DNA of 64,000 bases from Christensenella sp. UBA1750 (GCA_002315655.1 DCHO01000010.1:37002-101001); one strand, 5' to 3'. Counted from the stretch's first letter, positions 1-64,000 are shown. Numbers and translations: made by a program. Notes: generated by a model not told the origin, from the sequence alone.

Positions 1-967
1 CGTCCATCGTCCAGCCGCCAAAGGCCACCACATCGGGGAATTTCCCGCCGTCGCGGACTTCGTTCTGGGTCATAATGTGGTCACCAACATACCGCCGGCT
101 TTCGCGCTTTCCGGGCAGAATCCCCATCCAGTCCAGCCGCCAGTTGGCGTTCTTCTCTTTATTCTCCGGGTCATTTTTGATGAAGTCCCAAATTCCGTAG
201 GCGACCTTCAGCAGCTCGTCCCGGATTTCCTCGGCATCGGAAATGGTGTCCTTCGTGCCGCCCAGCTCCATGTACCAGTAGTTTTCCGTCTCGCAGCTCA
301 TATCGGGCAGACGGTAGGGCAGGTCTTCCTTGGTGTAGTGGTTCGCCCAAGTCGGGGCAATGAAGGTCGAGGGCTTTATCTCCTGCCGCGCCTGAATGAG
401 ACAGGAATTGCCCATGGTCTTTCTGTCGGCTTCGATTGGCGCAATGTCCTCGTCAAATTCCTCGCGGCTCTCTCTGCCGACCCGATATTCCGCGCCCGTC
501 AGCGGAGCCAGCACGGAATCACCGGAGCAATCCGCGAAACATTTCGCCCTGACGATGTGCTTTTGCTGGGTGGTCATCTGCCAGCCGGTGACGGAAACGA
601 TGGTGTCGCCCTCCATCTGCGCATCCATGCAGGAGCAGTTGAGAAGCAGGGTTAGCCCTTCCTGAAACTTTGCTTTTTCGTATAAAATCCCGTCCCAGAT
701 GGAATAATTCTTGTCCGGGTTGCGGTACATATTGTCCATGGCGATCTCTTCCAGCAGCCCGGTTTCGCGGTTGTTGTCGCCGTGTGCGCCGCAGACCCAC
801 ATCCGAATCTCGGACGAGCAGTTTCCGCCCAGCATGGGTCTATCCTGCATCAGCAGCACCTTTGCCCCGTGCCGCGCTGCGGAGATGGCAGCGAACATTC
901 CCGCCAGACCGCCGCCGACCACGCAAAAGTCGACCTCATGGGTGATGGTTTTGAAAACATTACTCAT
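1..967 (-). CDS. FAD-dependent oxidoreductase, N-terminal ~322 codons (3' end lies beyond the left edge)
   Basis: Own translation of the minus strand from ATG at 965-967: MSNVFKTITHEVDFCVVGGGLAGMFAAISAARHGAKVLLMQDRPMLGGNCSSEIRMWVCGAHG... The GGGLAG dinucleotide-binding motif is present. The stretches I translated (1-85 and 661-967) contain no stop; the middle was not checked by eye. Absent from the ORF track because no stop lies in the window. Plus-strand ORFs here are antisense shadows. Confidence 0.75.
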   Translation of the reverse strand, partial: MSNVFKTITHEVDFCVVGGGLAGMFAAISAARHGAKVLLMQDRPMLGGNCSSEIRMWVCGAHGDNNRETGLLEEIAMDNMYRNPDKNYSIWDGILYEKAKFQEGLTLLLNCSCMDAQMEGDTIVSVTGWQMTTQQKHIVRAKCFADCSGDSVLAPLTGAEYRVGRESREEFDEDIAPIEADRKTMGNSCLIQARQEIKPSTFIAPTWANHYTKEDLPYRLPDMSCETENYWYMELGGTKDTISDAEEIRDELLKVAYGIWDFIKNDPENKEKNANWRLDWMGILPGKRESRRYVGDHIMTQNEVRDGGKFPDVVAFGGWTMD

Positions 968-1026
968 TGCAATACCTCAAAAAGGGCAATCACAAAGACT
1001 GCCCTTTTATCAATTCTATTTAAGCC

Positions 1027-2184
1027 TTAGTAGGAACCCTCGGTGTTGAAGGTCACATTGGATTCCTTCTTGGCGCGGGAGGTGGCGCGGCGCTTGTTGA
1101 GCTCTGCTAAGTAGAGTTCCTCATCGAAGGGCACATCCACGGTCTTGTCCAGCCAGGAGGACAGGTGCATGGCGTTGGAGAGGGTCAGGCCGTTGATGCC
1201 TTCCTGTCCCTTGGCCACCAGCTTGTCGCCGCGCAGAATCGCGCCGGCAAAGGCGTTCACCACGTCGATGTGCTGCAGATTGCGTCCGTCGGTCTCCACC
1301 TTGATGACCTCGGTTTCGGGCTTGTCAAAGCCGCCCTGCGCGGTCTTGGAGAACTCGCGGTCGGAAACCTTGTTCTTGTAGAAGGTGATCTCGTTGAATT
1401 CGCAGACGACCTTGCCCAAGTCGCCGGAGATTTCCAGTCGGTTGGTGCCGGGAGCGTCGCCGGTGGTGGTGATGAACACGCCTGTTGCGCCGTTGGAATA
1501 TTCAAGGTAAGCTGTCACGTCGTCCTCGACCTCGATGTCATGCCACTTGCCCATGTGCAGGAATGCGCGAACGCGAGTGGGAACGCCGCACAGCCAGGTC
1601 ATAAGATCTAACTGGTGGGGGCACTGGTTCAGCAGCACGCCGCCGCCCTCGCCGTCCCATGTGGCGCGCCATGCGCCGGAATCATAGTAGGACTGGGTGC
1701 GATACCAGTCGGTGATGATCCAGTTGACGCGCTTGATCTCGCCCAGCTCGCCGTTATCAATCATTTCTTTGATCTTGCGGTACACGCAGTTGGTTCTTTG
1801 GTTGAACATCATACCGAAAACCAACTCGGGATGCTTGTCCGCTTCGGCGTTCATTTCCTTGACCTGCTTGGTGTAGACACCGGCGGGCTTTTCGCACATG
1901 ACGTGGAGGCCATGCTTGAAGCCTTCGATGGCCAAACCGGGATGCTGATAGTGCGGAACGGCGATGAGGATGGCGTCCACAAGGCCGGAATTGATGAGGT
2001 CGATGCCCTCATTGAAGATGGTGACGGAATCCCCTAAGTTCTCCTTGACCCAGACTCTTCTTTCCTCGCGGCGATCCGCCACGGCGGTGATCTCGATCTC
2101 GGGCAGAGTGCCCTTCACATAGTTGCCGATATGACCCGAGCCCATGTTGCCCGCGCCGATGATGCCCAAACGTACCTTTGCCAT
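1027..2184 (-). CDS. Gfo/Idh/MocA family NAD(P)-dependent oxidoreductase
   Basis: 385-aa ORF. N-terminal Rossmann motif MAKVRLGIIGAGNMGSGH and family EKP motif (HVMCEKPAG). Confidence 0.85.
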   Translation of the reverse strand: MAKVRLGIIGAGNMGSGHIGNYVKGTLPEIEITAVADRREERRVWVKENLGDSVTIFNEGIDLINSGLVDAILIAVPHYQHPGLAIEGFKHGLHVMCEKPAGVYTKQVKEMNAEADKHPELVFGMMFNQRTNCVYRKIKEMIDNGELGEIKRVNWIITDWYRTQSYYDSGAWRATWDGEGGGVLLNQCPHQLDLMTWLCGVPTRVRAFLHMGKWHDIEVEDDVTAYLEYSNGATGVFITTTGDAPGTNRLEISGDLGKVVCEFNEITFYKNKVSDREFSKTAQGGFDKPETEVIKVETDGRNLQHIDVVNAFAGAILRGDKLVAKGQEGINGLTLSNAMHLSSWLDKTVDVPFDEELYLAELNKRRATSRAKKESNVTFNTEGSY

Positions 2185-2249
2185 TTTGTTTGTTCTCCTT
2201 CCGAGTAATCGTTGTGTATAGTATAGTCCTTATGGACGTGTTTCGTCAA

Positions 2250-5000
2250 CTAAAAGGCGATGCGTAATTGGTAGGTCTTGCCGTTCTTTACAGGAATGGC
2301 ATTTAAGTCAGCCGCTTCTCCCTTTTCTTCGTGGATGGTGCAGAAATTCGCTTTCTTTGCGTCAAACATGGACTTGAAGGCGGCAATACCGTCTTCCACC
2401 GCGAAGAAATGCACGATTAAGTCATTGGAATCGTCCTCCGCCAGCTTTACGGCGGAAACAACCGCACCCTTGACCTCCATGAGCTGTCCCTTGGCGGGAA
2501 GCTTGCCGGAAGTCTTGCCAACGGTGATGGGCAGCAGCGCATGGCAGAAGGTGTCGGCTTCCTTTTCGTAGTTGTCCTCTACCAGACCCACGCCGATCTG
2601 CACCTTATGGTCGTAGATTTCGGGGGTGGTGTCGGGATTATAGGAGGAACGGATCAGGGTCAGAGAGAACTCGCCCTGCCAGTTGCGGAATCCGTACTTG
2701 GAATCGGACACAAGCATGACCTTGGAGCCGTTAACGGGTGCAACGCCGTAAACCAGGGCGGGCACATCGTCATTGACCTGCTTTCTGTCAATGCGCCCGT
2801 TCATCACGGAGAAGGTGGCCTCCTCTGCTTCCTCAATCAGCGGGATGCAATATTGCAGCTGCGGGATGCCGTAGCCCGCAGAGCCGATTTCGCGCCACTC
2901 ACAGTTCATGTCGATGCGCAGCAGTCTGTCGTTCTTGCCCAGAGAAACATTGACTTTGAGCAGAGAATGTTCAACCTTGACGCGGTAGGAGAAGCCGTCG
3001 CGCAGCTCACCGTGAGAGATCATGAACATTCCCTCTCTGGTGTCCGCGATCATTCCCGCGCCCTCCACGATGGGCACAATCTTGCCGTAACGCCCCACGA
3101 CCCAGGCGGTCATACCCTTGGAATCGTCCTCCAGAATGTAGCGGAAGCAGGCCTTGTCATAGAGCAGCTCACTTCCGGTCTTTTTGTCAATCAGGCTGAA
3201 CAGAGCAAAGTCGTCCGGGTCAAACTCGGCGCGCAGATAATCATTTTCCAGCACGATGGCGGGGTCTTCATTGACGCGGGAGGAGCCGAAATCGGGAATC
3301 TCGATGTAATCCTCGGACGGCGTAACCTTGACATTGCGATAGCCGAAGCCCGGCACGGTGACATCCACCAGCAGACGGAAATACTCATGTCCCCAGTAGA
3401 ACTGCTTCTGCCCGTCAAGAAGCTGATAGGCGACCTTGTTCCCTTCCTCGTCGGTGACTTCGATCTGCTTCATGTTACCGTTCCAGTCCCAGACGGTAAG
3501 CTCCGCTAAGTCGCTTCTCTCATACTGCGTGGGGTTGAAGATGGCATACAGGCGGTTAAGGCCACGGTTGGTTCCGACAGGCGTTACCGCAAAGGTCTCC
3601 ACACCAAAGCCCACACCCGCACCCTCGGAGATGCAGTCGCGCTCGTCCTCATCGGGCACCATGGAAGCGTTGTTCATGTTGGCGGCGATGGCACGCAGAG
3701 CACGCATTTTGCTCTGGGAGGCGGTGGCGACAGCCTGCTGGAACTGTCCCATGGCATATTCGCGGGTGCCGGTCACGCCGGAGCCGGGCAGAATGTCGTG
3801 GAAGTGGTTAAACAGCACCTTTTCCCACGCTTCCTCAAACTTCTTTCTGGGATACGGCAGCCCGGTGAGCAGGGTTGCGGCAGAAGCTAAGGCTTCGCTT
3901 TCAAACATGGCGGCTTCGCCGATGCGGTTGCCCTGCTTGATGCGGGTCTCGGTAGTGTAGCAGCCGGTGAAGATGTAGTTCAGCTCGCCCTTCACTTCGG
4001 GCAGCTTGGCCTGTTCTGCGGCCTTGTAGAACTCCTTATAGGTGCCAAAGCCCACGGAGGGGAAGATCGGCCATGTGTCCATGTCAAGAAGCCGCTCCAA
4101 GTCTCTGCGGGTGGCTCCGCCGCCATGGTCGCCCACGCCGAACAGGTGCAAAATCTGATTCATGCCGTACTTGGCGCAGAAGGAGGGGACATGGGCAAAG
4201 GAGCGGAAGTTGATGGTCTCGTTGTACCAGGTGGGCTCGCGGAAGGTCACAACGGACGCGCCGGTGGGGCCGACCCAGCGGTAAAGGATTTCCCCGTTGT
4301 AGCCGCGGCAGTGGTAGTAATACTTGATGCCGCCGTTGTTCAGCACTTCGGGAACGTTGATGTTGTGACCGAAGGTGTCCGGCTCAAAGTCCAGCACGAA
4401 ATCTTCCGGCTTCAGGTCAAGAAGATCGGTCAGGTATTCTCTGGTGTAGAGCAGATGGCGGGATAAGGATTCGCCGGAAATCATGTTCTTGTCGGCCTCG
4501 ACCCAAGTGGAGGCGGTCACTTCCCAGCGGCCTTCCTTCACATACTTCTTGATCTCGGGCAGCAGCTCGGGAGCGTACTCCTCCACGATCTTGTAGCAGG
4601 AGGCCTGGGACTGACCGAAGGTGAAGGTGGGGTATTCCTTCAAAAGCATGAGCATGGTGCGGAAAGTCTCGATGGTGATGGAGACCGTCTCGTCAAAGCG
4701 CCACATCCAGTTCATGTCGATGTGCGCGTGTCCGATGGCCTTGATGTGCGTTTCCTTGAGCTCCTTGGAGGCGGGCATCAGAATGCCTTCCACTTCCTTG
4801 GCGTTCAGCGCATTGAAGCCCTGATCGCGGTCAAACAGCTCTTTGGCCTTGGCAACGGCTTTGTCCAGCAGTTCTTCGTACTGCGGACGGGAATTGACGC
4901 GGCAGAACTCTTCCAGATACTCGATCTGCCCGTAGAGGCGCTCGCCCCAGTAGCCGGTCATTTTGTCCCGGATGAGACCGAAGGTTTGGATTCTTTTCAT
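2250..5000 (-). CDS. Glycoside hydrolase family 38 alpha-mannosidase
   Basis: 916-aa ORF. The GHAHIDMNWMW metal-site motif about 90 aa from the N-terminus, and the length and layout, are typical of cytoplasmic GH38 enzymes. Confidence 0.85.
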   Translation of the reverse strand: MKRIQTFGLIRDKMTGYWGERLYGQIEYLEEFCRVNSRPQYEELLDKAVAKAKELFDRDQGFNALNAKEVEGILMPASKELKETHIKAIGHAHIDMNWMWRFDETVSITIETFRTMLMLLKEYPTFTFGQSQASCYKIVEEYAPELLPEIKKYVKEGRWEVTASTWVEADKNMISGESLSRHLLYTREYLTDLLDLKPEDFVLDFEPDTFGHNINVPEVLNNGGIKYYYHCRGYNGEILYRWVGPTGASVVTFREPTWYNETINFRSFAHVPSFCAKYGMNQILHLFGVGDHGGGATRRDLERLLDMDTWPIFPSVGFGTYKEFYKAAEQAKLPEVKGELNYIFTGCYTTETRIKQGNRIGEAAMFESEALASAATLLTGLPYPRKKFEEAWEKVLFNHFHDILPGSGVTGTREYAMGQFQQAVATASQSKMRALRAIAANMNNASMVPDEDERDCISEGAGVGFGVETFAVTPVGTNRGLNRLYAIFNPTQYERSDLAELTVWDWNGNMKQIEVTDEEGNKVAYQLLDGQKQFYWGHEYFRLLVDVTVPGFGYRNVKVTPSEDYIEIPDFGSSRVNEDPAIVLENDYLRAEFDPDDFALFSLIDKKTGSELLYDKACFRYILEDDSKGMTAWVVGRYGKIVPIVEGAGMIADTREGMFMISHGELRDGFSYRVKVEHSLLKVNVSLGKNDRLLRIDMNCEWREIGSAGYGIPQLQYCIPLIEEAEEATFSVMNGRIDRKQVNDDVPALVYGVAPVNGSKVMLVSDSKYGFRNWQGEFSLTLIRSSYNPDTTPEIYDHKVQIGVGLVEDNYEKEADTFCHALLPITVGKTSGKLPAKGQLMEVKGAVVSAVKLAEDDSNDLIVHFFAVEDGIAAFKSMFDAKKANFCTIHEEKGEAADLNAIPVKNGKTYQLRIAF

Positions 5001-5018
5001 CTTTCGTACTCCTTACAT

Positions 5019-6107
5019 TTATTTTGTTAAGTAGCCTTTCAGCCAGGCTACGGATTCACGGTTTTTGTAGTCGTCCTTGAGCCAGCGGACGGTGGGCTGA
5101 TAATCGGGGTTGCCTTCCAGTGCGGCAAGCATCTTTTCCGCCTCGCTGCGAAGCAAGACCGTGTTGACCGCTTTCGGCATTTCCCCTGCAAACTCCGCGT
5201 AATTGTTCCAAACGATGTTGCGAACGGCTTCCTCGGGCAGATGCAGTCCTTTGATGATGGGATGCGCAAAGGCCGGCATGGGGAACTCGGTTTCATCGTG
5301 GGTCAGCGCGGTTTTGACCAGCAGATGCAGTTTGTCGTTGTCGGACTTGTAATTATTGGAATCGGTGCCGAACAGGATGCGGTGCTGATATTCCATGAAG
5401 AAATTGTGCCAGTCGGAAATGCGCTTGGAGAAGCCTATATACATTTCCCAACCGGGCGTTAAGTCAAACAGCACATTGGGATAGGTGTCCATGACCTCCT
5501 TGGCAAATTCCAAGTGGTTGCTCTGGAAAAAGAAATGGGCGAAGGTCACGCGGAGCTTGGGGTACTTTTCCACCACATCCAGGGCTTCCTGCATAATTGC
5601 TTCTTTGGTGGGATAAGTGCCGTCACCGTAGAACCAGCCGCGCTTCTTTTCTTCCTCGGACATTTCTCTCTCTTCCCAGAAGGTTTCCGGGTCGGCCACA
5701 TGGAAGGTGCAAGGCACATCGTTTGCCTGCAAATAGGCAAACAGCTCGGCATAATAGGGATTGTTCAGCCCGAAGCCCTTGACCTTGCGCATGAGCGGGT
5801 CTTCCTCCATGAACTTCATGCCGTCACAGCCCAAGGCAAGCAGGGTCTTTGCCTGTTCCACAGGGGAAATGTGCTCAAGCTGCCCGAAATCGTGCAGCGC
5901 ACCGAACACGCGCAGATGGATTTTTTCATAGCGGTTCTTCAAGTCCAGCAGACGCAGGTTATAGGCCTCCCCGCGATAAGGCAGGGAATGAACGGTGCAG
6001 TCCGTAACGCCTAAATCCGCCATCTGATTTAGAAGAAACTGCGATTTTTCCTCGCTGGTCAGCGTCAGATGAATGTGGCTGTCCGCAAAGCGTTCCATAT
6101 CTTTCAC
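5019..6107 (-). CDS. Amidohydrolase-family metal-dependent hydrolase
   Basis: 362-aa ORF. N-terminal ADSHIHLT (HxH metal motif). Substrate cannot be assigned. Confidence 0.55.
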   Translation of the reverse strand: MKDMERFADSHIHLTLTSEEKSQFLLNQMADLGVTDCTVHSLPYRGEAYNLRLLDLKNRYEKIHLRVFGALHDFGQLEHISPVEQAKTLLALGCDGMKFMEEDPLMRKVKGFGLNNPYYAELFAYLQANDVPCTFHVADPETFWEEREMSEEEKKRGWFYGDGTYPTKEAIMQEALDVVEKYPKLRVTFAHFFFQSNHLEFAKEVMDTYPNVLFDLTPGWEMYIGFSKRISDWHNFFMEYQHRILFGTDSNNYKSDNDKLHLLVKTALTHDETEFPMPAFAHPIIKGLHLPEEAVRNIVWNNYAEFAGEMPKAVNTVLLRSEAEKMLAALEGNPDYQPTVRWLKDDYKNRESVAWLKGYLTK

Positions 6108-6110
6108 CCC

Positions 6111-7265
6111 TTACGGCATGATATTGATGATTTCAATGCCCTCAATGGCGCGCTGCACAAGCCCGTCGCCGTCGATGAGCTTCTCGGACTCTAAAAGGGT
6201 CTCAACCTTGGGCTTTGTCTGGGGGTGCTTGGGCGTGAAGATGGTGCAACAGTCCTCATAGGGCAAAATGGAGGTTTCATAAGTGCCGATCTTGACAGCT
6301 ACGTCCATGATGTCGCTCTTGTCAAAGCCGATAAGCGGGCGGAACACGGGCATATCGCACACGGCATTGGAGCACACCAGCCCGTCCATGGTCTGGGACG
6401 CCACCTGACCGATGGATTCCCCGGTGATGAGGGCGGAGCAGTTCGCCTTTTTCGCTACCTCGTTGGCAATGCGCATCATGTAGCGGCGCATGAGAATGGT
6501 GAGCTGCGAATCGGGGCATTTTTCATAGAGTTCCTGCTGTAATTCGGTAAAGGGCACCACATACAGGCGGATGGGGCCGGCGTATTCGGCAAGCATACGG
6601 GCTAAATCCACGACCTTCTGCTTGGCCTGCTCAGAGGTGAAGGGGAAGGAATGATAGTGGATGGCGTTGAGCTGCACACCGCGCTTGGCGATCATGTAGC
6701 CCGCAACAGGGGAATCAATGCCGCCGGAGAGCAGCAGCATGGCTTTTCCGTTGGTGCCAACGGGCATTCCGCCCACAGCGGGAATCTTTTCGACATAAAG
6801 ATAAACATTCTCGCGCACTTCCACATTCAGTTCGTGGTCAGGAGAATGCACATCCACCTTCATCTGCGGGCAATGCACAAGAACTTCGTGCCCGATCTCC
6901 TCGTTTAGCATGGTGGAGTTCATGGGGAACCGCTTGTCCGCTCTGCGGGCAATGACCTTGAAGGTGCCCGTCATGGGGGTCATCATCTCAATGGCGGTGT
7001 CGTAGATCGCCTGCACGTCCTTTTCGCACTGGACGACAGGAGAGACCGAGTGCACGCCGAAGACCTTGGTGACCTTGGCAATGATCTCGTCCATATCTTG
7101 GATGTTGCGCACGAACATACGCCCCTGGTTGACTTCCAGCGTGGCACCCGTGTTTTCAATGGCCTTTTTGATGCGCCGCGCCAGCGCTTTTACAAAGAAA
7201 TTGCGGTTTTCACCCTTCAGCCAGATTTCGCCGATGCGAACCAGCAGCACGTTTTTGATGCTCAT
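6111..7265 (-). CDS. thiI: tRNA uracil 4-sulfurtransferase ThiI
   Basis: 384-aa ORF. N-terminal LVRIGEIWLKGENRNFF (THUMP-type start) and PP-loop LLLSGGIDSPVAGYM. Sits directly downstream of a cysteine desulfurase. Confidence 0.9.
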   Translation of the reverse strand: MSIKNVLLVRIGEIWLKGENRNFFVKALARRIKKAIENTGATLEVNQGRMFVRNIQDMDEIIAKVTKVFGVHSVSPVVQCEKDVQAIYDTAIEMMTPMTGTFKVIARRADKRFPMNSTMLNEEIGHEVLVHCPQMKVDVHSPDHELNVEVRENVYLYVEKIPAVGGMPVGTNGKAMLLLSGGIDSPVAGYMIAKRGVQLNAIHYHSFPFTSEQAKQKVVDLARMLAEYAGPIRLYVVPFTELQQELYEKCPDSQLTILMRRYMMRIANEVAKKANCSALITGESIGQVASQTMDGLVCSNAVCDMPVFRPLIGFDKSDIMDVAVKIGTYETSILPYEDCCTIFTPKHPQTKPKVETLLESEKLIDGDGLVQRAIEGIEIINIMP

Positions 7266-7269
7266 TCCC

Positions 7270-8445
7270 TTATCTCCTCACGAATTTCTTCAATACTTCG
7301 ACATTTTCTTTTGCAATGCGCACGACCTCCCGCATTTCCTCCACGGTGTTGTCCGGGCAGAGGGAGAAGCGCAGTGCGCCGTCAATTTCCGAATCGGAAA
7401 TGCCCATGGCGGTCAGCACATGGGAGGCGGACTTTTTGTGGCTGGCACAGGCAGAGCCCGTGGAACACATGACCCCCTTGCCCTCCAAAGCGTGCAGCAG
7501 CACTTCGCCCTTGACAGGGAAGGTGACATTTAGAATGTGCGGTGCGCCGGGGATTTCGCCGTTTATGATGATTTCGGGAATGGCTTCTTTCAGCCCATCC
7601 CGCAGAGCGATCTTACATTCCATCATGTGTTCATACGGATTTTCGCGCTTCTGATACGCCTTCACCGCCGCGCCAAGTCCCGCGATGCCGGGGACATTTT
7701 CCGTGCCGTTGCGCAGACCGTATTCCTGCCCGCCGCCGAAATTGATGTTGGAAACGCGGACAGTTTTGCCCATGACCAGCGCGCCGATGCCCTTTGGGCC
7801 ATGAATTTTGTGCCCGGATAAGGAATACAGATCAACGCCTTCCTTTTTCATGTTGAGCGGAACGCGCAAAAAGCCCTGCACGCCGTCTACATGGATTAAG
7901 GTCTTGGGATTCTTCTCCTTGACCCGGCGTGAGATTTCCGCAATGGGCATCACCGCGCCCACCTCGTTGTTCACCTGCATGACGGAGACCAGCGCGGTGT
8001 TCTCCTTCACGGCTGCAACCAGCTCGTCCACATTGACCACGCCGTATTTGTCCACGCCGATATAAGTTACTTCATGTCCCAGCCGTTCCAGCTCCGCGGC
8101 GGTTTCCAATATGGCGGGGTGCTCCACCTTTGTAGTGATGAAGTGCCCCTTGCCCCGAAGCAGCCTTGCGGTGCCAAGCAGGGCGATGTTATCCCCTTCC
8201 GTGCCGCCGGAGGTGAACAGCACATGAAGGTCGCTGCTGCCTAATGCCTTTGCGATAGCCTGTCGCGCATCCTCCATGATCTTCCCCGCCTGCATGGCCG
8301 GGGCATAAATGGCGGAGGGATTGAAAAAATCCTCCGAAAGTGTCCTGTTCATGGCCTCCACAGCTTCTTTGCAGGGCTTTGTGGTGGCCGAATTGTCCAG
8401 ATAGATCATTTGTAAGTCCTTCCCAAGCGTCATTTTGTGACGCAT
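7270..8445 (-). CDS. Cysteine desulfurase (NifS/IscS class V aminotransferase)
   Basis: Motifs: MIYLDNSATTKP start, PLP-lysine motif SLSGHKIHGPKG, catalytic Cys loop CSTGSACAS. The true start is probably the internal Met at 8409 (MIYLDNSATT) rather than 8445. Confidence 0.9.
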   Translation of the reverse strand: MRHKMTLGKDLQMIYLDNSATTKPCKEAVEAMNRTLSEDFFNPSAIYAPAMQAGKIMEDARQAIAKALGSSDLHVLFTSGGTEGDNIALLGTARLLRGKGHFITTKVEHPAILETAAELERLGHEVTYIGVDKYGVVNVDELVAAVKENTALVSVMQVNNEVGAVMPIAEISRRVKEKNPKTLIHVDGVQGFLRVPLNMKKEGVDLYSLSGHKIHGPKGIGALVMGKTVRVSNINFGGGQEYGLRNGTENVPGIAGLGAAVKAYQKRENPYEHMMECKIALRDGLKEAIPEIIINGEIPGAPHILNVTFPVKGEVLLHALEGKGVMCSTGSACASHKKSASHVLTAMGISDSEIDGALRFSLCPDNTVEEMREVVRIAKENVEVLKKFVRR

Positions 8446-8533
8446 AAAAATCCATGATTAGTATGCCACAAATTCTCCCAAAGGTCAATGCAAAACAAAG
8501 GGTTTCGTCACCCTTATTTCAGCTATCTTCCAC

Positions 8534-8561
8534 TTGACTTTTTCTTCCTATATGATAAACT
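8534..8561 (+). promoter_or_regulatory. Candidate sigma-A promoter for the lipoprotein gene pair
   Basis: TTGACT (8534-8539), 16-nt spacer, then TGaTAAACT extended -10 (8556-8561). RBS GAAAGGAAGG ends about 10 nt before the ATG at 8593. Confidence 0.4.
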
Positions 8562-8592
8562 AATGCTCGTTTGAAAGGAAGGTTAACCCCCT

Positions 8593-9369
8593 ATGAAAAA
8601 GTATCTTGTGTTCCTTCTTTCTCTGCTCCTGCTGCTTTCCGTCTGCGGATGTTCTTCTCCCGCAAACACGCTCCCGGAGTTGACCTCTGCTGCCGTCACT
8701 CCCGCGCCGACGCAGGAAGCGACGCAATCCCCCACGGAAGAACCAGCCCCTGAACCCACGGAAGCGCCCGCGCCTTATACCGTAGAAATTGTGCAGGGTA
8801 CCGACAAAAACGACGGCGCAATCACCGTTTCCTACCCTCAGATTTCCGGCTGGGGAAATACGGAAAGGCAAGAGAGATGGAACAAATGGTTTGCCTCTTT
8901 CGACTTTGACGAAAGCTCGGAAGAACATTCCTCCGAAGGGCTCGCGGGCTATGCGCTGGTTCCGGATATTTTGGAGCAGACGGACGAATCTTTCACCGTT
9001 CTTTTCACGGGATATGCAGACTATGAAGGCGCTGCGCATCCGTATGCCTTTGCTTACGGCATCACTGTTGACATGACCACAGGGGAACAGAACCCGCTGC
9101 CCGACACACAGATTCTTGCCGACGCGCTTTACAGCGGCAATTTTACGATCTTTTCGGGCGTTGAGGATGTGACCCTTGACGACATCTGCAACACCTGGGG
9201 AGAAAAAGCCACGCAGGAGGACATCACAAACGCGCTCCTGAGCTTAAATGACCCGCTGCTTTCCGACATTCCCGCTACCTGGTTTTATATTGACGGAAAG
9301 CCCTGCCTCATTTTCTCCGTGAATCACGCCCTTGGCGATTATGTGATTCTGCAAATCAATCTTGAATAA
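8593..9369 (+). CDS. Lipoprotein, DUF3298/DUF4163-like
   Basis: 258 aa. Signal peptide with lipobox (LLLLSVCGC), a Pro/Thr/Glu-rich linker, then a YPQISGW...GAAHPY motif resembling DUF3298. Family is from memory only. Confidence 0.6.
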   Translation: MKKYLVFLLSLLLLLSVCGCSSPANTLPELTSAAVTPAPTQEATQSPTEEPAPEPTEAPAPYTVEIVQGTDKNDGAITVSYPQISGWGNTERQERWNKWFASFDFDESSEEHSSEGLAGYALVPDILEQTDESFTVLFTGYADYEGAAHPYAFAYGITVDMTTGEQNPLPDTQILADALYSGNFTIFSGVEDVTLDDICNTWGEKATQEDITNALLSLNDPLLSDIPATWFYIDGKPCLIFSVNHALGDYVILQINLE

Positions 9370-9397
9370 AATTTGAATCAGAAAGGAACCTCTCAAA

Positions 9398-10552
9398 ATG
9401 AAGAAAATCGTTGCTCTCCTTCTTGCCGTCCTCATGCTCATGAGCGTGCTTTCCGGCTGCTCCATTGTGCAAAAGACCTCCGACAAATTCACGGTTGAAA
9501 GGGTTGCCAAGCACGGCAATCTCGTTCTGAAATCCGACATTGAGAAATTCGTTAGCCTGGGCTATGCCTGCGGAGATGTGATCAACGTCGAGATCAACGG
9601 CAAGACCTATGAAATGCCCGTGGGCGACTCTTATTCCGACGTCGATGTAGGCAAAATGATCTGCCGTCTCGACTATGATGATGACGAAGTGTCCATCGCC
9701 ATCAACCAGGATGATTTTGCCACCGTAAACGGTCTTGCCACCAAGGAAAGCATCGAAGAAGACCCCGGCTACAAGTGGACGTACAACGAGGGTGTGAAAA
9801 CGCCCATTAAGGTCTACATTTCCATGAAGGAAAAGGAAGGATACTTAAAGCAATACAACATCCGCTCTCTGGAACGCTCCAATGAGCGCGAAGACTATCC
9901 CGACCTCAGCGATGAGGATTTCGCCAACTTCCGCATGGTCAAAACGCAGTTCATGGCCGAAAATCTGATCTACCGTTCCTCCACTCCCATTGATGCTGAT
10001 CTTGGACGCAACGAATATGCTGACGCAGCCGCCAAGGCCGCCGGAGTCAAATATGTCATCAATATGCACAATGAGGAATCTGAGCTTTCCGATTACGAAT
10101 GGTTTGAGGACACCTACGTTTCCACCTGCGACATTCTCTGTGTCACCTGCGATTACGATTACCCCGGAGATGTGTTCAGGAATGCCATGAAGGAATCCAT
10201 GCAGTACATTCTAAACGCCGACGGGCCTGTGCTCATCCACTGCAAGGAAGGCAAGGACAGAACCGGCATCCTTTGCGCGTTGATCGAAGGTCTCTGCGGC
10301 GCATCCTATGACGACATTCGGGAAGATTACATCAAGACCTACGAAAACTTCTACGGCATTAACGAAAACGATGAAGTCTATGAGTTGATTCTCAAGGAAA
10401 ATCTCTTCAAGCCCCTGTGCAATATGCTGGAGATCACCGATCCTTCCGTTTATGATCTGCGCGAGGAGATCACTGCCTATCTGGTCGAAGCCGGAATGAC
10501 CGAAAGTGAAGTGCAGGCCTTGGAGACCAAGCTCAGTGTCCCGCTCGAATAA
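9398..10552 (+). CDS. Lipoprotein with C-terminal protein-tyrosine-phosphatase-like domain
   Basis: 384 aa. Lipobox VLSGC. CX5R phosphatase P-loop is LIHCKEGKDRTG. Confidence 0.7.
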   Translation: MKKIVALLLAVLMLMSVLSGCSIVQKTSDKFTVERVAKHGNLVLKSDIEKFVSLGYACGDVINVEINGKTYEMPVGDSYSDVDVGKMICRLDYDDDEVSIAINQDDFATVNGLATKESIEEDPGYKWTYNEGVKTPIKVYISMKEKEGYLKQYNIRSLERSNEREDYPDLSDEDFANFRMVKTQFMAENLIYRSSTPIDADLGRNEYADAAAKAAGVKYVINMHNEESELSDYEWFEDTYVSTCDILCVTCDYDYPGDVFRNAMKESMQYILNADGPVLIHCKEGKDRTGILCALIEGLCGASYDDIREDYIKTYENFYGINENDEVYELILKENLFKPLCNMLEITDPSVYDLREEITAYLVEAGMTESEVQALETKLSVPLE

Positions 10553-10571
10553 TTCATTTCTGTTAGTCAAA

Positions 10572-10601
10572 AGCCTGCACAATCCATGTGTGGGCTTTTT
10601 C
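10572..10601 (+). terminator. Rho-independent terminator
   Basis: AGCCTGCACA / TGTGTGGGCT forms a 10-bp stem (two G:U pairs), with loop ATCCA, followed by TTTTT. Confidence 0.7.
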
Positions 10602-10621
10602 TTGTCTTCCACAACTTATTC

Positions 10622-10650
10622 TTGACAAACAGGATGTTTCACGATATTCT
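10622..10650 (+). promoter_or_regulatory. Candidate sigma-A promoter for the GH2 gene
   Basis: TTGACA (10622-10627), 17-nt spacer, TATTCT (10645-10650). Confidence 0.45.
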
Positions 10651-10713
10651 TAAATTGTATAAATAGGTAAACGATTATCCCTAACGGAAATAACAAAAAA
10701 GGAGAACACCAGC

Positions 10714-12885
10714 ATGAAATTTTATCAGCAATGGATGGGCGGACGCTTTGACCCCGAAGGAAAGACCGCTTATCCGCAGTTTCCCGTAGCGGTTCCCGGC
10801 AACATTCAGTATGAATATGCCCAGTCCATCGGCATCGAAAACTTAGACCGGCTCTTCTATGCCAACACCGTGGCCAAGCTGGAAGAGACCGAAGGCTACA
10901 CATGGGAATACAGAACCAATGTCACCTTTGACAAGAAGGAAGGGCAGAAGGTTTTCCTCGTCGCCGAGGGCGTAGACTATTACTTCGACGTGCTGCTGGA
11001 CGGTAAAAAGATCTTCTATCAGGAAGGAATGTATAAAAAGGTTGAACTGGACTTAACCGACAGTGTGAAGCCCGGTTCCCTTGTGCAGTTCATCATCCAT
11101 CCCCACCCCAAGCGCCCCGGTCCCTACGACAGCTACCGTCAGGCCGCAGACCGAAGCGCAAAGCCCCCGGTCTGCTACGGCTGGGACTGGAACCCCCGGC
11201 TGCTCATCTCCGGCCTGTGGCAGCCCTGCTACATCGAGACCCGCGAGGATGATTTCATCTCCTCCTGCGAACCCTTCTACACCCTCAATGAAGACAGAAC
11301 CGTGGCCTCCGTCCGCTTTGAGACCGAATGCAACGCGGAAGTCACCTACACCCTTTGCGACCGCGAGGGCAATGTCGTCTACAAGGGCACTGAACCCACC
11401 TTTACCGTTAAGAACGTGAACCTCTGGTGGTGCGTGGGCGAGGGCGAGCCGTACCTCTACACCTGGACTGCCGAAACCAAGTCCGACAAAAAGAGCGGCC
11501 GCATCGGCTTCCGCACCCTGCGCCTTGTGCAGAACGGCGGCGGTGCCGCTGCCGAACCCCAGCTTTTCCCCAAGCCCCGCTATGCCGCCTTCATCACCAT
11601 GGAACTCAATGGCCGCCGCATCATGGGCAAGGGCTCCAACTGGGTCAATCCCGAGGTCTTCTTCGGCAGAATCACCGAGGAACGCTACCGCGAACTGCTG
11701 ACCGCCGCGAAGGACGCCAACATGAACCTGCTGCGTCTCTGGGGCGGCGCAGGCATGAACAAGCCCGCCTTCTACGACATCTGCGACGAGTTGGGTCTGC
11801 TCATCTGGCAGGAATTTATGCTGGCGTGCAACAACTATGTGGGTACTCCCGAGCTGCTCAAAGTCATGGAACAGGAAGGCACCGCTGTCATCAAGGCTCT
11901 GCGCTCTCACGTCTGTATCGCACTGTGGTGCGGCGGCAACGAGCTGTTCAACAACTGGTCGGGAATGGACGAGCAGAGCCATGTCATCCGTCTGCTGAAC
12001 AAGCTCTGCTATGAGCTGGACTTCCAGCGCCCCTTCATGATGACCTCCCCCTCCACCGGCATGGCGCACGGTGGCTATCTGTTCAAGGATTTGGATTGCG
12101 GCGAGGATGTGCTGCAGTTCTTCGCCCACCAGCATTACACCGCCTACACCGAGTTTGGCGTACCCTCTCTGAACCCCGTGGAGCAGTTAAAGAAGGTCAT
12201 TCCCGAAGACGAGCTGTTCCCCATCAAGCCGACAGAGGCTTGGGTCACGCACCACGCCTTCGGTGCCTGGGGCGACAACCAGTGGGCTTGCCTGCCCACC
12301 ATCGAGGGCTATTTCGGCGAGCAGAAGTCTCTGGAAGAAACCGTTGCGCACTCCGAATGGCTGCAGTGCTCCGGCTATCAGGCCATCTTTGAGGAAGCCC
12401 GCCGCCAGTGGCCGTATTGCTCCATGGTTGTCAACTGGTGCTTCGAGGAGCCGTGGGTCTGCGCCGCGAACAACTCCTTAATCTCCTATCCCATGGAGAT
12501 CAAGCCCGGCTATTACTCCGTCAAGAACGCCCTGCGCCCCGTCATTGCCTCCGCCAGAATCCCCCACTTCGACTGGACGGGCGAGGACGACTTCTCTGCG
12601 GAAATTTGGTATCTGAACGACAGCAACGAAGCCGAGTCCGATGAAGTGACCATCACCCTGCGTTGCGGCTCCTGGGAAAAGGAACTGCTCACCTGGAAGC
12701 CCAAGGATGTGGAGGGCAAGACCAACCTTCAGGGTCCCACCGTCCACTGCAAGCTGCCCGAAGCCTCCGATTCCGACGCGCTGGAGCTGATTCTCCTCTC
12801 CAAGAAGTCCGGGCGTTCCAACGCTTATAAGGTTCATTACAATTCTCTCATCAAGCAGGCTCCCACCGGCCAGCTTAATGTGTAG
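10714..12885 (+). CDS. Glycoside hydrolase family 2, beta-mannosidase-like
   Basis: 723 aa. NMNLLRLWGGAGMNKPAFYDICDELGLLIWQEF matches the conserved GH2 beta-mannosidase catalytic-barrel segment. RBS AAAGGAGAA lies upstream. Confidence 0.75.
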   Translation: MKFYQQWMGGRFDPEGKTAYPQFPVAVPGNIQYEYAQSIGIENLDRLFYANTVAKLEETEGYTWEYRTNVTFDKKEGQKVFLVAEGVDYYFDVLLDGKKIFYQEGMYKKVELDLTDSVKPGSLVQFIIHPHPKRPGPYDSYRQAADRSAKPPVCYGWDWNPRLLISGLWQPCYIETREDDFISSCEPFYTLNEDRTVASVRFETECNAEVTYTLCDREGNVVYKGTEPTFTVKNVNLWWCVGEGEPYLYTWTAETKSDKKSGRIGFRTLRLVQNGGGAAAEPQLFPKPRYAAFITMELNGRRIMGKGSNWVNPEVFFGRITEERYRELLTAAKDANMNLLRLWGGAGMNKPAFYDICDELGLLIWQEFMLACNNYVGTPELLKVMEQEGTAVIKALRSHVCIALWCGGNELFNNWSGMDEQSHVIRLLNKLCYELDFQRPFMMTSPSTGMAHGGYLFKDLDCGEDVLQFFAHQHYTAYTEFGVPSLNPVEQLKKVIPEDELFPIKPTEAWVTHHAFGAWGDNQWACLPTIEGYFGEQKSLEETVAHSEWLQCSGYQAIFEEARRQWPYCSMVVNWCFEEPWVCAANNSLISYPMEIKPGYYSVKNALRPVIASARIPHFDWTGEDDFSAEIWYLNDSNEAESDEVTITLRCGSWEKELLTWKPKDVEGKTNLQGPTVHCKLPEASDSDALELILLSKKSGRSNAYKVHYNSLIKQAPTGQLNV

Positions 12886-12897
12886 TCAACTCTTAAC

Positions 12898-12926
12898 TTG
12901 ACGAATCCGAACGATTCTGCTATTCT
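12898..12926 (+). promoter_or_regulatory. Candidate sigma-A promoter driving the ZTP riboswitch leader
   Basis: TTGACG (12898-12903), 17-nt spacer, TATTCT (12921-12926). Confidence 0.5.
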
Positions 12927-12942
12927 TACATCGTAATGTAAG

Positions 12943-13054
12943 GCTTTCCGTGACTGACGGACAAAAGCAGGTCACTGCAAGGGAGCGGAAAGCGTCAAAT
13001 GCCGACCGTCTGGGCACAGTATTTGGGAATTTACCCATGTACTGTGCCCTTTTA
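12943..13054 (+). promoter_or_regulatory. ZTP (pfl motif) riboswitch with intrinsic-terminator expression platform
   Basis: P1: GCTTTCCG (12943-50) pairs with CGGAAAGC (12986-93). P2: GTGAC pairs with GTCAC. The conserved CGUGACUGaCGG ... GGGAGC ... CCGUCUGGGCA is present. Pseudoknot: GACGG (12956-60) pairs with CCGTC (13006-10). Terminator: GGGCACAGTA (13012-21) pairs with TACTGTGCCC (13040-49), then TTTT; its 5' arm overlaps the conserved UGGGCA. Located upstream of purine genes, as is typical. Confidence 0.85.
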
Positions 13055-13087
13055 GTTTGTCAAATACGAACAAAGGAGAACAATCAC

Positions 13088-13807
13088 ATGGACATCTACG
13101 CCATTCCTTCCATCGGGGAGCGCATCGCCGGCAACTCCTACGTCGGACGCGGGCTTGCCATCGGCACCACTTCTGACGGCACCAAGGCAGCCGTCGCCTA
13201 TTTCATCATGGGGCGCTCCGCCAACTCCCGCAACCGCGTGTTCGTCATGAAGGACGGTGTGCTGCAAACCGCGCCCTTTGACGCTTCCAAGGTTGCCGAC
13301 CCTTCTCTCATCATTTACAATGCGCTGAAAGTCATCGGGAACAAGCTCATCATCACCAACGGCGACCAAACCGACACCATCGAAGAAGGCGTAAAGAATG
13401 GCAAGTCCTTCTCCGAGTCCTTGGAATCCCGCTGTTTTGAGCCGGACAAGCCCAATTACACCCCCCGCATCTCCGGCATGGCCACCTTCGGGGATAAGTT
13501 CAGCTATGAGCTCTCCATTCTGAAATCTCTCGACGCGGAAGGCACCGACTGCGCCCGCTACACCTTCTCCTATCCCTCCAAGGCAGGTTTGGGGCACTTC
13601 ATCCACACCTATGTCTGCGACGGCGCACCTTCCATCCCCTCCTTCCAGGGCGAACCCGAGCGCATCGCCATCCCCAACGACATTAACGAGTTCACTTCTG
13701 ACCTCTGGAACAATCTGGATGCCGACAACAAGATTTCCCTGTATGTTCGCTACGTTGACCTAAAAGACAATTCCTTTACCGACCGCCTCATCAACAAATA
13801 CAACTAA
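13088..13807 (+). CDS. IMP cyclohydrolase (PurO-type)
   Basis: Start moved to MDIYAIPSIGERIAGNSYVGRG at 13088, with RBS AAAGGAGAA at 13072-13080. The track ORF start at 12950 would run through the riboswitch. Paired with an AICARFT-only PurH, as in many Clostridia. Confidence 0.75.
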   Translation: MDIYAIPSIGERIAGNSYVGRGLAIGTTSDGTKAAVAYFIMGRSANSRNRVFVMKDGVLQTAPFDASKVADPSLIIYNALKVIGNKLIITNGDQTDTIEEGVKNGKSFSESLESRCFEPDKPNYTPRISGMATFGDKFSYELSILKSLDAEGTDCARYTFSYPSKAGLGHFIHTYVCDGAPSIPSFQGEPERIAIPNDINEFTSDLWNNLDADNKISLYVRYVDLKDNSFTDRLINKYN

Positions 13808-13818
13808 GGAGAAGTACC

Positions 13819-15003
13819 ATGAAAGAATTTGCTCTGAAATACGGCTGCAACCCCAACCAGAAGCCCGCCAGCATCTACATGGCAGACGGCAGCGAGCTTC
13901 CTGTGGAAGTGCTCAACGGCCGTCCCGGCTACATCAATTTCTTAGATGCCTTAAACTCCTGGCAGCTCGTCCGCGAGATCAAGACCATCCTGGGGATGCC
14001 CGCCGCCGCTTCCTTCAAGCACGTTTCCCCCACCTCCGCCGCTGTGGGTCTGCCGCTGTCCGATAAGCTCAAAAAGGCCTGCTTTGTCAACGACATCAAG
14101 GGTCTGGACGATTCTCCTCTGGCCTGCGCTTACGCTCGCGCCCGCGGAACCGACAGAATGTCCTCCTTCGGCGACTGGATCGCCTTATCCGACGAATGTG
14201 ACGTTACCACCGCAAAGCTCGTCAAGCGTGAAGTCTCCGACGGCATCATCGCGCCCGGGTACTCTCCCGAAGCGCTGGAAATCTTAAAGTCCAAGCACGG
14301 CGGCGCGTACAACGTGGTCAAGATCGACGCGAACTACATCCCCGAAGTGCAGGAAAAGAAGCAGGTGTTCGGCGTTACCTTTGAGCAGGGACGCAACAAC
14401 TTCGTTATTGACAAGAACCTGCTCTCCAACATCGTCACCAAGAATAAAGACCTGCCCGAAGAAGCCGTCCGCGACCTCATCATCTCCCTCATCACCTTAA
14501 AATACACCCAGTCCAACTCCGTGTGCTATGCCTATGACGGACAGGCCATCGGCGTGGGCGCGGGTCAGCAGAGCCGCATCCACTGCACCCGTCTGGCCGG
14601 TTCCAAAGCCGACACCTGGTTCCTGCGCCAGTACGACAAGGTGTTGAACCTGCCCTTCAAGCCCAAGATGGGGCGCCCCGAGCGCGACAACGTCATCGAC
14701 TCCTACATCAACAAGAACGAAGAGGATGTCTGCGCCGACGGCAACTGGCAGAAGTATTTCACCGAGCAGCCCGAACCCCTGACCGCCGAGGAAGCCAAGG
14801 CTTACCTTTCCACTATTTCCGGCGTTTCCTGCGGCTCTGATGCCTTCTTCCCCTTCTCCGACAACATCGAGCGTGCGTCTCGCTCCGGTGTTTCCTACGT
14901 TGCCGAGCCCGGCGGCTCTGTCCGTGATGATCTCGTCATCGAGTGCTGCGATCAGAAGAACATGGTCATGTGCTTCACCGGAATGCGCCTCTTCCACCAC
15001 TAA
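13819..15003 (+). CDS. purH: Phosphoribosylaminoimidazolecarboxamide (AICAR) formyltransferase, AICARFT domain only
   Basis: 394 aa. MKEFALKYGCNPNQKP... start and the ...FFPFSDNIERA...VAEPGGSVRD... motifs are those of the PurH transformylase domain. There is no MGS/cyclohydrolase domain. Confidence 0.85.
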   Translation: MKEFALKYGCNPNQKPASIYMADGSELPVEVLNGRPGYINFLDALNSWQLVREIKTILGMPAAASFKHVSPTSAAVGLPLSDKLKKACFVNDIKGLDDSPLACAYARARGTDRMSSFGDWIALSDECDVTTAKLVKREVSDGIIAPGYSPEALEILKSKHGGAYNVVKIDANYIPEVQEKKQVFGVTFEQGRNNFVIDKNLLSNIVTKNKDLPEEAVRDLIISLITLKYTQSNSVCYAYDGQAIGVGAGQQSRIHCTRLAGSKADTWFLRQYDKVLNLPFKPKMGRPERDNVIDSYINKNEEDVCADGNWQKYFTEQPEPLTAEEAKAYLSTISGVSCGSDAFFPFSDNIERASRSGVSYVAEPGGSVRDDLVIECCDQKNMVMCFTGMRLFHH

Positions 15004-15048
15004 GTTTCATCGTTTTCCCGAAAACCCAAATTCTCTCAAAATTTCCTA

Positions 15049-15077
15049 TTGAGAATTTTCTTCCACTGTGCTATACT
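15049..15077 (+). promoter_or_regulatory. Sigma-A promoter for tRNA-Arg
   Basis: TTGAGA (15049-54), 17-nt spacer, TATACT (15072-77). It ends 13 nt before the tRNA 5' end. Confidence 0.6.
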
Positions 15078-15090
15078 GTAAGAGTTGTAA

Positions 15091-15166
15091 GCGCCTGTAG
15101 CTCAGTGGATAGAGTGTCCGACTCCGACTCGGGAGACCGCAGGTTCGAATCCTGTCAGACGCACCA
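15091..15166 (+). tRNA. tRNA-Arg (anticodon CCG), CCA encoded
   Basis: Hand-folded cloverleaf. Acceptor GCGCCTG/CAGACGC (one mismatch). D arm GCTC-AGTGGATA-GAGT. Anticodon stem TCCGA/TCGGG with loop CTCCGAC. T arm GCAGG-TTCGAAT-CCTGT. Discriminator A plus CCA. 76 nt. Confidence 0.9.
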
Positions 15167-15168
15167 AA

Positions 15169-15217
15169 GGACGGCAATTTTGATACAAACAGTGTCAAGA
15201 TTACTGTCCTTTTTTTA
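15169..15217 (+). terminator. Rho-independent terminator after tRNA-Arg
   Basis: GGACGGCAATTTTGA pairs with TCAAGATTACTGTCC in a long imperfect stem, followed by TTTTTTT. Confidence 0.7.
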
Positions 15218-15243
15218 AGTTGCAATTTTTCTCATTCGGGGGA

Positions 15244-15272
15244 TTTACAAAATCTTTCCCGTATGCTACAAT
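15244..15272 (+). promoter_or_regulatory. Candidate sigma-A promoter for the leader of the 15484 membrane-protein gene
   Basis: TTTACA (15244-49), 17-nt spacer, TACAAT (15267-72). Confidence 0.5.
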
Positions 15273-15333
15273 ATTTCATGGATAATCCAAGAAAAGGAGT
15301 TGACTTCGGATGCAGTTCGGCGCAACAATCGCT

Positions 15334-15361
15334 AAGCAAGCAAGCAAGCAAGCAAGCAAGC
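15334..15361 (+). repeat. Tetranucleotide microsatellite (AAGC)x7
   Basis: Seven perfect tandem AAGC units read directly from the sequence. They lie inside a 19-codon mini-ORF (15310-15369) that has an AAGGAG RBS. Confidence 0.95.
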
Positions 15362-15406
15362 GTAGCTGAATTCTGCCCTTTTGTCAACACAAATACTGAA
15401 AACAAT

Positions 15407-15450
15407 GACGCTCTGCGCCGAATTTGAGTTCGGGTGTAGTGCGTCTTTTT
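15407..15450 (+). terminator. Leader terminator (attenuator candidate) upstream of the membrane-protein gene
   Basis: Imperfect stem of about 15 bp, from GACGC...CCGAA (15407-22) to TTCGG...GCGTC (15429-45), with a 6-nt loop, then TTTTT. Located 34 nt before the ATG at 15484. Confidence 0.65.
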
Positions 15451-15483
15451 GTTTAGATTTTTTAGAAAAAGAGAGGTATTTTT

Positions 15484-16035
15484 ATGGAAAAGAAGAGAGT
15501 TGTCCCCATTTGGCTGAGCGTGGTTTTGCTGGTTTTGTTAGTTGCCGGAATTGCCTTTGATATTTTTGCTTTATTAAAATATACCGAACTTGAATCGTGG
15601 AACACACCTGTCAGAATAATTGACTGTATTGCTTGTGGTATTGCTTTGGCTTACTGCTTAAAAGGTTACAGCAAAAATGCAGCCGGCTTTTTCAAAGCGT
15701 TTTGTATTGCTTATTGTGTCTCCCGCGTTTTCCCGATTTTTGCAATCGCAGAATCATATCGGGCGGGCAATTTTGTTTATCCCCTTATCTTGCTAATGCA
15801 TTTGATTACTTTTGCAGCAATGAGCATTTTTGTTGTTGCCAAAGAACTTGGCAAGAAAAAATCATGTGTATTAGCAGGAATTATTTTCGCATGTACGCTT
15901 GTAAACCTATTACCAATTCTCGGCACACCTTTCTACTTTATGATTGGAATCATTACAAATCTCATTTTGACCATCGTGTTCCTCATCATGGTCTACGCGA
16001 AATATCAGGATAAAGCCGCCCGCGGCACGAAGTAA
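15484..16035 (+). CDS. Small integral membrane protein, unknown function
   Basis: 183 aa with about 5-6 hydrophobic helices. RBS GAGAGG lies upstream. No recognisable motif. Confidence 0.6.
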   Translation: MEKKRVVPIWLSVVLLVLLVAGIAFDIFALLKYTELESWNTPVRIIDCIACGIALAYCLKGYSKNAAGFFKAFCIAYCVSRVFPIFAIAESYRAGNFVYPLILLMHLITFAAMSIFVVAKELGKKKSCVLAGIIFACTLVNLLPILGTPFYFMIGIITNLILTIVFLIMVYAKYQDKAARGTK

Positions 16036-16118
16036 CAAGGCTACCCTGATGGCTACGTCCACGAGTATCAAAAGAAATAAATCGCAGAGGGTACATTGTA
16101 TCAACCGTTCGGTTACAC

Positions 16119-16153
16119 AAAACCCCGCATTGTCTTTGGCAATGCGGGGTTTT
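16119..16153. terminator. Bidirectional terminator between convergent genes
   Basis: CCCCGCATTG pairs with CAATGCGGGG (perfect 10-bp stem), flanked by AAAA on the 5' side and TTTT on the 3' side. Confidence 0.8.
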
Positions 16154-16167
16154 GCATGATAAATCCG

Positions 16168-17193
16168 TTATTTCATCAGCATTTCATGATCCGTGGGGAG
16201 CGGTTTTGTCAAAGCGGACGGCTTTGTCTGGTACCACATACAGCAAGCGGTGTAGTCGTCATAACGGGGGCCTGTCCAGCCCAAGTTGTCCATGGTCATG
16301 CGGAAATTCTGCTCAAAATAGACAGGATCGGTAACGTGCCAGCGGTAGAACAGAAAGCGCTGCTGCGCGTCATACTGCGGATCGAAGCGGCCTAAGATGG
16401 CATACATCCCGACGTAGGGCGACTGGAAGGGCTGATAGGTGTGGTTCACATGGTCGTTTCCGAAGGCATACGCGCCGCAGAAATAGTCCTCCGTGCCGGT
16501 GTAGTTCATGGTGGGATAGGTGTCGCCGTCGATATACATCTTGGCCTCGCCCTCCACAAAGCAGGTGTTGTGGCCGTTGAGCCCCACCGCCAGCGTCATG
16601 CCCGCAAAACATCCGCTACCCTTTATGCCGTCAATCACGGTAAAGGCCTTGCCGGGGGTCACGGGATGCTCCTGCCGATAGGCGGCGTGGAAGTACATGG
16701 CATCCTCCGGCAATTCCCCGTACCAGCCTGAAATCATGTAATACAGGGTCTTTGGTTCGCTGCTGCGGTTCTCAATGGTGATTTTCCCGCGCTTGAAAAA
16801 GGGCATTTCAAAGACGCAGCTCACGCCCCGCGCCGGAGCCACGGTCATCATGGCCGAGGAAAAAGCGGGGTATTTTCCGTCTCTGTCGGCATACTGCTCG
16901 TCATAGGCACAGCCAAAGAAAGCCGACAGCGGCGCTTCCACAGAAGGAAAATCGCTGTCCTCCCAGTACATCCGCAGGATCATGCTGTGAGAGATCGCGC
17001 CCGTCATCCAGATATGCGTGAACATTCCCGACCCTTTGGCATCCGCCAGCACCACGGTCTCCCCGGCGGGAATTTCTAAGTAGGCCGAGAGCTTTTCACA
17101 GTCCTTGCCCCTTGTGCCGCCGCCTTTGGTGCCGTCCTTGTTTTCCGCCGAGAAACCGAAGCTGCGGCGGGCAGCATAACGCCAGTTTTCCAT
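16168..17193 (-). CDS. DUF2961 / GH172-like glycoside hydrolase family protein
   Basis: 341 aa. The N-terminal pattern SFGFSAENKDGTKGGG...IPAGETVVLADAKGSGMFTHIWMTG resembles DUF2961 proteins. Family is from memory only. Confidence 0.65.
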   Translation of the reverse strand: MENWRYAARRSFGFSAENKDGTKGGGTRGKDCEKLSAYLEIPAGETVVLADAKGSGMFTHIWMTGAISHSMILRMYWEDSDFPSVEAPLSAFFGCAYDEQYADRDGKYPAFSSAMMTVAPARGVSCVFEMPFFKRGKITIENRSSEPKTLYYMISGWYGELPEDAMYFHAAYRQEHPVTPGKAFTVIDGIKGSGCFAGMTLAVGLNGHNTCFVEGEAKMYIDGDTYPTMNYTGTEDYFCGAYAFGNDHVNHTYQPFQSPYVGMYAILGRFDPQYDAQQRFLFYRWHVTDPVYFEQNFRMTMDNLGWTGPRYDDYTACCMWYQTKPSALTKPLPTDHEMLMK

Positions 17194-17202
17194 AAAATCC
17201 TC

Positions 17203-18084
17203 CTATTTGTCGAGCAGCGCCGCACCGATCACCGGGGCCTCACCGCCCAAGGACGCAATGCGCATGGTGAAGCCCACGCCGACCGCGCCGGTATAGGACA
17301 GTTCCTTCACCTTATCTATGATGGGCTGCACATAGAGTTCTTCCTGGGCGCACAGGCCGCCGGAGAGCAGCACCGCATCGGGCGACAGAACATTGACAAT
17401 GCCTGAGAGTGCCTGTGCGGCGTAATCCACCGCCTCGGAAATGACCTGCTTTGCCTCAATGTTACCGGCTTTTGCAAGGTCGAACAGTTCCTCTGTGGTT
17501 TCGCAAATGCCGCGCTCTTTGGCGGTTTTTGCCATGCCTGTGCCGGATGCGTAGGCCTCCATGCAGCCGTGCTTGCCGCAGCCGCACACGCGCCCGTTCT
17601 TCACCACGGGAATGTGCCCCATCTCTCCCGCCGTGCCCAGCGCACCGTGCCAAATCCGATGGTTGAGGACAATGCCGCAGCCGATGCCCGTGCCAAGCGT
17701 CACACACAGCACGCAGGATTTGTCCTTCATTTCGGGGGTCAGCGATTCCGCCCACGCCGCGGCTCTTGTGTCCTGCACCAGCATGGGGCACACGCCGGTT
17801 TCTTCACGGAAGAGCTCCGCCACGGGTTCATTCCTCCATTTGAGGTTCGGTGTCCAGACGACAAGCCCTTGCACGTTGTCCACCGTGCCGGGGATGCCGA
17901 TGCCCACAAAGTCAATGGGTTCACCCTCTGCCAGCTTTTTTGCGATCTGCGCGGCCTGTTTTACGATCTCCTTGCAGGGCAATTCCGCGCCTGTGCTCAT
18001 GCGTTCCTTTTTGAGGATTTCCCCGTTTTCGTTGACCACGGCAATCACGGCCTTGGTGCCGCCGATGTCGATTCCGATTCTCAT
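17203..18084 (-). CDS. ROK family sugar kinase
   Basis: 293 aa. MRIGIDIGGTK ATP-binding start and the ROK zinc motif GHIPV...CGCGKHGCMEAY. Confidence 0.85.
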   Translation of the reverse strand: MRIGIDIGGTKAVIAVVNENGEILKKERMSTGAELPCKEIVKQAAQIAKKLAEGEPIDFVGIGIPGTVDNVQGLVVWTPNLKWRNEPVAELFREETGVCPMLVQDTRAAAWAESLTPEMKDKSCVLCVTLGTGIGCGIVLNHRIWHGALGTAGEMGHIPVVKNGRVCGCGKHGCMEAYASGTGMAKTAKERGICETTEELFDLAKAGNIEAKQVISEAVDYAAQALSGIVNVLSPDAVLLSGGLCAQEELYVQPIIDKVKELSYTGAVGVGFTMRIASLGGEAPVIGAALLDK

Positions 18085-18136
18085 ATCCCTTTTCTCCTTA
18101 GAAAGAAACCCACCATTTTCTGACGGGTTTTGTGTG

Positions 18137-19150
18137 TTATTCCTTGACGGGAGCCATGAAGGGTTCGCCGTCCTCCATCTCCATGTCGATCAGAGACTTC
18201 ATGAACTTGCCGTACTTGGTCTCCATCTCCTCCTGCGCCCGGTCAAACTGGTTGGCGGGGTAGACCATGGTGGGAATGTTCTTGAAGTCCCACTCCCCGT
18301 CGGCGATCATGCGCACGGCGTTGTCCACGCCTTCGGTGGAGAGCCAGTACTCTCTGGGATGGGTGTTGTGCATCACGATGGCCTTCACGCCCAACTGCTG
18401 CATATCCACCAGACGTTTTTCGCCGGTGTGATACGCGCCCACGCACAGAAGGCCGCAGCAGCCGGTCAGGTTGATGGCGGTGTCCAGCGATTCGTTGCTC
18501 TCACCCCACTCACAGACCACCTTGAAGCCCTTCATAATGTCGCGCTCGCCGTTTTCGTAGGTGAACTTCCTGATGGCTTCCTCGGGGGTGTAGACTTCCT
18601 TCGCGCCGTATTTCAGCGCATCCTGACGGGAGGTTTCCCGAATGTCCACCGCGACCACATAGAAGCCGCGCAGGGTGAGCAGGGAGATCGCGCCGCAGCC
18701 CATGTAGCCGCAGCCCACCACGCAGACCTTGGTGCCGGGCATGGTGTCCTTCACCTTGGAACAGGCGGAAAGCATACAGGACAGGGGTTCCAGCACCATG
18801 TCTTCGTCCCGGAGATTTTCGGGAATCTTCACGATCTTGCTCTTTTCCACGTTGGCAACCATGTATTTCTGCATGGCACCCGCGCCGGGCAGGGTGCTGC
18901 CCCAAAGGCCGGAAACATGATCGCCCACGGCAAAGCCCTTTACATTCTTGCCGACCTGCTCGATGATGCCCATGGGTTCATGGCCGAAGGTGTCGCCTTC
19001 CTTGGCGTGCGCCCAGTCGTAGTGCTCGGAATGGCACACGCCGCAATACTTGATGCGGATGAGCACGGAATCGTCGTCCATGACGGGCATGGGGATTTCT
19101 TTAAGTACGTTTTTCTTGGGGCCGATGGCCACAACCGCTTTATTAACCAT
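18137..19150 (-). CDS. Zinc-dependent alcohol/sugar dehydrogenase (MDR family)
   Basis: CGVCHSEHY and GHEPMG zinc-ligand motifs, plus GCGYMGCG Rossmann motif. Start placed at MVNKAVVAIG (19150), preceded by AAAGGAG. The track start at 19219 has no RBS. Confidence 0.8.
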   Translation of the reverse strand: MVNKAVVAIGPKKNVLKEIPMPVMDDDSVLIRIKYCGVCHSEHYDWAHAKEGDTFGHEPMGIIEQVGKNVKGFAVGDHVSGLWGSTLPGAGAMQKYMVANVEKSKIVKIPENLRDEDMVLEPLSCMLSACSKVKDTMPGTKVCVVGCGYMGCGAISLLTLRGFYVVAVDIRETSRQDALKYGAKEVYTPEEAIRKFTYENGERDIMKGFKVVCEWGESNESLDTAINLTGCCGLLCVGAYHTGEKRLVDMQQLGVKAIVMHNTHPREYWLSTEGVDNAVRMIADGEWDFKNIPTMVYPANQFDRAQEEMETKYGKFMKSLIDMEMEDGEPFMAPVKE

Positions 19151-19251
19151 AATAATCAGGCTCCTTTCAGGATATATACCATTACCGATATTATACCCGA
19201 TGAAAGGAGCCGTTTTCAATAGTTTTTATTCATTTTCTTAACATTATTTGA

Positions 19252-20097
19252 TTATTCGTCGGCAGCAGCTTCCTCATAGCCTTCCTGCGCCCGTTCCGCG
19301 TCCTTTTCGGCGTAATAGGCCTTTGCCCGCTCGTCATTCTGCCGCACGCGCTCCGCCAAACCTTCGCCCTCCAAATCCTCATAAGGGAAATCCAGCAGCG
19401 TCACCGTTCCGTCCGGGCGAACCGGGTTTTCTTCGTTTTCCTTGGGGTATTCCAAGGCAAAATCCAGCGTGGCAAAGCACAAATTGTTTTCGTCAAAATA
19501 CGCTTTCAGGTCAGACAGAATCTCGGCAGCACGCTCCACGGACACATTTTCATCGTCAATGTAAAGCGTCAGCTTACCCGATTGCCCGCCCATAATCGCA
19601 AGGTCGAACACCGTGTCATTGGGATAGTCCGCCATGTAGGTGCGCTCGCCCTCGGATTCCTCATACGCTTCCATGATTTCGCCGAAACAAATGGAGCTGT
19701 TGTAGCCCATGTTTTCCAGAATCGGCTTACAGAAGTCGTAATATTCCATGTTGAGTCGCTCGGCGGTGTTCCAGCCCTTCTGCACTAAAAAATCGTAATC
19801 ATCGTCCAGATAGTTGCCAAAGGAATCCGTGTAGATGGAAAAGTGCGTATCAATGCTGGTTGGCGATTCCACATAGGCAAAATAGGTGCCGTTCTGCTTG
19901 AAATTGTAGTTCACGTTGGCGATTTTCAAGCCCTCATCGGCAAACCGCTCTTTGCGCAGGATCTGTTCAGCCGTTCTTCTGCAAAGCAGTCGGGAAATGC
20001 CGTTGCCGTAAAAGGCGTTGACAAACAGGAAAACGGGAATCCCGATGACGAGCACCACCGCCAGCACAATCAGGATGATTTTTGTCTTCTTTTTCAC
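19252..20097 (-). CDS. Membrane-anchored hypothetical protein
   Basis: 281 aa. A single N-terminal TM helix (KIILIVLAVVLVIGIPVFLFV) and an acidic extracytoplasmic body. Confidence 0.55.
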   Translation of the reverse strand: MKKKTKIILIVLAVVLVIGIPVFLFVNAFYGNGISRLLCRRTAEQILRKERFADEGLKIANVNYNFKQNGTYFAYVESPTSIDTHFSIYTDSFGNYLDDDYDFLVQKGWNTAERLNMEYYDFCKPILENMGYNSSICFGEIMEAYEESEGERTYMADYPNDTVFDLAIMGGQSGKLTLYIDDENVSVERAAEILSDLKAYFDENNLCFATLDFALEYPKENEENPVRPDGTVTLLDFPYEDLEGEGLAERVRQNDERAKAYYAEKDAERAQEGYEEAAADE

Positions 20098-20577
20098 TTA
20101 ATCGTCTCCTCTTGCGCCCGCATCCCCCGGTATGGTGGAAAATTCCGGGTTGAAAATGAGCTGTCCGTTCTCCGACAGCCACATGAAACAGGCGTTTTCA
20201 AAGTTTATTGTGGGGTCAGTCAGCCCGTCCTCGTTGTAGTCCATGCAGTCGCAGCTTTTGTACGCGCCCAGTTCGCCGTCAAACACGGGATATTCGCAGA
20301 AGGCGATCTGCCTTTGTTCCGTTTCATCGGCATAGAAAGCCACGCCCTTGTCCTCGATGGCAAGATAGGCGTCCGTTTCCTGCCCGTCCACGGTGAATTG
20401 CACCGTTTCCTGCCCGTCCTGCCAATCCATTACGGGTTCCTGCGTAGGTTCAACGGTTGGATTGGCGGTTGGCTCTGCGGCGGGTGTCACGGTTGGATTC
20501 TCCTGCACGGCACAGCCCGCAAGCAGGAGGCATAAAGTCAACAAAAGGATCAAAAGTATTTTTTTCATTCCAATCAT
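20098..20577 (-). CDS. Small lipoprotein, unknown function
   Basis: 159 aa. Lipobox LLLAGCAV. Abuts the downstream gene with no gap. Confidence 0.6.
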   Translation of the reverse strand: MIGMKKILLILLLTLCLLLAGCAVQENPTVTPAAEPTANPTVEPTQEPVMDWQDGQETVQFTVDGQETDAYLAIEDKGVAFYADETEQRQIAFCEYPVFDGELGAYKSCDCMDYNEDGLTDPTINFENACFMWLSENGQLIFNPEFSTIPGDAGARGDD

Positions 20578-20580
20578 CCT

Positions 20581-21342
20581 TTACAGGTTCAGGTCTTCAA
20601 CCAGTTTTTTCCAGATTTCGTAGGACTTATCCAGCGTTTCCGCCTCCGCTCCGAATTTGACGGCAGAAAGCAGCCTTTCCTCCACTTTTTCAGGCTTAAC
20701 TGCAAAATCCTTTATAAATTGCAGAGAGCGCTTGCGGCTGGGGAACAGCACATGATTCAGTGCGAAAAGTGCCTGTATATAGGCATCCAGCGCATCCTCC
20801 AATGCGGCGTGATAGAGCAGGACTTCCTTTCGCACCACGGCGCGCTCGAAGTTTTCCGTTTCGCTTAAAATACCCTTGCAGTCGGACAGAATCCTCTGCC
20901 TGAGGGCTTCGGGGTATTCCTTTGCCATGTCTTTCAGCTCCTGCACACAGCCGTCCTCCGCTATGGAGATAAGGTTTTTATACATGGCCAGCCGGCCGGT
21001 GGTGTAGAAGCCTCCGTCCTCCTTAGGGGCGCGGTAGCCGTCCAAAATGGTTTGAATATCGCGCTTTGCCGCGTCCATCGTGAAATACATCACATAGGTT
21101 TCCACATTTTCAGGAAAAATCTGATCGCCCTCTCCCCAGCGTTCCCCTTTGAAGAAGGGAATTTCCCCGGAATACAGGGCTGTCCGTACCTCCGGCGGGG
21201 GCACGGTGTCACAATAGACCATTATGTCAATGTCGCCCTCGCCGGGCGCGGGAATGTCCAGCTTCGTCACGGCAACGCCTCGTACACCGGGGAGATGCGC
21301 CACGGATTTTCCAAATTCAATCAGCTTTTCTTCTGTCAGCAT
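20581..21342 (-). CDS. Nucleotidyltransferase-fold protein (DUF4037-like)
   Basis: 253 aa. The GVAVTK...GEGDIDIMVYCD pattern (G-x...DxD) is that of minimal nucleotidyltransferases. Family name is from memory. Confidence 0.5.
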   Translation of the reverse strand: MLTEEKLIEFGKSVAHLPGVRGVAVTKLDIPAPGEGDIDIMVYCDTVPPPEVRTALYSGEIPFFKGERWGEGDQIFPENVETYVMYFTMDAAKRDIQTILDGYRAPKEDGGFYTTGRLAMYKNLISIAEDGCVQELKDMAKEYPEALRQRILSDCKGILSETENFERAVVRKEVLLYHAALEDALDAYIQALFALNHVLFPSRKRSLQFIKDFAVKPEKVEERLLSAVKFGAEAETLDKSYEIWKKLVEDLNL

Positions 21343-21403
21343 ATTGTCACTCCTTCACAATTCCACTTCATATAGACGATGGATTTTCGGATTTGTTCCT
21401 TCT

Positions 21404-22003
21404 CTATTTCCCGTACACCGAGAAGAAGTGCCGGATGTGCTTTTCGATCAGCGTCATGGCCTCCGCTTCCACAGCCGGGTTGCGGTCTACGCGGAACATC
21501 TGCATGGAGATGGGCGACACAAACTCCATGGCCAGCAGCTGCACATCGTCCCGACGAATCAGCCCGCTGTCCATCCATGCGCGGATGAGAGCGGAATAAC
21601 AGTCCATAATGTCCTTATAGGTACGCTGCTCCTGCGCCCGTCCTAAATCTTCCATGCGGAATTGCTCGATGGTCAGCATTCTCCTTGTCTTGCTGATGAA
21701 ATCATCGTGCATGACAAAGGTCAACTCCTCCTTTACCTGCTGAATAATACATTCAACATTGCTGCTCACCGCCAGCTCTTTATAGTGCGGAATGTAGGAG
21801 CGCTTTTCGTAATACTCATCCGCTATGGTGTTCAGCGTATCGAAAATGTCCTGTTTGCTGTCAAAATGGCTGTATAAGGACGCCTTGCGGATGCCCACGC
21901 GGTCTGCGATCATCCCCACTGAGGTCGCCTCCACCCCGTTATGGGAAAACAGCTCCAGAGCGGCCTGTAATATCCTCTTTTTCGATTCCGACAATTCAAC
22001 CAT
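21404..22003 (-). CDS. TetR/AcrR family transcriptional regulator
   Basis: 199 aa. N-terminal helix-turn-helix ILQAALELFSHNGVEATSVGMIADRVGIRKASLYSHF. Confidence 0.8.
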   Translation of the reverse strand: MVELSESKKRILQAALELFSHNGVEATSVGMIADRVGIRKASLYSHFDSKQDIFDTLNTIADEYYEKRSYIPHYKELAVSSNVECIIQQVKEELTFVMHDDFISKTRRMLTIEQFRMEDLGRAQEQRTYKDIMDCYSALIRAWMDSGLIRRDDVQLLAMEFVSPISMQMFRVDRNPAVEAEAMTLIEKHIRHFFSVYGK

Positions 22004-22019
22004 GGTGCTTCTCCCTTCA

Positions 22020-22037
22020 CTACCTATCGTTAGGTAG
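22020..22037. promoter_or_regulatory. Palindromic operator candidate for the TetR regulator
   Basis: CTACCTA-TCGT-TAGGTAG is a perfect 7-bp inverted repeat. It lies between the -10 box and the RBS of the TetR gene. Confidence 0.45.
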
Positions 22038-22044
22038 CCTCCAT

Positions 22045-22073
22045 AGTATATAAAAAACCGCTGCCCTTGTCAA
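22045..22073 (-). promoter_or_regulatory. Sigma-A promoter of the TetR gene
   Basis: On the minus strand: TTGACA (22073-22068), 17-nt spacer, TATACT (22050-22045). Confidence 0.55.
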
Positions 22074-22080
22074 GCAGCGG
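22052..22080 (-). terminator. Terminator of the URO-D-family gene, overlapping the TetR -35 box
   Basis: On the minus strand: CCGCTGC-TTGACAAGG-GCAGCGG followed by TTTTTT. Confidence 0.6.
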
Positions 22081-22089
22081 CTGTAAAAC

Positions 22090-23145
22090 TTAATATGTGC
22101 CGACCTTCTTGTAGACCTCCATAACACGCCCGAAGTCCTTTAGGGAGATTCCCGGCGGGATGGAATGGTCGGAGGCAAAGATGTAGCCGCCATCCTTCAT
22201 CATTTCCGGCACAACGGTCTCGATCTCGGAAATGATGGCTTCCGGCTCCGTCCAGTGCACCGCGTTGATGCCGCCGTGGAGCAGCAGGTCTTTCCCGTAC
22301 TGCCTCTTTATGGCCACAGGGTCGCAGCCCGCCTTGACCTCCAAGGGATTCAGGCCATCCAGCCCCATTTTGATAAATTCCGGGATAAAGGGGCGAATGT
22401 CGCCGCAGGAATGGAGCCGCACGGGAATGTGGTGCGCGTGCCCCCAATCAATGGCCTTCTGATGGAAGGGCTTCACCAGCTCCCGATAAACCTTCATGGA
22501 GAAGAACTGGCTGTTCTTGTAACCCATGTCGTCATACCAGTGCAGCTCGTCAAAGGTGTAGCCCGCATCCCACACTTTGTTCATCATTTCAATGTCCATG
22601 GATAATTCTCTGTCAAACATATCCATGACCCATTCCGGCTCCTCCAGCATGGCCATGAGAAGCGTTTCGGTGCCTACCATGCCCGAATGGGTGATGTCAA
22701 ACCCGAACCAGAAGCCACCGGTGATCCAGCGTCCCTCCTGCCGCCATGTCTTGTAGTTGGCCTTCAGGTTCTCCCACGGGATGCGGTCGTCGCAGGGCAC
22801 CATGCGCGCCTTGGCTTCCTCCCAGATTTCCGGCGTGGTCACATGGAAATCCAGATGCTCCGGGGTGGTAGTGTGCTTCTTCCAGGAGCGCATGGTCGCG
22901 CCCCAGGAAGTTGTATAAATGCGGTAATCCTCGGTTTCCTCAATTGTTTTCAGGGAATAGCGCGGAGAATTGTCCAGCGAAATGTATGCGGTCTTGTCCA
23001 GATCGAAGTAGGAATAGTAGTCCCTTGTGGGCATCCCCTCCACGACCCATGCGTCCACCGCTTCTTCCCAGGCGTAGTCGATGATGGGCACCCGGTCGGC
23101 CTCCTTGTGGGCGTACATCCGGGCAATGCGTTCATAAGTGGTCAT
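22090..23145 (-). CDS. Uroporphyrinogen decarboxylase (URO-D) family protein, MtaA/CmuA-like
   Basis: 351 aa. The N-terminal YERIARMYAHKEADRVPIIDY and C-terminal LLHGGINAVH...GGYIFASDHSIPP are typical of this family in anaerobes. Confidence 0.7.
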   Translation of the reverse strand: MTTYERIARMYAHKEADRVPIIDYAWEEAVDAWVVEGMPTRDYYSYFDLDKTAYISLDNSPRYSLKTIEETEDYRIYTTSWGATMRSWKKHTTTPEHLDFHVTTPEIWEEAKARMVPCDDRIPWENLKANYKTWRQEGRWITGGFWFGFDITHSGMVGTETLLMAMLEEPEWVMDMFDRELSMDIEMMNKVWDAGYTFDELHWYDDMGYKNSQFFSMKVYRELVKPFHQKAIDWGHAHHIPVRLHSCGDIRPFIPEFIKMGLDGLNPLEVKAGCDPVAIKRQYGKDLLLHGGINAVHWTEPEAIISEIETVVPEMMKDGGYIFASDHSIPPGISLKDFGRVMEVYKKVGTY

Positions 23146-23164
23146 GTGCGTTCCTCCTTCTTTA

Positions 23165-24495
23165 TCAGAGTGAGATTTCCATGCCGTTTATATCCTGATT
23201 GAGCGTAAATCCGTCCTTTTTGCCGTCCGCTTCCACTTCGTATTCGCCCTTGAAGCCGCGGAAGCGCACCTCGCCGTTTGCATCGGTCACGCCCTCGCCG
23301 TTTGTCGTCCAGCGGGAATGGAACAGGTCGTGCAGTCGCTCGTATGCGGGCTTCGGGGTTAAGTCAAACCGCATCAGGCCGCCGTGATAGTAGTTTTCCC
23401 CGGCAGTCATGTCGCCCTGCGGCGCAAAGGCCGCATAGCCGTCCACAAGGTTCCAATAGATGACGGCCTCCATCACCGGGTGCGAGAACCAGATGGAATA
23501 GAGCTTTTCCAGCAGGTCTGCCTGCAATTCCTCGTCCTGCGCCTCATTGGAATAGGCGGGCAGGGTGATCTCCGTCACCTGCAAGGGCTTTCCGAACATG
23601 GCATAGTAGCTGTCCATGGCGGAATACAGCTTGGACGGGCTGAAAAAGGGAACGGCACATTTTGCTTCATCCTCTTTTTTGTAGAACATATGGTACTGCA
23701 GCCCGATGGCGTCAATCTCCGCGCCGCGCTCCATGGCGTAGGCGATGGACAGCGGGTACCAGCTTCTCTCCCCGCGGGTCACATCCCAGGCCTGTTCCGT
23801 GGCTTCGTTGATGATGAGCTCGTTCTTCGGCAGCACCGCCCGCGCGGTCTTGAAGCTCCACTCAATCAGGTCGCTTTCCCGGAAGAAAAGGCTGCCCCGG
23901 CGGTTGCCCTCGGGGGTTAATCTGGAATTGCACAGGGTCTCGTTGATGACCTCCATGCCGGGGATTTTTCCGCATACCGCTCCGCGATGCGCTCGATGCG
24001 GCGTTTAAGCAGGGCTTTGTGCTGCTCCAAATCCATGGGTACCCAGGTGGGCGTCCACTGGTCGTAGTTCAGGCAATGAAGCTTGGGGGTGATGTTCTTC
24101 TCCCCGCAATACTGCAAACACAGGTCAGGCACCGGGCGGCGATAGACCTTTTCGCTGTCCACCGTGAATCGTTCCTTGCCCTGCACAGGTTCCAGATCGC
24201 ACCAATAGAAGGGCAGGGTCGCCAGATTGAAGACCTTGGCAAAGGCCTCCTTGTATTTCTCATTCTTCTCGGCGTTCTCCATCTCATCCAGCATGAAAAT
24301 GTTCGCGCCGTGGAAAAATTCGTGCTTTTTAAGAGAATACTTCACTTTTACGCCGGACACGGGCTTTCCGTCCCTGTCCGTCACACGGATCACAGCGTCC
24401 GCCTTCCTGTGCTGCTCGATGCCGGATTCCACCCGCTCCTCTAACAACTCCTTTTCGTCCTCAAAGGGCTTTAAGATGATTTCCCGTCTGGTCAT
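23165..24495 (-). pseudogene. GH10-like glycoside hydrolase split by a frameshift
   Basis: Two overlapping minus-strand ORFs (23917-24495 and 23165-23956) together give one GH10-like protein. Features: WCDLEP...G in the first part, the acid/base motif ...GMEVINE at the junction, and the nucleophile motif QVTEITLP. The frames switch at GAAAAATCCCCGGCATGGAG, with an A5 run at 23965-23969. Confidence 0.65.
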
Positions 24496-24501
24496 GGTTG
24501 C

Positions 24502-25332
24502 TCACTCCTTTATCTCTTGTGTATATCTGCATTTGGGGAAATTGCCGCAGCCGAAAAACTGCTTTCCGGCATTTTCACCCTTTTTCACGGTTCTCAAAAT
24601 AAGCTGCCCACCGCACCGAGGACAAATCCACTCCCCTGCCGACGGTTGAAGCTCCGCAATCGGTTCCTGGTTCTTATCCTCTTTCGGTTTTTCCTTTTTT
24701 GCGTACTTTTCCTCTATATTTCGGATATGCGCCTCTTTGGTAGCAGTTTCGGCGTTTGTAAGCTTTTTGAGCTTTTCAAAGAGCGCAATCACTTCCGTTT
24801 CCGAAAGAACATCCGGAGAAGCATCCCACATCCGCTTTATGGTACCGTAGAGAAAATCCCGCTTGACCACAGGAACGGAGGTGGCCTCCACCTTTTTCAG
24901 CTCGCACCGCTCCGAGAAGACTATAATGGAAAAGAGCGGAATGTTTTCTCCGATGTATGCCCGCAGCCACTTGATATGGGTCTGATTCTGCAAAATCGGA
25001 TTATAGAGGCGGTTCTTCTGTTTGTTCGGCAGCATCACCGTCCAATAGGCGCTTTTTTCGTCTCCGAAGACCCAGCCGGAATAATTCTTGCTTTCCAGCA
25101 CATAAATGCCCTTCTGGCAAATGTAAATCACATCAATTTCGGAGGTTTCTCCGTTGTCCTTAGGCACATACAGGTTCCGAAGAATCTGTCCTTTTCGCCC
25201 GAAGAAATTCAACGTTTTAAGCCAGCGCACGGTCAGCTTCTCCCCGCGCCTTCCGATCCAGTCTGCCGTAAAGATGGATTTGAACAGGGCATCCAATACT
25301 ATATCAATAAACCCCTTTGCCATGATTTTCAC
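24502..25332 (-). CDS. NERD domain protein with C-terminal topoisomerase-type zinc ribbon
   Basis: 276 aa. NERD core RRGEKLT...EIDVIYICQKGIYVLESKNYSGWVFG. C-terminal CPRCGGQLILR...FFGCGNFPKCRY. Confidence 0.8.
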   Translation of the reverse strand: MKIMAKGFIDIVLDALFKSIFTADWIGRRGEKLTVRWLKTLNFFGRKGQILRNLYVPKDNGETSEIDVIYICQKGIYVLESKNYSGWVFGDEKSAYWTVMLPNKQKNRLYNPILQNQTHIKWLRAYIGENIPLFSIIVFSERCELKKVEATSVPVVKRDFLYGTIKRMWDASPDVLSETEVIALFEKLKKLTNAETATKEAHIRNIEEKYAKKEKPKEDKNQEPIAELQPSAGEWICPRCGGQLILRTVKKGENAGKQFFGCGNFPKCRYTQEIKE

Positions 25333-25415
25333 CTCGGGTATATTTTACAGGATTTAACATACGATGGCAAGGAGAAAAGAGAAGGTTGGGATAGAAAAAC
25401 AGAGAACCAAACGAG

Positions 25416-25449
25416 GAAAAAGCCTGTTCTCCGTTTCCGAAGAACAGGC
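25416..25449 (-). terminator. Rho-independent terminator after the cyclase gene
   Basis: On the minus strand: GCCTGTTCT-(10-nt loop)-AGAACAGGC followed by TTTTT. Confidence 0.65.
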
Positions 25450-25457
25450 ATCCCTGT

Positions 25458-26210
25458 TTATTCACAGATGGCGAACACGCGCACGGGCAGACCGTTTGCG
25501 CCTTTGAAGTTCGGCCAGGCGGCAACGAGCACCGCGCCGGCAGCAGGCACCTTGTCCAGTTTGCACATCAGCTCGATCTGCAGCTTGCCTTTTTCCAGTA
25601 CATAGCGTTCGCAAGCCAAATCGCCCGCTTTTGCGGCTTCCTTGGAAGCGTCGGTGTCCAGCGTTTCATGTCCGCTGGCAGCGGCGTTGCGGGTCTCATA
25701 GATGTACTGCAGCGCGGGCAGCGACCAGCCGGGGAAGTTCTCCGAACCGTCCTCCGCGATGCCGGACATGGCATTCATATCCGGCCATTTCTTGTACCAG
25801 TCCGTGCGCAACGCTACGAATGCGCCGTCGGGAATCGCGCCGTACTTGTTTTCGTAAGCCTTGATATCCTCCACCGTGACGGCGTAGGTGGGGTCTTTTG
25901 CCACCTTGTCGGTCACGTCAATGACGCACAGCGGGAACACGCCCTGCTTGGCAGCAAAGGCTTCGGCTGCAACGCCGCCCTTTACGAAGTGCGCAGGGAA
26001 GTCGATGTGGGTGCCGAACTGACCGGGAAACTTGAAGGTGGTGATGCGGCATTCCAGCATGGGATTGCCCCAGTCAAACACGGTCTTGTTCAGCTCCACG
26101 GAGCCCTCCGGGATGCCGCTCCAATAGGGTGAATCGTTGTCCATGGTGTGCGACAGCTCCACCCATTTCAGGTTTTGCGCTTCTGATAATGCGTTCCACA
26201 GCTTAAACAT
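25458..26210 (-). CDS. Cyclase family protein (kynurenine-formamidase-like)
   Basis: 250 aa. Contains GQFGTHIDFPAHF, which is the HxGTHxDxPxH-type metal motif. Confidence 0.8.
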   Translation of the reverse strand: MFKLWNALSEAQNLKWVELSHTMDNDSPYWSGIPEGSVELNKTVFDWGNPMLECRITTFKFPGQFGTHIDFPAHFVKGGVAAEAFAAKQGVFPLCVIDVTDKVAKDPTYAVTVEDIKAYENKYGAIPDGAFVALRTDWYKKWPDMNAMSGIAEDGSENFPGWSLPALQYIYETRNAAASGHETLDTDASKEAAKAGDLACERYVLEKGKLQIELMCKLDKVPAAGAVLVAAWPNFKGANGLPVRVFAICE

Positions 26211-26245
26211 GATGGTTCCTCCTTAAAGTTTATTACTTTGCAAAC

Positions 26246-26275
26246 AATATAGCATTTTTACATTTACCTTGTCAA
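26246..26275 (-). promoter_or_regulatory. Candidate promoter of the cyclase gene
   Basis: On the minus strand: TTGACA (26275-26270), 18-nt spacer, TATATT (26251-26246). Confidence 0.4.
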
Positions 26276-26298
26276 TTCCGAAATTTACCCGTTCGTTC

Positions 26299-26327
26299 TT
26301 GACAAGCATCGGCAGGTTTCGTACACT
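26299..26327 (+). promoter_or_regulatory. Candidate promoter of the DUF4091 gene
   Basis: TTGACA (26299-26304), 17-nt spacer, TACACT (26322-26327). Confidence 0.5.
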
Positions 26328-26346
26328 ATATATACGAATCTTTTAG

Positions 26347-27999
26347 ATGAAAGGATGCAAAATCATGGCTGAAATCCAGATCAAATTCCTGCCTTCGATG
26401 GAAAAGTGCTTCTTGGATCAGACCCTCTGCGAAAAGAAAGCCTTAGCCTCCGTTTCCATGCTCAGAAACGAGCGTTTGTCCGTGCAGCTCGGCTTCTATG
26501 CCGACGAGCGGCAGAACTGCGAGCTCACCTTATCCGGCGCACTTGTGCCCTACATCACCATGGCTTCCGTGGACAGCGTGCCCGTCACCGTCACCGGCAA
26601 AGTGGATGACGACTATCTGCGCGGCGAAGCGGGGCTTTTCCCCGATCTGCTCACGCCCGTTCCCGCCGGTGAGATCGTGATTGCCCCGGCAAAGCAGCTA
26701 AAAACCTTAATGCTGACCATCGAGCACACTGACGGCATAAAAGCGGGCGAATACACGCTGAAAGCGGACGTGAAGACGCTGGAAGGCGCGGAAGCCTCCG
26801 CCGAGCTGCCCGTCACCGTTGTTGACGCCATGCTGCCCGAGCAGAGCCTCATTCTCACCCACTGGTTCCACAACGACTGCATCGCGGACTGGTACGGCTG
26901 TGAGATCTTTTCCGAAAAGCATTGGGAGCTCATCGGGAACTACATGGAAGCGGCTGTGCGCTGCGGAATCAACATGATGTTCACGCCCATCCTGACCCCG
27001 CCGCTGGACACCGCCATCGGCACCGAACGCCCCACCGTGCAGCTGGTTGACATTTTCGCCCATGAAGACGGCTCCTATTCTTTCTCCTACGAGAAGCTGG
27101 AACGCTACATCAAGCTCGCCCAGAGTAAGGGAATGAAGTATTTCGAGATCTCCCACTTCTTCTCCCAGTGGGGCGCCATTCACGCGCCCAAGGTCGTGGC
27201 GAAATTGGACAACGGCGAAACCAAGCGCATTTTCGGCTGGGACACCGACGCCACCTCCAAGGAATACACCACCTTCATCCGCGCCTTTGTTTCCGCGCTG
27301 CTGGATGAGCTGAAGAAGCTTGGTGTGGACAAACAGTGCCGCTTCCACATCTCCGATGAGCCCTCCGAGGAACAGCTTGGCACCTATATGGCCGCAAAGA
27401 ACGTGGTCAAAGACCTGCTGGCCGATTATCCCGTGATGGACGCGCTTTCCTCCTTCGCATTCTATGAGCAGGGCGTTGTGGAAGCTCCCGTGCCCGCCAC
27501 GAACCACATCGAGCCTTTCCTGGAAGCCAAGGTTCCCGACCTGTGGACGTATTACTGCTGCGGGCAGAACGAGCTTGTCTCCAACCGCATGGTGGCCATG
27601 CCCGGCCAGCGCACCCGCATCTTAGGAACCCAGCTCTATAAGTTTGACATCAAGGGCTTCCTGCAATGGGGCTTCAATTTCTGGTATTCCTGCGGCTCCC
27701 GCCGTCTCATCAACCCCTACACCGACCTTTGCGGCGATTACTGGGTTCCCGGCGGCGACACCTTCCAGGTTTATCCCGGCAAGGACGGCAAAGCGGTCTA
27801 TTCCCTCCATGCGCTGCTCTTCTATGAAGCCCTGCAGGATATGCGCGCCTTGCAGCTGCTTGAAAAGAAGATCGGAAGAGAGGCCGTTCGTTGCCTCATC
27901 GACTTCGGCTGTGATGAACCCATGACCTTCAAGTCCTATCCCCGCAAGCAGGAGTACATCTTAAAGCTCCGCGAAACCGTCAACAATATGCTGAAATAG
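26347..27999 (+). CDS. DUF4091 domain protein (GH123-related putative glycosidase)
   Basis: 550 aa and cytoplasmic. The segments HWFHNDC, FEISHFFSQWGA and RFHISDEP resemble DUF4091 proteins. Family is from memory; the start may be the Met at 26362. Confidence 0.55.
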   Translation: MKGCKIMAEIQIKFLPSMEKCFLDQTLCEKKALASVSMLRNERLSVQLGFYADERQNCELTLSGALVPYITMASVDSVPVTVTGKVDDDYLRGEAGLFPDLLTPVPAGEIVIAPAKQLKTLMLTIEHTDGIKAGEYTLKADVKTLEGAEASAELPVTVVDAMLPEQSLILTHWFHNDCIADWYGCEIFSEKHWELIGNYMEAAVRCGINMMFTPILTPPLDTAIGTERPTVQLVDIFAHEDGSYSFSYEKLERYIKLAQSKGMKYFEISHFFSQWGAIHAPKVVAKLDNGETKRIFGWDTDATSKEYTTFIRAFVSALLDELKKLGVDKQCRFHISDEPSEEQLGTYMAAKNVVKDLLADYPVMDALSSFAFYEQGVVEAPVPATNHIEPFLEAKVPDLWTYYCCGQNELVSNRMVAMPGQRTRILGTQLYKFDIKGFLQWGFNFWYSCGSRRLINPYTDLCGDYWVPGGDTFQVYPGKDGKAVYSLHALLFYEALQDMRALQLLEKKIGREAVRCLIDFGCDEPMTFKSYPRKQEYILKLRETVNNMLK

Positions 28000-28008
28000 G
28001 CTTTACGC

Positions 28009-28053
28009 AAAAACAGGTTTCTGTCCACGAAAACGGCCAGAAACCTGTTTTTT
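28009..28053. terminator. Bidirectional terminator between convergent genes
   Basis: AAAAA-CAGGTTTCTG-(14-nt loop)-CAGAAACCTG-TTTTTT, with a perfect 10-bp stem. Confidence 0.8.
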
Positions 28054-29664
28054 CTATTTTGATTTGGCAACAGCCGCTCTGAGCTTTGCCAGATCGACCT
28101 TCTTTTCCTTCCCGGCCGTGAGCAGAATCAGGCACTGGGTACAGAAGATGTTTGCAGGTACAATGATGAACTGCAAAATGGTGTTGATGGTGACGATGAG
28201 TTCGCCCATGCCGTTTCCGATTCCGACCTGAGAGAACATCAGCAGGATGACAGAGGTTGCGCCGCCCTGAATGTTCGGGATGGAAACCGGCAGAATATAA
28301 GCCATGAGCAGAATCTGGATGAGCGTTGCAAAGGTCAGGCAATCGGTCAGATAGGCCGCCCCGACACCGCATACCGCTAAGAAGACGCTGTAAAGAGGCT
28401 TAAAAAGCACGGTTCCTAAGTTGACTGCCATGCCGGAATACGCCAATTCCACGCCGCAGTCCTTGACCAGCTCGTCAAAGAACACCATGAACGATGCGCC
28501 GACGGAAGCCGAGGAAAGATTGACCATGAATGACGGCAGGAACTTTTTCGCAAGGACGAAGGGCTTGACCCTGAACTTGATGCAGGTCAGGGCGAGGAAC
28601 ACGACCACAGATAGAATGCAGGCACCCACCACGATCAGGATGATCGGCAGCATTTCCGAGAACAGCACGGAATAGTCGGTCAGCACCAGATAATAGGCCA
28701 TCACGCCCACATAGAAATGGACGAACCGCGCAAGGTAGGAGTTCGTTAGCACCGCCACAAAGTTGCAGCGGTCAAAAATGCTGACCAGTGTTTTAGATTC
28801 ATTTCCCATGACAAGGAAACACAACCCGAAAGTCAGACCGACCAACATGACCTGCATACAGTTGAAGTTGAGGAAAGGCGAAACGATGTTGCCTGGAATC
28901 ATTCCGATGAAAATATCCAAAATGGACTTTGCAATGGCGTAACCGTCTCCGGCCTCTCCTCCCTTGGTAATGAACAGGGATGCGGCAATACCAAGGGGAA
29001 TGAGAATCCCAAGAGGAATCAGGATATAGCGTTTGAGCACCTGCTTTGCGGTCTTACGGAAGGTGCCGATGGAGCCGTACTGCACAATGCACAACGGAAT
29101 GGAAAAGAAGACCATTAAAATCGCCATGACCGACAGAAAATTCGTGTAGGTACCGGCGACGGGAAGCACAAAATCGTTCGCCCAGATCGCGCAGTTTTCC
29201 TCGGAAAGCAGCATCTTGGTCAGCAGCGCGAACATGATGAAGAATATGACCGTGATAAGAAAGCGCACAGGGTTGGAGACCCGCGCCTGCTTGGGCACCA
29301 GCAAGTTGATCTCGTTGCAGCCCTTGGCGTTTGCAGAGGAAGATTTTGCATACTTCCACACGGGATTGACATTCACGGTTGAGGCAGTGAGGCTTTTGAG
29401 CATCCCTTCCTCATCTTCGGAAAAAGGATCCAGTGAATCGCCGTAAATACGGATCGAAACGCCGGTCTTCCAGATGCGAGAGAGCGTTTCTGTCTCCACA
29501 ACAGCGTCTTCCCCGAATGCGTCGCGGTATTTCAGCATCACTTCCTCAACAAGAAGCGTGCTGCGAAGAACTTCCTTCTTAGCGACCCGGTTATTCGTTA
29601 AGTACACGCGCAGGTCTTCAACAAATTTTTCGATGGATTCAAAGCTCAATGTATAGTTGACCAT
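28054..29664 (-). CDS. Membrane protein: ~130-aa soluble N-terminal domain fused to a divergent SDF (dicarboxylate/amino acid:cation symporter)-like domain
   Basis: 536 aa with 10 or more hydrophobic segments. IPGNIVSPFLNFNCMQVMLVGLTFG and SIPNIQGGATSVILLMF resemble SDF reentrant-loop regions. I do not see the usual NMDG and DxxRT motifs. Confidence 0.5.
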   Translation of the reverse strand: MVNYTLSFESIEKFVEDLRVYLTNNRVAKKEVLRSTLLVEEVMLKYRDAFGEDAVVETETLSRIWKTGVSIRIYGDSLDPFSEDEEGMLKSLTASTVNVNPVWKYAKSSSANAKGCNEINLLVPKQARVSNPVRFLITVIFFIMFALLTKMLLSEENCAIWANDFVLPVAGTYTNFLSVMAILMVFFSIPLCIVQYGSIGTFRKTAKQVLKRYILIPLGILIPLGIAASLFITKGGEAGDGYAIAKSILDIFIGMIPGNIVSPFLNFNCMQVMLVGLTFGLCFLVMGNESKTLVSIFDRCNFVAVLTNSYLARFVHFYVGVMAYYLVLTDYSVLFSEMLPIILIVVGACILSVVVFLALTCIKFRVKPFVLAKKFLPSFMVNLSSASVGASFMVFFDELVKDCGVELAYSGMAVNLGTVLFKPLYSVFLAVCGVGAAYLTDCLTFATLIQILLMAYILPVSIPNIQGGATSVILLMFSQVGIGNGMGELIVTINTILQFIIVPANIFCTQCLILLTAGKEKKVDLAKLRAAVAKSK

Positions 29665-29676
29665 GTTGCTTCTCCT

Positions 29677-30552
29677 CTAAGAACGAACCGATTTGACGAT
29701 AATGTCCGTCTGGTTAATGGTAAAATCAGTACGTTTTGCGGTCACGTCCACACAGTAATCAAGTGTTTCCTTGAGCTTGTCAAACAGCTCGATCAGCGCC
29801 TCGTAAATCTGAGGTTCGGAATCGTCCACCAGCACAAGGAAGTGGTTCTCCTCAAAGCGAACTTCCTTGATCGCCATGTGCTTTTTGAATTCCTCAATAT
29901 CCTTTTTGCCGTGGATTCTGGAAATGTCATAAATGAATTGCAGGTTTCTGTCCGCGGCAATGTCCAACTCGTCCGCAAGGCGAATCAAAGCGGCTAAATA
30001 AGGAAGCCGCAGCACATTTCCGTTGTCCAATTTCATCGCGGCAGGATATTCCGCTTCATCGTAAAGGTCGGTCTTTCTGTGTCCTCTTGAAACCTGGATA
30101 ACGGCAAAAAGATGTTTTTCCGAAGGAAAATCAAAGAGCATCTGATAGCGGGTGATAAATGCGCCGGAAAAATCATTGTGGAAGGTGCGGATGACCCTTC
30201 CCATTTCGGCATCCGGATTTTTATCCAGATAAGCCTGCACCTGCGGCAAACCGGCGCGAAGCGCATCAAAACCGGCCTTGTCAATCCCCATCCCGACGTC
30301 GTGCAGATAAGCCGCCATCAGGAGCACAAAAATTTCGTCTGTGTTGAGCTTGTCGATCTGCTCCCCAATCAGGTTGTTGCAAAAAGCAATGACTTCCAGC
30401 GAATGCAGAGCCGTGTGGTCTGTAAATTCCGGAAATGTCTCACGGTATTTCAAAAGCATATTCTGGCATACCAATATGTTGGAGGAAAACACACGATGCA
30501 GCTCGGGGGCTTCTGAACGCAGCTTTTGTTCCAACAGGTAATTGTATTCCAT
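29677..30552 (-). CDS. HD-domain protein
   Basis: 291 aa. Contains HSLEV...LLMAAYLHDVGM (H...HD metal-binding pattern). Lies 12 nt upstream of the SDF-like gene. Confidence 0.65.
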   Translation of the reverse strand: MEYNYLLEQKLRSEAPELHRVFSSNILVCQNMLLKYRETFPEFTDHTALHSLEVIAFCNNLIGEQIDKLNTDEIFVLLMAAYLHDVGMGIDKAGFDALRAGLPQVQAYLDKNPDAEMGRVIRTFHNDFSGAFITRYQMLFDFPSEKHLFAVIQVSRGHRKTDLYDEAEYPAAMKLDNGNVLRLPYLAALIRLADELDIAADRNLQFIYDISRIHGKKDIEEFKKHMAIKEVRFEENHFLVLVDDSEPQIYEALIELFDKLKETLDYCVDVTAKRTDFTINQTDIIVKSVRS

Positions 30553-30587
30553 AAGGTTTCTGATCTCCCTTGCAAATAATCAAAAGG

Positions 30588-31355
30588 CTAAATAATGCCC
30601 CGCATATACAGCACATAGAGGCGGAAAAGTGCCAAGATAAGCAGATGACCCGGATAATAAGCGTAAAAGAACCATTTGAGAAAGTTTCTACCGTGGGAAG
30701 CGCGTCTTCCGTTATAGAGAAAAGTGATGACAAGGCAGGACATAAGCGGTGCAATGGAGCCGAAAAGCGCCATTTGGAGGGAAAGTAAAATATAGCCGCC
30801 GATCCAGCCGCAGAGGATCGTATAGCACGCATGAAAGGCGGTAAACAGCAGATAAGCGATCACGGTCTTCTTTCTGTCCTTGCCTGCCCAAATAAAGAGC
30901 AGAGTGCCCACCGGTGCCATGATCGGCCAGTCGCAATGGTAGGACAAACAGATGAGAACAAGATACAGGACAACCTTCCATGCTCTGTTCTGCACCTTTT
31001 CATGGACAACAAGAATCAAAAAGCAGATCAGCAGCGTAAAGAGCATATTCAGGCCGATAAAGCGGATGGCCTCATAACCCGAAAAGGCCAGAGAAAAAGG
31101 AATCTGCGCAAGACAGGCAAATATGCACAGGCGAATGGAATAGTGCATTTTGCTCCTGGTGTACTGATAGCCCTCCACAAGGAAATAAACCATGGTGACA
31201 GCGGTGAAGTAGCCGATATAGATCATGATTTCGGATAAAATTCCGCCGAAATCCACAAGATGCCCCACATGGTTGAGCGTCATTGTGAAAATAGCCAGCA
31301 GCTTAATCCCATCTCTTGTGAATCCGAATCGCTTTTCCCTCTCCATAGAAGTCAT
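30588..31355 (-). CDS. TraX family membrane protein
   Basis: 255 aa and polytopic. The N-terminal GIKLLAIFTMTLNHVGH is typical of the TraX family. Confidence 0.7.
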   Translation of the reverse strand: MTSMEREKRFGFTRDGIKLLAIFTMTLNHVGHLVDFGGILSEIMIYIGYFTAVTMVYFLVEGYQYTRSKMHYSIRLCIFACLAQIPFSLAFSGYEAIRFIGLNMLFTLLICFLILVVHEKVQNRAWKVVLYLVLICLSYHCDWPIMAPVGTLLFIWAGKDRKKTVIAYLLFTAFHACYTILCGWIGGYILLSLQMALFGSIAPLMSCLVITFLYNGRRASHGRNFLKWFFYAYYPGHLLILALFRLYVLYMRGII

Positions 31356-31493
31356 CCCTTATGCGATAGTCATAAATATTATAGATGAAAAAGGCGTATA
31401 TTGCAAGTTTATGTTTTCCTGAAGTGATTGATTTTCGTGAATAATCCAATGAAAATTCGGTAAAAAGTTCGATAAAAGCCCAAATTTTCTGCA

Positions 31494-31522
31494 TTGACGA
31501 TACCGTTTTCCTGTGATAGAAT
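31494..31522 (+). promoter_or_regulatory. Sigma-A promoter of the esterase gene
   Basis: TTGACG (31494-99), 17-nt spacer, TGaTAGAAT extended -10 (31517-22). RBS AAGGAGAG lies before the ATG at 31558. Confidence 0.55.
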
Positions 31523-31557
31523 ACTCATTACAAAGGTTAAGATAAGGAGAGACGATC

Positions 31558-33249
31558 ATGGCAAAAAGAGACATCAGGACATACATACCCGGTCTTCCCA
31601 TCGACTACGCAAAACAGCCCTATTCCACAGCCTACAAGGGGTTATGGAAGCAAGAGGTGGAAGGCAGAACCATTGTGACCTTTATGCCGGAGAACTATTT
31701 CCCCTACATCAAGGGCGTGCTGATCTTTGTTCCGGTGGAGATTGCAATCGAAGATTTTGTAGAGCAGTCCGCATGGGTGGACTTTGCCGAACAAAACAAT
31801 GCCGCTCTGCTCTTTCTCTCCGCGCCGGACGGCCGGAAGGATTTGGATGCGGAAAAGTCCTTCTACTACAAGGCCTACGGACAGGCATTCCATTCCGTCG
31901 GTGTCATCTCCTACGACATGAAATATGCCGTGGGCTATGGCAGCAGTGCCACTTTCCTGGCCAAAGCCTTTACGCAGGAATGCAAGCTGTTCGGCGGCGC
32001 TGTTCTGTTTGACCCGGATGATCTGACGGAAAGCGACCTTGCAAGTGCGGCAGATACCCGCAGAATGCCGGTGTGGATCGTCAACCAGACGGGCAAAGAA
32101 ACGCCCCGGCTTACGGAATACTACAAAGCACGAAACCGCTGTTTGGACGAGCATCTGCGCAACGACTGGGCGCAGGTGTTCAACGAAAACCCGCTGGCTT
32201 TGGAGGAAAGCCACACCAACACGCCCTGCTCCCGGGTCTGGGTCAGCAGCGTGGATAAAGCCGCCGCCCTCTACACCGATATAGCGTGGTGCGAACGCGC
32301 CTTCAATGAGTTCCTCATCAAGCGGTATCATCACGACCATCTTTCCATCACTCAGTTGAAGCCCAATTATACTCTCGACGAGCTTGGAATGCGCGTATAT
32401 CGGGAAAGAATGCCCTTTGTCGGCATGGAGGGCTTGCAGGAGCGTATCTTTGCGGTCTATGCGCCCACAGATTACGATGCAGAGAAAAAATATCCTGTCG
32501 TCGTGGTGTCTCACGGGTTTGAGTGCACCTACGAATACATGGCGAAAAACACCGAATTCTGGAAGCTGGCCGAACAGCGCAAATTCATTGCGGTGTTCAC
32601 GCAGGGGCTTCCGCTGGAAAACTGCAATTACGGTCTTCCCCGCTGGCGCTCCAACGGCATCGGCATCTCCCGCATGGGCTTTACCGACGACACGGAGACC
32701 ATCGGCAGCGAGATCGCCTATTTCCGCAAGATCATCGAGACCCTGCGTCGCGACTATTCTGTGGACGATTCCCGCATCTATTGCACCGGGCACTCCAACG
32801 GTTCAGCCATGACCTACGCCCTGTCCATGATGATGGGCGACGTGTTCGCCGCCTCTGCGCAGGTGGGCGGGCCGGTGCAGCAGTTTGCCTCGCTGGAAGA
32901 TATGCCCAAGGAGCATTACAAAATGCCCGCCATGGAAATCTCCTGCGAATTTGACCGCTGCACCGATCCTGATGACAAGGATTCCGTGCTCTATCAGGAG
33001 CTGCTGTGGCGGCGTGTGGAAAACGGCGTGCCGCTGGAGCAGAAGCCCGTGATCGTCGATAATGGCATCACCATCACCCACACTTGGCGCACCTGCTCCG
33101 GGCTGCCCGTCGTCAAATACGCTTTTTACCGCGATTCCTCCCACAGCTATCACAGCAACATCGCCTGCTTCGTCTGGGACGAATTCCTCTGCGGCTATTC
33201 TAAAGACGCGGACGGCAACCGTTATTATGGCGGTCAGCTCATCCGATAA
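31558..33249 (+). CDS. Alpha/beta-hydrolase esterase (PHB-depolymerase/feruloyl-esterase-like)
   Basis: 563 aa. Nucleophile elbow CTGHSNGSAM (GxSxG), preceded by YPVVVVSHGF. Confidence 0.6.
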   Translation: MAKRDIRTYIPGLPIDYAKQPYSTAYKGLWKQEVEGRTIVTFMPENYFPYIKGVLIFVPVEIAIEDFVEQSAWVDFAEQNNAALLFLSAPDGRKDLDAEKSFYYKAYGQAFHSVGVISYDMKYAVGYGSSATFLAKAFTQECKLFGGAVLFDPDDLTESDLASAADTRRMPVWIVNQTGKETPRLTEYYKARNRCLDEHLRNDWAQVFNENPLALEESHTNTPCSRVWVSSVDKAAALYTDIAWCERAFNEFLIKRYHHDHLSITQLKPNYTLDELGMRVYRERMPFVGMEGLQERIFAVYAPTDYDAEKKYPVVVVSHGFECTYEYMAKNTEFWKLAEQRKFIAVFTQGLPLENCNYGLPRWRSNGIGISRMGFTDDTETIGSEIAYFRKIIETLRRDYSVDDSRIYCTGHSNGSAMTYALSMMMGDVFAASAQVGGPVQQFASLEDMPKEHYKMPAMEISCEFDRCTDPDDKDSVLYQELLWRRVENGVPLEQKPVIVDNGITITHTWRTCSGLPVVKYAFYRDSSHSYHSNIACFVWDEFLCGYSKDADGNRYYGGQLIR

Positions 33250-33266
33250 ATTAAGGCAAAACAACA

Positions 33267-33312
33267 AATCGGGCTCACACCTTCGCAAAGGAGATGTGAG
33301 TCCGATTTCTTT
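33267..33312. terminator. Terminator hairpin between convergent esterase and murQ genes
   Basis: AATCGGGCTCACA pairs with TGTGAGTCCGATT (13-bp stem, one G:U), followed by TCTTTTT. Confidence 0.7.
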
Positions 33313-34212
33313 TTATTCTCCGATGGCGGCGCGAACATACCCGCCGTTTTTGTCCAGCAGCATTTTTGCATCCTCACGGTTCAGCCCGCAGACCTCCATC
33401 ACAATGGCGCACTTGAGGTCGCCCTCCGCGCTTTGCAGCATTTTCAGCGCATGGGCTTCGTCCGTGGTGTCCGTTGCCGCCATGAAGATGCGCGCCGAGC
33501 GGTTCAGCAGTTTTTCATTGGTGGCGCGCATATCCACCATGAGATTCCGATACACCTTCCCAGCCTTGACCATCGTTATGGTTGAGATCATGTTGAGCAC
33601 GGCCTTTTCCGCTGCCGCGGCTTTCAGGCGCGTGGAGCCCGCCACGATCTCTGCGCCCGTAGCGACCTCGATGGCAAACTCGGCGGCCTTTCCCATTTCG
33701 CTGCCCTTGTTGCAGCAAACGGCGACCGTCAGCGCGCCGCAATTCTTCGCTTCCTCAATGCCGCCCAGGCAATACGGCGTTCTGCCACTGGCGGCCAGCG
33801 CCACAAGCACGTCGTTTTCGCACAGGTGAAATGCCTCCACGTCCGCCCTGCCCTGCTTGGCGGAATCCTCCACCTTCTCCACCGCGCTCACCATCGCGCC
33901 ATAGCCGCCGGCGATGATTCCCGTGATGCGCTCCTTCTCCACGCCAAAGGTCGGCGGGCACTCCGCGGCGTCCATGACGCCCAGCCTTCCCGAGGTTCCC
34001 GCGCCCATATAGACGATTCTGCCGCCCCGTTGGAAGTGCGCGGATATGGCCTCGATTGCCGCGGCGATTTCCTCCCGCGCCGCTTTCAGCGCCTCCACCA
34101 TATTTCCGTTTTCCTCAATCATGAGATCCGTTATGTCCTGCACGGAGCGCCTGTCCAAATCCTTCCAAAGCGGATTCATCTCCTCCGTGCCCAGTTTCCC
34201 GATTTGTGTCAT
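33313..34212 (-). CDS. murQ: N-acetylmuramic acid 6-phosphate etherase
   Basis: 299 aa. SIS-domain motif GRIVYMGAGTSGRLG and the conserved PPTFG...IAGG pattern of MurQ. Confidence 0.9.
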   Translation of the reverse strand: MTQIGKLGTEEMNPLWKDLDRRSVQDITDLMIEENGNMVEALKAAREEIAAAIEAISAHFQRGGRIVYMGAGTSGRLGVMDAAECPPTFGVEKERITGIIAGGYGAMVSAVEKVEDSAKQGRADVEAFHLCENDVLVALAASGRTPYCLGGIEEAKNCGALTVAVCCNKGSEMGKAAEFAIEVATGAEIVAGSTRLKAAAAEKAVLNMISTITMVKAGKVYRNLMVDMRATNEKLLNRSARIFMAATDTTDEAHALKMLQSAEGDLKCAIVMEVCGLNREDAKMLLDKNGGYVRAAIGE

Positions 34213-34234
34213 TCGTTTCTCCTTCCGTCAACGT

Positions 34235-34266
34235 CAAAAGGCTCCGCAGGATTTCCCTTCGGAGCC
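34235..34266 (-). terminator. Terminator closing the pilin-like operon
   Basis: On the minus strand: GGCTCCG-(13-nt loop)-CGGAGCC followed by TTTT. It starts 7 nt after the stop of the last pilin-like gene. Confidence 0.6.
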
Positions 34267-34272
34267 TTCATT

Positions 34273-34794
34273 TTACTTTGTCATGAGCAGCACTTTGAAG
34301 TTGTTCACCGCAAGCACCACATCATTGTCGGTATAGACACACACCATTGCCGTCACAACGTCGCCGGTGTCTTCCAGCGTCAGCGAGCATCTGGCCTTCA
34401 CGTTATGCGTGTAAGCCGTGCCGGGCACAATGGGATTGCTGCTCCCATCCGCCTCCAGCAGGATTTTTCCGTCCTGATTGACCACCCGGCAGTTGTTGCC
34501 GAGCTTGCGGGACGCGCTGAAATAGCTGAAATTCACATCTCCCGTGGCCTCTGCATCCTTCTCGAAGTTCCTGCCGAACCGCAGCTCATCCGAAATGGCG
34601 GTGCTCAACGTGGAGCACAGGGTCTGTGCCTCCGCCTCCCGGGTCTGCTGGTTCATGGATTTGGAGGACATATCAATCGCCAGCGTAGCCAGCGAGGTCG
34701 CCAGCAGGCACACAACAATGGCGCAGAGCAGCTCCACGAGCGTGAAGCCTTTTTGAGAGCGCCGAGTCATCTTTTTTCCGCTATTTGCTTTCAT
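34273..34794 (-). CDS. Prepilin-type N-terminal cleavage/methylation domain protein (minor pilin/pseudopilin-like)
   Basis: N-terminus is ...MTRRSQKG/FTLVELLCAIVVCLLATSLATLAI, with Gly-1, Phe+1, Glu+5 and a hydrophobic helix. The start is ambiguous: 34794 (14-nt overlap with the upstream gene) or 34770 (10-nt gap). Confidence 0.7.
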   Translation of the reverse strand: MKANSGKKMTRRSQKGFTLVELLCAIVVCLLATSLATLAIDMSSKSMNQQTREAEAQTLCSTLSTAISDELRFGRNFEKDAEATGDVNFSYFSASRKLGNNCRVVNQDGKILLEADGSSNPIVPGTAYTHNVKARCSLTLEDTGDVVTAMVCVYTDNDVVLAVNNFKVLLMTK

Positions 34795-35041
34795 AGTAGT
34801 AGAAGCCCTCACTCTCATAGCCGTTCACGTCGCATTCCACGCCGTCCACGGTCAGTGTCATGTCCTCGCTGGGAGTTTCCTTGGAACGATTGCAGAAGGT
34901 CACGATATTTTCGGCTCTGCTGTTCAGCTTGGCCGCGGTTGTGATACAAACCGGCAGAGCCACCATCATCATGGTCAGAATCAGAAGCGCGACCAGCGTT
35001 TCGACCAGCATTTCGCCGGACTGCTTTTTCAGCTTTCTCAT
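34781..35041 (-). CDS. Small pilin-like protein (86 aa)
   Basis: N-terminus MRKLKKQSG/EMLVETLVALLILTMMMVAL, with Gly-1 and Glu+5. Its ATG overlaps the upstream stop (TAATG). Confidence 0.65.
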   Translation of the reverse strand: MRKLKKQSGEMLVETLVALLILTMMMVALPVCITTAAKLNSRAENIVTFCNRSKETPSEDMTLTVDGVECDVNGYESEGFYYYESK

Positions 35042-35883
35042 TATGCCGCCCCCCCTGCTGCCTGTGTGGTACCCTTGACGATCTCCATGTTCTCGCGGCT
35101 CCAGGTGAAATACCCCTTGAAATACTGCGTCAGCGTGACAACCTCCGTGGTCTCGGTATCGCCAATGGTCTTGACGGGATCGGATTCCACGGGCTGCTGA
35201 CTGCTGCCGAAGTTTTCCATCAGCTCATAAGGAGTATTTTCTCCGCTGCCTGCGAGGTAGTTGAAGGTCATGGTGACGTAATAGTTCGGGTCGTTTGCGC
35301 CTGAATTGTCCAGATGCAGCTTGACGATCAGGTTATAGCTTGTGTCCAGCGCCATTTCGCCCACCACGGTCTGGGAGAAGTCCCCGTCGGTCAGCACCAT
35401 CGTGAAATTCTCCTTTGTGGTTGCCGCCGAAGCGGATTCGTAGTTGAGCATGACGCTCAGGCACTTTGCCGCCACCTTGGCCACAGGATTGTCCGCCAGC
35501 GTAACCGGCGTGCCGTCCGCTTTGAGATAGCCGTAAGCCGTGTCGAGCTTATCGGCCTCAGGAGTGGTGAAGGTGGGCGTTGTGCCCTGAACGGTTCTTA
35601 GCAACTGTTTGGTTCGTGTAGAGTAAACGTAGGTGATTTCCGTGGCCTTGCCTACATCGAAGTAGATCTTGCCGTTGGTGAGCGTGTCCGCCACCAGGGC
35701 GGCAGCAGAGCTTACGGTCAGGTAAGCCTGCTGTTCCTCCTGGTTGCGCTTGGCGCGGGACATATTGCTCTGTGCCGCGATCAGGATGACGGCCGAGACC
35801 ATCACCACGACGAGCATGACGACGACTGCGAAGATCAGGGAGGCGCCTTTTTGGTTGCGAAGTTTTCTTTTTAGTTTAGTCAT
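35041..35883 (-). CDS. PilX-N/GspK-like minor pilin-like protein (281 aa)
   Basis: Start placed at MTKLKRKLRNQKG/ASLIFAVVVMLVVVMVSAVIL (ATG at 35883, RBS GGGGGAG). It has a basic leader, a Gly and a long hydrophobic helix, but no Glu+5. The ATG overlaps the giant gene stop (ATGACTAA). Confidence 0.65.
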   Translation of the reverse strand: MTKLKRKLRNQKGASLIFAVVVMLVVVMVSAVILIAAQSNMSRAKRNQEEQQAYLTVSSAAALVADTLTNGKIYFDVGKATEITYVYSTRTKQLLRTVQGTTPTFTTPEADKLDTAYGYLKADGTPVTLADNPVAKVAAKCLSVMLNYESASAATTKENFTMVLTDGDFSQTVVGEMALDTSYNLIVKLHLDNSGANDPNYYVTMTFNYLAGSGENTPYELMENFGSSQQPVESDPVKTIGDTETTEVVTLTQYFKGYFTWSRENMEIVKGTTQAAGGAA

Positions 35884-38800
35884 AAGAAGTCTCCCCCACT
35901 TCCTCATACTTATAAATGTACACAGCTTCACCACTGTCACTAGCTTTGTAGGCAGGTACCAAGTAAGCCTCCCAACCATCTTTTTTGTACTTTAGCTTAT
36001 GACTATCAGCAGAGTACGACCATGTAGCGTTAACATTTGTAGAGATACCAAGGCTGTATTCATACCAAGTTACAAGCACGACAGTTCTCTTTGTTCTACT
36101 GATACTGACGCAAGAATTAGTGTTGCTTACATTTGCTATCTGACCGTTCTTCATCGTCCATAAGTAATTGTCAGGTAACTTTGTTGTAGTATAACCAAAT
36201 CCGCTTGAATTCCAACTGTATCCTGCGCTGTAATCCTTATTCAAATAATACAGGCTCAGTTTTCCAATGGAATTGTCCTCTTTCCTCATGACTTGCGCTC
36301 CTGCAGTTGCACCAGCAGAATTGCTGTCAAGAGTTTTATTCAGAATCACAAAGTTACCACTGGAGGGAAGCGATGATTGCTGAGTAAACTTGTAGATCGT
36401 TCTTGTCCACTTCGCGTACAGAGTCAGCGTCTCACCCACAGTCTTGACCTGCCACTTACCATCAGAGGCAATCCAACTACTGTTGCCAACAGGTGTACCA
36501 TTAGCATTCAGAACCTTCTTGGCAGAACTGCTATTGCCATCATACCAGCCTTCAATCGCCCAACCACCATTCTTAGTGACAGAAGCGATATTGCTGATAC
36601 CATAGCCACCTGTAGCAATGTCATAGGTCACTCCCTTATTGGAGGAAGCACTATTGGCACTCAACTTAACCTTGCCTGTGTTGCCAGTCCAATAAGCGTA
36701 AAGCTGGATATTCATACCGTTTTCCGTGACAATCCACTTCTTGTTGGCATCGGTGTAGGTGCTGCTTGCCACCGTGTTACCGTTAGCTTCAAGCACCTTA
36801 GAGCCAGCGCCATTCTTACCAGTGTACCAGCCAGACAGCGTGTAGTATTCCTTTTTGGGTGCAGAGTAAGTGCTCAAGTTGGTCGTACCTGCAGTCACAG
36901 ACACAGGATCAGGTGCCGCATTGCCGTTATCAGGATTGAGTATCACATTGGCAGCATAGCCGGCAAGCTTTGCCTCGAAGGTTATGTTGTCTGCATACTT
37001 CCACTGGCCGTTCACAACATAGGAGTTGTCAAGCCACTTGCCTGTCTCATCGGTCACAAGTTTGCCATTGACCATCCAACCCTTGAAGGCGTAGCCCGTC
37101 ACAGTCTTGGTTCCCAGATTCACATCGGTATCGTATGTCACCGTTCTGTTCTCGGAAGAACCGTTGCATACCAGCGTGACCGTGTAATTGTTCGGTGCCC
37201 ACTTCACATACAGTTCCTTAACTGTGGCATTGAGTGCCCACTTGCTGGAGCCTTCGGTGTAGCCGCTGACGCTGGGCTGCAAGGTGGGTGTGCCGCTTGT
37301 TCCGTTGCTGCCGTTGTTGGTCTTGATGACCACAGAGCCGCTGCCCTTGCGAGCGGTGTTCCAGCTCTCCACATGGTAGCCTTCCTTCGTGGGTACGGTG
37401 TAACCGGAAGCAACCAACGTGTCTGCGCCTTCAGAGTTATTCACGAAGAGTTCGGCAGTCCAGGTATTCTCTTCATCTGTATCGTCGATCAAACGTACAG
37501 TATAGTTGGCATCCGATGTATGAGCGTAGAGCTTTGTTGTATCGCCCAACAGCTTAGACCAAGAGTAATTCAGCATTCCGGCAGAGATGTAGCCGGTAAC
37601 CATGTTGCTTACGCCTGTACCGTCAATATTCAGAACTTTGCTTCCGCCGGATTCCTGCGTGTACCAACCGGTCACTCTCTTGCCTTCGATGCTGGGAACG
37701 GTGTACGGCAAACCGGAGGTCGCAAGCACGCCCTTCAAGGTTGCCTGCACACTGTAGTCAGGCGTGATCATGAAGGCCTGATGCAGCTTACCGTTAACGT
37801 ACAGCTCAATCTTCTTGGTGTTAGATTCATCATACTGTGCATACAGAGTCGTGTTACCGTCAAGAATCCACTTGCCGTTTGCAACATAGCTGCTGACAGA
37901 GGTAATCACATCGCCATTGGGGTTGAGCACCTTGGTGCCGCCGGAAGCCGCGGTGTACCAGCCGGTGAAGATCTTTCTGTCGGGCGCCGGGCCAACATAG
38001 TTAGTCAGGCTGTTGACAGAAGCGGTCTCGCCGTAGTGAATGGTGTAATCCTTCGTGGAGGAACCATCATTCAGGGTCAGCTTGATGTCCTTGAGCTTCC
38101 ACTTTGCGGTCAGGGTCGCATCGTTCGCATAATTCCAGTTGCTGGCGTTGACGTAGGTGCTGTTGACCCAGCCGGTTCCGGTGGAATAGATCAAGGTGTT
38201 TCCATCGTAGAAGCCGTCGAAGGTGTAGCCGGTCTTCGTGAACTCGAAGCTGCCGGTGGTTGCCGCGCTGCCGAAGGTCTCGGTAATCTTGGTCTGCGCG
38301 GTGGTGATTTCGTCCACAACGGTCAGGGTGTACTCAATGCCCGTCCAGTGTGCATGGAGCGCTATGGTGTCACCGTCATTGGCGATGATCCACTTGCCGT
38401 CCTTTGTGGTGTAGTCCGTGCCGTTTTCGGTCACAACGGGCGTGCCGTCCGCCTCAACGATCTTGGTGCCGCCGATTGTCTTCGTGTACCAGCCGTCCAG
38501 CGTGTAGCCGGTTCTGGTTGCCGCCTTGTAGTTCGGGGCAGAAGACTGACCCGCAACGATGTCCAGCGTCTGAGAGGCGGGTGTGCCGTTGTTGCCGTTC
38601 AGGCTCAGGTGGCCGGAGTTGGGATTCCACTTCGCAATCAGAGTCAGGTTGCCCGCATGAGCCCACTTGCCCTCTGCATTGACGATGCTTGTGCCCGTAC
38701 CGATCCAGTTGGTGCCGTCGTAAACCTTGGTTTCGCCGTTGTAGATTCCATCAAAGACGAAGCCGGGCTTTGTGGTGGTGAAGCTTCCGAAGGTCATGGT

Positions 38801-41800
38801 GCTGCCATAAGTCTCGGAAATTTCCGTCTTGCCGCCGGTAATATCGTCCACGATGGTCAGAGTGTAGGGATTGCCCGTCCACTGTGCATAGAGCGTGACG
38901 GTGGAATTGTTCGTCGGGACAATCCACTTGCCGTCCGCAGTGGTGTAGGTGGTCGCTGCCTTGACAGGCACACCGGCATTGTCAAGAATCTTGGTGCCGC
39001 CGGTCGCCTGCGTGAACCAGCCGTTCAGCGTGTAGCCGGTTCGGGTGGCCGCGTTGTAGCCGGTGGGCGCGGTGGTGTTGCCGGAGGTGACGGACAGTTC
39101 GTCAGGAGAGACGGAGCCGCCGTTCGGCATCAGTTTCAGCGTAGCGTTGTTTGCAGTCCACTTGCCGGTCAGGGTCAGGCCGCTGTCGTACATCCACTTG
39201 CCGCCCTGAACGTAAGCAGTGCTCTGCCACTCGCCGCTGGCGTTGACGATGAGTTCATCGTCAATATACCAGCCGTTGAAGACATAACCGCTTCTGGAGG
39301 TGTTGTAATTGAGCACGACATTCTCGCCGTAGGTCTGAGAGATGGTCGTAAGCGCCGTGGTGACGCCTTCCTCCATCAGAACCAGGTCGTACTTGTTGGC
39401 CGTCCACTTGGCATAGACGGTCTTGGCCACGGTCAGACCCCACTTGGCGTTTTTGTCGGTGTAGCCGTTAACGCTCGCCACCAGGGACTTATCCGTCTTC
39501 ATGACCAGCTGTGCGCCCGAGTTGGCGGGATCAAGGCTGTACCAGCCGGCCAGCGTGTGTCCGGTCTTGCCGGGTGCGGTGTAACCGGTAACGGTGTCTG
39601 TGCCGTTGGTCACGGAGATCGTCTGGTTCTCCGTGCCGTTCATGGCGTTGAAGGTCAGGTCATAGCTCTGGCCGTTCCACTTCGCCGTGAAGGTCACATT
39701 ATCCTTGTAAATCCACTTGCCGTTCTGGACATAAGTGGTGCTCCAAGTGCCACCCGAGCTGAGTGCCACTTTGTCGCCAACATACCAGCCGGCGAAGCTG
39801 TAGCCGGGCTTGGAGGGCGTGTAATTGAACACGACATTTTCGCCGTAGGTTTCGGTGATCTCCGTGAGCTTGGTGCCGTCGGAATCGTTCAGGGTCACCG
39901 TGTAAGTGTTGCCCTTCCAGTTGGCATAGAGGGTGATGTTCTTATTGATCATCCACTTACCGTCGTTGTTGGAGTAAGTGGTGCTGCCAGCTCTGATGTT
40001 CTTGTTCAGAGACAGCGAACCGTCATTATTGACATGGATCACCTCGACACCGCCGCCGTTTGCCGCCGTGTTGAAGCCGACCAGCGTGTAACCGCTTCTT
40101 TCGGGAGCAACATCGTAGCCGCTCGCGCTGAATTCGGCAGGTGTGGTCTTGGCCGCGAAGATTTCGTTCAGCTTGCCTTCTTCATTTTCGGCGTCGGGTG
40201 CGCTGAGTTCGACCACATACGCATCTGTCCAGCGTGCATACAGGTAGCGATCCTGCGTTGCGACCCAGTTGCCATTCTTGACAACGCTTCCGTCGCTTGC
40301 AGCATAAGTACCGTCAGCGTTCAGGACCTTGACGCCCTTATTACCCTTACCATTGCCATCTTTTCGTTTGCTGTACCAGCCCATCAGAGCTTTTCCGGAA
40401 TTCACGGGAGCAGAGTAGATCTGACCATTGATATCCTTCTCGCCCTTCAGATTGGCTGCACCGCCGTCCTCTGTTCTGAAGATGGTGTAGACATCTGTTT
40501 TATCACCATTGGTATTCTTATCCAGCGTCAGAGAACTGTACTTGTCGGTTTCTTCACGTTCATAATGAGCGTACAGAGTGAGGTCACCATCATAAATCCA
40601 GTTGCCATTGGCATCCGTGTACTTCGTTGTTCCGCCGGTAACGTTCTTGAGCGGTACGCCGGTGGAATCGAGCACCATAACGCCATTTTCACTATTGGTG
40701 TTGTTGCCGTTGTCCGCTTCGGTGAACCAGCCGATGAAGGCCTTTCTGCTGTCAAGCGTCAGTGTGGGAGAGTAGACAGTGGTTACTTCGTATCTATCAG
40801 CCTTGTCTTTTTCTTCAATCTTCTTTTTCAGATTGTTGATAGACGCTTCCTCAGCAAAGGTGAAGTAGTATTCATTAGACACGGAACCGTCAACCAACTT
40901 AACCTGATGGTTGTTGGGAACCCACTTCGGGTAGATCGTGTATGTGGTGTTATACTTGACCCAATAGGAGGTTCCTTCACCATTGATCTGACCGAACACG
41001 CCAGAGAACCAGCCCTGAGACTTGTCGCCATCCGCCGTCAGAATCTTCTTACCGGGCGAGCATTCCTTCGTTGTGTACCAGCCGTCCAGCGTATAGCCGG
41101 TCATAGTGGGCTTGGTGTAGGAAGGATTCTTATTGTCCTGCAGCGTGGCCTTGGTATAGAACTGCTCCTGGAAGGTATAAGTCTTTCCGTTCATGTCGTT
41201 ATCATCCAGAACGAGCGTGAAGTAAGGCTTATCCCAATGTGCATAGAGGGTAGCACTGTCAAGGTTATCGCACCAGACAAGCTGATTGCTGCTGTTCTTC
41301 TTGACAAGGCCTTCAATCTCGGTTAAGCCGCTGTAAACAGTACCATCCGCATTGAGAACCTGCTTGCCATCAGAGGTGAACCACCCGGTCAGCACAGCAT
41401 CGGGCTTGTATTTCTCAATCTTATAAGTACCGTTGTCCTCAGCAACGTTCTTCTTAACCTCCAGATACAGCTGATTGGTAGGCAGAGTTCCGACGTTGAT
41501 TGTGGAGACAAGACTGTTGTACTTCACAACACCGGCACTCTTCTGCTTGGATTCATCGCTCCACTTACCGTCGCCGGAATCCAGAATCAGCTCAAAGGCC
41601 GTGCCGTCCCACATAGAGGTCAGAGTGATCTCGGTGGTGGTAGAAGGCACATCCCACTTGCGATCCTTGACATAGCCGGGAACATCGACGCCATCCATGA
41701 AGTTACCGTCAGCGCCTAAGACAAGCACACGCTTGTTGTCGTTGTCGTAGTAACCCCAACCGATGAAGTCACGCATCTCATCGTTGTCAAGCTTCTGGTT

Positions 41801-44800
41801 GGTCACAGCAGCATCGTCATAGCGATACTTCTGTTCAAAGACAGACTGGCTGGCATTGACCAGCTTCAGAGTGAATCTGGGCACAATGCTGTACTGCGCA
41901 GTCAGCTCCAGGGTTGCGGGCTTGCTGCTGCTCAGGTTCCACTTGCCTTCCTTGATGTTCTCTTCCGCTACGTTCTCAGCGGGATTGCCATCGCCGTCAA
42001 GCACAAGGTTGGTGGGTGCAGTGCCCCAGCCGATGAATTCGTAAATGTCATCCGTGCCTACGGGTGTATATTCGTCGACAACGGTGAAATTCTTGAAGGT
42101 ATCGCTGTCAGCGACAGTGACTGCTTCCTTTCTGAACTGCTCGATTGCAGCGGAGGTGGAATTGTTGTTGTAGGCACCGCCCTTCAACACAACTTTGAAG
42201 GCAGTGGACTGCAACTGGGCATACAGAGTCAGCGCGTTGTCCTGCACCCAGCAGCCATCTTCGATAATGGTATCAGGCGCAGTATCTGCGGGCGTACCGT
42301 CGGCATTCAGAATCGCAACGCCGCCGTCAGGCTCATCGTTCCAGGAAACAATTTCAACGTGTTCCTTGGCGAAGCCTTCGCCGTACTTTTCAAGAACCGT
42401 CGCCTCGTCAAACTCGCTGCTTGCCGTCACTTCGGTACCGGCCTCAACATCAATGTTGACAGAGTAAGCGGCATCATCGTTACTGCTTGAGCCCTTCTGA
42501 CGCAGGATGAGAGACAGCGTGAACTTGATGCGCTCCCAGATGGCAGACAGGGACTTATCCCCCGCCTCCCAGACGATCTGCTCGTTTTCGGTGACAGTGA
42601 CACCCTCCACCTCGGACTCCGCGATTGCGTAGCTCGAAGAGGTTGCGGTATCCTTCTGGGTCAGAACCTTGTCCTTTGCGGCGTTCTGCCAGCCGGCCAG
42701 GTTGTAGTATTTGCGGGTCGGGAACTGGAATGTGGCTGTGGTGTTCACGATTGCCTTATCGTAGGCAGTGATCTCCACATCCTTGCTCCATTCGGTTTCC
42801 GAGCTGCTCAGGTGCAGCGTGTACTTGGCCTGCGTGTAGTTCGCATACAGGTCGATCGTGTCATAGGTATCGACAATGCCGTCGGTCTTGACAATGCCTG
42901 CGACAGCAACGCCGTTGACGTGTGCACCGTTTCTGGTGAGAATGGTGGTGAGGCCGTCCTTCGTGGTCCAACCCTTGAGCACCTGGTTATTGGTCTTCAT
43001 ATCATAGAGCCAGGGCTTGTAATTCACATCACCCTTCACACTGATGCTGGAATTGAAGGGGATCTCAAAGGATGCGGTTTCAGTATTGTTGAGACCGTAG
43101 TGCAGCTTCAAGGTCAGAGAATTGGTCCACTTTGCGGTCAGCTCAACGCTTTCCTTCCTGATCCATCTGCCGTCCTTGACAAGATTTTCGGTGATGAAAT
43201 TGCCGTAACGGTCGATTTCCTCGGAATCGCCGTCGCACCAGGCAGCCAGACGCTCATTGGTATGCTCCGTCTTGTTGTTGAGCTCTGCCATCATGGTATC
43301 GTAATCGACAGCAGTTTCACCGTCATAGTAGATGAGCCCCTCTACAGTGGCGCCTTCGACCATGAGGTAATCATGCGTGGTTTCGGTAGCCGTATCGTTC
43401 AGGGTCAACGTGTACTTATTGCCCCAATGCGCGTACAGAGTAACATCGTTTCTGTCTTCCCAACCAAGGGCGTTGGTGTAGCCTTCCACATTCAGGATGG
43501 GCTTGCCATAGCGATCCAGCACCTGGGTGCCGCCTTCGCTTAAGGTGTACCAGCCGGTGATGCCCTTAGGATCATTGGTGGGGGCGCTGTTGTCGCCATA
43601 GAGACGCTCACAGCTGTTGGGCAGGATGCGGGTGAACTGCACGACTTCGTTGCCGTCCGGCCAGGTACCGCCGTTGGCATTCAGCGTGACGGTCATGTAA
43701 TCGTAGGGCACCATGTAGTACTGCCCCAGCTCGATCTCATGCTGCTTGCCGTCGTTGGGCGCTTCTTCGGTGTTATAGTCTCTCAGCTTAATCTTTACAT
43801 AGTAGATCTCGCCGGGCTGTGCACCGTTGACGCCGACTGCCATCTTCATCCAGGAATATCCGCCGTTACTCAACGCAGCGCCGCGCAGAGCGGAAGCGGT
43901 ATCAATGGTGATGGGACGATCTTCGGCATAGTATTCAGTCAGCTTATCCTCACTGAGCACACGGTAGTCATAGACTTCCCATGTGGTGAGTGTGATGTTC
44001 TGCGTCAGGATATACAAGCCGGAGTCGTACTTCGGGTTCTCGTTGAGGTCCAAAGGACGGATGGCTTCTTCAATATCCTTATCGCCGATGAATTCCTTCA
44101 AATAACGTTCGCCATCATAAGCCTGGTTGTAGACCTTGTCGTACATGGCGGCACGCGGCTGCGGGAAGTCAGCATCGTAAACGAGGTTGGCGAGCACAAC
44201 ATGACCTTCGCCCATGACCTTGAAGGTAATGGTCAGGGTGTTGTTGCTGTCAACACGGCTGGTTTCACCGGCAGAGAGGAATCCGCCGAGTTCGGCTGTG
44301 GTCTGCACCTCATGCAGAACAATCTTGACCTGTGCAGTGCCCTGACGTTCGCCGATGACGGTGAACTTGTTGTAGGGCAGCATCTTGATGGTCACGCAGT
44401 CGGAAGAAGATTCGATCGTGTAGTAGTTCTTGGGATCGGTTTCGGTCTTGTTCTCCCAGTGCAGCTCATCGGCGTTCATAATGGCCATGCCGTTGGTCAG
44501 CGCCTTCAGGTAGAAGGTCTGGGAGTATTCATCGATATACTGTTCGTCGCCCTCATAGTCTTTTCTGACATAGAAGGTATAGGTGTTGCTGGCGACACGT
44601 TCGCCGGATTCCTCGCCTTCCTCGCCCTCCTGCGGCTCTTCCTCGGATTGCTTGGGCTCGCCGTCTTCAAAGACGCTGATGACCAGGTCGGCGGTGATGT
44701 TGGTCGTGATCTTGGTGGAGTACTGGTTGTCAATATCCGAATAGACGAAGTTGACGCGCTCCGTGGTGATCTGTTCGTTGGGATTGATCTTCTTTGCGAT

Positions 44801-47800
44801 GACCTTGGCCACGATTCTGGCCTTGCCATCGGTGTTCTCCACGCGCTGAATGACAACGTTCTGATAATCACTTTCAGTGCGTTTGTCATTGATGTCGCCA
44901 AAGTAGATCTGAATCAGGCTCTGCAGCTGTTCAACGGTCTTTCCGGCCGTGATATCCGCAGTCTTATCCACATAGTCCTTGTAGAAGGCCAGACGGACTT
45001 CCTCACTGTTGGCATAGGCCGTGTTGCCGGTGCCGTCGTCGGTGTAGCGCATCAGGTCAAGGTAGATGCTCTGGGTATCGGAATACATACCGGTATTCTT
45101 GAGCCAGGTACCGTAATGCACCCAGATGGAATCGCCCTGCTTGATGATGGCCGGGAAGGGATAGTTTTCGCCCTGCAGTTCGGCGTCCAGACCGGGGAAG
45201 GAATACTTACCGTCAATGCGGGTCACGCCGTCCTCGGCAAACACCGTAACGAAGTTAAACTTGTTGGAGTCGGAATTGCCCTTGTTCAGCGCATCGCACA
45301 TTCTCTCTGTGCCGGACATGGTGTAGATGTCCTGCTCACCGGAGAGCTGATCGAAGTTAACGGCATACAGGCCGTTGATATTGTAGGTAGAAGCAATGTT
45401 ATCACTATTAGGAATTCTCTTGCTCAGGAAAGAGTAGTTGCCCAAGATGACCCAACGATAGTTGGTATCCTTAACAGACTTGCCGTTGAGCATATAAGTC
45501 TCGGCATCCGAAAGTTTAGGCGCACTACCGGAGGTCTTGTAGCCATAACGGAGGTCGCCAAGAATCTTCCACAGAGAGTAACCGAAAGTGAGGTTCTTGT
45601 TCTTGGTCAGGTCTACATCCTTAGTGATGTTGGCTTCAACCGTGTCAAGGTAGTAGCAGTTTTCAATAGTCAGAGTCGCGATATTACCGTACTGTTCACC
45701 AAGGCTGCCAATAACAGAGACCGCACGGATGGTATTCTCCAAGGTGTACTGGGGCAGCTCCATGTAGGTGTAGCAATTCTCATAGTAGGGAGAACCGCTG
45801 CGAACAAGGCCGTTGATATACCAGTTGTTATCATCAGAGAAGTTTCTGAAGTTACAGGTATATGCACCGCCGCCCAAGCCGCCGATGTAAATGTTATTGG
45901 AGTCGGTCACAACGGTGTCGATCTCGCTCCAGTCAGTAAGGCTGGTGCCAACATGGTGACCGGATGTACTCTGATTAAGCAGATTTCTACCTATGGAAGT
46001 GAATTCAATTTTACCGCCGGTATAGCAGTTGATAATCTTTCTGATTTGTCCGGACGCCTCACTGCTGGTGGAGTTACTGGCACTGACGGAGCCAACCAGA
46101 CCGCCGACACGGAAATAGTTACCTCTGGTGCCCTTTTCGCTGATGTTCTGATTCATCTTGATGGTGACAACAGCAGAGCAATTCTCCATATCGACAGAGG
46201 TGGAACCGACCAGACCGCCGATGTTGCAGTCCGCGCCGGAGCTGGACACCGTGCTATCCTCGATGGTATAGCCTGCGATAGCGCAGTTTCTGATGTAGCC
46301 GTCACTCTCATTGGAGTATTCGTAGGCAATACCGATCAGACCACCCAGAGAATATGCGGGATTTTCGATAGAACCCGTCTTGGCAATCTTCGCCTGATCG
46401 TTGTTCGCATACATGATGACGTTTTCGATCTGCGCACCGGCCGTAGCACCGAACAAACCGGCAGAATAGGAACTGGTATTGATGGACAGATTCTTGATCT
46501 TGTAGGAACCGCCGTCGTAGGAGTTGCCGAACCATGCCCACAGGTATCTGTTCTGAACGCCTGTGATGTCGGACAGAATTTCAGAAAGCGAGAAGAAGGA
46601 GTCGGATGCAGAAGCGATGGATGTGAAATTGACAACATCCTCGGAGCCCAGATCGTGAGACTGCAGCCAGTACCTATGCGGCACATAGCTTTCCGCAGCC
46701 GCTCTGCTCTGCGTATCACCTTTGAACTGGTCAGCAAGACCCACCTGGCCGTGTTGGAGATAGGTGTACTCAGTATAAATCTTGTCGATGGAGATATTGG
46801 TCCAGCTGATGTTAATATCCAGGTTATTGTTCGCGCCGGAAATCGCGTTCTTACGGTTGCTGTTCCAGTTGATGAACTGCAACTGGTCGATGGAGCGGAT
46901 CTGATACTGGTTATCATCGGTACCGGGTTCGCTGTTCATGGTACGAAGCAGGGATTGTTTGTTTTCATCCTTGCTGGTCAGAGACTTGTATTCGTTGTTG
47001 ACCAGGTTGTTCTGGACGTTGTTGCCCTGAATGTAGCCAAACTGGATGCCGCCGGCAAAGAACGGAGAGAAGGTGTACTTGTAGGCATAGCAGGTGCCCT
47101 TGTCGTCGCTCTTGTTGCCGATGTAGAAGGCGCCGTTGGCCTTGCTGCCGCTTAAGGACAGACCGTCGGTATTGGAGGAGGCATACGCATCCTGCGTGTA
47201 ATACGGATAGAAGGAGTAACCGATGAAGTTTTCATCCATGTTCTTCTTGGCTTCCGCATTTAAGGACTTGGTGGAGCCGACCGTGTTGTCCACGTTGGCA
47301 ATGCCTTCCCAGCTGATCTTGACGTTCTTTTCCACATCGTTGAGGATGTAGTAGCCGAAGCCAAAGCCCTTATCGCTGTCGATCACGCCGCCGTCATCGT
47401 GCGCTTTGCAGAGCATATTCTCGATCTTGGTGGAGATCTCAATGCCCTTGTCGTTATCGTCCGCGTTGGTACCGCCGGGGATCAGATAATAGTGATAACC
47501 CTCGTTGGAGCCGCCGGTTTCGTGCTCCCAGTAGAAGAAGCCGACTTCGTTCAGAGAAGCTTCTTCGATCCATTCACCGTAATGAACAGGGATGCCGGAG
47601 GCGTTTTTAACCACAGTGGAAGGATAAGAATAGTTCAGATTCTCGTCTTCCTTATGGGTACGAATCTTTTCGCAGTAATAGGACTCCTCCGCCTTCTCGC
47701 TGTATCCGCTGGGGATATGATCCTTGAAGACTTCGCTCATCTTCACGCAGACAGCGTGGTCTACAAATTCCTCAGGAACGCTCTCCTTGAGGACATAGGT

Positions 47801-50800
47801 CTTGTAGGTATGCAGGTCACCCGCGTAGAAATAGGTGGAACCGGCCACATACTGGTTGGTGTTGTTGCAGCCACGGCCAAAATTGATGGGCGTAATGCCT
47901 TCCACCAGAGAGTAGGAAGTGGCGCAGTAGCAGTACGAAATGTCAATGTTGGAAAGGTTCTGACCGACGAAACCGCCGAAGATAGAATCCTTAATGTTGT
48001 CGATGTCCTTCGTTTCGATATAGTTGAAGGCGTAGCAGTTTGAAATGCGGCACTGGTTCCATCCGATAAAGCCGCCGACATACAAACGGGAGTTGTTTGC
48101 TGTGTCGATGTTCATCTCGGTGACGGAGGCTGTGCAGTTGGAAATATCGCCCTTGTTGGAGCTGCTGCCGACAAAGCCGCCGATAGAGGCGTTCTTTGTT
48201 GCATAGACCGTAGCGGTATATCCGGCAGTCGCGCAGTTGGTGATCGTACCGCGGTTCCAGCCGACCATGGTGCCTAAGTAGCTGCTGTCTTCATTGGCGC
48301 CGAACAAGCCGTCAACGATCAGACCGTCATCGACTTCGCCGCCAAGAACGAGGTTGTCAAGCACACAGCCGTCATGCAGACAGCCGATGAAGCCGGCGCA
48401 GTCCACGTTAGTCGTCAGAGACAGACCGGTGATCTTGAAATAATTGCCGTGATAGTTGGCCTTGAAGGGATGTGCGATATTACCGATGGCCTGCTGCTTG
48501 GTCACGGTGTCGTAACCCAACAGCTTCCAGTTGTAGCCCTCGTAATGGATATCCATATCCTGAGAGATGTTCACACCTTCGGTCAGATCGCAGTACACGT
48601 CAGAGTAATGCGCAAATTCATAGAGCTGGCGGGCGGAACGGATGGACAGCGCGTTGTTGATGATCTTTTCATCCTCTGTGGGCTTCAAGGTCACAATGGT
48701 CTTCGCAAAGTGAGGGTTGACATAGAAGGTCACACGGGAGTCCACGTTCGCGGATGCGGAAGTCATGGAAACGGCAACCTGTGTATAGAAGCCGTCAGAG
48801 AAGGTCTGCGGATCAATATCGGTGGCAAACTTCTTGTCCAGCGTGCAGAGACGATAGCTGACATTGTTCTCGGTGTCGTCAACAATAATCTGCTCCTCGG
48901 TATCAAAGGAGATCTCAACGATATTGTCATTTTCAAGGTCGCTCAGATTCTTCAGCGTTACTTCGACCACGGTGGCCGTCTCGCTGGAATCGAGCAGAAC
49001 GGCATAGTTGTCCTCGCTCATGTTGTAAGCCAGGGCATAGCCGTCATAGACAACAGGCTTATCCTGCAACAGGTCAAGACCGCTGCCGTAGAAGCCGTAG
49101 GTCTGGTCGGAATACTGCTCAAAATACACGATGGAGCCGGAGTTGACGGTGTCAGAAGCCCAGTCACCGTACATGGGCATGGGAGAACCATCCACTACCA
49201 GGAAGGGATAGGGATAAGTGGTCAGGCCAAGACCGGCCTTCATGTTATAGGGGGTGGAGGAACCGGCCTGTTCCTTGCTGGTGGTATAATGGAGCTCCGA
49301 GCCGGAACCGAAATTGCACTTGAACTCGGCAATATCGTCAGCTTCCACAAGCGTAGCAACAGGCTTGTGAATCGTCGTATTGGTGGTTCTTACCAAAGCA
49401 TCCTCGGGAAGAACGGGCAGCGAGCTGCTCATGGCAATGTAGTAGTTGTTCTTGGAGGAGTCCGGGTGAGAAATAGCTTTGCAGAGATAGTAGGAATTTC
49501 CGGCGGGCAGCTTGTATTCCTGCTCAAAGCAGAACACGGAATAGACATTATTGATGCTGCCCATATCACCGGCGGTGATGCCGGCAACCTTGGAGGAAAT
49601 GCCAAGCTGGAAACCGGCAATATAACAATCGGAAATGGTACTGTCGGTGTTGATGGAGCCGCCGATGCCGCCGACCACGTCGCCGAACATATAGCAGGCC
49701 GCATAAGAGGTGTTAATGATGACGTTGACGCTTCCGCTGGTCTGACCGATCAGACCGCCGGCGTTGGTCGTTGCTTTCAGCACGGAGGCAGCCAAGCTGT
49801 TCAGAATATTCACTCTGGCTTCGGTGGAACCGATGAGGCCGCCGACGTTTTCACCGACCAGATACTGCACGTCCTTCGCGTAGATACGGTTGTAGCAGGC
49901 GTAGTCCAAATACACGCGGCAGCCGTTCATGGTGACGGGGGAAGAGGACTTGATGCTGCCGACGATGCCGCCGACATTGCCCGTGCCATAGATCTTGGCA
50001 CCGACAACGTAAATATCCGTGAGCTTAGTGCCGAAGAATTGGGAGAACAGACCGGCGTCGCCGGAAATGGGGCTGGTGGCGGAGCCGATGGCAATGCCGG
50101 AAATGATGTGCTTCTGACCGTTATAGGATTCAACCTTGGAGTTGTTGATGGGCGCAAATGTAATATCAGAGCCATAGACAGACTTCCAGGTCATTTCAAG
50201 ATAAATGTCATCAATCTGGGTGGCCTTGATGGTGGAAAAATCGGTCTCCCCGACCGTATTGAGGTTCTGCAGGTGACGGCCATAAGCGATGCCCGCATTG
50301 AGCTCAGTGGAAGACACAGTGGTGCTGTCCGCAAAGAGGCTGTTGCAGGTATCGGAGTCGGAGGCCTTGCTGACTTCAACCTTCTCCTTGGAACCGGTGT
50401 AGACGATCTCCATGGAGACGGTCAGGTTGTCTCCGGGGCGCATACTGCTACTGCCGCCCTTCTGATCGACCTTGGACACGGTATATTCGTCAATTTTGCT
50501 GCCCTTTGTGGTGCCGCAAATCCGGGTACCGAAGGACAGGCCTTCCTTCAAGCTGTCAAGTATAATGGAATCGGAATAGGTATTGGTGGTTATGGTGACA
50601 TCCCTTGTCATCTCAACAACAGAACCTTTGTCGTTCTCAATAGAAACAGTGATTCTGAAAGAGTCGTTGGTGAGGTCATCGGGAATTTTAGCGGAAACGT
50701 TGGCAACCAGTTCTTCACCGTTGATCACGTTCACGCTGCCAATCAAAGTATTAATCTTGCTGTCGCCGAGTGCGGACAGAACGCCGCCGCCGTAATAACC

Positions 50801-51319
50801 GACTCTGGCGCCATCCTTTTTACGGTTTTCATTGTTACGATAGTTATCCTGATGAATCTGCTCTAAGGTATAGTTTTCCTCCTCAGAATAGAAAACAGCA
50901 TAAATAGACCCGGAGTTCGGGTCGTATTCCACAACATACTTGTTCGCGGCCACTTCATCGCTGATCGAGCCCTTGGGGAACAGCAGGTTCATAACATCGG
51001 TATCGTTGCTGTTGATCTTGCTGACCACATAAAGCTTGGTATCGGAAGCAGCCCCTGCCCAGTCAGAGGGCTGATAGGACAGTTCCGTGCCTTTCTGCGA
51101 AACCGCATTCAAACGACCGTTGGCATAAAGCTCTTCCAAACGGTTCTGGGCAGACGTATAAATGATCTGCGCAGTGGAATCCAATTTCGTCTGTCGAAGG
51201 TTTCTGCTGATAAAGTGATACCCCGTGAACGAAATTGCCGCAAGGATCACAAGGATCGCGACCGTAATCAGCGTCTCCATCATCGTGAAACCTTTTTTGC
51301 CGTAGTGCTTTTTCAACAT
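35876..51319 (-). CDS. Giant (5,147 aa) prepilin-type N-terminal domain protein: putative pilus-displayed mega-adhesin
   Basis: Uninterrupted 15,444-nt ORF. N-terminus MLKKHYGKKG/FTMMETLITVAILVILAAISF is a class III signal. Three super-modules contain 11 G-G-[LFI]-[IVG]-G (GLUG-like) motifs, and each ends in YPxP...YG[DET]W. An acidic linker EEEPQEGEEGEESGE follows. Aa 2543-4971 carry about 25 repeats with the [FY]xGW[YF]T...GKW...LYAxW signature of Listeria-Bacteroides (Flg_new) repeats. A 176-aa C-terminal domain closes the protein. RBS AGAGGT lies 7 nt upstream. Confidence 0.9.
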   Translation of the reverse strand: MLKKHYGKKGFTMMETLITVAILVILAAISFTGYHFISRNLRQTKLDSTAQIIYTSAQNRLEELYANGRLNAVSQKGTELSYQPSDWAGAASDTKLYVVSKINSNDTDVMNLLFPKGSISDEVAANKYVVEYDPNSGSIYAVFYSEEENYTLEQIHQDNYRNNENRKKDGARVGYYGGGVLSALGDSKINTLIGSVNVINGEELVANVSAKIPDDLTNDSFRITVSIENDKGSVVEMTRDVTITTNTYSDSIILDSLKEGLSFGTRICGTTKGSKIDEYTVSKVDQKGGSSSMRPGDNLTVSMEIVYTGSKEKVEVSKASDSDTCNSLFADSTTVSSTELNAGIAYGRHLQNLNTVGETDFSTIKATQIDDIYLEMTWKSVYGSDITFAPINNSKVESYNGQKHIISGIAIGSATSPISGDAGLFSQFFGTKLTDIYVVGAKIYGTGNVGGIVGSIKSSSPVTMNGCRVYLDYACYNRIYAKDVQYLVGENVGGLIGSTEARVNILNSLAASVLKATTNAGGLIGQTSGSVNVIINTSYAACYMFGDVVGGIGGSINTDSTISDCYIAGFQLGISSKVAGITAGDMGSINNVYSVFCFEQEYKLPAGNSYYLCKAISHPDSSKNNYYIAMSSSLPVLPEDALVRTTNTTIHKPVATLVEADDIAEFKCNFGSGSELHYTTSKEQAGSSTPYNMKAGLGLTTYPYPFLVVDGSPMPMYGDWASDTVNSGSIVYFEQYSDQTYGFYGSGLDLLQDKPVVYDGYALAYNMSEDNYAVLLDSSETATVVEVTLKNLSDLENDNIVEISFDTEEQIIVDDTENNVSYRLCTLDKKFATDIDPQTFSDGFYTQVAVSMTSASANVDSRVTFYVNPHFAKTIVTLKPTEDEKIINNALSIRSARQLYEFAHYSDVYCDLTEGVNISQDMDIHYEGYNWKLLGYDTVTKQQAIGNIAHPFKANYHGNYFKITGLSLTTNVDCAGFIGCLHDGCVLDNLVLGGEVDDGLIVDGLFGANEDSSYLGTMVGWNRGTITNCATAGYTATVYATKNASIGGFVGSSSNKGDISNCTASVTEMNIDTANNSRLYVGGFIGWNQCRISNCYAFNYIETKDIDNIKDSIFGGFVGQNLSNIDISYCYCATSYSLVEGITPINFGRGCNNTNQYVAGSTYFYAGDLHTYKTYVLKESVPEEFVDHAVCVKMSEVFKDHIPSGYSEKAEESYYCEKIRTHKEDENLNYSYPSTVVKNASGIPVHYGEWIEEASLNEVGFFYWEHETGGSNEGYHYYLIPGGTNADDNDKGIEISTKIENMLCKAHDDGGVIDSDKGFGFGYYILNDVEKNVKISWEGIANVDNTVGSTKSLNAEAKKNMDENFIGYSFYPYYTQDAYASSNTDGLSLSGSKANGAFYIGNKSDDKGTCYAYKYTFSPFFAGGIQFGYIQGNNVQNNLVNNEYKSLTSKDENKQSLLRTMNSEPGTDDNQYQIRSIDQLQFINWNSNRKNAISGANNNLDINISWTNISIDKIYTEYTYLQHGQVGLADQFKGDTQSRAAAESYVPHRYWLQSHDLGSEDVVNFTSIASASDSFFSLSEILSDITGVQNRYLWAWFGNSYDGGSYKIKNLSINTSSYSAGLFGATAGAQIENVIMYANNDQAKIAKTGSIENPAYSLGGLIGIAYEYSNESDGYIRNCAIAGYTIEDSTVSSSGADCNIGGLVGSTSVDMENCSAVVTIKMNQNISEKGTRGNYFRVGGLVGSVSASNSTSSEASGQIRKIINCYTGGKIEFTSIGRNLLNQSTSGHHVGTSLTDWSEIDTVVTDSNNIYIGGLGGGAYTCNFRNFSDDNNWYINGLVRSGSPYYENCYTYMELPQYTLENTIRAVSVIGSLGEQYGNIATLTIENCYYLDTVEANITKDVDLTKNKNLTFGYSLWKILGDLRYGYKTSGSAPKLSDAETYMLNGKSVKDTNYRWVILGNYSFLSKRIPNSDNIASTYNINGLYAVNFDQLSGEQDIYTMSGTERMCDALNKGNSDSNKFNFVTVFAEDGVTRIDGKYSFPGLDAELQGENYPFPAIIKQGDSIWVHYGTWLKNTGMYSDTQSIYLDLMRYTDDGTGNTAYANSEEVRLAFYKDYVDKTADITAGKTVEQLQSLIQIYFGDINDKRTESDYQNVVIQRVENTDGKARIVAKVIAKKINPNEQITTERVNFVYSDIDNQYSTKITTNITADLVISVFEDGEPKQSEEEPQEGEEGEESGERVASNTYTFYVRKDYEGDEQYIDEYSQTFYLKALTNGMAIMNADELHWENKTETDPKNYYTIESSSDCVTIKMLPYNKFTVIGERQGTAQVKIVLHEVQTTAELGGFLSAGETSRVDSNNTLTITFKVMGEGHVVLANLVYDADFPQPRAAMYDKVYNQAYDGERYLKEFIGDKDIEEAIRPLDLNENPKYDSGLYILTQNITLTTWEVYDYRVLSEDKLTEYYAEDRPITIDTASALRGAALSNGGYSWMKMAVGVNGAQPGEIYYVKIKLRDYNTEEAPNDGKQHEIELGQYYMVPYDYMTVTLNANGGTWPDGNEVVQFTRILPNSCERLYGDNSAPTNDPKGITGWYTLSEGGTQVLDRYGKPILNVEGYTNALGWEDRNDVTLYAHWGNKYTLTLNDTATETTHDYLMVEGATVEGLIYYDGETAVDYDTMMAELNNKTEHTNERLAAWCDGDSEEIDRYGNFITENLVKDGRWIRKESVELTAKWTNSLTLKLHYGLNNTETASFEIPFNSSISVKGDVNYKPWLYDMKTNNQVLKGWTTKDGLTTILTRNGAHVNGVAVAGIVKTDGIVDTYDTIDLYANYTQAKYTLHLSSSETEWSKDVEITAYDKAIVNTTATFQFPTRKYYNLAGWQNAAKDKVLTQKDTATSSSYAIAESEVEGVTVTENEQIVWEAGDKSLSAIWERIKFTLSLILRQKGSSSNDDAAYSVNIDVEAGTEVTASSEFDEATVLEKYGEGFAKEHVEIVSWNDEPDGGVAILNADGTPADTAPDTIIEDGCWVQDNALTLYAQLQSTAFKVVLKGGAYNNNSTSAAIEQFRKEAVTVADSDTFKNFTVVDEYTPVGTDDIYEFIGWGTAPTNLVLDGDGNPAENVAEENIKEGKWNLSSSKPATLELTAQYSIVPRFTLKLVNASQSVFEQKYRYDDAAVTNQKLDNDEMRDFIGWGYYDNDNKRVLVLGADGNFMDGVDVPGYVKDRKWDVPSTTTEITLTSMWDGTAFELILDSGDGKWSDESKQKSAGVVKYNSLVSTINVGTLPTNQLYLEVKKNVAEDNGTYKIEKYKPDAVLTGWFTSDGKQVLNADGTVYSGLTEIEGLVKKNSSNQLVWCDNLDSATLYAHWDKPYFTLVLDDNDMNGKTYTFQEQFYTKATLQDNKNPSYTKPTMTGYTLDGWYTTKECSPGKKILTADGDKSQGWFSGVFGQINGEGTSYWVKYNTTYTIYPKWVPNNHQVKLVDGSVSNEYYFTFAEEASINNLKKKIEEKDKADRYEVTTVYSPTLTLDSRKAFIGWFTEADNGNNTNSENGVMVLDSTGVPLKNVTGGTTKYTDANGNWIYDGDLTLYAHYEREETDKYSSLTLDKNTNGDKTDVYTIFRTEDGGAANLKGEKDINGQIYSAPVNSGKALMGWYSKRKDGNGKGNKGVKVLNADGTYAASDGSVVKNGNWVATQDRYLYARWTDAYVVELSAPDAENEEGKLNEIFAAKTTPAEFSASGYDVAPERSGYTLVGFNTAANGGGVEVIHVNNDGSLSLNKNIRAGSTTYSNNDGKWMINKNITLYANWKGNTYTVTLNDSDGTKLTEITETYGENVVFNYTPSKPGYSFAGWYVGDKVALSSGGTWSTTYVQNGKWIYKDNVTFTAKWNGQSYDLTFNAMNGTENQTISVTNGTDTVTGYTAPGKTGHTLAGWYSLDPANSGAQLVMKTDKSLVASVNGYTDKNAKWGLTVAKTVYAKWTANKYDLVLMEEGVTTALTTISQTYGENVVLNYNTSRSGYVFNGWYIDDELIVNASGEWQSTAYVQGGKWMYDSGLTLTGKWTANNATLKLMPNGGSVSPDELSVTSGNTTAPTGYNAATRTGYTLNGWFTQATGGTKILDNAGVPVKAATTYTTADGKWIVPTNNSTVTLYAQWTGNPYTLTIVDDITGGKTEISETYGSTMTFGSFTTTKPGFVFDGIYNGETKVYDGTNWIGTGTSIVNAEGKWAHAGNLTLIAKWNPNSGHLSLNGNNGTPASQTLDIVAGQSSAPNYKAATRTGYTLDGWYTKTIGGTKIVEADGTPVVTENGTDYTTKDGKWIIANDGDTIALHAHWTGIEYTLTVVDEITTAQTKITETFGSAATTGSFEFTKTGYTFDGFYDGNTLIYSTGTGWVNSTYVNASNWNYANDATLTAKWKLKDIKLTLNDGSSTKDYTIHYGETASVNSLTNYVGPAPDRKIFTGWYTAASGGTKVLNPNGDVITSVSSYVANGKWILDGNTTLYAQYDESNTKKIELYVNGKLHQAFMITPDYSVQATLKGVLATSGLPYTVPSIEGKRVTGWYTQESGGSKVLNIDGTGVSNMVTGYISAGMLNYSWSKLLGDTTKLYAHTSDANYTVRLIDDTDEENTWTAELFVNNSEGADTLVASGYTVPTKEGYHVESWNTARKGSGSVVIKTNNGSNGTSGTPTLQPSVSGYTEGSSKWALNATVKELYVKWAPNNYTVTLVCNGSSENRTVTYDTDVNLGTKTVTGYAFKGWMVNGKLVTDETGKWLDNSYVVNGQWKYADNITFEAKLAGYAANVILNPDNGNAAPDPVSVTAGTTNLSTYSAPKKEYYTLSGWYTGKNGAGSKVLEANGNTVASSTYTDANKKWIVTENGMNIQLYAYWTGNTGKVKLSANSASSNKGVTYDIATGGYGISNIASVTKNGGWAIEGWYDGNSSSAKKVLNANGTPVGNSSWIASDGKWQVKTVGETLTLYAKWTRTIYKFTQQSSLPSSGNFVILNKTLDSNSAGATAGAQVMRKEDNSIGKLSLYYLNKDYSAGYSWNSSGFGYTTTKLPDNYLWTMKNGQIANVSNTNSCVSISRTKRTVVLVTWYEYSLGISTNVNATWSYSADSHKLKYKKDGWEAYLVPAYKASDSGEAVYIYKYEEVGETSYD
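36407..43693 (-). repeat. Coding tandem array of ~25 Listeria-Bacteroides-type repeats (78-125 aa each) inside the giant gene
   Basis: Hand-parsed repeat boundaries cover aa 2543-4971. Each unit ends in ...L[YT]A[KQHN][WYL] and has a central G[WF][YFNTQ]... aromatic motif. Confidence 0.85.
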
Positions 51320-51347
51320 AACGTGTACCTCTAAAAATTATTTCTCG

Positions 51348-51468
51348 AAACAACTTGCTAACAGGTGGACATAGTTGTAAACAACTTAGAAACAACTACG
51401 CCTATTATACGGCATTCTCCTCCCCCGGTCAATAGTCTATACGCAGTTTTGAAAACAACTTAGAAACA
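51348..51468. promoter_or_regulatory. Three direct copies of a 16-nt element flanking the giant-gene promoter
   Basis: AAACAACTTAGAAACA is perfect at 51379-51394 and 51453-51468. A degenerate copy AAACAACTTGCTAACA lies at 51348-51363. One copy is upstream of the -35 box and two are in the 5' UTR. Confidence 0.6.
51404..51432 (-). promoter_or_regulatory. Sigma-A promoter of the giant pilin-like operon
   Basis: On the minus strand: TTGACC (51432-51427), 17-nt spacer, TATAAT (51409-51404). About 85 nt upstream of the ATG at 51319. Confidence 0.6.
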
Positions 51469-51594
51469 TTTTTCTACGGATTTATCATGTTTTCTCTCTG
51501 TTTTTCCGGTATTATTAAGTTATTGTTAATTTGTTATTTCAAACCAAATTTCCAAGAAACATCTATTGAAACAAGTTTGGAAATAACTGAGGTG

Positions 51595-51637
51595 AAATAT
51601 AAAACGCCCTCCCCCATGTTTCTGTCACGGGAAGGGC
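51595..51637 (-). terminator. Terminator after the GH130-like gene
   Basis: On the minus strand: GCCCTTCCC-(12-nt loop)-GGGGGAGGGC (9 bp, one G:U), then GTTTTATATTT. Confidence 0.6.
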
Positions 51638-51652
51638 ATTTCGTAGTATATT

Positions 51653-52693
51653 CTATTCTTCCAATATCGCCTGGCAGATCGTATGATCCGCCGCGCCGTA
51701 ATACATTCTGGTTTTCCCCTTGAATTTCACGATGGTGTTGCACACGATGCAGGGCTTTTTCGTGTGCCCCTGTAATTCATGCGGCAGTTCAGGCTTAAGG
51801 AGGGGCTTCTCCTCCATGGTAACAACTTGTTTCAGATTGTTTCTGTTGATATAGGCGCAGCCTATGCTCCAGAGGCCATCCTTACTCATGGCATTGAAGT
51901 AATAGGCAATGGTGTCTCCCTCCAAGATCGCCCCGGCTCCGGCTTCGCAAGAGCCCGCAAAATACGGGATGTCCGGGTACTGCGGAAACAGGCAGATCAG
52001 ATTGCCGTCTTCATCCTTTTCCTGTTTCCAACGCACCAGATCGGGCGAGGAAGCAAGATAGCCCCTGTGGGACAGATACGCCCAATATTTCCCGCCTATT
52101 TTCACAGCCTTTGGGTGTCCCTTTTCCAAAGTCGATACGATCACACCGCTTCTGGAATGGTTCCAGAGCTCCCTCTGCGCCATCGGCAAGGCAGGTCCGA
52201 GTTTTTCCCAGTGGATCAGATCGTCCGACACGGCGCACAGCAGCACATCCTGCCAGTCGCCCAAGCATTGGCCGTACTCATAGCGTCCGTCGTATTTGCC
52301 CGTCCATGCGGTGTAGTTCATGTAGAACCGCCCGTCATCGCCTTCCGCAATATGCAAGTCCTGGCAGCCGCCCCACCACTCAAAGGGCAGGCACTCGTCC
52401 GGCATGGGGTACAAAACCGGGTATGGCAGCACGGTAAAGTGTTCTCCGTCCTCCGATGTGGCGTGCCCGATGCGGCAGGTCATTTTGTTGTTGCCGCAAT
52501 CATCCTTGCCCACGCCGTAGGGAGCATCCGCCCGGAAAAAGAGGTGCAGGGTCTCCCCTTCCACCACCGCTGCCGGGTTATACACATTGGCGCTCATCCA
52601 GGCAACGTCCTTCCGTTCCACAGGGCAATAGAAAATGTGCTCGTTATCCGGCATAAGAACCGGGGTTTCCGTCTTCGTCCACATATCAGTCAT
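51653..52693 (-). CDS. GH130-like glycosidase/phosphorylase family protein
   Basis: Beta-propeller-like pattern: NVYNPAAVVEGETLHLFFRA, IGHATSEDGEHF, YMNYTAW, SDDLIHWEKLG, ASSPDLVRW, MYYGAADHTICQA. The start is at 52693 (ATGACTGA overlap with the upstream stop) or 52684. Family is from memory. Confidence 0.6.
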   Translation of the reverse strand: MTDMWTKTETPVLMPDNEHIFYCPVERKDVAWMSANVYNPAAVVEGETLHLFFRADAPYGVGKDDCGNNKMTCRIGHATSEDGEHFTVLPYPVLYPMPDECLPFEWWGGCQDLHIAEGDDGRFYMNYTAWTGKYDGRYEYGQCLGDWQDVLLCAVSDDLIHWEKLGPALPMAQRELWNHSRSGVIVSTLEKGHPKAVKIGGKYWAYLSHRGYLASSPDLVRWKQEKDEDGNLICLFPQYPDIPYFAGSCEAGAGAILEGDTIAYYFNAMSKDGLWSIGCAYINRNNLKQVVTMEEKPLLKPELPHELQGHTKKPCIVCNTIVKFKGKTRMYYGAADHTICQAILEE

Positions 52694-53435
52694 CTCTCCC
52701 GATATACTCAAATTCATCCATAAACGGTTCCATGGTCGCAATCCGCGGATGATCCCGCAGGAACCGATATGTTGATGCCAACTGCTGTGGCGGTCTGTCG
52801 CGCCTTTCTACCAGCTCCATGCAAAAGAAACGGTCATCTGCCGTCTGCCGATAATCGGGAAGCCGGGAAGTGATGAATGTGCAATACGCATCTGCATGAT
52901 AGGTGATGGCGCAATAGAGGCGTTCATCGGAAAGCAGAATGGGCTCGCCCTGTCCATCCCGAAACACGTTCAGATTGAAGTTTCTGACCTCGTGCGTGCG
53001 CAGGTTGCAAAGCAGCTTCGTTCTGTACGCATAAGGGACGTCCCGATCCGTGTATTTTTCAAGGAAGCGCATCCACAAATCTTTCGGCTCATTTTCATTC
53101 TGCTCATCATCCAAATTCGGCAATGTCGCCAGCGCTTCCCGAAGCTGCGTGTCATCCAGATTCTCCGTTTTCAACTTAATGATCTTCTTCCCGCACTCCT
53201 CCGCATAGACCCGCGCACTGTCCAGGCAGGGACACAAATAGCCGGAATCCTTCCCCAGCACTTCTAAAAACAGCCCGCAATGCGCGATCTTCTCCTGTCT
53301 GTCAGAAGTCCAGAACACGCCGTCAAACACGGTTTCATCAAACTGTATCTCTATTTGTTTCTCTGCCAAATATCTGCACACGCGCCCGTGCAGTTCTTTT
53401 TCATAGGGTGCCGCACTCACATAAACATATCCCAT
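52686..53435 (-). CDS. Hypothetical cytoplasmic protein (249 aa)
   Basis: ORF with no signal peptide and no motif I can place. Its stop overlaps the start of the GH130-like gene. Confidence 0.5.
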   Translation of the reverse strand: MGYVYVSAAPYEKELHGRVCRYLAEKQIEIQFDETVFDGVFWTSDRQEKIAHCGLFLEVLGKDSGYLCPCLDSARVYAEECGKKIIKLKTENLDDTQLREALATLPNLDDEQNENEPKDLWMRFLEKYTDRDVPYAYRTKLLCNLRTHEVRNFNLNVFRDGQGEPILLSDERLYCAITYHADAYCTFITSRLPDYRQTADDRFFCMELVERRDRPPQQLASTYRFLRDHPRIATMEPFMDEFEYIGRDD

Positions 53436-53449
53436 CTGTTTTCACCTCA

Positions 53450-53489
53450 CAATAAACAGCAAAGCCCAAGGTCTTTTTTGACTTTGGGC
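53450..53489 (-). terminator. Possible terminator after the sortase-pilus operon
   Basis: On the minus strand: GCCCAAAGTC-AAAAAA-GACCTTGGGC (9 of 10 bp), followed by an interrupted U-tract TTTGCTGTTTATT. Confidence 0.4.
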
Positions 53490-53495
53490 ATATAC

Positions 53496-54170
53496 TTATT
53501 CTTTTTCTTCCTCGCACCGCACAACAAAGCGTGTCTTTCCGCCCTTGGTACAGGTGACAAGGCTTAAATCCCATTCGCTTTGGGTCAGCTCTTCCACGGC
53601 GGTGGGCTGCAAAACCTCCACACAGGCAACGGTGTAGGTATGATTTTCTCCCGCTTCATCCGAGAACGTAATTGCATCGCCAATCCGCAAATTCTTGAGC
53701 TTGCCGAAATGCGATGAATAATTGTGCGCACAGACGACGAGGTTTTCATCCTCCACAGACCCGTAATACCTGCACGGGGTTTGGCGCAGCTTGGGATAGC
53801 TCCAATCCTTCTGCACCGGGAGCACCAGATTCAGCGTCGGAACGGACAGCACACCGTAGAGGTTCTCCCCGGAATAGCGCACGGAATGATCTTCCGATTC
53901 TTCCGTTTGTTCCGTGTCTTGGCTCTCCCCTGTTTCCTCCGTCAGAACCTCCGTCTCTTTCTCGGGTTCGTCAGCCTTTACAGGCTGATTTTCTTCCGCA
54001 GTCGTCCGTTCCTGTGTTTCCTCCACGGATTCCACATAAACCTTCAGAAGTTCGTCTGCGGAGACACCTGCCTGTCTGTCCTCATAGATGTTCCAGCCGG
54101 ACATTCCGGCAGCCGCCGCAATGAGCAACAGTCCGATTGCCATCAGACCTTTTCCGTTATTTTTCTTCAT
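53496..54170 (-). CDS. Sortase family transpeptidase (second, non-class-C; class not assigned)
   Basis: 224 aa. N-terminal TM anchor and an acidic linker. Catalytic triad context: VCAHNYSSHF (His), LSLVTCT (Cys), TRFVVRC (Arg). Confidence 0.8.
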   Translation of the reverse strand: MKKNNGKGLMAIGLLLIAAAAGMSGWNIYEDRQAGVSADELLKVYVESVEETQERTTAEENQPVKADEPEKETEVLTEETGESQDTEQTEESEDHSVRYSGENLYGVLSVPTLNLVLPVQKDWSYPKLRQTPCRYYGSVEDENLVVCAHNYSSHFGKLKNLRIGDAITFSDEAGENHTYTVACVEVLQPTAVEELTQSEWDLSLVTCTKGGKTRFVVRCEEEKE

Positions 54171-55071
54171 TGTTTTTCCGATAGCGCGTTAGTCCCACGA
54201 AGAACAGACCAAGCCCCAGCACGGTCAGCACGGGAATCGGCCATGTGATCTGCCCTGTTTGCGGGATCTTCTGCGACACATACGCATTCGTGATGAGGAA
54301 ACCGCCGGTCTCGGCTTTGACCGTTGCAGCATACTGCGCCGGGACATTTTCCTCAATCACCGTCCACTGCACACCGGCGGGCAGATTTTCCCAGGTGTAC
54401 ATCCAGTTGTTCTGCGCAGAGAGCACCACGGAAGCGTAAACCTTGTTCGACCAGCCGTAGCAGAGCGTGGCCACGACAGAGGTGGGACGCGCTTCGGTGT
54501 GTCCTTCATCCTGCCAGACCTTGCGAACGTGCACAGAGGTCTCCACGGCCTTGGGTTCGGCAGTCATGGTATAGATCCAGTTGTCATCCTTGTCCCGATC
54601 CGGGACGGAGACCAGGAACGGTGCGGGAAGCTTCGTGGAGCCGCTCTTTCCGACAGGGTTCGCCACAACAAGATACAGCCCCTTCACCAGCGTTTTCCCT
54701 TTTGTGGGGAAACGCGCGGTGCCGAACTTATCGGCAATGCAACGGTCATAAGCTTTTATACTCTTGTGGGTATCCAGCCAATACAGTAAAATCTGCAGCG
54801 CCTCACCCCAGGAATCCTGGGCTTCCATATAGGGCTTTTCCCACTTGCAGCCCACAAAGCCGTCTGTTGTGGTCAGATTTCCCCGGCGATCCATGCTTGC
54901 AACCAGGTAAATCGAGTATTGAACCTGATCACCTTTCAGCTCCTCCGGCGAATAAACAATCAGGGAAGCATAACGGCTTTCATCCACATTATCAATAGCA
55001 AAAACAGGCACACAAATCAAAAGGCATAGAAGCAGCGCTATGCAGGATAGGATCAGCTTGTTCTTTCTCAT
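54157..55071 (-). CDS. Cell-wall-anchored Cna-B-domain protein, probable basal/minor pilin
   Basis: Start placed at MRKNKLILS (55071, RBS AAGGAG). Signal peptide is present. Cna-B-like VRKVWQDEGHTEARPTSV...WTVIEENVPAQY. C-terminal sorting signal IPQTG, then a hydrophobic helix, then RYRKNNEEK. Confidence 0.8.
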   Translation of the reverse strand: MRKNKLILSCIALLLCLLICVPVFAIDNVDESRYASLIVYSPEELKGDQVQYSIYLVASMDRRGNLTTTDGFVGCKWEKPYMEAQDSWGEALQILLYWLDTHKSIKAYDRCIADKFGTARFPTKGKTLVKGLYLVVANPVGKSGSTKLPAPFLVSVPDRDKDDNWIYTMTAEPKAVETSVHVRKVWQDEGHTEARPTSVVATLCYGWSNKVYASVVLSAQNNWMYTWENLPAGVQWTVIEENVPAQYAATVKAETGGFLITNAYVSQKIPQTGQITWPIPVLTVLGLGLFFVGLTRYRKNNEEK

Positions 55072-55084
55072 TTGCGATTTCTCC

Positions 55085-55927
55085 TTAGGATTTGTGTTCT
55101 TTTCTTCCGGCATTTCCGATGCCGAAAATGAGCAATGCGAGAATCAGCAGCGGCACAGAAAGACACGCCGCCACTATGTTTTCATCAATCAGCACCGCAT
55201 CCGAGGTCACGCGGGCTGCGTTCTGATAGCTATCCTTCGCGGCATCGTTATCCACGCGATGCCCCGTCACCAGCAGTCTGTGGCTGTTGACGCCATAGGG
55301 AGTGCAGGTCACAAGGGTGCATAAATCTTTTCCTTCTTCAACAGAAAGCGCCGCCACGTCCGAGGGCAGTACGATGAGAATGCGATCGACCTCGTAGGTC
55401 AGGGTCTCCCCTAAGATGTGCAGCCGGAAGGTATTGCCCTCCGAGAGCTTGTCCAAATTGGTCAGCAGCTTGGCGCTGGGTAATCCTCTGTGGCCGGAAA
55501 GCACACAATGGGTGCTCTCTCCGCCCACCGGCAGGCTGCTCCATTCCACATGACCCGTCCCGATCTGCAGCACCGTATCGTCCGTGCCGTGATAGATAGG
55601 CAACGTCACATTGATGAGCGGAATCTCCACATACCCCATAATGCCGTCCCCGGCTAAATTGAGCAGCGACGAATAGGCCGTCTTCTGTTCCTCAGTCAGG
55701 GCGAAAGGATTCTCTCTCTGCGTAAGCAAAACATTGTATTCCTCCGCCTTGTCCCATTCTTCGCCTGTCTCCTCCTCTTTCAGAGCGGAGACCGTGTTGT
55801 TGTAGACCGAGACGGTGTAGCTGGCGTGGCTTTTGTTCCAGAAGTCGGATACGACCGGGTACAGAATCAGTGTAAGCCCTGCGCACAGAATGAGGAGCAG
55901 CAAAATCGTGATGATGGTTTTCTTCAA
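55085..55927 (-). CDS. Class C (pilus-assembly) sortase
   Basis: 280 aa. N-terminal anchor followed by YPVVSDFWN. Catalytic context: VLSGHRGLPSAKL (His), LCTLVTCTPYGVNSHRLLVTGHR (Cys/Arg). C-terminal second TM helix. Confidence 0.9.
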   Translation of the reverse strand: MKKTIITILLLLILCAGLTLILYPVVSDFWNKSHASYTVSVYNNTVSALKEEETGEEWDKAEEYNVLLTQRENPFALTEEQKTAYSSLLNLAGDGIMGYVEIPLINVTLPIYHGTDDTVLQIGTGHVEWSSLPVGGESTHCVLSGHRGLPSAKLLTNLDKLSEGNTFRLHILGETLTYEVDRILIVLPSDVAALSVEEGKDLCTLVTCTPYGVNSHRLLVTGHRVDNDAAKDSYQNAARVTSDAVLIDENIVAACLSVPLLILALLIFGIGNAGRKEHKS

Positions 55928-55963
55928 TACAATACGCGCTCCTTATCCTGCGGTTTCGGTTTC

Positions 55964-57499
55964 TTATTTGGAGGTGGACTTTTTACGCACAAGCAGCAGA
56001 ACCGCCGCGAGAAGCACCAGCACACCGCCACCGATGAAATAGGCATAAGTGCCTTCGCCGCCGGTGCCGGGCAGTTTTTTGCCGGGCTCGTTCTTGATCA
56101 CAAGCGTCGTGGTCTGATAGCCGGCATCGGCACCCGTCTTGACCGTGGTGTCGTCATTTTTCAGGGTGACAGCCTGACGGGCTTCGAGAATCATGTATCC
56201 CTTGGGCGTCTGGGTTTCGTTGAGATAGTAGGTTCCCTCATCAAAGCCGAAAATCTTCGCTTTTCCCGCTTCGATCTCGGTATAGTTTGCGCTCTCGGAG
56301 GCCAGCGCCTTGCGATAAACGCCATCCGAAACCTTTACGACAGGAATTTCGTTGCCGTTTTTTTCAGCGTCATAGAGCTTGAACTTCGCACCGGTCAGCT
56401 GATTCCCCTTCATGTCCTGCTTTTCAACGGAGAAACCAAGGACATAGGTGTCCGTGTGAGAGGTCAGCGGGTCTCCGGTGTACGCCGTCCCGGTGTTCGT
56501 GGGATCGGTATCGTTCCAGGCCTTTTCCTTCCACGTCAGTGTTACAGTGTTCTTGTTGTCATAGACCGCCTTTTCATTAACGGTAGCCTGATAAACGAAA
56601 GACAGGTGCGGTTCGGAATCCCAGGTTGTCTGGGGAACGACCTTAATCGTCAACGTCTGGTTTTCCACTTTCGCATCATAGCCGGAAATCTCTGTTCCAT
56701 CCACATAGACATGGAGAGAACCCTTCACGAACGTGATGGCAGCATCCATGGTGTCTGTGAAGATGTACTGGGTGACAGCCTTATCCCCATTGTACTTGGG
56801 CACAAAGGCGTTGATCTTAAAGCTGATGGTATCGCCGATGCCCGCGGTATTGGACTTTGCATAAGTGCCCGCGGTATTGGTGGCCGTGTCATAGTCCGCA
56901 ACGAACTTACCGATGGTCTGCGGGTCTGCATTCAGATCCGTGTCGGTGGGATAGTCGCCGGGCTCATTGTCCCAGCCGGGCTTCTGGTTCTTGTCGATGA
57001 TGACAACATCCGGGGTGGTGGTGTCAAGGGAAGCCGTGGCGCCCAAAGAGCTCTGAATGTAATAGAAGCCGAAGGGCAGGTCGGCGAACTTATAGCTGTC
57101 GCTGTCCGCCGTATGGGAATACTTCTGCGTGGTGGGAACCTTGTTTGCCTCAATGATGGGCTTCAGGAAGGCGGAAATCGTCGAGGCTTCCAAAGCTGCA
57201 TCAAAATGAACATTGTAAGTGTCGGCAATGGTGGTCTCCTTCAGCGTGAAGGGAGAACCCGTTGCCGTAAGTGCCGCATACAGATCGGTATTGCCCGCAG
57301 TCTTTGTGAAGGTATAGGCCACAGGCAGAGGATCGCCGCTGTCAGCGTAGGTCGCCTCAAAGATTCTGTAAACGGTGTAGTCCTTGTTCTTTGTTGTGTT
57401 CTTGATGGTGATGGAGCCGGTCGTCACATCCGCAAAGGTCGCAGGAATGGCGCACAACAACAGAACAACGGTCAGAATCAGGGCAAGTGTGCGTTTCAT
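55964..57499 (-). CDS. LPXTG-anchored major pilin (SpaA/SpaH-type, isopeptide-forming)
   Basis: 511 aa. Signal peptide ...IPATFA/DV. Pilin-motif-like INAFVPKYNG. E-box YYLNETQTPKGY. Sorting signal LPGTG, then a hydrophobic helix, then VRKKSTSK. Confidence 0.85.
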   Translation of the reverse strand: MKRTLALILTVVLLLCAIPATFADVTTGSITIKNTTKNKDYTVYRIFEATYADSGDPLPVAYTFTKTAGNTDLYAALTATGSPFTLKETTIADTYNVHFDAALEASTISAFLKPIIEANKVPTTQKYSHTADSDSYKFADLPFGFYYIQSSLGATASLDTTTPDVVIIDKNQKPGWDNEPGDYPTDTDLNADPQTIGKFVADYDTATNTAGTYAKSNTAGIGDTISFKINAFVPKYNGDKAVTQYIFTDTMDAAITFVKGSLHVYVDGTEISGYDAKVENQTLTIKVVPQTTWDSEPHLSFVYQATVNEKAVYDNKNTVTLTWKEKAWNDTDPTNTGTAYTGDPLTSHTDTYVLGFSVEKQDMKGNQLTGAKFKLYDAEKNGNEIPVVKVSDGVYRKALASESANYTEIEAGKAKIFGFDEGTYYLNETQTPKGYMILEARQAVTLKNDDTTVKTGADAGYQTTTLVIKNEPGKKLPGTGGEGTYAYFIGGGVLVLLAAVLLLVRKKSTSK

Positions 57500-57513
57500 T
57501 GTTTTGTCCTCCC

Positions 57514-60500
57514 TTATCTCATATCAGGTTCATTGGTTTTCTTTTTGAACAGGAGCAGGAACGTTACAGGAATCAGGAACACCGCGCCGAGCATCATGAG
57601 CAGCAGCTTGCCGACGCCGCCTGTTGCCGGCAGGAGATCGCCCTTCGTGTTCGTGAAGGTGACGGACGTGTCTGCGACAATCGGATCCGTCGGCGCGAAC
57701 AGGTCGCCCTCCTGGCTGAACGTGCCGGACTTGATCAGCACGGTATAACCGTCGTGATCGGTCTCCGTCACCGTATAGGTGGCTCCGACAGGGATCAGCA
57801 GTTCCTCCGTTGAAAGGTCATCGCTGTTTTCCCCGTTTTTCAGCTTGAAGGTTGTGAAGGTCTTGCTTTCCGTGCCCTTCGTGTATTTCACGGTGTAGGT
57901 GAATTCCTTGGTCGTGTCCTGTGTGCAGATGCAATCCACCGTGAGCTTGACCTTAGCGGGAACATAAGCGTTTGTAATCTGAATTTCGGGGGAAGCCTGC
58001 TCGGTTGCGTAGGTATATTCGAGCTTTGCGACCTTTATCCAGTCCGCCGCTGTGAAGGTAAGCGTGTGCGGCGAGGCCGTTTTGCTGTAAGTCACATTCT
58101 CCCATTCAACGACCAGTTTGTCCTGTGCAAGATAATAGCTGAAATTCTTGAAGTTCGTACCGTCCTTCGCGGTGAGCGTGGCTTCGATCAGCCCGCGCAT
58201 CCCGGCGGACAAGGGCTTTTCGGAAACAATGGAGGTGCCGGTTGTCGCGGCAAAGGCATATACCGTGCCATCTGCAATGGAAACCGGGCTGTTTGATTTC
58301 ACATCAGTGTAAGTCAGAGACACCGTTTTGTTGCCGACCACGATGTTGTTTGTGCCGGTGGTTTTTGCCGGGAGATAGGTGTCAGTCAGCGTCATGTTGG
58401 TGATGTCGGTGTTGACCTCCGTCACGGTGTATGTGTCTTTGCCCCAATTCTCTATCGTCCAGCGCCAGATGATTGTGTTTGCGGTAGAAGTGTCTGTCGT
58501 GTGCGTGACGGAGGAATTCAGGGTTTTCGTCTTGGTCGCATCCGTGGTTGAAGTCACCGTGATGGCGAAATTTGTCGGAATCTGATCTGCCGTAATCCCG
58601 GTGAACTTCTTCTCCACTACAATCGAATTGTCGCTTTGGGTGGAATTGTCCGGCTTCAACTGCACAACCGGGTGATCGTAATATTTGGTGTAGCTGGGTG
58701 CAGAGGTTTTTGTCTCCTGCAATTTGTAGCCCACATAGGCTTGCTTATTGGAGTAGAACCCGGCTTTTTCAGAGCTGGTGCTGTTTCCCGGATAGTCCGA
58801 GTTTTCACTGCCTGTTGCATTATAGGTTTCAGTCTTTGTCGCATCCGTCAGCTTCACGTTGTAGGACATGGTGTAAACATATTTGTCCTTCAGGGTGTAA
58901 TTCTCGTTGAAGGTCGCCGTGATGGTTCCCGTTGTATCGGTCGCCCCCGCCGCAGCGGGCGTGTATGTGACGCTACTGATGATGTTGGGCGTTGTCGTGG
59001 TTGATCCGCTTTTATAGGTGAAGGTTTGTTTTGCTGCGTTATTTTCCCAGAGCGTTTTTGTGTCTGTGCCGTTTGACATGACGATCTTCAAATCGGCAGT
59101 TGAAGCATCATAGCTCACATATTTGGAAAGCTCGTCCGTGATGGTGACCGTGAAAGGGTGGGTCATCATATCCAGAACCTTAACCAGGTCATCGGAGGTA
59201 CTCGTACTGAAGTAAGATTGGTTGTTATCATCGCCATCATCCAGCAAGTCAAGCATATCGTCCTGCGAAAGAGTACCGTAAGCAGCCGTATAAATTGCTA
59301 CATCTGTGTTGTTTGTGCGGAAGTAATTGATGGCTGTTTGTGTCTCTCCCTTAGCAGAATTATAGTCATAGCTGCTTCCTTCCGGGGTTTGTGTGGTATC
59401 GGTTTTGCTATCAAAAGATTTTGTCGGCTCGCCATCGCTCAAGAAGAACATGACCCGCTTGTTTCCGTCCCCGCTGATGGAAGCGGAATCAAATATATCA
59501 TCTGCCAGGAAAAGACCTGCCGAATAGTTCGTTCCCTGTGTTGTGGTCAAGTCTTTATGGGTATAGGTATTCGACCAATCCAATTCGACTTTTGCATGGT
59601 TTTTATATCCCGATGCAGCCGATCCTCTTCCGGCACCTGCAAATGAAATGATCGCAATTCTATTATTGCTATTGCTGTTTAAGAAATTGGAAACATAGGT
59701 TTTCAGGAAAGTATTGATCTGACTTGCTCCGCCGTTCCTATCCATACTGCTGGACACATCCAGTACAAGCAGGAGATCGATGCCTTGATTGGCCGAGCCG
59801 GAAATGTCCAGATACAGGCGATACATCTTATCGCCCAAGGTGTTGCCGGGGTTATCGCCGAGATAGTCAATCTGTTTTTTGCGGGCAAATTCAAGTTCGG
59901 TAGAAGCTGTGCCTCCGGGCGTTGCCCCCAGCATGGGAACGGAAGGCAGGGTGGTGATGAACCCGGTGTCGGAGAAGCCGCCCTGGGTGTATTCGAGGCC
60001 GGAAATGCCGTCTTCGTCGGCAATCACCTGAGGCTCGATGAGTTCAGTGCCGTCCTCGGTGAAGTGAACCACTGTCAGGTCAGAGCCTTCGGCGGTCTCC
60101 ACGGCGTCAGAATACGTCACCTTTACGGTCACGGGCGCGGCGGGCTCAACCTCCACACCGTTTGACCACAGAGTTATATTGAAGAAGCGTGCGGTCTCGA
60201 TGGTGTCCGCGGGCTCCTCTGCATCCTTGCCGCTTTCCAACGCTTCCTGCGCCTGCTGATACAGGCGGTCGTAATCCTCGGTACCGGGGAGATATTCAGA
60301 GGCGGTGAGGGTCACATCCTCCGGGAGCTTCGCGTCGTTCTTGTAAGAGACAGTGATGGTGTAATCCGCGCCCTCAAAGGTCAGGGTATGGACGATGGCG
60401 TCCAGAATGACGGGATTCTGCGGCATTTCGCCAAAGCCCAGCAGTTTTTCCTCGGCAAAGGTGTACTCAAAACGGGCAACGGTTGAGCCGTTTCCGCCCT

Positions 60501-61590
60501 CGATTGCGGCAAAGACATCCTCGGTAACTTCCGTGACGATACCCATTAAGCCATCCTCAAAGAAAGCCAGGTCGCCGACCTTCACCTCATATTCCGTTCC
60601 CTTTGCGTGATAGAGCTCCGTTTCATTTAGCTTGTTCAGCCATTGTGCAGCATCAGCAAAGGTCGGCATGGAGGTTTCGGGAACATCTGCGTATTTTACG
60701 CAGAACGCGGCAAAGGCAGCACTCCAATCCCCGTAAGGCTGCCGCAGGAATGCGCCGTAGCGGGTGTAGATGAGCGGTTCCCCGGATTCTTCATTTGTCA
60801 ACCCGGTCTCCACGGCCTGATAGCCCAGCTGGGTGTTGGCTACGGCAGCCACATTCAGCGGCCAGTCGTCGGTAAGCTCCGCGTTTGCGACAGAGGCGTT
60901 CCAGTCTTCCTCGGATTCCTCAAAGTCGTAGTGCGGGAGGAAGCATTCCTCGGTGTGGGTGTGCTCAGGCAACTCGCAGGTAAATTTGCTCTCGGTGGTG
61001 TAGCATTCTTCGGTATGAACGTGGTTTTCCACTTGATTACAGATGAGAACGCGCTGAATTTCCTTGCAGTCCTCCGTGTGGGTGTGCGGTTCGCATTCCT
61101 CTTTTCCGCAGATGAGTTTCTTCTTATAACATTCTTCGCTGTGGTGATGCGGTTCACATTCGGGGATTTCGCAGGTCAGTTCGCCCTCGGTGTAACATTC
61201 CTCGGTGTGGGTGTGGCCTTCAGTCTCCTCGATTTCGCACACAAGCTCCTGCTCCGCGGCGTAGCAGTCCTCGGTATGGATGTGCCCCTCGGTCTCATCA
61301 AATCCGCAGATATAGACTTCCTTTTCCTCATAGCAGGCATCAGTATGGACATGGTTTTCCTCAAAGGGGCAGATGAGGGTCTGCTCATTGGTATAGCATT
61401 CCTCGGTGTGGGTGTGCTCGGTGATCCCGCAGGTAGGCTCCTGATCCTTCGCCAAGCCGGGCAGAACCAGCAAAGCCACCGTGGTCAGTACCACGGCAAC
61501 GCCCAGCACAAACACAAGTCTGCGCCAATGTTTCGCTTTTCTGTTGGCTTTTCTGATGCGCCGTTCGAGATCCTGTGTGGAACTTGCCAT
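57514..61590 (-). CDS. Pilus tip adhesin: Cys/His repeat array + CHAP-like domain + VWA domain + Ig-like stalk, LPATG-anchored
   Basis: Start placed at MASSTQDLERR (61590, RBS AGGAGG 8 nt upstream); the track start at 61656 overlaps the signal peptidase gene. There is an N-terminal TM/signal segment. Eight C-x(4-7)-HxH[TS][ED]xC[YFK] repeats follow. VWA MIDAS motif LLLVLDVSSSMD plus MFFLSDGEPT. E-box-like YTVTETDHDGY. C-terminal LPATG, then a helix, then KKKTNE. Confidence 0.85.
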   Translation of the reverse strand: MASSTQDLERRIRKANRKAKHWRRLVFVLGVAVVLTTVALLVLPGLAKDQEPTCGITEHTHTEECYTNEQTLICPFEENHVHTDACYEEKEVYICGFDETEGHIHTEDCYAAEQELVCEIEETEGHTHTEECYTEGELTCEIPECEPHHHSEECYKKKLICGKEECEPHTHTEDCKEIQRVLICNQVENHVHTEECYTTESKFTCELPEHTHTEECFLPHYDFEESEEDWNASVANAELTDDWPLNVAAVANTQLGYQAVETGLTNEESGEPLIYTRYGAFLRQPYGDWSAAFAAFCVKYADVPETSMPTFADAAQWLNKLNETELYHAKGTEYEVKVGDLAFFEDGLMGIVTEVTEDVFAAIEGGNGSTVARFEYTFAEEKLLGFGEMPQNPVILDAIVHTLTFEGADYTITVSYKNDAKLPEDVTLTASEYLPGTEDYDRLYQQAQEALESGKDAEEPADTIETARFFNITLWSNGVEVEPAAPVTVKVTYSDAVETAEGSDLTVVHFTEDGTELIEPQVIADEDGISGLEYTQGGFSDTGFITTLPSVPMLGATPGGTASTELEFARKKQIDYLGDNPGNTLGDKMYRLYLDISGSANQGIDLLLVLDVSSSMDRNGGASQINTFLKTYVSNFLNSNSNNRIAIISFAGAGRGSAASGYKNHAKVELDWSNTYTHKDLTTTQGTNYSAGLFLADDIFDSASISGDGNKRVMFFLSDGEPTKSFDSKTDTTQTPEGSSYDYNSAKGETQTAINYFRTNNTDVAIYTAAYGTLSQDDMLDLLDDGDDNNQSYFSTSTSDDLVKVLDMMTHPFTVTITDELSKYVSYDASTADLKIVMSNGTDTKTLWENNAAKQTFTYKSGSTTTTPNIISSVTYTPAAAGATDTTGTITATFNENYTLKDKYVYTMSYNVKLTDATKTETYNATGSENSDYPGNSTSSEKAGFYSNKQAYVGYKLQETKTSAPSYTKYYDHPVVQLKPDNSTQSDNSIVVEKKFTGITADQIPTNFAITVTSTTDATKTKTLNSSVTHTTDTSTANTIIWRWTIENWGKDTYTVTEVNTDITNMTLTDTYLPAKTTGTNNIVVGNKTVSLTYTDVKSNSPVSIADGTVYAFAATTGTSIVSEKPLSAGMRGLIEATLTAKDGTNFKNFSYYLAQDKLVVEWENVTYSKTASPHTLTFTAADWIKVAKLEYTYATEQASPEIQITNAYVPAKVKLTVDCICTQDTTKEFTYTVKYTKGTESKTFTTFKLKNGENSDDLSTEELLIPVGATYTVTETDHDGYTVLIKSGTFSQEGDLFAPTDPIVADTSVTFTNTKGDLLPATGGVGKLLLMMLGAVFLIPVTFLLLFKKKTNEPDMR

Positions 61591-61622
61591 ATCGTGATCC
61601 TCCTGCGTGTGGAAAAAGTACT

Positions 61623-62267
61623 TCACTTGAATATTTTGATCTGCTGCAGCGGCCAAACTCTCAAAATGACCATGCCGACCAGATCGTCCTTTGCGATGCA
61701 GCCCACCGCAGAGGAACGGGAATCAATGGACGATTCTCGGTGATCGCCCACAACAAACCATTTGCCATCGGGTACCTGATAAGGAAATTCGAGGTCACAT
61801 TCGCCAAGGGCTTTCTCGGTCAGGTAATCTTCCTCTAAAAGCTGCCCGTCCACGAAGATATTGCCGTTATCGTCTATGGAAACATATTGACCGGGCTTTG
61901 CGATCACGCGCTTGACCAGCAGCTTGTTGCCGGAATAACAGGCAGCAATGTCGCCTGTGTTCAGGGAGAGGCCTTTGACCGCAACGACGATCTCCCCTTC
62001 GGAAAGCGTGGGGCTCATGGAGGTGCCGTAAATGCGCAGCACCGGCATCCAGAGCATGGAAATGAGCACGGCGATGGCGGCAATAACCACAAGTACGGAA
62101 ACTGTGCCGATGAAGGTTCTGCGCCCGCGCTTGCTCTTTTCGTAGCGCTCTCTTTCCGCTTCCACGGCAGCCTTTGAGACCTTTTCGGGTTTCTTAGGCT
62201 TCGTTTCCACACCCAGATACCGCTCTAACTGCTCCATATCGGGTATATCAATGTTTCTGTTTCGCAT
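61623..62267 (-). CDS. Signal peptidase I (pilus-locus associated)
   Basis: 214 aa. TM anchor. Catalytic Ser box YGTSMSPTL, Lys box LLVKRVIA, and box E GDHRESSIDSR. Confidence 0.85.
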   Translation of the reverse strand: MRNRNIDIPDMEQLERYLGVETKPKKPEKVSKAAVEAERERYEKSKRGRRTFIGTVSVLVVIAAIAVLISMLWMPVLRIYGTSMSPTLSEGEIVVAVKGLSLNTGDIAACYSGNKLLVKRVIAKPGQYVSIDDNGNIFVDGQLLEEDYLTEKALGECDLEFPYQVPDGKWFVVGDHRESSIDSRSSAVGCIAKDDLVGMVILRVWPLQQIKIFK

Positions 62268-62290
62268 CTGATCCTCTTTGGAAAGGAAGG

Positions 62291-62680
62291 TTAGTTCTCA
62301 TGCTCTCCCATGGCTTCGTTGGCTCTGTGATAGAAGTCCTGCCAGGTCTGGGCGATGATCTTGTCGGTGTCCTCCACCTTTTTGCGGCATTCGCGCTCGG
62401 TCTGCTCGATCATGGCCTTGCATCGTCTTTCGGTGGCAGCGTCGGCAGCCTTAATGCGGGCAATGTATTCATCAGCCGTTTTCTGCGCGGCTTCCAGAAT
62501 GCCGCCGACCCGCACCGCTTCTCCGGCAATGGAGCCGGGAACAGTTGGGGTAACACGCTTTGCGGACATCTGCTTTGCCTTTTCCAGCTGTTCTTCCAGT
62601 TCCTTTTCCCGCAATTTGAGCTCATAGATGATCTCGATGAGATCCCGCTTGCTCAACCGCCGAAATTCCTTGTCTGTCAT
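62291..62680 (-). CDS. Small coiled-coil protein, unknown function, first gene of the pilus operon
   Basis: 129 aa. Heptad-rich KLREKELEEQLEKAKQ. RBS GGAGGAGA lies upstream. A consensus promoter lies about 60 nt upstream. Confidence 0.5.
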   Translation of the reverse strand: MTDKEFRRLSKRDLIEIIYELKLREKELEEQLEKAKQMSAKRVTPTVPGSIAGEAVRVGGILEAAQKTADEYIARIKAADAATERRCKAMIEQTERECRKKVEDTDKIIAQTWQDFYHRANEAMGEHEN

Positions 62681-62738
62681 CCGCCTGTCTCCTCCGCTTT
62701 CGGTCTATGTGTATAGACACGGACACTATGCTGTCATA

Positions 62739-62767
62739 ATTATATATACAATCTGGAAATAAGTCAA
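62739..62767 (-). promoter_or_regulatory. Sigma-A promoter of the sortase-pilus operon
   Basis: On the minus strand: TTGACT (62767-62762), 17-nt spacer, TATAAT (62744-62739). Confidence 0.6.
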
Positions 62768-62808
62768 TAACATAACTGAAACATATCTTAAATACGACAA
62801 ATCGAATA

Positions 62809-62850
62809 GAAAAAGCCGGCTTTCTTTCAAAACAGAACAGAAAGTCGGCT
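62809..62850 (-). terminator. Terminator after the P-type ATPase gene
   Basis: On the minus strand: AGCCGACTTTC-(15-nt loop)-GAAAGCCGGCT (10 of 11 bp), followed by TTTTTC. Confidence 0.6.
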
Positions 62851-62865
62851 TGATTGAGCAGGATT

Positions 62866-64000
62866 TTACTTTATTTCAGTCACATCGTAGCCCGCATCCT
62901 CCACGGCTGATACGAGCGTCTTGTCGGGAATGTCCGCACAAAGCGTGCATACAGCGGTCTTGTTTTCAAGGTCAACCATGGCTTGTACGCCTTGTACGCC
63001 CTCCAGCGCCTTCTTCACACGCGCAACACAGTGTTCACACATCATACCTTCCACAATCAGGGTCTTTGTCATTTTGTTTTCTCCTTTCATTTCCCCAACG
63101 GGGATTTGCCGTATATTCTCTTCGTTGCCGAGCTTCAATCGTCTTAATCGCAGGGCGTTTGTCACCACGCACACGGAGGACAGGCTCATGGCCGCCGCGC
63201 CCAGCATGGGACTTAACTTCCATTGAAGCAGCGGATAGAACACCCCCGCGGCAATGGGGATCGCAAGCGTATTGTACCCGAATGCCCAGAACAGGTTTTC
63301 CTTCACATTGCGAATGGTCGCTTTGGAGAGCTTTATGGCTCTCACCACATCATTCAGATCGGACTTCATCAGCACAATATCGGAGGCTTCCATGGCAATG
63401 TCCGAGCCGGTGGCCACCGAAAGACCCACATCCGCCTGGATGAGCGCGGGGGAATCGTTGATGCCGTCGCCCACCATGGCGACCTTCTCCCCTTTGTCGA
63501 ATTGCAGCACCTTGATTTGCCGCGCCTTCTGCCCCGGCGTCAGCTGGGCGATCACTTGGTCAACGCCAACCTTTTTCCCTATGGCCTTTGCGGTTCGTTC
63601 ATTGTCGCCCGTCATCATAACGACCTTTTTCCCCATACGGTGCAGAGTTTCAATGGCCTCCACGCTGGATGCCTTCACCTGATCCGCAAGGGCGATAAGT
63701 CCTATCAGTTCGCCGTTTCTTCCTATATATAAGGGCGTGTTTCCCTGTTCCGCCAAATTCTCTGCTTTTGGTTCAAATTCGTCGGTCGGAATTCCATTCT
63801 CGAGAATGAAGTCCCTGTTTCCGATGAGCAGCGTGTCATTTCCTATCTTTGCCGTAATGCCGCTGCCCACGACGGAGGTAAAATCGTCAGGCTCGGTCAG
63901 GGTGACGCCCTTATCCCGGGCATATTCCACAATCGTCTTGCCCAAGGGGTGCTCGGAGGGCATTTCCGCAGAGGCCGCAAGGCGCAGGAGGGTTCGCTCC
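62866..64000 (-). CDS. copA: Copper/heavy-metal translocating P-type ATPase, C-terminal part with terminal HMA domain (5' end beyond right edge)
   Basis: The frame is open to base 64000 (...LRLAASAEMPSEHPLGK). Motifs: MTGDN, VAMVGDGINDSPAL hinge, and a C-terminal metal-binding domain LIVEGMMCEHCVARVKKALE. Confidence 0.85.
   Translation of the reverse strand, partial: ERTLLRLAASAEMPSEHPLGKTIVEYARDKGVTLTEPDDFTSVVGSGITAKIGNDTLLIGNRDFILENGIPTDEFEPKAENLAEQGNTPLYIGRNGELIGLIALADQVKASSVEAIETLHRMGKKVVMMTGDNERTAKAIGKKVGVDQVIAQLTPGQKARQIKVLQFDKGEKVAMVGDGINDSPALIQADVGLSVATGSDIAMEASDIVLMKSDLNDVVRAIKLSKATIRNVKENLFWAFGYNTLAIPIAAGVFYPLLQWKLSPMLGAAAMSLSSVCVVTNALRLRRLKLGNEENIRQIPVGEMKGENKMTKTLIVEGMMCEHCVARVKKALEGVQGVQAMVDLENKTAVCTLCADIPDKTLVSAVEDAGYDVTEIK

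What the first reader, a model, noticed from the sequence alone, without database searches (positions are those of the whole stretch)
15244..15483. Leader with a mini-ORF carrying an (AAGC)7 microsatellite, an antiterminator pairing and a terminator: possible phase-variable attenuator
Seen, upstream of the 183-aa membrane-protein gene:
- a promoter, TTTACA-17-TACAAT
- an AAGGAG RBS (15294-99) and an ATG at 15310 opening a 19-codon ORF, MQFGATIAKQASKQASKRS*
- seven perfect AAGC units (15334-15361) inside that ORF
- TTCGGCGCA (15316-24), exactly complementary to TGCGCCGAA (15414-22), which forms part of the 5' arm of a terminator of about 15 bp (15407-15450, followed by T5)

Worked through by hand: with 6 (or 9) repeat units the mini-ORF shifts frame. 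It then reads 22 further codons, through the terminator's 5' arm, to a TGA at 15425-27. With 8 units it stops immediately after the repeat.

Inference: slipped-strand changes in repeat number would move the ribosome stop point relative to the terminator. That would toggle read-through into the membrane-protein gene. Such a mechanism would combine phase variation with translational attenuation.
Basis: partly seen in the sequence, partly recalled or inferred. Interest (0 to 1): 0.55.

Follow-up and report, generated by a model that had tools for sequence, protein, structure and literature searches.

The report
Repeat-switched leader-peptide terminator, gut Clostridia
Upstream of a small membrane-protein gene in an uncultured gut Oscillospiraceae bacterium, a slippery AAGC repeat sits inside a tiny leader reading frame ahead of a transcription terminator; two near-identical strains carry 7 and 9 units, which should switch the gene off and on as in the Streptococcus gallolyticus pilus switch.

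Summary
That covers the extended -10 promoter, the AAGGAG/ATG leader ORF, (AAGC)7, a strong terminator (z -5.6) and the frame arithmetic.

The repeat number varies. A metagenome contig that differs from the window by one SNP in 20.5 kb carries (AAGC)9, and two other assemblies break at the tract. The 7-unit allele stops the leader ORF 37 nt before the terminator. The 9-unit allele stops it in the terminator loop.

A diverged homologous leader (L094) has only (AAGC)2. It keeps the promoter, RBS, ATG and terminator, and its leader ORF ends 5 nt before the terminator. The proposed antiterminator pairing is not conserved there (-18.5 vs -6.9 kcal/mol), and the upstream hairpin is no better than chance.

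The mechanism is not new. It matches the GCAGA-repeat leader-peptide attenuator of S. gallolyticus pil1/pil3 (Danne 2014). This is a new member of that kind, with a different repeat, clade and target: a 6-TM protein of an uncharacterised family in a low-GC islet beside tRNA-Arg.

Transcription, translation and switching remain untested.

The parts
15168..15216 (+). Hairpin plus T7 directly after tRNA-Arg(CCG) 15091-15166. It is the terminator of the tRNA transcript and the 5' edge of the low-GC cassette that is conserved in L094.
   Evidence: Fold -21.6 kcal/mol, z -6.5. tRNA. Aligned to L094 260-305. GC drop.
15244..15272 (+). Sigma-70-type promoter TTTACA-17-TACAAT with TG at 15264-65 (extended -10). 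The predicted TSS is about 15278-15281.
   Evidence: 10/12 matches, TG present. Position conserved in L094 as TTGAGG-17-TATAAT with TG. Consensus match only; no transcript data.
15294..15299 (+). Shine-Dalgarno AAGGAG of the leader ORF, 10 nt before the ATG.
   Evidence: Identical AAGGAG lies 9 nt before the ATG in L094. It is unpaired in the predicted folds.
15310..15369 (+). Leader ORF of the 7-unit allele: 19 codons, MQFGATIAKQASKQASKRS*. With 9 units it becomes 41 codons ending at 15425-27.
   Evidence: The 41-aa form was called as a gene on the 9-unit contig. The first 11 codons are conserved in L094 (MQFCVTIAKQA).
15334..15361 (+). (AAGC)7 perfect tetranucleotide repeat, entirely inside the leader ORF. 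This is the hypermutable element.
   Evidence: 9 units in L001/L098, 2 units in L094. Contigs L002/L099 and L003 end at or in the tract. Markov simulations reach at most 4 units.
15363..15369 (+). Two stop codons in two frames right after the repeat. TAG 15363-65 stops n = 2 mod 3 and TGA 15367-69 stops n = 1 mod 3. Both give short leader peptides, with 37-41 nt between the stop codon and the terminator's 5' arm.
   Evidence: In L094 the TAG is CAG and the TGA is kept.
15314..15324 (+). 5' strand of the alternative (antiterminator-like) pairing, within leader codons 2-5.
   Evidence: Duplex with 15414-24 is -18.5 kcal/mol and dominates in a nascent RNA ending at 15424. About 1% of shuffles reach it. 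Not conserved in L094 (-6.9), so its role is doubtful.
15407..15450 (+). Intrinsic terminator. The 5' arm is 15407-22, the loop 15423-26, the 3' arm 15427-45 and the T5 run 15446-50. No promoter-like site lies between it and the gene.
   Evidence: -22.4 kcal/mol, z -5.63, 0/200 shuffles. Pairing probability 0.99 in free leader RNA for n = 6-9. Conserved in L094 (-19.4, z -3.6). No promoter-like site after 15329 and before the ATG.
15425..15427 (+). TGA that ends the leader ORF when n = 0 mod 3 (6, 9, 12). It lies in the terminator loop, so a terminating ribosome would cover both arms.
   Evidence: Masking a ribosome footprint at this stop abolishes the terminator in the fold model.
15470..15476 (+). 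Shine-Dalgarno (AGAGAGG) of the structural gene, 7 nt before the ATG.
   Evidence: Conserved in L094.
15484..16035 (+). Regulated gene: a 183-aa protein with six predicted transmembrane helices, from an uncharacterised family with conserved ends (MEKKRVVPIW..., ...FLIMVYAKYQDKAARGTK) and a variable middle.
   Evidence: No Pfam, NCBIfam, PHROG or PADLOC hit. AF2 pLDDT 82, six helices. No PDB fold match. 818 cluster representatives found by profile search. Alignments.
16119..16153 (.). Inverted repeat CCCCGCATTG / CAATGCGGGG flanked by A and T runs, between the convergent 183-aa and GH172 genes. It is probably a bidirectional terminator and marks the 3' edge of the low-GC islet.
   Evidence: Read directly from the sequence. 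GC profile. Not folded with a tool.

Best explanation
This is a phase-variable, leader-peptide-dependent transcription attenuator of the Streptococcus gallolyticus pil1/pil3 type.

Proposed steps:
1. Transcription starts at the extended -10 promoter (15244-72).
2. Ribosomes load at AAGGAG/ATG (15294-15312) and translate a short leader ORF that contains the (AAGC)n tract.
3. Slipped-strand mispairing changes n by whole units and so shifts the leader frame.
4. For n = 1 or 2 mod 3 (for example the window's 7 units), the ribosome stops at TGA 15367-69 or TAG 15363-65. That is 37-41 nt before the terminator. The hairpin 15407-45 plus T5 forms, and most transcripts end before the 183-aa membrane-protein gene (low/OFF).
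5. For n = 0 mod 3 (for example the 9-unit allele seen in a near-identical strain), the ribosome reads on to TGA 15425-27 in the terminator loop. It occupies the 5' arm, so the polymerase reads through into the gene (high/ON).

Shown here: all sequence elements, the frame logic, the stability of the terminator, natural 7/9 polymorphism, and conservation of the promoter, RBS, ATG and terminator in a diverged homologue whose fixed ORF ends 5 nt before the terminator.

Inferred: promoter use, translation of the leader, ribosome-polymerase proximity, and the ON/OFF outcome.
For: 1. The anatomy is confirmed.
2. The repeat is polymorphic. L098 (JGI 3300001598) matches window 5492-26035 with one SNP and a single 8-nt gap, giving 9 vs 7 units. 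Two other assemblies end at or in the tract.
3. The two observed alleles fall in the two predicted states. The 41-aa long form was called as a gene on the 9-unit contig.
4. The terminator is strong and non-random (z -5.63). It forms with p = 0.99 in free RNA for n = 6-9, and is abolished when a ribosome footprint is placed at the long-frame stop.
5. No promoter-like site lies between the terminator and the gene, so the gene depends on read-through.
6. The homologous leader in L094 is 65-95% identical in DNA, while the downstream proteins are 37% identical. It keeps the promoter, SD, ATG and terminator, has only (AAGC)2, and its ORF stops 5 nt before the terminator arm. This is the arrangement expected if the ribosome reaching the terminator is what matters.
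7. The experimental precedent has the same geometry. In pil1, the short leader peptide stops 39 bp before the terminator and gives low expression. Stops within or after it give high expression. Mutating the ATG, adding stops or deleting the terminator behaves as predicted (PMC3894217).
8. SSRs are otherwise almost absent from this genome region and from relatives.
Against: - There are no transcript, ribosome or read-level data.
- Only two complete alleles were seen. The two other spanning contigs on record could not be displayed.
- Contig breaks at a 28-36-nt repeat can also be an assembler effect.
- An open third frame of 22 codons after the repeat is not improbable in AT-rich DNA. This is my estimate, not a computed value.
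- A second ATG at 15278 has no SD and is not conserved in L094. It lies at the likely TSS, in the frame that is long for n = 7. If it were used as a leaderless start, the predicted phases would be permuted.
- Ribosome-polymerase coupling is reported to be loose in some Firmicutes (my own knowledge), although pil1 works in a Firmicute.
- The target is not an obvious surface antigen. Its function is unknown.
Confidence: 0.55

Rival explanations
1. The microsatellite is hypermutable but functionally neutral. The leader is a translation-dependent or constitutive attenuator, as in L094. The AAGC tract expanded by chance, and its length changes have no selected regulatory role. Any expression change is a by-product.
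For: The homologous leader functions, presumably, with only 2 units. Only two alleles were observed. The family's other members have no SSR or leader. No phenotype is known for the gene.
Against: A perfect 7-9-unit tetranucleotide tract is a large outlier in a genome region and clade almost devoid of SSRs. It lies exactly inside the leader ORF. Two stops in two frames follow it immediately, and the third frame ends in the terminator loop. Frame shifts there must change where ribosomes stop, whether or not this was selected.
Confidence: 0.2
2. The switch is RNA-structural and independent of translation. Repeat length changes the loop of the upstream hairpin (15299-15388), and so the competition between that hairpin, the 11-bp pairing 15314-24/15414-24 and the terminator. 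The result would be graded rather than period-3 control.
For: The repeat sits in the apical loop of the predicted hairpin. The 11-bp alternative pairing (-18.5 kcal/mol) dominates in a nascent RNA that ends before the terminator's 3' arm. It is reached by only about 1% of shuffles.
Against: The hairpin is no more stable than shuffles (z -0.38). The full-length free RNA forms the terminator with p = 0.99 for n = 6-9, and the predicted energies do not change monotonically with n. The alternative pairing is lost in L094 without compensation (-6.9 kcal/mol), while the SD, ATG and terminator are kept.
Confidence: 0.1
3. The repeat phase-varies a small protein rather than the downstream gene. The 41-aa product of the n = 0 mod 3 alleles is the functional molecule, the hairpin at 15407-50 is simply its terminator, and the 183-aa gene is expressed by leaky read-through regardless.
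For: The 41-codon ORF has a strong SD and was called as a gene on the 9-unit contig. Its stop overlaps a terminator, as at the end of many genes.
Against: In L094 the ORF from the same ATG continues in a different frame after the repeat and gives an unrelated C-terminal peptide (MQFCVTIAKQAQLNSAFSSTQIL*). The post-repeat peptide sequence is therefore not conserved, while the DNA and terminator are. The exact 41-aa sequence is not in the 15-billion-protein collection. No separate promoter exists for the 183-aa gene.
Confidence: 0.05
4. The 7 vs 9 difference is an assembly artefact. It would reflect miscounting of a low-complexity tract by short-read assemblers, with the true tract invariant.
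For: Two assemblies break at the tract, which shows that assemblers struggle with it. No reads could be inspected.
Against: Tracts of 28 and 36 nt are well within single reads. The two contigs come from different samples and also differ by a SNP. The difference is exactly two whole units with perfect flanks.
Confidence: 0.05

Closest known systems
Streptococcus gallolyticus pil1 and pil3 leader-peptide / GCAGA-repeat attenuators (Danne et al. 2014, PMC3894217)
   Same: - The order of elements is the same: promoter, SD+ATG leader ORF that contains the whole SSR, an intrinsic terminator of about -19 to -28 kcal/mol, then the structural gene.
- The repeat unit is not a multiple of 3.
- The short-frame stop lies about 37-39 nt before the terminator, and the long-frame stop lies within it.
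- Repeat number differs between isolates.
- The host is a gut-associated Firmicute.
   Different: - The repeat is 4-nt AAGC with 7-9 units, not 5-nt GCAGA with 13-22 units.
- Two of three frames are short here, whereas pil1 has one short frame.
- The target is a single small 6-TM protein gene, not a pilus operon.
- The host is an uncultured Oscillospiraceae/Acutalibacteraceae-like Clostridium.
- No sequence homology is claimed or was tested.
- There is an extra 11-bp alternative pairing of doubtful relevance.
- No experimental data exist.
Tetranucleotide contingency loci of Haemophilus influenzae and Neisseria, for example the GCAA repeats of lex2A/oafA and the CAAT repeats of lic genes (own knowledge, not tested here)
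   Same: Perfect tetranucleotide tract. GCAA is the same repeat as AAGC in another register. Slippage by whole units shifts a reading frame.
   Different: In those loci the repeat lies in the 5' part of the regulated gene's own coding sequence and acts by truncating the protein. Here it lies in a separate upstream mini-ORF, 123 nt before the structural ATG, and is predicted to act on transcription termination.
SSRs in 5' untranslated leaders, for example the Moraxella catarrhalis uspA2 AGAT repeat and the H. influenzae hmw 7-bp repeats (own knowledge, not tested here)
   Same: The repeat lies between the transcription start and the structural gene, and repeat number modulates mRNA level.
   Different: Those repeats are not described as lying in a translated leader ORF ahead of a terminator. 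Their effect is graded with length rather than period-3.
Invertible leader switches that gate termination in Clostridia and E. coli: C. difficile flgB and E. coli fim (PMC12360218), and cwpV (own knowledge)
   Same: A heritable, reversible DNA change in the leader decides whether transcription terminates before the structural genes.
   Different: The DNA change there is site-specific inversion by a recombinase, and termination is Rho-dependent or through an orientation-specific hairpin. No inverted repeats or recombinase are involved at this locus.
Classical leader-peptide attenuators (trp, his, pyrBI; own knowledge)
   Same: The position of a ribosome on a leader ORF decides whether a downstream intrinsic terminator forms. 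L094's fixed ORF ending 5 nt before the terminator resembles the pyrBI-type design, in which a closely following ribosome blocks the hairpin.
   Different: There is no run of regulatory codons and no conserved antiterminator. The variable here is genetic (the frame) rather than physiological (tRNA charging or NTP supply).

Membership tests
SSR-in-leader-peptide transcription attenuator (S. gallolyticus pil1/pil3 type) | Promoter upstream of a leader ORF that has its own SD and ATG | tested here: met
   TTTACA-17-TGcTACAAT at 15244-72. AAGGAG 15294-99 and ATG 15310. All are conserved in L094. This is a consensus and conservation argument; no TSS mapping.
SSR-in-leader-peptide transcription attenuator (S. 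gallolyticus pil1/pil3 type) | A simple sequence repeat, with unit length not divisible by 3, lying entirely inside the leader ORF | tested here: met
   (AAGC)7 at 15334-61 lies within ORF 15310-15369.
SSR-in-leader-peptide transcription attenuator (S. gallolyticus pil1/pil3 type) | Repeat number varies between isolates or cells | tested here: met
   7 units in the window and 9 units in L001/L098, with one SNP in 20.5 kb otherwise. Two further contigs end at the tract. Only two complete alleles were seen, and within-population variation was not testable.
SSR-in-leader-peptide transcription attenuator (S. gallolyticus pil1/pil3 type) | Intrinsic terminator between leader ORF and structural gene, with no promoter after it | tested here: met
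   Hairpin 15407-45 plus T5, -22.4 kcal/mol, z -5.63. Conserved in L094. No promoter-like site between 15330 and 15483.
SSR-in-leader-peptide transcription attenuator (S. gallolyticus pil1/pil3 type) | Frame-dependent stop position: short frames stop at least about 28 nt before the terminator, and the long frame stops within or after it | tested here: met
   37 nt (TGA) and 41 nt (TAG) lie between the short-frame stop codon and the 5' arm. The long-frame TGA 15425-27 is in the loop. Thresholds are from PMC3894217.
SSR-in-leader-peptide transcription attenuator (S. gallolyticus pil1/pil3 type) | Downstream transcription rises in long-frame variants and depends on leader translation | not testable with these tools
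   Needs RNA or reporter data. Only a fold model with a masked ribosome footprint was run.
Classical ribosome-stalling attenuator (trp/his type) | Conserved antiterminator that competes with the terminator, and a run of regulatory codons in the leader peptide | tested here: not met
   The alternative pairing is -18.5 kcal/mol in the window but -6.9 in L094. About 1% of shuffles reach it. The leader peptide has no codon run other than the repeat-encoded KQAS.
Known cis-regulatory RNA families (riboswitches, T-box, ribosomal-protein leaders; Rfam 15) | Match to a covariance model in the leader | tested here: not met
   Only the tRNA reached threshold in 14900-15700. The best leader hit was a mir-6827 model at E = 3.4.
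Promoter-spacer or in-gene SSR contingency locus (Haemophilus/Neisseria type) | Repeat lies between -35 and -10, or inside the regulated gene's own coding sequence | tested here: not met
   The repeat starts 62 nt after the -10 hexamer, and its last base lies 123 nt upstream of the structural ATG at 15484.

The most novel reading that the evidence does not exclude
The locus may capture the birth of a contingency switch in a commensal gut Clostridium.

In this reading, a pre-existing, non-variable leader-peptide attenuator (L094: (AAGC)2, ORF ending at the terminator) was converted into a stochastic ON/OFF switch. The conversion needed expansion of the proto-repeat and a single C-to-T change that created the TAG after it.

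The regulated gene belongs to a large uncharacterised family of about 180-aa 6-TM proteins. The family has conserved ends, hypervariable cores and tandem paralogue arrays, and neighbouring cassettes carry their own promoter-spacer (TC)n repeats. Together these could form a previously unrecognised variable envelope-protein system in Oscillospiraceae, for example phage-receptor, immunity or exclusion functions.
Probability: 0.2. Interest if true: 0.7.

Novelty: new member of a known kind. Interest (0 to 1): 0.5.

Why it matters
In the searchable literature, the only experimentally documented SSR-driven frame switching of a leader peptide that gates a terminator is at two pilus loci of one Streptococcus species.

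A second, unrelated instance has a different repeat unit and lies in an uncultured herbivore-gut Oscillospiraceae. It would show that the design is a recurrent solution rather than a curiosity.

It would also extend SSR-based phase variation to abundant commensal Clostridia. There, phase variation is mostly known from invertible DNA.

The locus gives a simple search template: SD+ATG mini-ORF, non-triplet SSR, terminator.

It flags an uncharacterised 6-TM protein family as a likely target of bet-hedging, and it offers a two-allele natural experiment (7 vs 9 units) plus a non-variable homologue for testing.

Tried and rejected
Searches that found nothing or could not be completed:
- Two DNA-pattern scans of metagenome contigs for the repeat flanks found nothing.
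- A profile-based scan of genome contigs for the 183-aa family found no relative.
- A purH-based scan gave 80 Oscillospiraceae/Acutalibacteraceae loci at about 80% identity. None had the leader, the gene or a comparable SSR.
- A viral-contig scan for the conserved leader core found nothing.
- Four look-ups failed to display the other two spanning contigs on record. Neither the 54/49-aa frame-2 ORFs nor the 41-aa product is on record.
- Rfam at a permissive threshold found no known RNA family in the leader.
- Pfam, NCBIfam, PHROGs and PADLOC searches and a PDB fold search gave no function for the 183-aa protein.

Ideas considered and set aside:
- The large hairpin enclosing the repeat is rejected as a supported element (z -0.38).
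- The antiterminator is rejected as a conserved element.
- The weak internal promoter-like site TTGACT-18-AACAAT at 15300-29 scores 9/12 and is degraded in L094.
- The ATG at 15278 as a leaderless start has no SD and is absent from L094. It is kept as a caveat.
- Other family members (L004-L008, L092-L093, L095-L097) have no such leader.

Full report
**1. Observation**

- A tRNA-Arg(CCG) gene lies at 15091-15166. It is followed by its own hairpin terminator at 15168-15216 (-21.6 kcal/mol, z -6.5).
- The promoter is TTTACA (15244-49), a 17-nt spacer and TACAAT (15267-72). TG sits one base before the -10, giving an extended -10. The scan scores it 10/12.
- AAGGAG (15294-99) lies 10 nt before ATG 15310. 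That ATG opens MQFGATIAKQASKQASKRS*, ending at TGA 15367-69.
- (AAGC)7 occupies 15334-61 and is perfect.
- A hairpin at 15407-45 is followed by T5 (15446-50). It folds at -22.4 kcal/mol, z -5.63, and none of 200 shuffles reach it. The simple consensus terminator scan did not list it, because the stem has a bulge and a mismatch.
- The structural gene has its own SD (15470-76) and starts at 15484.
- No promoter-like site lies between the terminator and that ATG. Transcription of the gene therefore has to pass the terminator.

**2. More than chance?**

- The AAGC tract is the only SSR of note in 64 kb. Third-order Markov simulations of the window never gave more than 4 tetranucleotide units.
- About 720 kb of fetched DNA, mostly purH loci of related Oscillospiraceae/Acutalibacteraceae MAGs, contains nothing comparable. 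The exceptions are this same locus and a (TC)6/8 tract in another organism.
- The 9-bp exact complementarity 15316-24/15414-22 extends to 11 bp with one G-U pair (-18.5 kcal/mol). It is reached by about 1% and 0.6% of dinucleotide shuffles.
- The long hairpin 15299-15388, which places the repeat in its loop, is no better than shuffles (z -0.38).

**3. Frame logic**

I rebuilt the leader with 2 to 13 units.
- n = 1 mod 3 stops at TGA 15367-69.
- n = 2 mod 3 stops at TAG 15363-65.
- n = 0 mod 3 reads 22 further codons to TGA 15425-27, which is in the terminator loop.
- The short-frame stops lie 37-41 nt before the terminator's 5' arm.

**4. The repeat number varies in nature**

- The exact 183-aa protein is on five contigs.
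- The JGI contig 3300001598|EMG_10000332 carries (AAGC)9, and a 41-aa gene was called there.
- Over 20,552 nt that contig differs from window 5492-26035 by one SNP (window 22305) and by the single 8-nt gap in the repeat.
- A Logan contig from SRR1221442 is 100% identical to window 15362-26025 and starts exactly after the repeat. A JGI 3300020112 contig starts inside the repeat.
- Two near-clonal populations therefore differ essentially only in the tract. The two complete alleles belong to the two predicted classes: 7 is short and 9 is long.
- I could not display the other two spanning contigs or inspect reads.

**5. Folding**

- Free leader RNA forms the terminator with probability 0.99 for n = 6-9, and the alternative pairing does not form.
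- Masking a 28-nt ribosome footprint at the long-frame stop removes the terminator.
- Masking it at the short-frame stops leaves the terminator at p = 0.81 (n = 7) or 0.96 (n = 8).
- In a nascent RNA ending at 15424, the 11-bp pairing dominates. A kinetic role cannot be excluded.

**6. A homologous leader without a slippery repeat**

- The 183-aa protein has no Pfam, NCBIfam, PHROG or PADLOC match.
- A word-indexed search found six relatives. A full profile search found 818 cluster representatives of about 175-190 aa.
- Most relatives inspected have ordinary short upstream regions.
- One relative, P0005 on L094 (37% identical protein), is preceded by a clear homologue of this leader. The DNA is 65-95% identical over about 320 nt, far more than the coding region.
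- That leader keeps the upstream hairpin, the promoter (TTGAGG-17-TGcTATAAT), AAGGAG, the ATG, the first 11 codons (MQFCVTIAKQA) and the terminator (-19.4 kcal/mol, z -3.6).
- It has only (AAGC)2, and the TAG after the repeat is CAG. Its ORF, MQFCVTIAKQAQLNSAFSSTQIL*, ends at a TAA 5 nt before the terminator's 5' arm.
- After the repeat it uses a different frame from the window's long form. The peptide sequence is therefore not conserved, while the point where the ribosome stops is. This argues that translation up to the terminator is the functional feature.
- The alternative pairing is not conserved there. It drops to -6.9 kcal/mol through two uncompensated changes, so I do not count it as part of the mechanism.

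**7. Comparison with what is known**

- A full-text search returned Danne et al. 2014 (PMC3894217) as the top hit.
- In S. gallolyticus, pil1 and pil3 are preceded by a promoter, a leader ORF with SD and ATG that contains 22 (or 13) GCAGA repeats, and a stem-loop terminator.
- The short peptide stops 39 bp before the terminator and gives low expression. Out-of-frame repeat changes move the stop into or past the terminator and give high expression.
- ATG mutation, added stops and terminator deletion confirmed translation-mediated antitermination.
- The present locus meets every sequence-level criterion of that design (see the membership table).
- It differs in repeat unit (4 nt), repeat number, the number of short frames (two of three), target gene and host clade.
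- Further searches found no other documented system of this type.
- It is therefore a new member of a known kind, not a new mechanism.

**8. Context**

- The leader and gene form a low-GC islet of about 1 kb (39-42% GC against 57-60% in the flanks) directly 3' of the tRNA gene. The islet ends at an inverted repeat at 16119-53.
- The protein is predicted to have six transmembrane helices (pLDDT 82). It has no significant PDB fold match.
- Family members have conserved N- and C-termini and variable middles, and they occur in tandem arrays.

**9. Verdict**

- The antiterminator is doubtful, the mechanism is not novel, and all functional steps remain inferred.
- I put confidence at about 0.55 that repeat-number changes switch expression of the 183-aa gene through leader translation.
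- The main rival (0.2) is a hypermutable tract with no selected role.

Noticed in passing
window 16033-16080; L094 110-155 and about 1090-1135: After the TAA stop of the 183-aa gene, the next 14 codons in frame read QGYPDGYVHEYQKK*. The same peptide-like stretch, (D/P)YPEGYVH(E/K)YQ(K/M)K*, follows the stops of two family genes in L094. The differences are mostly at third codon positions, but there the stretch is in the +1 frame relative to the stop. This looks like coding constraint beyond the annotated stop, from read-through or frameshifting, or from a decayed C-terminal extension.
   Followed up: partly
window 15168-16160: A low-GC islet of about 1 kb (39-42% GC against 57-60% in the flanks) lies directly 3' of tRNA-Arg(CCG). 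It comprises a hairpin, promoter, leader, the 183-aa gene and a tail. The same cassette order recurs between tandem family genes in L094, which suggests a duplicating or horizontally acquired unit.
   Followed up: partly
L095 783-794 and L096 131-146: (TC)6 and (TC)8 dinucleotide repeats lie between TTGACT and TAGTAAAAT, upstream of two genes of about 105 aa. These genes flank a truncated member (P0003) of the same membrane-protein family in an AT-rich organism. With (TC)6 the spacer to TAGTAA is 17 nt. With (TC)8 it is 21 nt. This looks like a promoter-spacer SSR in two copies of a repeated cassette.
   Followed up: no
L007 2869-2895 and 3611-3637: A 27-bp perfect inverted repeat (cccggacgccggacgggacggacaccc and its reverse complement) brackets the first of two tandem family genes together with its promoter. 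It could be an invertible or recombination-prone segment.
   Followed up: no
window 15167-15506 vs L094 250-565: The leader DNA is 65-95% identical between the two loci, with a peak of 95% at 15387-15426. The proteins they precede are only 37% identical, and the middle of the coding region is 27-60% identical in DNA. The gene ends and the leader are therefore conserved, or have been exchanged by recombination, while the core diverges.
   Followed up: partly
window 15278-15280: An ATG lies at the likely transcription start, 6 nt after the -10 hexamer. It is in the frame that, for 7 units, reads to the TGA in the terminator loop. It has no SD and is not conserved in L094. If it were used as a leaderless start, the predicted ON/OFF phases would be permuted.
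   Followed up: partly
L092/L093 (Logan SRR1221442 and NCBI GCA_002314835.1, contig DCHM01000019.1): Another family member (P0007, 185 aa) sits 32 nt downstream of a 419-aa protein with Flg_new repeats, which is probably a surface protein. It has no leader. It comes from the same sequencing run as the contig identical to the window, so it may be a paralogue in the same or a co-resident genome.
   Followed up: no
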